Origin: Candidatus Heimdallarchaeota archaeon
GTDB taxonomy: Archaea > Asgardarchaeota > Heimdallarchaeia > Heimdallarchaeales > Heimdallarchaeaceae
Assembly: GCA_030668875.1 (NCBI GenBank)
Contig: DAOVER010000051.1
Span: 1-20,675, forward strand
Direction: 5' to 3'
Length of the DNA stretch: 20,675 bases
The notes below the pieces were generated by a model. The model saw nothing but the letters and a program-made list of their open reading frames with translations. It was not told the origin of the DNA and did not search any database. The position numbers and the translations under genes are program-made. Positions 1 through 20,675 of this stretch are shown here, one piece after another. Position 1 is the first letter of the stretch. Each line of letters begins with the position of its first letter.

Positions 1-141
1 AATAACTATTGTTCCTCTTTTTGAAGCAATAAACCACGAGGATTGCCTTTGCATTTCTATCAAGTGTAATAGATTTGTTAGGACTCTTAAATATTTCTCA
101 TAAATACCTTTTCATATCAGGTCCATTAATAAAAACATTGA

Positions 142-573
142 TTTAATGCTTGTTATGCAACTGAAGGTCACAAAATAGTTGACTACATTGCAAAGAAAGG
201 CGTTCCAGTTTCTGTCGGACCTTCATTAGTAGGTTTTGAAAAGGTTGAATTACGCAATATTAGTTTTGAAACTCCTGCTATACTCTGGAAAGCTGGTGTT
301 AGAATCTCAATACAAAGTGATTCTTTTACAAGACTTCGTCATTTCCAAATTCTTCCATGTATGGCAATAAAGGAGGGGCTGCCTATTAATGAAGCACTAA
401 AAGCAATTACGATAAATGCTGCTAAAATGCTTAAGGTGGCAACTAGAATTGGAAGTATTGAGCCAGGTAAAGATGCAGACATAGTTGTTTGGACTGAACA
501 TCCATTAGAGAATTTCTATGCAGAAAACCAAATTACTTTCATTAATGGAGAAATTGCATATAGAAAGAAATAA
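142..573 (+). pseudogene. Amidohydrolase-family protein, C-terminal part only (5' disrupted)
   Basis: Frame 1 is open from 142 to the TAA at 571-573, well upstream of the ORF-track start at 361. It reads ATEGHKIVDYIAKKGVPVSVGPS...VELRNISFETPAILWKAGV...EALKAITINAAKML...IGSIEPGKDADIVVW, the typical amidohydrolase C-terminus (GSIExGKDADxVxW). An in-frame TGA at 139-141 blocks upstream extension. Confidence 0.75.
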
Positions 574-660
574 CCCTTTTTCTTTCTTTATTCTATGAGT
601 TTATCCTTGCTGTTTGGTTTTGTTTAAAATTGAAAGAACAACTGGTGTTTAAACAAGAAA

Positions 661-1032
661 TTAAGATCGTTCGTAATAACCTGGGGTTCTGTGTTCTCCG
701 AAATATTTCAGCCCCTTTTCTTGAAGTTGTTTTTTGAGATTATCTGCGTGTTCTTCCGTTATTTCTCCTTTCCGCAACAAGTAATCTATGATCTCTTCAG
801 CCTCCTGATCTGATTTACATCTACAGATGAAATCTATTGCACCAGGTATATGGCCTCTGAATTTTCTTGCTTTTTTTGAACAAGCGCTAGTGCGAAGTTC
901 CTCTTCCATAATACTTTTTTCGCCATCTTTAATATCGCGGAAAAGTGACGGAAAAACGTCATTAAATTCTTCTTCTTCAATTTCCTCCTCAACCCTACCT
1001 TCACTAGTATCTTCAGGGTTATTACTTTTCAT
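661..1032 (-). CDS. DUF2095 family protein (archaeal, uncharacterised)
   Basis: Acidic N-terminus, then IDFICRCKSDQEAEEIIDYLLRKGEITEEHADNLKKQL...FG...PGYY, which matches the DUF2095 pattern as I recall it. Confidence 0.8.
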   Translation of the reverse strand: MKSNNPEDTSEGRVEEEIEEEEFNDVFPSLFRDIKDGEKSIMEEELRTSACSKKARKFRGHIPGAIDFICRCKSDQEAEEIIDYLLRKGEITEEHADNLKKQLQEKGLKYFGEHRTPGYYERS

Positions 1033-1112
1033 AATTTGGTGAATATTGATAATCTAAAAAAGGTTGAGATATATTACCTTAATTCAAGAATCTTAAATCC
1101 CAACCATTTACA

Positions 1113-1126
1113 AAAAACCTTTATTC
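1113..1126 (+). promoter_or_regulatory. Putative BRE/TATA for a leaderless ychF transcript
   Basis: AAAAACC followed by TTTATT (1120-1125), 23-28 nt upstream of the ATG at 1148. Confidence 0.35.
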
Positions 1127-1147
1127 GATTAAAATTATGTTCATATA

Positions 1148-2347
1148 ATGTTAGTAGGTATAGTAGGAAAACCAAGTTGTGGGAAAAGCACATTTCTCAA
1201 TGCTCTAACTATGGTTGATGCAAAGGTTGGAGATTATCCATTTACGACAGTTAAACCGAACCGTGGTACAGCTTATGTACGCAGTCCTTGTGTATGTAAA
1301 ATTCATGATGTTGAAGATAATCCTAAAAACTCTATGTGTAAAGATGGGATTAGATTTCTTCCCGTCCACTTTTTAGATGTAGCAGGATTGGTTCCTGGAG
1401 CATCAGAAGGAAGAGGATTGGGAAATAAATTCTTGGATGATTTACGTCAAGCCGATGTTTTAATTCATATAGTAGATGCTAGTGGATCGCTTGATGCTGA
1501 AGGAAATCCAATTGATAAGGGTAGTTGGGACCCTCTCAATGATGTGGTATTTTTGGAAAATGAAATTGATGCATGGATTTTGGCTGTCATTCAACGAGAT
1601 TATATAATGATGAAGAAAAAAGCCATGGCAGAGAAATTGCGCTTGTCCAAATTACTTCACGAGAAACTGACTGGTCTTGCAGTAAAAAAATACACTATTG
1701 ATGAAGCTGTGAGTGATGTTGGAATAATCGATGATGATGCTTCAACATGGGATGATAAATTAGCAGAACTAGTTACGGCAATAAGAAAGAAGGCAAAACC
1801 TGTGGTCATTGTTGCAAATAAGATAGATCAACCAAATGCTGAAGATAATCTAAATAGGCTGAAAGAAAAATTGAGTATAGATGTTTTTCCAGCAGCTGCT
1901 CTTGCTGAGGTATTTCTGCGTTCTGAACAGGAAAAAGGCTCTATCTCCTATAACCCAGGTGATTCTACTTACCAAATACTTGATCAGGAAAAATTAGGGG
2001 AACAAAAAAAACTATTATTGGAAAAAATTAATGAGAACCTGCTAATGAAGTATGATTCAACAGGTGTACAAGCAATTCTCTCGCACGTTGTGTTCAATTT
2101 ACTTAACATGATTGTTGTATATCCTGTAGAAGATACCAGTAAATTGGCAGATAAATTAGGAAATGTTCTTCCTGACGCTTATTTAGTACCCAAGGGAACA
2201 ACTGCTATAGAATTTGCAGCAAAAGTACATACAGATTTCGCTAAGAATTTCATCCATGGTCAGTTAGCACCATCTGGTAGAAGAATAGGAGCTGATTACG
2301 AACTTCAAAATAATGATATAATAAAAATAGTATCGGCAGCTAAATAA
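1148..2347 (+). CDS. ychF: Obg-family GTPase, archaeal YchF/Ygr210-like, with C-terminal TGS domain
   Basis: G1 [10 protein letters not shown]2 YPFTT, G3 [21 protein letters not shown]4 NKID, and a TGS-like end ([11 protein letters not shown]...[17 protein letters not shown]). Confidence 0.93.
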
Positions 2348-2376
2348 AATAAAGCATTTAGCAGCTATCGCTACGT

Positions 2377-3009
2377 TTAGCTAGGTAAAGTAAGTACTTT
2401 GCTTTTTCTTATATCAACCATAACTACTGGAAAAATTTTGTTAACTGCTTCTTGGACTTCTCTAGCAATAGAACCATTTACCATGTTTTTAGCAAAATCT
2501 GTGAACACTTGTTCTTTAGCTCTGGTTTTGATAAGATCTCCAATTGTTTTCCTTACAACCTTTTGTGTGCTGGTTCCACATCTCATGGGAGTAATTACAA
2601 TAGAAGATACTCTTAATCTTGCTCTGTCCTTTGTGGAAACGTTTTGTATAGATTCGATTTTTGACCGATTTCTGCGAATTTGGGATCTGATTTGCTCTTT
2701 TGCAATCTCATGTCCTGCAAATTCGGTTCTACATATATTGCCTTCAACAGCTGTTATTCTGAATCTGATTTTTAGATTGATATCAGTGAATAGATCATCT
2801 ACGACACCCATTTTTGCCATTTCAATAACTCTTCCAGTCAATAATTCCGGATCACTTGCAGGTGTTTCACCTAGAGTTTTTTCTGCAATATATCCAGCTG
2901 ACATTACTTGATACCAAGATTTTTCTTTCCACTTATCTACAACCTTACTTCTACTTTTACGTGTGGATTTTCGTGACGACAATAATTTAACCTCTGTAAG
3001 TTGTTTCAT
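2377..3009 (-). CDS. rps3ae: 30S ribosomal protein S3Ae (eS1)
   Basis: DKWKEKSWY, LLTGRVIE, IRSQIRRNRSKIE, T..QKVVRK and IFPV..V.IRKSKVL. Expected position after pcc1. Confidence 0.95.
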   Translation of the reverse strand: MKQLTEVKLLSSRKSTRKSRSKVVDKWKEKSWYQVMSAGYIAEKTLGETPASDPELLTGRVIEMAKMGVVDDLFTDINLKIRFRITAVEGNICRTEFAGHEIAKEQIRSQIRRNRSKIESIQNVSTKDRARLRVSSIVITPMRCGTSTQKVVRKTIGDLIKTRAKEQVFTDFAKNMVNGSIAREVQEAVNKIFPVVMVDIRKSKVLTLPS

Positions 3010-3045
3010 TCTTCTTTGGTTTGGTTTTAAATATTATGATTAAGA

Positions 3046-3101
3046 AGACTATTTCTCTTAATGTTGTTAGAAATTTGTTCTCTACACAGACTATTTCTCT
3101 T
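3046..3101. repeat. 14-bp direct repeat AGACTATTTCTCTT at 3046-3059 and 3088-3101
   Basis: Two identical copies 42 bp apart; the second overlaps the pcc1 stop codon. Confidence 0.7.
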
Positions 3102-3369
3102 CAAGTTTGTTGGTGGACAGGAACACCTTTTCTATTGTAGAAATTGTATTAAGAATATCATCTAATGTGTATCGTACTGATGATACCTTTGCTATGGATT
3201 CTATACTGATCTCAACATTTCTTCCATCTCTCTTCATTACTATTTTTGTATCATCATCTAGTAGAGAATTCTCAGGTTCTAACCCCTTAATAATGATTTC
3301 TGCTAGTTCTGGATTTATACAGCTTATTGTAATCTGAACCTTTGTCGAATCTAGTTTCACTTCATTCAT
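3091..3369 (-). CDS. pcc1: KEOPS complex subunit Pcc1
   Basis: 92 aa with IIIKGLEPEN...VEISIES..VSSVRYTLDDIL, matching the Pcc1 pattern (L.PE...S.LR...DD.L), in its conserved position between the RecJ-like gene and rps3ae. Confidence 0.85.
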   Translation of the reverse strand: MNEVKLDSTKVQITISCINPELAEIIIKGLEPENSLLDDDTKIVMKRDGRNVEISIESIAKVSSVRYTLDDILNTISTIEKVFLSTNKLEEK

Positions 3370-3404
3370 CTCAATTCTGTATTTTTTCTATTTTGATTCT
3401 TATC

Positions 3405-4943
3405 TTAACTTGCTGATTTCTTGGACGTTTGTTTTTTCGTTGAGGATCCTGATTTCTCTTTTTCTTCTTCCCTCTTTTCTTTGGTTCCTTCGTGATGATA
3501 TTCAAGAGTTTCTTCAATGTTCTTTATTAAATCAGGAAAATTATCTGTTTCAACAATAACTTCAAAGGAATCACCTTCTTTGGACAATTTCTTTACCAAT
3601 TTGTTGTTTAGCGCTTTATGGAAAATATGGTATAGTTTTATCCCCTTTTTCTGTTGTAAAGGTGATTCATGAACAAAAAGATGAGTATCTTCGTTTTGTT
3701 TGAGGGATACCAACACTGGAACATCTATAGGAATCGTTTTGCTCTCAATAAGGGAAATAATTATTGCTGACATTGTTTCCCTATCCAAAATCGTATCCCC
3801 TTTTATTATACGATAATATTGTTTCTTTTCAATTATCTCTGGTTTTTGAGCTATTTCATCTATTGCAAGTGTTGCTCGACCATGATAATCGCTTAAGTTA
3901 CTGCTGAGCTGATCAAATAAATTCTCTCTGTCCCCCAAAACAACTGCTAAAGCTAAACCATGCTTACCTATTTGACACGCGCCTTCCAGTAGCCATAAAA
4001 ATTCTTCGATATTTCGTGTTGGGTTTTGTTTTGATTCATTTTCAATTATGTATATTGGTCCTATTAACTTTTTTATGTCACTAAGCGAGTGGTCTTTATT
4101 CTCCATGAGAATTGAAATAAGACCGTCATTAAGTTTTTTCGTCTCCTCAGAGCTTAAAGAAGCAATGTTTCTCCACTCATCTTCTTGATCTTTCATTGTG
4201 ATGCCTGTTCGTGATAAGAAGGAAGTACATGCACTTTCATTTCCTGTTAATCCAGGAAAATAGGGATTTATAGAGTATTTGAGTGCAAGATGAATGGGTT
4301 GACTTTCTCGTCCAGCAATCCTTGTACCTTTTGTCACAGTTAAAAACTGTTCTTTCTTACCTTCCTCAAGTATTATTCCATTTAGTCCGATTAATGATTG
4401 ATTTTTGTTGTTCACTTGCTTTTTTGCTAAACTGCCTATGATGGCCAAGTGAGAATATTTCTGATAATCACCATTGAAGCCCGTTGATATGAAGTAACAC
4501 AAACCAGCGTTTGAGACAGTATTGGTTGGTAAGCTTATTCCTTTCAGAGATAATTCTTCTATGTTCTCTTTGGATATTTTTTCCAACTCTTTCTTGGTTA
4601 GCTCATGATGTATTATCACTCTCTTCTTATCACTATTCTTTAAAATATCAAGGGGGATTTCACTAAGACTGAGTCCAATAAACACTATGGTTCGATAATC
4701 TAACGTCTTGATTCTTTTCTCAATGTGAACTTTTTCATTAGCATATATGACATGAGATCCTATCTTCTGCTCCTTTAGGTTTAGTAATAATATCCCTGTT
4801 GCGCAGAGATTGTCAGGGTCTTTTAAAGTAACTATGATAATGTTCTCTTCAGAATTGACCAATAATTGTGCAATTTTCTTAGCTTTCTTCTTTAACACTC
4901 GATATTTATCAAAAAGTTCATCATCAGCTGTCATAATATTCAC
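3405..4943 (-). CDS. RecJ/DHH-family GAN (Cdc45-like) orthologue with degenerate active-site motifs
   Basis: KDPDNLCATGIL (motif I), VSNAGLCYF, LAIIG, and the GAN-type block GRESQPIHLALKYSINPYFPGLTGNESAC..FL. Lies between rps15 and pcc1 as in many archaea. Start is GTG at 4943 or ATG at 4934. Confidence 0.85.
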   Translation of the reverse strand: MNIMTADDELFDKYRVLKKKAKKIAQLLVNSEENIIIVTLKDPDNLCATGILLLNLKEQKIGSHVIYANEKVHIEKRIKTLDYRTIVFIGLSLSEIPLDILKNSDKKRVIIHHELTKKELEKISKENIEELSLKGISLPTNTVSNAGLCYFISTGFNGDYQKYSHLAIIGSLAKKQVNNKNQSLIGLNGIILEEGKKEQFLTVTKGTRIAGRESQPIHLALKYSINPYFPGLTGNESACTSFLSRTGITMKDQEDEWRNIASLSSEETKKLNDGLISILMENKDHSLSDIKKLIGPIYIIENESKQNPTRNIEEFLWLLEGACQIGKHGLALAVVLGDRENLFDQLSSNLSDYHGRATLAIDEIAQKPEIIEKKQYYRIIKGDTILDRETMSAIIISLIESKTIPIDVPVLVSLKQNEDTHLFVHESPLQQKKGIKLYHIFHKALNNKLVKKLSKEGDSFEVIVETDNFPDLIKNIEETLEYHHEGTKEKREEEKEKSGSSTKKQTSKKSAS

Positions 4944-4989
4944 AGTATAGATAACAAAAATGTATTAAAAAATAAAAGAATATCGAATC

Positions 4990-5442
4990 TTATAGTAAAA
5001 GTCCTGCAGTTTTGGGATCATATTTCCAATTTGTTGGGAAAATACCTTTCTTCTTGTAGAACTTAACTAAACGTCGTATTTTAGATTCAATTAATTGTAA
5101 TCCCCTTTTGCTATGAAGATCCTTCTTGTTTTCTTCGAGATGCTTTCTTAGATGCATAGCTTTTCTAACTAAGTTGGTTAAATCTTCAGGATATTTTGGT
5201 TTTAAATTTAATTCTTCTACAACTGTTGACAGTTTCTTTCCTAATACTTCTTTGACACCAGGGACACCATATTGGTCTCTTAGGATTGTTCCTATCATTG
5301 CTGTAGAAAGACCTTGCCTTTTTAATTCCTCAACCTTTTTTGAAATTTCTTTCTTGTCAATAGCCATCCATTCAGGAGCTTGATCTCTATAAGCTCTTGT
5401 TGAACTAGCTTTTCCACGTTTCCGTGCATGCATTCTTGCCAT
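4990..5442 (-). CDS. rps15: 30S ribosomal protein S15 (uS15, archaeal/eukaryotic S13e type)
   Basis: MARMHARKRGKASS, IGTILRDQYGVP, PEDLTNLVRKA, DLHSKRGLQLIESKIRRLVKFYK. The likely start is the ATG at 5442 rather than 5454. Confidence 0.97.
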   Translation of the reverse strand: MARMHARKRGKASSTRAYRDQAPEWMAIDKKEISKKVEELKRQGLSTAMIGTILRDQYGVPGVKEVLGKKLSTVVEELNLKPKYPEDLTNLVRKAMHLRKHLEENKKDLHSKRGLQLIESKIRRLVKFYKKKGIFPTNWKYDPKTAGLLL

Positions 5443-5443
5443 A

Positions 5444-6034
5444 TTATTCACCAAATATTTTTTTGTTCTCGAAGGCGGTTAACGAGGTGAACATTTCACG
5501 AAGGGACTTTTGGCGATGGGAATATAAATTCTTGGTTGTAAGTGACATCTCTGCAAATGTTAATGCTTCATCTGCAGGTAAGAAAATAGGATCAAACCCA
5601 AAGCCTTTTGCTCCTCTTTTTTCTGTGATAATTGTCCCCTCTGTTTTACCAACAAACAGTTTGATGTTCCCATTAACAAAGAAAGCTATAACAGATTTAA
5701 AATACGCTGCCTTATTTTCTTTACTTTTCATGAGATCTAAAATACCCTCATTCCCTATTGTTTGGAATATATAAGCAGAATAAGGACCAGGAAAACCATT
5801 TAAGGATTCTATGAATAATCCAGCATCTTCAATAAAAAAATGTTTATTCTTCAATTCAGGTTTTATTTCAATGAGTTTTTTACAACTAGCTAGTGCAATA
5901 TCTTCTAAATCATCTGCTTGTATTTCCTCGTATTCAATATCGATCCATTTTATGGGTATTTTATGTCCTTTCGCAATTTCAGCAGCTTCTTTAAATTTGT
6001 GTGTGTTATGTGTTATAAAATATATTTCTTTCAC
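5444..6034 (-). CDS. rdgB: Non-canonical purine NTP pyrophosphatase (RdgB/HAM1, ITPase)
   Basis: FITHNTHKFKEA, EDAGLFIESLNGFPGPYS, GFGFDPIF and C-terminal SHR. Confidence 0.95.
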   Translation of the reverse strand: MKEIYFITHNTHKFKEAAEIAKGHKIPIKWIDIEYEEIQADDLEDIALASCKKLIEIKPELKNKHFFIEDAGLFIESLNGFPGPYSAYIFQTIGNEGILDLMKSKENKAAYFKSVIAFFVNGNIKLFVGKTEGTIITEKRGAKGFGFDPIFLPADEALTFAEMSLTTKNLYSHRQKSLREMFTSLTAFENKKIFGE

Positions 6035-6165
6035 ACATAACTTTTGAATTGGATGTTTTTAGTTTTTCCATGTTTATGAATACTTTTTGCTTTATCAGTA
6101 AGAAAGAGTTTAAATGCTACAAATTGATAGTAGATAACAATAAATGGTAGATAATTGGTGATTAT

Positions 6166-6582
6166 ATGTTGGAACAATTAACCTTCTCTTCAATTCATGA
6201 TTCGACTAGTAATATAACAATCTCAGATGAAATATTGAATGCATTGTCAGAGGTTTCAAAAAATAGCGATATCCTAAGTATATATTCAACAAACGCTAGA
6301 GCGATTTATTTCTTCCCAGTTTCTTCAGATGTCTATAAACTAAGTATACAGATTTTCCCACTTACACCAGAAATAGTTGCTAAAATAATGACAAAGATTG
6401 CAGAATTTTCAACTAAGGTTGTTTATAGTACGGGATTGTGTTTAGTGGAAAATAGATGCTTCTGGGAAGGTTTCTTACAAGAAAAGGACTTAATAAAACC
6501 AATAAATAATATTGAAGAAATACTTCAATCAATAGCTGAAATTAAGGGAATAAAGATTGATCAAGTTCATAACTCAAACTAG
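6166..6582 (+). CDS. Hypothetical protein, probable C-terminal ACT-like domain
   Basis: 138-aa ORF with GGTGA (SD-like) just upstream. KLSIQIF-PLTPEIVAKIMTKIA-..KVVYSTG-..FWEGFL-..INNIEEILQSIAEIKGIKI fits a beta-alpha-beta-beta-alpha-beta pattern. Confidence 0.6.
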   Translation: MLEQLTFSSIHDSTSNITISDEILNALSEVSKNSDILSIYSTNARAIYFFPVSSDVYKLSIQIFPLTPEIVAKIMTKIAEFSTKVVYSTGLCLVENRCFWEGFLQEKDLIKPINNIEEILQSIAEIKGIKIDQVHNSN

Positions 6583-6584
6583 TT

Positions 6585-7532
6585 TTAGCTCAAACTAATT
6601 TTTATATCCAAGACACGAATGAATTCTTTGTATCTATTTCTAAGTGTAACCTCTGTTATTTGACAAGTCTTAGCAATTTCGTTCTGTGGGCATTTTGTCT
6701 TGTTTTGAATTGCAGCAATATATAGTGCTGCTGCAGCAAGGGAGTTGGGATTCTTACCTACAGTTATTTTTGCTTCTTTTGCCCTTGCGAGTATTTCTTG
6801 AGCTTCAGTTAATACTTTGGGAGAAAAATTGAGTATTGAAGCAAATTTTGCTATACTGTTATCGGGGCTTGCTAAAGGCATTTTCAAATCTAGATGTTTT
6901 AAAAGTAATCTGAAATTTTTAGCTAGTTTCTTTTTGCTTAATCTTGTTTTGTCTGAAACATCTTCCAAACTTGCTGGGTGTTTGTGTAGTCTACAAGCAA
7001 GATAGAGTGCTGCAGAAACTAAAGCTTCTGTGGAACGACCTCGAACCAATCCTGTTTTGAGTATTTTTCGATAGATCATTGCGGCAGTTTCCCTTACTTT
7101 CAAAGTAAGATTCAATTGACTGCTAATCCTCTTAATCTCATTCAAAGCTCTTAGTAAGTTCCTTTCAGTTCCATATTGAAGGACAGCTCTTCTTTGCAAG
7201 GTTCTTAATCTAAACATTTGACTAGCTTTTTCTGGAGATAAAGAGTTTCCAAAAATGTCTCTGTTAGAATAATCAATCAAAGTTCCATAATGGTCGTAGC
7301 TTAGAAGGTTTTTTGGAGTCCCTGTTCTGGCTCTATTAATATGTTGCTCCTTTGTATAAGCACGCCATTCAGCTGTTTGATCTATATAAGAATCTTCTAC
7401 TACCAATCCACAGCTCCCACAACTTACTTCTCCTCTGGTCGAATCAAAAGCTAATTTGAGAGAATTACAGTCAGGGCACCTTGGTAGAGATGGTTCAGAA
7501 CTAGTTGCGATATTAATTGGTTGTGAGGGCAT
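6585..7532 (-). CDS. tfb: Transcription initiation factor IIB (TFB)
   Basis: Zn ribbon CPDC...CGSC, B-reader AEWRAY, ERNLLRAL.EIKRISSQL, two cyclin repeats (GRSTEALVSAALYLACR; GKNPNSLAAAALYIA) and HTH QNEIA...ITEVTLRNRYKE. Confidence 0.96.
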   Translation of the reverse strand: MPSQPINIATSSEPSLPRCPDCNSLKLAFDSTRGEVSCGSCGLVVEDSYIDQTAEWRAYTKEQHINRARTGTPKNLLSYDHYGTLIDYSNRDIFGNSLSPEKASQMFRLRTLQRRAVLQYGTERNLLRALNEIKRISSQLNLTLKVRETAAMIYRKILKTGLVRGRSTEALVSAALYLACRLHKHPASLEDVSDKTRLSKKKLAKNFRLLLKHLDLKMPLASPDNSIAKFASILNFSPKVLTEAQEILARAKEAKITVGKNPNSLAAAALYIAAIQNKTKCPQNEIAKTCQITEVTLRNRYKEFIRVLDIKISLS

Positions 7533-7575
7533 AATTACACCAGATACTACTCTTGGGTATATTTTAGCTGTCCCC

Positions 7576-7591
7576 TATTTAAATTTGGCTG
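7576..7591 (-). promoter_or_regulatory. Putative tfb TATA box (TTTAAATA, 7583-7576) with upstream BRE-like CAGCCAAA
   Basis: Consensus archaeal TATA about 44 nt upstream of the tfb ATG. Confidence 0.4.
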
Positions 7592-7764
7592 AATCTTCCT
7601 TTTTGTGAAATAATCATCCATTTATCTAATTAGAAATCTTCTAGTAGGGAAAAATACGAATAATGAATTTGGTTAAATATGAAAACTGTTAAAAACAATC
7701 ATCTTTGCAAATGTAATTAGGTAAAGCAATGAACCTCTAAAGATTGTGTTACGAGGCGTGAAAA

Positions 7765-8172
7765 ATGTCAGAAAAATCAAGACAACTCGAATTTAAGATT
7801 AACATTGGTGATAATGAAGGAAAATGCTTTTCAAAAATTTTAAGAGATGCTCAAGCAACTGCCTTAATAGGTTTAAAAATCGGCGACAGAGTAGATGGTA
7901 ATATAATCGGCTTTCCTGCATATGAGTTCATTATTACTGGTGGAAGTGATCGTGATGGTTTTCCCCATCGATCAAATATTCAAGGAGCTGGAAGGAAAAA
8001 ATATCTCTTGAGTGGTGGTATTGGTTATAAAGTTCTTAGAAAGGGAAGAAGAGTAAGGAAATCTGTACGTGGTAACATACTTTCAGAAATGTCTTATCAA
8101 ATCAACATGAAAGTATCAAAGAACGGAAGCAAACCCCTTAATGAGTTAATTGAGGGTAGTATTTCCGACTAA
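7765..8172 (+). CDS. rps6e: 30S ribosomal protein S6e (eS6)
   Basis: LIGLKIGD.VDG, ITGGSDRDGFP, G.RVRKSVRGN and QINMK. Confidence 0.96.
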   Translation: MSEKSRQLEFKINIGDNEGKCFSKILRDAQATALIGLKIGDRVDGNIIGFPAYEFIITGGSDRDGFPHRSNIQGAGRKKYLLSGGIGYKVLRKGRRVRKSVRGNILSEMSYQINMKVSKNGSKPLNELIEGSISD

Positions 8173-8212
8173 CTCTTTTTCTAAATAAATTAAAAATTAA
8201 AAGAAGAACGAT

Positions 8213-8827
8213 CTAATCTTTCTTATCTTCTGTTTTCTCTTTCTTCTTAGTGGTTTTTGTACCTTTTTGTTTTTTCGATGAATCAGCTTTTTCCTTCTCT
8301 TTTTCTTCTGCTTTTTCTTTCTTCTTAGTGGTTTTTTTACCTTTTTGTTTTTTCAATGAATCAGCTCTTTCCTCATCTGTAAAGAATATGTAGAATATAG
8401 ATGCAATTATTATAAAAATCAGCACACCAAAAATAGTCCATTGCATATCAGGTGTAAAATTAGATAGTGTAGCTCCACTTATTGGACGGATGGATGTAAC
8501 CAACCATGTGACTAGAATTGAGATTATTGAGCTTGTAATAAAGGTACCCCAAGAAGGAAGTTTTGCTCTCATTTCGCTTATAGTGCCAAATAAGATCACC
8601 AGAAAGAAGTAAAATAGCGCTAAAAGAAGTATTTCTGCTATTACTAAACCCCAGCTATAATGTCTATCAGATTGGTCGATATAATACCATATTCTCAAGA
8701 AACCTGCTGTATCATAGTGGAGAGATGCAAATATGATGGCTAAAATCAAGGTCCCTATTACAATAATTGAACTAATAAGAAGTGTTCTATTTTTTTCATC
8801 TTTCCAAAGTGTTTGATATATACTCAT
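8213..8827 (-). CDS. Uncharacterised membrane protein (about 4 TM helices) with Lys-rich repeated C-terminal tail
   Basis: Four hydrophobic stretches followed by a highly charged tail; GGAGA upstream of the ATG. Confidence 0.8.
   Translation of the reverse strand: MSIYQTLWKDEKNRTLLISSIIVIGTLILAIIFASLHYDTAGFLRIWYYIDQSDRHYSWGLVIAEILLLALFYFFLVILFGTISEMRAKLPSWGTFITSSIISILVTWLVTSIRPISGATLSNFTPDMQWTIFGVLIFIIIASIFYIFFTDEERADSLKKQKGKKTTKKKEKAEEKEKEKADSSKKQKGTKTTKKKEKTEDKKD
8234..8373. repeat. In-frame tandem duplication: about 62-bp copies (8234-8295 and 8312-8373), period 78 bp
   Basis: cttcttagtggtttttgtacctttttgttttttcgatgaatcagctttttcct versus cttcttagtggtttttttacctttttgttttttcaatgaatcagctctttcct (3 mismatches in this stretch). 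Encodes ADS(L/S)KKQKG(K/T)KTTKKKEK twice. Confidence 0.9.
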
Positions 8828-9043
8828 CTTAAGTGTGTCTCCTTTTCTTTTTCCAGTTCAAGTGTTTGAGTGGATTAGTAGTAACCAGAGAGTTTTATCT
8901 CAATGCGTTTATTAATTTTTAGCTTTGAGATTTAATGCACTGTCAAAATTTAGCTATTTAATGTTTTTCATTTCTTTTAATTCCTCTTCATAGAGAGAAA
9001 GTTTTTGAAGAAACAACAATTTCTTACTTTCAGAGGAAAGTAA

Positions 9044-9886
9044 ATGAAAAACCCAGTAACATTCACATCTGATTCGGTTCTATCCTGTGAAAATTACGTT
9101 TCTGCGGATAATCTAAGAAATCTAAAACTTTTCTCTGAAATTGTTAAATCTTTAAGAATAAATCTCTTATCAGTAGATGATTTTAACCTTGATAATGTGA
9201 ACGAATTAATAACTTCAGAAGAAGCACAAGAATATTCTGTAACATCTCTGGTCGAAATATGTAATAAAACTGTAGAAGAAAAATTTGATTTGCTGAATCT
9301 TAAACAAACAATAAGTGACACCATAATTTCTGCGAAATTCGACACACACATTATAATCTCTAGAAAGACACTTGAGGAAGATTCCATAGAAAATCTAAAA
9401 CGTAAATTGTCTGAATTAAGAGATAACTATGAAATTATAGCTGTAAAGTCTGATGATGTTAAAGTTCTCAAGTGGGCTGCACATGATAGGAGAGTAGATT
9501 ATATATCTGTAAATCTAATGTCTAGCAACTTACCAATTGATGAGGCCCTATGTTCTTTAATGAAACAACACAACAAATGTTTTGAACTGATTTTATCTCC
9601 GCTTCTTCTAAGTGATTACAAAGGAGTAAGCATCGCAATTAGATCTGGGAAGAAAATATTCAAAATAATTGGTTCAACCAACACTCAATTCATTCTTACT
9701 ATGAAACCTGAATCCTGTTACCAGCTAAGAAATGGGATTCAGATTAGATATCTAGCTCAATTGTTAGACATCCCCTTCAACAGAAGCAAAATGAGCGTTT
9801 TCGATAATCAATTGCTAATTGCGTTAAAAAATGCAATGAAGCTCAATAAATCGAATATTGTTGATGGTATCAAGGAGGATGACTGA
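9044..9886 (+). CDS. rnp3: RNase P protein component 3 (Rpp30)
   Basis: LKRKLSELRDNYEIIAVKS.D.KV.KWAAHDRRVDYI, IDEALCSLMKQHNKCFELILSPLL and A.S.YQLR-like PESCYQLR. Directly upstream of Pop5. Confidence 0.88.
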   Translation: MKNPVTFTSDSVLSCENYVSADNLRNLKLFSEIVKSLRINLLSVDDFNLDNVNELITSEEAQEYSVTSLVEICNKTVEEKFDLLNLKQTISDTIISAKFDTHIIISRKTLEEDSIENLKRKLSELRDNYEIIAVKSDDVKVLKWAAHDRRVDYISVNLMSSNLPIDEALCSLMKQHNKCFELILSPLLLSDYKGVSIAIRSGKKIFKIIGSTNTQFILTMKPESCYQLRNGIQIRYLAQLLDIPFNRSKMSVFDNQLLIALKNAMKLNKSNIVDGIKEDD

Positions 9887-9887
9887 G

Positions 9888-10220
9888 ATGGTTGTAATCA
9901 CTCGAGATAGATACGTTGTTTTCCAGGTTATATCAAATGAAGATTTACCTGCCCTTTCATCTATAAAATCTAAAATATGGGACGAATACCAAACAATATT
10001 TGGTGTAAATGGAACAACAGGAGCAGGCTTATTTTTTGATAATTACAATGAAGTAGAGGGAACAGGGATAATTCGATGTGAGCATAAAGCTTTATCGAAA
10101 CTAATGGTAATATTATCTAGAATCACAGATATAAACAGTACTGACATAATTTTGATTCCCTTATATACAACAGGATTAGTAAACAAAGCAAAGAGCTATC
10201 TAAAGATATTAGAGAAATAA
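9888..10220 (+). CDS. rnp2: RNase P protein component 2 (Pop5/Rpp14 family)
   Basis: RDRYVVFQVIS, FGVNGTTGAGL, GIIRCEH and TTGLVNKAK. The ATG at 9888 abuts the rnp3 stop and has GGAGG at 9874-9878. Confidence 0.9.
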   Translation: MVVITRDRYVVFQVISNEDLPALSSIKSKIWDEYQTIFGVNGTTGAGLFFDNYNEVEGTGIIRCEHKALSKLMVILSRITDINSTDIILIPLYTTGLVNKAKSYLKILEK

Positions 10221-10253
10221 AAATAATTAAAGGAATATCAGAAGGAAACAGAA

Positions 10254-10736
10254 ATGGAAGATCAAGAAACACCACTCACGTTTAGAAAATTGAACAGACC
10301 TTCTTGGGATGATTATTTCATTCAGATTGCGGAAATTGTGAAAACAAGATCGACTTGTTTCAGAAGACAAGTTGGAGCTGTTCTTGTTAACGATAACAAG
10401 CAAATTATTTCAACTGGCTATAATGGTGTTCCTAGAGGTGTAAAGCACTGTACAATCAAAACTTGTACAAAGCTTTACGAAAAATCTGGAGAAAAGAATG
10501 AGATTTGTCCCGCTGTTCACGCTGAACTTAATGCTATTTTGCAGGCTGCAAGTGCTGGAATAAGTCCCGAGGGTACAACATTGTATTCCACAACTCGACC
10601 ATGTAGTGGGTGTACAATGGCCATTATCAATGTAGGAATAAAACGGGTGGTTTATGTGGAAGATTATACTGATCCAATATTACGTTCCGGATGGTTAGAT
10701 ATACCCGAAGTTAGTTTTGAAAAACATGAAAAATAA
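10254..10736 (+). CDS. dCMP deaminase (cytidine/deoxycytidylate deaminase family)
   Basis: RPSWDDYF, RSTC.RRQVGAVLV, STGYNG, and zinc motifs HAE and PCSGC. Confidence 0.93.
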   Translation: MEDQETPLTFRKLNRPSWDDYFIQIAEIVKTRSTCFRRQVGAVLVNDNKQIISTGYNGVPRGVKHCTIKTCTKLYEKSGEKNEICPAVHAELNAILQAASAGISPEGTTLYSTTRPCSGCTMAIINVGIKRVVYVEDYTDPILRSGWLDIPEVSFEKHEK

Positions 10737-10776
10737 TATGTCATGAATATAAGGAGAAATCCTGATTTCACCCACT

Positions 10777-12339
10777 TTATTGATGAAATGAAACAGTAGC
10801 TGAGTTTATTTTGGTATATTGCAGATTATTTTGAGAATCTACTAGCACTCTTAAAGCTTTGATGATTTCTTCTTGGTAGTAAGAATCCTTATCTGAATGA
10901 TTGATGTTTTTCAATTTTTTGTGATTGATGAATATTGAAGAATCTCCGTGAGAGAAGTCGATTTGAAAAAGACTGGTTTCCGTTACTTCATTTTCTGTTT
11001 CTTTTGATATCTCTCCTTTGATAACTTCATCTTTTTGTAAATCTAGTACAAGATTTGGAGTTAATGTTATGTATCTCTTCACCTGATGAAGTTTAGTTGG
11101 TTTTTCAGATAATTTGATAGTTTTCAAGACCTTCATATCTGAATCGAGAATGTGAATTGTTGAATTGTCTCCAATGCATATCAATCTATTATCATAGTAG
11201 AAAATGCCTTGAATGGATTTTTCGTACAATTTTTTTACATTTAGTTGTTTAAGATTATTAATATCCAAAATGGTGATTCTACCATCTCTGGAAGCAACCA
11301 CAATATTTCTAGGCATAATACATAGACTAGAAACTGGTACAATATTGTCCTTCTTCTTTACTAAGTTTAGTGACTCATCATAGAGATGTATCTCTCCAGA
11401 TTCTAATCCAGCTAGCACTTTATTAGATGATAATAATTTAAGCGAAAGAGGTCTATGTTCTATCTTGTTCTGTAGAATTAATTGTCTAGTATGAAAATCA
11501 CTTTTCCTTAAATGGGGGCTCATTGAACTTAAATATAAAATATTGTTCTTAATTTCTATACCCGTTATGTTTTTACCATGGGGGAAAAAAACATTTCTGT
11601 TCTTTAGTTTCTGTTTATCCCATATAGAAACCATCCCAGCTACATGACCCAATATGATACTATCCTCTGTAGCCTTGCAGATAGTTACAGGGATACCATT
11701 CAGTCTAGTGAACTGATGCAGAATATACCTAGAGTCTCTTCCTTGAAATTCAGTTATATCTTTTGATGCCTTTTTTATAGCTTTTAGTATTGCTGAAGGA
11801 TTGATCAATAAATATTTTACAAATTCTAAATCCTCTGCACTATATATTGAAACTAATCCATCATGGTGTGCTGTGATTATAATATCATCTTCGATGAAGA
11901 ATCTTTCCAAATCAGGAATTTTAATCCTATCAACCAAGATTAGTTTATTGTTTTCTAGTTTCCACTTTTTGAGAAGCTGATCTCTACTCGCACTTATGAT
12001 ATAATCTCTCCAAGGCTTTGCCCCTATAATTGTTGATGAATGTGCTTTTTTTGATTGTAGTAGTTCTAAAGTTTTAAGAGACCAGACCTTGAGTTCTAGG
12101 CTCTGTGACGTAGTGATGAATAAATCTGTATCAGAAATTCTTTGAATATCAGTAATAGCTGAGTTGTGAGCATAAATACAAGCTATTTCTTTTTCTAACT
12201 CCTCATCCCAAATACAGATTCTCCCCTCTCCACCCCCTGTGAAGATTTTACCATCCATTTCTTGAATTACTGTGACTCCCTTTAGGTGTCCTGGTTGATG
12301 ATAAATAATCTCGGTCGCATTAGAAGTTGTTCTGCTCAC
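10777..12339 (-). CDS. WD40-repeat beta-propeller protein (about 11-12 blades)
   Basis: Repeats such as GH.KGVT...IFTGGGEGRICIWD, AHNSAITDI...FITTSQSLELKVWS, AHSSTI...IISASRDQLLKKWK, HGKNITGI and VVASRDGRITILD. GTG start. Confidence 0.88.
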   Translation of the reverse strand: MSRTTSNATEIIYHQPGHLKGVTVIQEMDGKIFTGGGEGRICIWDEELEKEIACIYAHNSAITDIQRISDTDLFITTSQSLELKVWSLKTLELLQSKKAHSSTIIGAKPWRDYIISASRDQLLKKWKLENNKLILVDRIKIPDLERFFIEDDIIITAHHDGLVSIYSAEDLEFVKYLLINPSAILKAIKKASKDITEFQGRDSRYILHQFTRLNGIPVTICKATEDSIILGHVAGMVSIWDKQKLKNRNVFFPHGKNITGIEIKNNILYLSSMSPHLRKSDFHTRQLILQNKIEHRPLSLKLLSSNKVLAGLESGEIHLYDESLNLVKKKDNIVPVSSLCIMPRNIVVASRDGRITILDINNLKQLNVKKLYEKSIQGIFYYDNRLICIGDNSTIHILDSDMKVLKTIKLSEKPTKLHQVKRYITLTPNLVLDLQKDEVIKGEISKETENEVTETSLFQIDFSHGDSSIFINHKKLKNINHSDKDSYYQEEIIKALRVLVDSQNNLQYTKINSATVSFHQ

Positions 12340-12346
12340 AAATATT

Positions 12347-12375
12347 GTAAATCTTAAATGCTAATTAAGATTTAC
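12347..12375. promoter_or_regulatory. Perfect inverted repeat: 11-bp arms, 7-nt spacer (GTAAATCTTAA-atgctaa-TTAAGATTTAC)
   Basis: Arms at 12347-12357 and 12365-12375 are exact reverse complements. The element sits between the sRNA 3' end and the WD40 start codon. Confidence 0.7.
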
Positions 12376-12392
12376 TTTATCGTAATAATATG

Positions 12393-12452
12393 GTGGCTCA
12401 TTTAGTCGTGAGAACATCATTATTCAGTCTGGGACGGTTAAATCACGGCCAC
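12393..12452 (-). ncRNA. Box C/D 2'-O-methylation guide sRNA (two guides, 23S rRNA PTC targets)
   Basis: Minus strand reads GUGGC C [C: GUGAUUU] AACCGUCCCAGA [D': CUGA] AUA [C': AUGAUGU] UCUCACGACUAA [D: AUGA] GCCAC. It has a 5-bp terminal stem, two 12-nt guides and is 60 nt long. Guides pair with conserved 23S CUGGGGCGGU and GUCGUGAGA (rRNA sequences from general knowledge, not from this window). Confidence 0.88.
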
Positions 12453-12514
12453 AGATATCAATTATCTTGCTTTCTTTTATCTATTCCTCTATGAGAGTTG
12501 GAAAAATAGAAAAA

Positions 12515-15500
12515 TCACATTGGAATGAGTCCAATTGTAACTTTGAAATCATCAAATTCCCATTCTTTAATGTGGCCATCTTTAGGCAAGGATAATTTGA
12601 GTTCTGAACTTAAAGTTTCTTCCTTTATGTATTCTGTAAATCTTTCGAGAGCTTTCGAACCAAATTCGTCAGCTTCTATTGTTAATAATATATGTTGTGT
12701 ATATTCTAAATCCAACTCTTTTCTCATTGTTTGAACTCTTCTTATTATGTCTCTCACATAGCCTTCTTGTTTAAGTTCTTCAGTTATGGTTGAATTGAAA
12801 AGCAACAAATAGCCTTCAGCCTCTTCACCAGCAAAACCTTCCTGTACGTCTATTTTGTATTCTAAGTCTTCGGGGGTGAGTTCAAACTCCTCTTTCTTTA
12901 ATTTAAGAAGAATATTTTCTCCTAAACTGAGTTTCTTTACAAATTCATTTGCTTCTTGTGGTTTAAGGTTTTCTAGTTTCACACGTATCTCATTAACGGC
13001 AGATTTTACTTTAGGAGCTAAAACTTTGAAATTAGGTTTAACAACATAGCTAACCATTTCATCTGAGCTCTCTTGAAGAACTACTTTCTTTACATTGAGT
13101 TCCTCTTTGAATAGATTTTCATACTTCATGATTAGTTCCTCTTTACCAAATGGTGTTATAACTATTAATTCAGAAAGAGGTTGTCTTAACTTTATATTAG
13201 CCGAAGATCTTACACTACGTCCTGTAGTAACTAGCCCTATTATCTTGTTCATTTCTTCTGAAAGCTGTGAATCAACCTGTTTTTTGTCAAATTTTGGAAA
13301 TATGTTCATGTGCACACTTATTGGTGCCTCCTTATCCAGGGATTTGACTAGGTTCTTATACAGTGTCTCTGTTAGGAATGGCATAAATGGTGCTAGTAAT
13401 TTTGTTAAAGTTTCAAGCACTTCATAAGTTGTGATATAAGCTGATTTTTTGTCCTGATCTAGCTCAGTTTTCCAGAACCTTCTTCTTGATTGGCGAAGAT
13501 ACCAATTGCTAAATTTATCTAAAACAAATTTCTCAAATGCTTGTACGGCTTGATGAACTATTAGATCTTCCATATTTTCCTCTACAGTTTTTATTAAATA
13601 ATTCAACTCACTTATCATCCATCGATCGAGCTCTGGTCTTTCCTTTAATGGAACTGAAAGGGTAGCTAAATCAAACTGATCTACGTTTGCATTTGAAACA
13701 AAGAAACTGTAACTATTCCAGAGTGTTAGTATTAGTTTCTTCATAGAATCGCTTATGTGAACTGGTTTTAATCTAACACTTGACCATGTAGGATTTGAAA
13801 ATAGATACCATCTAACTGCGTCAGCTCCAAATTGGTCTATAAGATCTTGAGAAAAGATGACATTACCTTTACTCTTACTCATTTTTCTACCATTACCATC
13901 TAAAGTTAATCCCATGGTAAGACAATTCAAGAAAGCTGGTTTATCAAATAGAACGGTACTTATTGCTAATAATGTATAAAACCATCCTCTAGTTTGGTCT
14001 ATGGCTTCAGTGATAAAGTCAAATGGAAAGTGTTTATCAAATAATTCTTTGTTCTCAAATGGATAGTGATACTGTGCAAAAGGTGCGCACCCGGATTCAT
14101 ACCAACAATCTATTACATATGGAACTCTTCTAGCTATTTCATTGCAGTCTGGACATTTGAAGGTTATTTCATCTACCCATGGACGATGTAAACTGAAGCC
14201 TTCAGGTAACGGTTTCCCAGAGAGATCTTTAAGTTCCTTTAGACTTCCTAGTATTGTATGATGATCATTCGAGCATGTCCATATTGGCAAAGGTGCTCCC
14301 CAGAATCGATTTCTGGATAATGCCCAGTCTCTTGCTTCTTTTATGAAGTTTCCAAATCTGCCTTCTTTTAAATGAGCAGGTTGCCAACGTATTTGTTCGT
14401 TATTTGCAACTAATTTTTCTCTCATTTCAGACATTTTAATGTACCATGTTTCAGTAGAATAATATAGCAATGGTCCATCACAGCGATAACAAAATGGATA
14501 TGTATGTTTGTAAGTTCCTTGCTTAAAGAGCAATCCTCTCTCTTTGAGATTCTTTATGATTTTTGGATCGGCTTTTTTAACGAATAAGCCTGCAAAGTCA
14601 GTTATTTCATTAGAGAAAGTACCGTCCTCTAATACAGGATTCATCAATGGTAGTCCATATTTCTTTCCTATTTCTGCATCATCCTCTCCAAAAGCTGGTG
14701 CAGAATGAACGATGCCGGTACCATCTTCTGTTGTAACATAATTCGCTATTGTTACAAAAAATGCTTCCTCTTCAGGGACAATGAATGGGAATAGCTGTTC
14801 GTATCTTTTTCTTTCTAGGTCTTTTCCTTTAAATTTCTTAAGAACTTTATAGTCCTCGAACAGATTTTCAGCATTTGTTTCAGCAAGTATAAATTTTTCT
14901 CCTTCATGCTCTATTTGAACATAATCTATGTCTGGGTGTACTGTCAAACAAATATTTGATATCAAAGTCCAAGGCGTTGTGGTCCATGCAAGATAATATG
15001 TATCATCGAAGTCTAGTGACTTGAATTTGATGAATATCGAAGGATCTGTTGTTTCTCTCATACCTTGTCCTACTTCGTGGGAAGATAGCGGTGTGCCACA
15101 TCTAGGACAATAAGGAACAACTTTGTAACCAAGATACATCAAACCCTTGTTGTATATCTCCTTTAGTGACCACCAGACGCTCTCTATGTAATTCTCATCC
15201 ATGGTGATATATGGGTTATCTAAATCTAACCAGAAACCTATTCTTCTTGACATATCGTGCCATTCTTTAACATATTTGAAGACAGATTTTCTACATGCTT
15301 CATTGAAGTTTCTCATCCCATACTCTTCAATGTCAGATTTATCTGTAAAACCTAATTCCTTCTCAACTTGTAGTTCGACGGGTAGTCCATGACAATCCCA
15401 ACCTGCAATGTATGGTTGAATATCAAAGTCGTGCATGAGTTTGTATCTCAAAAATACATCTTTTGTTGCTCTTGTAAGTGAATGTCCTGCGTGAGGTAAA

Positions 15501-15673
15501 CCATTTGCAGTTGGTGGGCCTTCTAGCCACTTGTATAACTTTTTACCTTTTTTACTTTCTCTCACTTTGTTGAAAACATCGTTTTTTTCCCAAAACTCAA
15601 GTATTTTCTCTTCCTCTTCAGGAAATGAGGGTATTGGTTTTACGGTTTCGAACACTTGTTTCTTCTTATCCAT
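12515..15673 (-). CDS. ileS: Isoleucine--tRNA ligase (IleRS2 / archaeal-eukaryotic type)
   Basis: EGPPTANGLPHAGH (HIGH), GWDCHGLPVE, WTTTPWTL, GTGIVHSAPAFGEDD, DWALSRNRFWG and KMSKS. The ATG at 15673 has GGAGA upstream; the ORF track uses TTG at 15688. A T-rich tract follows the stop. Confidence 0.97.
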   Translation of the reverse strand: MDKKKQVFETVKPIPSFPEEEEKILEFWEKNDVFNKVRESKKGKKLYKWLEGPPTANGLPHAGHSLTRATKDVFLRYKLMHDFDIQPYIAGWDCHGLPVELQVEKELGFTDKSDIEEYGMRNFNEACRKSVFKYVKEWHDMSRRIGFWLDLDNPYITMDENYIESVWWSLKEIYNKGLMYLGYKVVPYCPRCGTPLSSHEVGQGMRETTDPSIFIKFKSLDFDDTYYLAWTTTPWTLISNICLTVHPDIDYVQIEHEGEKFILAETNAENLFEDYKVLKKFKGKDLERKRYEQLFPFIVPEEEAFFVTIANYVTTEDGTGIVHSAPAFGEDDAEIGKKYGLPLMNPVLEDGTFSNEITDFAGLFVKKADPKIIKNLKERGLLFKQGTYKHTYPFCYRCDGPLLYYSTETWYIKMSEMREKLVANNEQIRWQPAHLKEGRFGNFIKEARDWALSRNRFWGAPLPIWTCSNDHHTILGSLKELKDLSGKPLPEGFSLHRPWVDEITFKCPDCNEIARRVPYVIDCWYESGCAPFAQYHYPFENKELFDKHFPFDFITEAIDQTRGWFYTLLAISTVLFDKPAFLNCLTMGLTLDGNGRKMSKSKGNVIFSQDLIDQFGADAVRWYLFSNPTWSSVRLKPVHISDSMKKLILTLWNSYSFFVSNANVDQFDLATLSVPLKERPELDRWMISELNYLIKTVEENMEDLIVHQAVQAFEKFVLDKFSNWYLRQSRRRFWKTELDQDKKSAYITTYEVLETLTKLLAPFMPFLTETLYKNLVKSLDKEAPISVHMNIFPKFDKKQVDSQLSEEMNKIIGLVTTGRSVRSSANIKLRQPLSELIVITPFGKEELIMKYENLFKEELNVKKVVLQESSDEMVSYVVKPNFKVLAPKVKSAVNEIRVKLENLKPQEANEFVKKLSLGENILLKLKKEEFELTPEDLEYKIDVQEGFAGEEAEGYLLLFNSTITEELKQEGYVRDIIRRVQTMRKELDLEYTQHILLTIEADEFGSKALERFTEYIKEETLSSELKLSLPKDGHIKEWEFDDFKVTIGLIPM

Positions 15674-15853
15674 AGTAATCTTCTCCAAAATGTTTGTTAG
15701 AAACTATATACGGCACGCTACAGAGGTTATTCAAAAAATGTTTTGTTTTAGTGAATTTCGCGATCCATCCTAATTCCTCAGTACCTATATTCTCTCCTCT
15801 ATCGACATTTAAAAAGATTCTGTATTTCGATATTGAGGTGTTCTAACCTTATT

Positions 15854-16306
15854 CTATGTAATTATGCCATTTTCTATAAGAAAATATTTGTAATTAGCTT
15901 GCTTGGTAAACGCCCTTAATCTTATTGCTAATTTTATTATATTTGCTGAATCTGTAATAAGCAATTTATTTTCATAGATGGCATTTTTGTCAAATCTCAA
16001 GAAAAAAATATTTTTTCTGGAATCAAATCTGTTCTCGAATTCAGAACCTAAATATTCCTTGTCCTCATCTGACAATCTTGAAGATATATATTTTATTATT
16101 TTATTAATAGCGGCAGTTTTAGTGAAAGATATTTCTATAAATTTGATGGAGTTGCCATAACCCCCCTCTAATATGGATTCAGTAATTATTGCTTGGTTTT
16201 GGTTAATTCCATTTGTAAGATTTGATAATGCAGTCATGTTTTTTTCTTTATCTTCAGTTACATGAACTGAAAAACTAAAAGTGAGTTTGCTTGTTATGAT
16301 ATCCAT
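15854..16306 (-). CDS. COG1325/DUF54 RNA-binding protein (exosome superoperon-associated)
   Basis: SVHVTEDKEK, EGGYGNSI and FFLRFDK motifs; located immediately after rpl15e, as in the conserved archaeal superoperon. Confidence 0.88.
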   Translation of the reverse strand: MDIITSKLTFSFSVHVTEDKEKNMTALSNLTNGINQNQAIITESILEGGYGNSIKFIEISFTKTAAINKIIKYISSRLSDEDKEYLGSEFENRFDSRKNIFFLRFDKNAIYENKLLITDSANIIKLAIRLRAFTKQANYKYFLIENGIIT

Positions 16307-16400
16307 TTCTCTTCAGTAAACAAAAGACTTCTCTTTACAAAAATGAATATTTGCATAGTGAACAAGTATAATTATGTGAAAAACAAAAAGAGAAGTGAGG

Positions 16401-17030
16401 TTAATTTCCTCCTCTTCCATGAGAACGTAGTGATGGTCTAATCTTCTCTGCTCCGTATCCCTTAGTACGAAGACCACGAGATTTTTTAGCAGCACTTGTT
16501 AAACCTCTATGAACCCTTCCTCTATGTACTGGATTTTTAATGTAGAAAACATCATCTCCGCGATGTTCTTTTAATGAAATCCAGCTTGTTCTGGGATCTT
16601 TTGCTATTACTGGATGTTGTGGGTCTATTAGGATAACCTCAAAGAATTTGTGCTTTCCATCTTGACCTACCCAGTAAGAATTTAAGACTTCTAAGTTGCT
16701 ATATCTTCTACCTACTCTTTCTTCTGCGATAACCTTAATACTCTTCTTAGGTGTGATTTTATTTACACCCATGTTTCGAGATTTTCTTCCTCTGACTGGT
16801 CTTTGCTTCCTCCTTCCTCCTCTTCTTACACGAGCTCGAACAACAACGTATCCTTGTTTAGCTTTATAGCCTAAGGCTCTAGCCCTGTCCAGTCTTGTAG
16901 GCCTCTCAACACGTTCAGTAGCCCCCTCTCTTCGCCATTGAATAATTCTTTGGAGCATCAGATCTTTGAATTCTGGAGTTTTACGGTTTTTCCAAAAATC
17001 TCCAATATACTTATACATACTTTTAGTCAT
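16401..17030 (-). CDS. rpl15e: 50S ribosomal protein L15e (eL15)
   Basis: [60 protein letters not shown] and [13 protein letters not shown]. The ATG at 17030 is preceded by GGTGA. Confidence 0.97.
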
Positions 17031-17160
17031 TTTAATCACCTAACAATTCCCGGGTGGACATCTCGTCAGTTAATCTCACATTTTTCATTCTAATTTTAAA
17101 AGTTATGATTTCGTTCTTTTTCAGCAAATATTAAGAAATGCAGTGAAAATCAGTTAATAG

Positions 17161-17988
17161 ATGACCAAATTGATCAAGCTTGATAGTGAAATCATAGAGA
17201 CAATGATTTTACCTTTATGGGGTAGAGCTACATATGGAGAAAAATTTCCTGAGCTTCTTAATGATTTCAAATCTAAAGAAATTCTCACAAAAATAGACAT
17301 TGACACTTCAGATTATTATCCAAGATTTACGGAATATTTTGATCTAACCTTTGTTAACAGAGCTAGAAAACTTGATTTGGCAGTTAAAGAAAACCTAAAG
17401 ATTTTTCCAAAGTCTACAGTGGTAAATTTCGGAGCAGGAATGGATACAGGTTATCTTAGAATTAATGATTCAACTGCTAGGTGGTATGATCTTGATCTCC
17501 CTGAAGCAATTAAACTTAAACGCAAATTTGTTGAGGAAACAGAGAATTATACATTCATCACGAAATCTGTACTTGACCAAAGTTGGTTATCTCAGATTGA
17601 TTTTACAATAGGTAACGGAATAATTTTCTTAGCTGGTGGACTCTTCATGTATTTCAGAGAATCAGAAGTCGTATCATTATTGGAGAAACTAGCAGAGAAT
17701 TTTCTAGGAGGTAAGATCGTATTTGATATAGGGTCAAAACGTAGTATGCGCATTGCTAACAAAAGATCAATTCAGAAAGGTAAAACTGAATGGATATGGT
17801 ATTTAGCGGTAAACAAACCAGAAAAAGAGATACCTGACTGGTCAGATAAATTTAGGTTAATTTCAAGTTATGCTTATTGGAATAACATTCCTAAGAATAA
17901 AAAATATAAATTTTCGACGAAGTTATTGATGAAGTTTTCAGATGCTTTGAAACTTGCGCATTTTGTTGAATTAAAATTTGAAATTTAA
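17161..17988 (+). CDS. Class I SAM-dependent methyltransferase (LCM / TcmP-YktD-like O-methyltransferase)
   Basis: ETMILPLWGRA, RARKLD, VVNFGAGMDT, WYDLDLPEAI.LKRKF and AGGLFMYF. Confidence 0.9.
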   Translation: MTKLIKLDSEIIETMILPLWGRATYGEKFPELLNDFKSKEILTKIDIDTSDYYPRFTEYFDLTFVNRARKLDLAVKENLKIFPKSTVVNFGAGMDTGYLRINDSTARWYDLDLPEAIKLKRKFVEETENYTFITKSVLDQSWLSQIDFTIGNGIIFLAGGLFMYFRESEVVSLLEKLAENFLGGKIVFDIGSKRSMRIANKRSIQKGKTEWIWYLAVNKPEKEIPDWSDKFRLISSYAYWNNIPKNKKYKFSTKLLMKFSDALKLAHFVELKFEI

Positions 17989-18089
17989 AAATCAGAGAAG
18001 CCAAATTTTGTTATCTCTAGCAATCTTCCTAGTTCTACTTACTTTGTAAGGTGCTTTTATACTTAAAAAAATATTAACTATGAGCGTCA

Positions 18090-19253
18090 TTGCCCAGTAC
18101 AGTTGAAAAGTTAAACATACTTGGAGAAGCAGCAAAGTATGATCTTTGTGCATCCTCCTCCACTCCCCGTTCTCATACTCCAGATTCTATTGGTAGGGCT
18201 ACAAAGGCTGGTGTGTGCCATTCTTTTCTTCCAGATGGACGATGCATCTCTCTTCTGAAAGTTTTAGTGACCAATGGTTGCATTCATGATTGCAAGTACT
18301 GTATAAACTCTACAGTAAATACTAACTGTACTAAGCGTCCAGTCACTTCTTTCGAAGCTGAAGAGTTAGCTAATCTAACTATGAGTTTCTATTTGCGTAA
18401 TTATATAGAGGGTCTTTTTCTAAGTTCAGGAATTGTTAGAAGTGCAACAACCCAAGCAGAGATTATCCACGATACGCTTCACCTATTAAGAAACAAGCAT
18501 AAATTTGGTGGTTACATCCATGCTAAAGTTTTACCTGGAATCGGGTATGATGAACTCCGTCGAATATCGGAACTTGCCGATCGTGTTAGTATAAATGTGG
18601 AGTTACCTAATAAATCTAGATTTGAAGAAACGTGTTCTACCAAAAGTTATCAAAATGATATTCTAAAACCAATGAACTGGTTACCAGGTTTGAGATCTAA
18701 AGGCATGATTCCTGCTGGATATACAACACAATATGTTATTAGTGGTGCGGAAGAAACAGATGAAGAAATCTTGGACTGTGTTTTTTCTTTCTATAATGAT
18801 GATTCGAATTTCAAACGACAGTACTATTCAACTTGTTTACCTTTGAATGACGATAAACCTCTCCCAAAAAAATTTTTCTTGAGAGAAAACAAGTTGTATC
18901 AGATTGATTGGCTTTATAGAATTTACAAATATTCCTCAACTGAACTTCAGTCGGTAGTTGATGATTCTGGTTTTATCCCTTTGAATATTGATCCTAAAAT
19001 ATCTTTAGCTCGTAATAATGATATGTTTCCGTTAGATGTAAATAAAGCATCATATCTAGATTTAATACGAGTTCCAGGTTTGGGGCCAACTTCTGCAAAA
19101 AGAATATTATCCCTTCAAAAGCAAAAAGTTCCTGTAACCAGACCTCAACAACTAAAATCCATCGGAGTTGTATTAAAAAGAGCTCTTCCTTTTCTTAGTA
19201 TAGGTTCAAAAACTCAACTAACTTTAGAGAAATTCACTAATGGAGGACAATAG
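18090..19253 (+). CDS. Putative DNA modification/repair radical SAM protein (TIGR03916-like) with C-terminal helix-hairpin-helix
   Basis: KL.ILGEAAKYDLC, CHSF.PDGRCISLLKVL.TN, CxxxCxxC (CIHDCKYC), YIEGLFLSSG, YIHAKVLPG, ADRVSINVELP, RE.KLYQ.DWL.R.Y and LIRVPGLGP.SAKRI (HhH). TTG start; an out-of-frame ATG lies at 18080. Confidence 0.92.
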   Translation: MPSTVEKLNILGEAAKYDLCASSSTPRSHTPDSIGRATKAGVCHSFLPDGRCISLLKVLVTNGCIHDCKYCINSTVNTNCTKRPVTSFEAEELANLTMSFYLRNYIEGLFLSSGIVRSATTQAEIIHDTLHLLRNKHKFGGYIHAKVLPGIGYDELRRISELADRVSINVELPNKSRFEETCSTKSYQNDILKPMNWLPGLRSKGMIPAGYTTQYVISGAEETDEEILDCVFSFYNDDSNFKRQYYSTCLPLNDDKPLPKKFFLRENKLYQIDWLYRIYKYSSTELQSVVDDSGFIPLNIDPKISLARNNDMFPLDVNKASYLDLIRVPGLGPTSAKRILSLQKQKVPVTRPQQLKSIGVVLKRALPFLSIGSKTQLTLEKFTNGGQ

Positions 19254-19929
19254 TAAGATGAGTTTTTGTAATAGATCAGCTTCAGATTATGTTGAAGCTG
19301 CAAAAAGACATAAAGATGCTACTAAAGTTTTCATTGAAAAGGCTTTTAGTTTATTACAGAACAAATCCTATGAAATTACTTCTGGTTGCTCTGAATTGGG
19401 GAGTTTAGTTAAGAAAAGAGGAAATGCTGTTATTTCGGAATCCTATAAACTTTCAGCCTATGTGCGATTAACTCCTCTCTCAGAGATGATTCTTTTTGGT
19501 TCATGCTTACCTGAACATAATACTGGAAGTATGATTGCAGAGTACATCTCACAAAGATACCATAACTTCTTGATTCTGATTTTCACCGATAAGGATTTTC
19601 ATCTAGCAACTGAAAGAGTAGATATATCAGAAATACCTACCTTTTCAGGTAAAACCAATGAGGAAATAATAGAAAAAGTCAGAAATTTCGCTATTAGCAT
19701 TTTTGATGATCGTTTAGATGAGAAATATCTTTTGTTGAATGCCGATGATTTGTGGGAAGTATTTTATGAAACTCAGTTTTTAACTCAAAGAGAAAACTTG
19801 AAGTTATACCATGGGGCAATTCCCAAATATATGTTTAAGAAGGCGGGAATGAGCCTTGAAGAGGATTTTTTTAAGAAAGTAATCAATAAGAACAAACAAA
19901 ATACCACACTAGACGAGTATATTGAGTAA
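19240..19929 (+). CDS. DUF4130 (TIGR03915-like) partner protein
   Basis: V..ESYKLSAYVRL...PEHN...I.QRY and LWEVFYETQF...REN.KL....IPKY match the DUF4130 core. Overlaps the radical SAM gene by 14 nt. Confidence 0.8.
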   Translation: MEDNSKMSFCNRSASDYVEAAKRHKDATKVFIEKAFSLLQNKSYEITSGCSELGSLVKKRGNAVISESYKLSAYVRLTPLSEMILFGSCLPEHNTGSMIAEYISQRYHNFLILIFTDKDFHLATERVDISEIPTFSGKTNEEIIEKVRNFAISIFDDRLDEKYLLLNADDLWEVFYETQFLTQRENLKLYHGAIPKYMFKKAGMSLEEDFFKKVINKNKQNTTLDEYIE

Positions 19930-19994
19930 CAAATTAGAAGTCAAGATAAAAAGAAAAATTCAAATGGTAATGCTTTTCTAGTTATTTGATTATC

Positions 19995-20420
19995 ATGAGT
20001 TCTTTTGGTGTATATCAGATAGGAGAAGTAAAAATCGATCAAGATTCTTGTTATATCGAAATTCATGAACCCTACATGTTAGGATTGCAACATATTGAGA
20101 AATTTGGGCATATCATTGTATTGTGGTGGATTTCCATGAGAGACACCCCTAAGAATAGAGCAACACTGTTAGTAAAGCCACCTAGATTAAATAACCTCGT
20201 GGAGACAGGAGTATTTTCATCCAGAAGTCCTTCAAGGCCCAATCCAATTGGTTTTACAAAGGTAAAACTCCTAAAGGTGGAAAATAATAAATTATTCATT
20301 GATAGAATTGATGCTTTGGATGGTACACCTGTTTTAGATATCAAACCTTATCTTCCAGGTGATAGTGTTCCATTGAGCGACATTAGATTGCCTGAATGGT
20401 TCAAATCATTAAAAGATTAA
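19995..20420 (+). CDS. trmO: tRNA m6t6A37 methyltransferase TrmO (TsaA) family
   Basis: HIIVLWW, GVFSSRSPSRPNPIG, IDALDGTPVLDIKPY and C-terminal PEW. ATG at 19995 (ORF track uses TTG at 19986). Confidence 0.92.
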   Translation: MSSFGVYQIGEVKIDQDSCYIEIHEPYMLGLQHIEKFGHIIVLWWISMRDTPKNRATLLVKPPRLNNLVETGVFSSRSPSRPNPIGFTKVKLLKVENNKLFIDRIDALDGTPVLDIKPYLPGDSVPLSDIRLPEWFKSLKD

Positions 20421-20440
20421 ATTCCTCTATTATAATATGC

Positions 20441-20460
20441 TTTTTTCTTTTTGTCTTCTT
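20441..20460 (+). terminator. Possible oligo-T terminator after trmO
   Basis: TTTTTTCTTTTTGTCTTCTT, 20 nt after the trmO stop. Confidence 0.4.
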
Positions 20461-20500
20461 AGCTTGTAAATCTAGTAACATTTTCGAGATAGTACGGGTG

Positions 20501-20508
20501 TTTTTATA
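20501..20508 (+). promoter_or_regulatory. Putative TATA box for leaderless tnpB
   Basis: TTTTTATA, 23-30 nt upstream of the ATG at 20531. Confidence 0.45.
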
Positions 20509-20530
20509 GTGAACTCTAGGTTAAAGAAGG

Positions 20531-20675
20531 ATGACAAAGGTACTGCGTGCAGAACGTATAGAAGTGACGTATCATCCAGCACTGAGCAGAATCTGTCATC
20601 AAGCAAAAAATCTCTATAATCGAGCAAATTTTTTGATAAAAAGTGAATTGAAAAAAGCAAACAAACTTCTCTTTT
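20531..20675 (+). mobile_element. tnpB: TnpB (IS200/IS605 or IS607 family RNA-guided endonuclease), N-terminus only, truncated by the window edge
   Basis: Open frame from the ATG at 20531: MTKVLRAERIEVTYHPALSRICHQAKNLYNRANFLIKSELKKANKLLF. CHxxKNLYNxANxxI is the characteristic TnpB N-terminal motif. Absent from the ORF track. Confidence 0.8.

Follow-up and report, generated by a model that had tools for sequence, protein, structure and literature searches.

A predicted box C/D guide sRNA for G2251 of the 23S rRNA P-loop in a Heimdall-group Asgard archaeon

Asgard archaea are the archaeal group closest to eukaryotes. In the window examined here (i.e., the whole stretch of DNA that was analyzed, 20,675 nt), a short intergenic gap raises the question of whether it encodes a functional box C/D guide sRNA and, if so, which nucleotide that RNA would direct for ribose methylation. 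An earlier note on this DNA had proposed such an RNA and had treated an Asgard host as a supposition; the host is indeed a Heimdall group archaeon, and the layout and coordinates proposed for the element are exact to the base on the minus strand. Read directly from the window sequence, the element comprises 60 bases (minus strand, 12452-12393), situated in a 175-nt gap between two minus-strand ORFs, and has the following parts:

12448-12452, minus strand: 5′ half of the terminal stem, GUGGC, which pairs with 12397-12393
12440-12446, minus strand: C box GUGAUUU (consensus RUGAUGA), with U at positions 6 and 7
12428-12439, minus strand: D′ guide AACCGUCCCAGA, 12 nt, of which positions 2-11 match 23S CUGGGGCGGU; position 5 is C 12432
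12424-12427, minus strand: D′ box CUGA (CUGA, CAGA or CGGA in relatives)
12421-12423, minus strand: variable loop AUA between D′ and C′ (2-8 nt in relatives, where its sequence is also unconstrained)
12414-12420, minus strand: C′ box AUGAUGU, as read from the sequence; its pairs were counted in the alignment described below
12402-12413, minus strand: D guide UCUCACGACUAA, 12 nt, with a predicted target in 23S helix 93 or helix 89
12398-12401, minus strand: D box AUGA (consensus CUGA), whose A1 pairs with U6 of the C box
12393-12397, minus strand: 3′ half of the terminal stem, GCCAC, partner of GUGGC

Both spacers (the D′ guide and the D guide) are exactly 12 nt, a layout kept in orthologues, and K-turn geometry is present (GUGGC / C-G-U bulge / GA ... 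GA / GCCAC), with the 3-nt bulge made up of C 12447 and the first two C-box bases, G and U. The predicted MFE and centroid folds both contain the terminal stem. The C and D boxes depart from the consensus RUGAUGA / CUGA at three positions. An alternative C-box register, GCGAUGA followed by a 15-nt spacer, was rejected, as the sequence at this place is GUGAUUU, with no GAUGA, in the window and in its three closest relatives, the register leaves no 3-nt K-turn bulge, and alignment with other phyla fixes the 12-nt register. In the adopted register, the C and D boxes would form a K-turn composed of the terminal stem, the 3-nt bulge, two sheared G-A pairs and a U-U pair, followed by a U6-A1 pair that replaces G6-C1, and the C′ and D′ boxes would fold as a K-loop; these two predicted motifs would serve as the assembly platform for L7Ae, Nop5 and fibrillarin. 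All three proteins, which the earlier note had named as the partners to look for, are encoded by the host, with fibrillarin (PF01269, 307 bits) and Nop5 (PF01798, 212 bits) adjacent on contig C36 and L7Ae (PF01248, 94 bits) on contig C58.

A set of motifs this short may also be a chance arrangement, or a decaying functionless relic. Such a reading would fit the overall folding energy of the element, which is unremarkable (z = -1.23), as well as the lack of a significant Rfam match: nothing in the whole window reached a gathering score, and a search of 12300-12560 at E values up to 10 returned weak C/D matches alone, all with E > 2. One of these, to sR9 (RF01312), spans 12396-12450 on the minus strand and reflects a shared general C/D layout, but scores 12.6 bits vs. 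a gathering score of 36 (E = 8), and the element belongs to no curated Rfam family. A scan of the host assembly (3.23 Mb, 99 contigs, 33.8% G+C) argues the other way. The pattern comprised a C box, a 10-14-nt spacer, a D′ box, a loop, a C′ box, a second 10-14-nt spacer and a D box, with pairing of C6-D1 and a terminal stem also demanded, and composition-matched shuffled genomes served as controls; three high-scoring C/D matches were found in the real genome, one of them this element, compared to none in the shuffled genomes.

Two further C/D candidates were noted in the host. One (L217:106-172, corresponding to host contig C50:8285-8351, plus strand) has AUGAUUU/AUGA boxes and a 7-bp terminal stem, and its D′ guide AGUUACCCCUGG pairs at 12 of 12 positions with the same-genus 23S sequence CCAGGGGUAACU, beside the A2451 region; orthologues occur in genera g1 (the host's own genus), g9, g10 and g11, some of which mix AUGAUUU with CUGA. 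The other (L218, corresponding to host contig C36:8467-8514, plus strand) has near-canonical AUGAUGU / CUGA boxes, and its guides match same-genus 16S rRNA near helix 44 and the 3′ end, with 11 contiguous pairs to GUCGUUGCAAC (one of them G-U) and 9 bp to CAAAAGUCG. With just three candidates found in the genome, the lineage is apparently very poor in guide RNAs.

The element is well conserved within the Heimdallarchaeaceae. Using BLAST and pattern searches, we identified orthologues in 25 of the 29 other family genomes (21 of 23 in the same genus, 2 of 2 in g9 and 2 of 2 in g11); the same searches did not find it in genera g10 or g12. In g1 and g9, the orthologues always lie in the spacer between the IleRS and WD40 genes, and in g11 the WD40 neighbor alone was matched. 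The orthologous RNAs are 75-97% identical, and they retain this identity where the WD40 neighbor is about 40% identical at the amino-acid level (37-47% in most relatives, 37-91% overall) and where the flanking DNA just outside the terminal stem cannot be aligned, a pattern of conservation that contradicts a relic. A RUGAUUU/A C box is present in nearly all family orthologues, and the D-guide core UCACGAC is kept in g1 and g9 and is one base off in g11 (CUACGAC). Given the three matches vs. none in shuffled genomes, together with the retention of the RNA in the same spacer amid diverging flanks, we consider the element to be more than chance.

Covariation in an alignment of 60 members of the sRNA family (alignment A1) bears on the same point. 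Across the pairs counted (terminal stem, C6-D1, C7-D(-1) and C′/D′), 83% of cells were paired, compared to 36-48% when the partners were slid by 1-3 columns. All five terminal-stem pairs change on both sides among the 60 members, C6-D1 is G-C in 39, U-A in 20 and unpaired in one, and the pair between C′ position 7 and guide position 1 covaries (U-A in 30, A-U in 14), with the pair C′ G6 - D′ C1 invariant (60/60). That the terminal stem and C6-D1 covary speaks further against a chance arrangement or a relic, which we judge the least probable of all the readings considered here. The U-A state at C6-D1 was confined to the host's family and a single further contig (L088, discussed below), and therefore reflects one or two events rather than twenty.

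The earlier note had held that the C and D boxes deviate together, such that one compensates for the other. The covariation is evident in the counts above; a strict compensation, however, is ruled out by genome G002, in which the C box AUGAUAU occurs with the D box CUGA (A6 facing C1), and by the second sRNA (that of contig C50) in genomes G004 and G015, where AUGAUUU occurs with CUGA (U6 facing C1). In the g11 genomes, AUGACUU is found with AUGA. RUGAUUU thus appears to be a lineage habit that is usually but not always matched by A1, and the non-consensus boxes are best read as a lineage-specific K-turn variant with mostly compensated pairing. Other sRNAs with non-canonical K-motifs are known (PMC6009581). 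We did note that a number of Bathyarchaeia loci (L050, L051, L056, L080 and others) combine a D box CAGA with a C box AUGAUGU, by which the usual U-U pair becomes U-A, representing another lineage-wide K-turn variant. The U6-A1 boxes serve as a warning that scanners built on the consensus will return too few sRNAs from lineages of this kind.

As far as computation shows, layout, conservation and covariation uphold the claim of a complete box C/D sRNA, and the element is, with high probability, an authentic box C/D sRNA that guides ribose methylation at G2251 in a Heimdall-group Asgard archaeon. It is previously undescribed; the ten best matches of a literature search included no paper joining 'box sRNA' to Asgard names, and the paper on closed Heimdallarchaeum genomes makes no mention of sRNAs (PMC8813620).

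The neighboring genes and the signals around the element are as follows:

12515-15688, minus strand: isoleucyl-tRNA synthetase (IleRS) gene, the upstream neighbor (Pfam tRNA-synt_1, E 7.6e-119; Anticodon_1; DUF5915)
10777-12339, minus strand: WD40-repeat protein gene, the downstream neighbor (Pfam WD40-type propeller families)
12474-12485, minus strand: TATA-like putative promoter element AATAGATAAAAG, with its last base 22 nt upstream of the 5′ stem
12383-12392, minus strand: A/T-rich tail after the stem, a possible terminator, at the place of T5-T6 runs in relatives

The element lies on the same strand as both neighbors and close to both, and L7Ae is reported on mRNA K-turns in archaea (PMC5539422); both would suit a cis-acting K-turn in the IleRS 3′ UTR or the WD40 5′ UTR, bound by L7Ae for regulation and involving no guide in trans. 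Such a K-turn would not account for the full C/D′/C′/D layout with its two 12-nt spacers, nor for the element's own conserved TATA-like box. In the same-genus (g1) and g9 orthologues, the motif AATA(A/G)ATAAAA(G/A) occurs at a constant distance (-33 to -22), and the spacer between this motif and the sRNA diverges among them; in the g11 genomes, TTTATATG stands about as far upstream of the stem. A T-rich tract following the IleRS stop codon separates that codon from the TATA-like box, and the same RNA occurs in other genomic contexts in other phyla, and we therefore regard regulation in cis as highly improbable. T-runs are seen 3′ of the stem in most relatives and are weak in the window itself. 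Judging by archaeal TATA spacing, the TATA-like box may act as a promoter, the T-runs of relatives suggest a possible terminator role for the A/T-rich tail, and the archaeal promoter geometry as a whole would make the guide sRNA an independent transcription unit.

Target pairing had to be assessed on rRNAs of the same genus (23S from four genomes and 16S from two), since the host assembly (92% complete, 24 tRNAs) lacks both 23S and 16S rRNA; the 23S genes of relatives are 3.3-4.2 kb long. The stretch itself was mostly covered in four marine sediment metagenome runs, three of which are flagged as possible origins of the DNA. All 21 runs listed are environmental DNA metagenomes, with no RNA run among them nor among those listed for a 201-nt stretch. 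The P-loop segment at E. coli 2248-2257 is CTGGGGCGGT, with the numbering checked on the real rrl gene, and the four same-genus 23S genes read ACUGGGGCGGUA at this site. On all four, positions 2-11 of the D′ guide pair with CUGGGGCGGU (E. coli 2248-2257) over 10 contiguous bp, nine of them Watson-Crick and the tenth a G-U at G2253; position 5 forms a C-G pair on G2251. This agrees with the earlier note, which had predicted a 10-nt pairing with one G-U and the fifth position on G2251. Duplexes of 8-10 bp are described as working best in vitro (Yang et al. 2016, cited in PMC7089733). The strict rule of nine continuous Watson-Crick pairs (PMC6009581) finds no such run in this guide, owing to the G-U pair.

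Complementarity alone is weak evidence here, as 158 of 3000 shuffled D′ guides (~5%) scored equally well on 16S and 23S rRNA, and it is conservation that carries the argument. The same figure would favor a C/D sRNA whose D′ guide acts on a tRNA, an mRNA or 16S rRNA and matches the P-loop by coincidence, all the more so as the target set is incomplete, with 24 tRNAs and no rRNA in the assembly. Yet neither a host tRNA nor any other site in the same-genus rRNAs (23S from four genomes, 16S from two) reached 8 paired positions with the D′ guide. The guide core moreover recurs in some ten lineages of phylum rank, a spread consistent only with a universally conserved target like the P-loop, and in other Heimdall families this guide occupies the D position of another sRNA. 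A target outside the P-loop is accordingly very unlikely in our estimation.

The changes seen at D′ guide positions 2-11 within the family are C/U exchanges opposite G, with two exceptions, namely an A-to-C change at position 3 in genome G001 and an A-to-G change at position 11 in g9, which still leaves a G-U pair with U2257. In g9, CCGUCCCAG is also replaced by CCGCUCCAG, shifting the wobble to G2252. At guide position 11, an A faces U2257 in the host's family and a G faces C2257 in Bathyarchaeia, with Freyarchaeia as an exception. Position 5 of the D′ guide is Watson-Crick paired in every orthologue. With its positions 2-11 on the 23S P-loop, the D′ guide would place fibrillarin at the ribose of G2251, yielding Gm2251, and guiding this methylation appears to be the most likely function of the sRNA.

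The second guide is less specific. On same-genus 23S rRNA, the D guide forms 9 bp with helix 93 (GUUGUGAGA, E. coli 2592-2600), where position 5 faces U2593 beside a G-U pair, and it also pairs with the 5′ strand of helix 89 (GUCGUGGG, E. coli 2459-2466), where position 5 faces U2460. The duplex energies of the window's D guide, as carried by G002, are nearly the same (-12.9 kcal/mol for helix 93 and -12.7 kcal/mol for helix 89), and 1007 of 3000 shuffled D guides scored as well on 16S and 23S rRNA. Helix 93 as the sole target was rejected, given that helix 89 fits equally in the host genus and much better in g11 (-16.3 vs. -6.0 kcal/mol for helix 93) and in Freyarchaeia, whose guide CCCGUGACAA is perfectly complementary to its own helix 89 GUUGUCACGGG, an instance of guide-target covariation. 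The homologous guide of a Bathyarchaeon fits helix 93 best. The D guide would thus act, over 8-9 bp, on either U2593 (helix 93) or U2460 (helix 89), which fit equally well in the host genus; both sites line the peptidyl-transferase center.

In the 23S genes of the family, GGGGUAAC (about E. coli 2449-2453, in the A2451 region) is directly followed by a 350-425-nt insertion, located as follows:

L002:4046-4393, i.e., about positions 2546-2893 of the G004 23S gene: 23S insertion, also present in L005, L006 and L169

Complementary ends (UGCGC ... GCGCA) flank the insertion, which a Freyarchaeial 23S gene lacks and which probably represents an rRNA intron. A few bases beyond it, the D guide's helix 89 site begins, and the guide of the C50 sRNA ends at the 5′ edge of the insertion.

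As both the D′ and the D guides fall in domain V, the sRNA probably methylates this region and assists its folding. A stronger form of the latter role is that the element is a real C/D sRNP that serves chiefly as an RNA chaperone, joining the P-loop with helix 89 or helix 93 during the folding of domain V, with methylation secondary or absent. The spacing of the two sites (210-340 nt in E. coli numbering) and the position of the insertion, whose end is a few bases short of the helix 89 site, would accord with this, as would published work on bridging dual guides and on conserved guides valued for interaction over methylation (PMC7994747, PMC6009581). The invariable Watson-Crick pairing of D′ position 5, however, is what methylation requires, and both bacteria and eukaryotes conserve Gm2251 (PMC11121408). 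These roles are compatible with one another, and a chiefly chaperoning RNA seems unlikely to us. The architecture, conservation, covariation, same-genus complementarity and protein genes are shown computationally, the transcription of the RNA, its assembly into an RNP and its methylations are inferred, and our preferred reading, in which we have considerable though incomplete confidence, is a ~60-nt independently transcribed archaeal C/D sRNA with a D′ guide for Gm2251 and a D guide for a second site in domain V.

The P-loop guide is not limited to the host's family. When 185,579 species genomes were scanned with a pattern made up of a C box, a 12-nt P-loop guide (RCCGYYCCAGN), a D′ box and a C′ box in one register, at least 119 stretches matched. 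Among the 80 matches listed, 64 are labelled archaeal and show the full C/D′/C′/D layout with lineage-specific terminal stems, and 14 are clearly bacterial and lack a D box and stem, as expected by chance. The archaeal carriers among the matches listed belong to Heimdall-, Frey-, Jord- and Njordarchaeia, Bathyarchaeia, Micr-, Iain- and Altiarchaeota, Thermoprotei and Nitrososphaerota, and most of these lineages have AUGAUGA with CUGA. The invariance of the guide among these matches is partly built in by the search pattern. Nearly all members of alignment A1 read CCGUCCCAG (columns 19-23) rather than the fully complementary CCGCCCCAG, such that conservation of the G-U wobble facing G2253 extends across phyla, and a perfect guide was seen in one Heimdall f7 genome alone.

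Two of the matches carry non-archaeal labels, L088:3935-4001 (minus strand, labelled Sulfurovum sp.) and L119:4257-4319 (plus strand, labelled Candidatus Kaiserbacteria), though both are complete archaeal-type C/D sRNAs with the P-loop guide. L088 has AUGAUUU/AUGA boxes and a GUGGC/GCCAC stem, with ORFs 32-42% identical to those of the host archaeon, and both are probably misbinned archaeal contigs.

In two other families of the host's class, f5 and f7 (L212-L216), the P-loop guide occupies the D position of another sRNA, one whose boxes are canonical and whose first guide differs, an arrangement that represents guide reshuffling between sRNAs. The P-loop guide was not found in class families f2, f3, f4 and f6.

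An archaeal guide for Gm2251 is not in itself new, and its novelty was overrated in the earlier note. The corresponding alignment position (G2520, E. coli G2251) was predicted by Dennis et al. 2015 to be modified in 3 of 7 archaea (PMC4644070), and sR107 of Thermoproteus tenax and sR410 of Ignicoccus hospitalis carry a CCGTCCCAG core (supplement of PMC4644070), sharing with the Heimdall element the guide core CCGUCCCAG, the predicted target and the RNP type. In sR410, the guide is likewise in the D′ position and the boxes are likewise non-consensus, whereas in sR107 the guide is in the D position. The Heimdall element differs from both in coming from a mesophilic, AT-rich Asgard lineage in which C/D sRNAs are very few (three found) and in its RUGAUUU/AUGA boxes, and the likeness to them is known from the guide core.

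The agents of Gm2251 named in the earlier note, RlmB in bacteria (PMC11542601) and snR67 and SNORD31 in eukaryotes (PMC11121408, PMC11550049), were all confirmed. Yeast snR67 (Gm2619) and human SNORD31/U31 (Gm4196) share with the Heimdall element the predicted target nucleotide and the guide mechanism, but are longer, mostly use one guide per target and bind Snu13, Nop56 and Nop58. SNORD31 gave no match in the Rfam scan of 12300-12560 at E values up to 10, though short guide RNAs diverge too fast for this to tell against common descent; homology to snR67/SNORD31 would rest on the guide alone, because the target dictates the guide. RlmB modifies the same nucleotide as a protein-only SpoU-type enzyme with no guide RNA (PMC11542601). 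H. marismortui lacks Gm2251, and its Gm1950 corresponds to E. coli 1909 (PMC2584109); the equation of its Gm1950 with Gm2251 in Table 1 of PMC11542601 is contradicted by this primary source, which records no archaeal Gm2251 there, and was set aside.

Our understanding of how C/D RNPs work is unchanged by the element. Its significance lies in providing a predicted guide RNA, in an Asgard archaeon, for the one P-loop ribose methylation that is protein-made in bacteria and snoRNA-guided in eukaryotes. The module of C box, P-loop guide and D′ box in about ten archaeal lineages, with the G2253 wobble almost always kept, is the broader result and the more interesting by-product, and its breadth qualifies the published view that no guided site is common to archaea and that guides evolve fast (PMC7994747). 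A bolder reading, which we offer as speculative and rather doubtful, is that the RNA represents an ancient double-guide lineage, older than the divergence of the major archaeal phyla and the direct forerunner of snR67/SNORD31, with the fourth pair of the K-turn rewired from G-C to U-A in two sRNA families of the Heimdallarchaeaceae-type family by co-evolution with L7Ae and Nop5. If true, P-loop methylation would be among the very few RNA-guided rRNA modifications passed unbroken from archaea to eukaryotes via the Asgard archaea.
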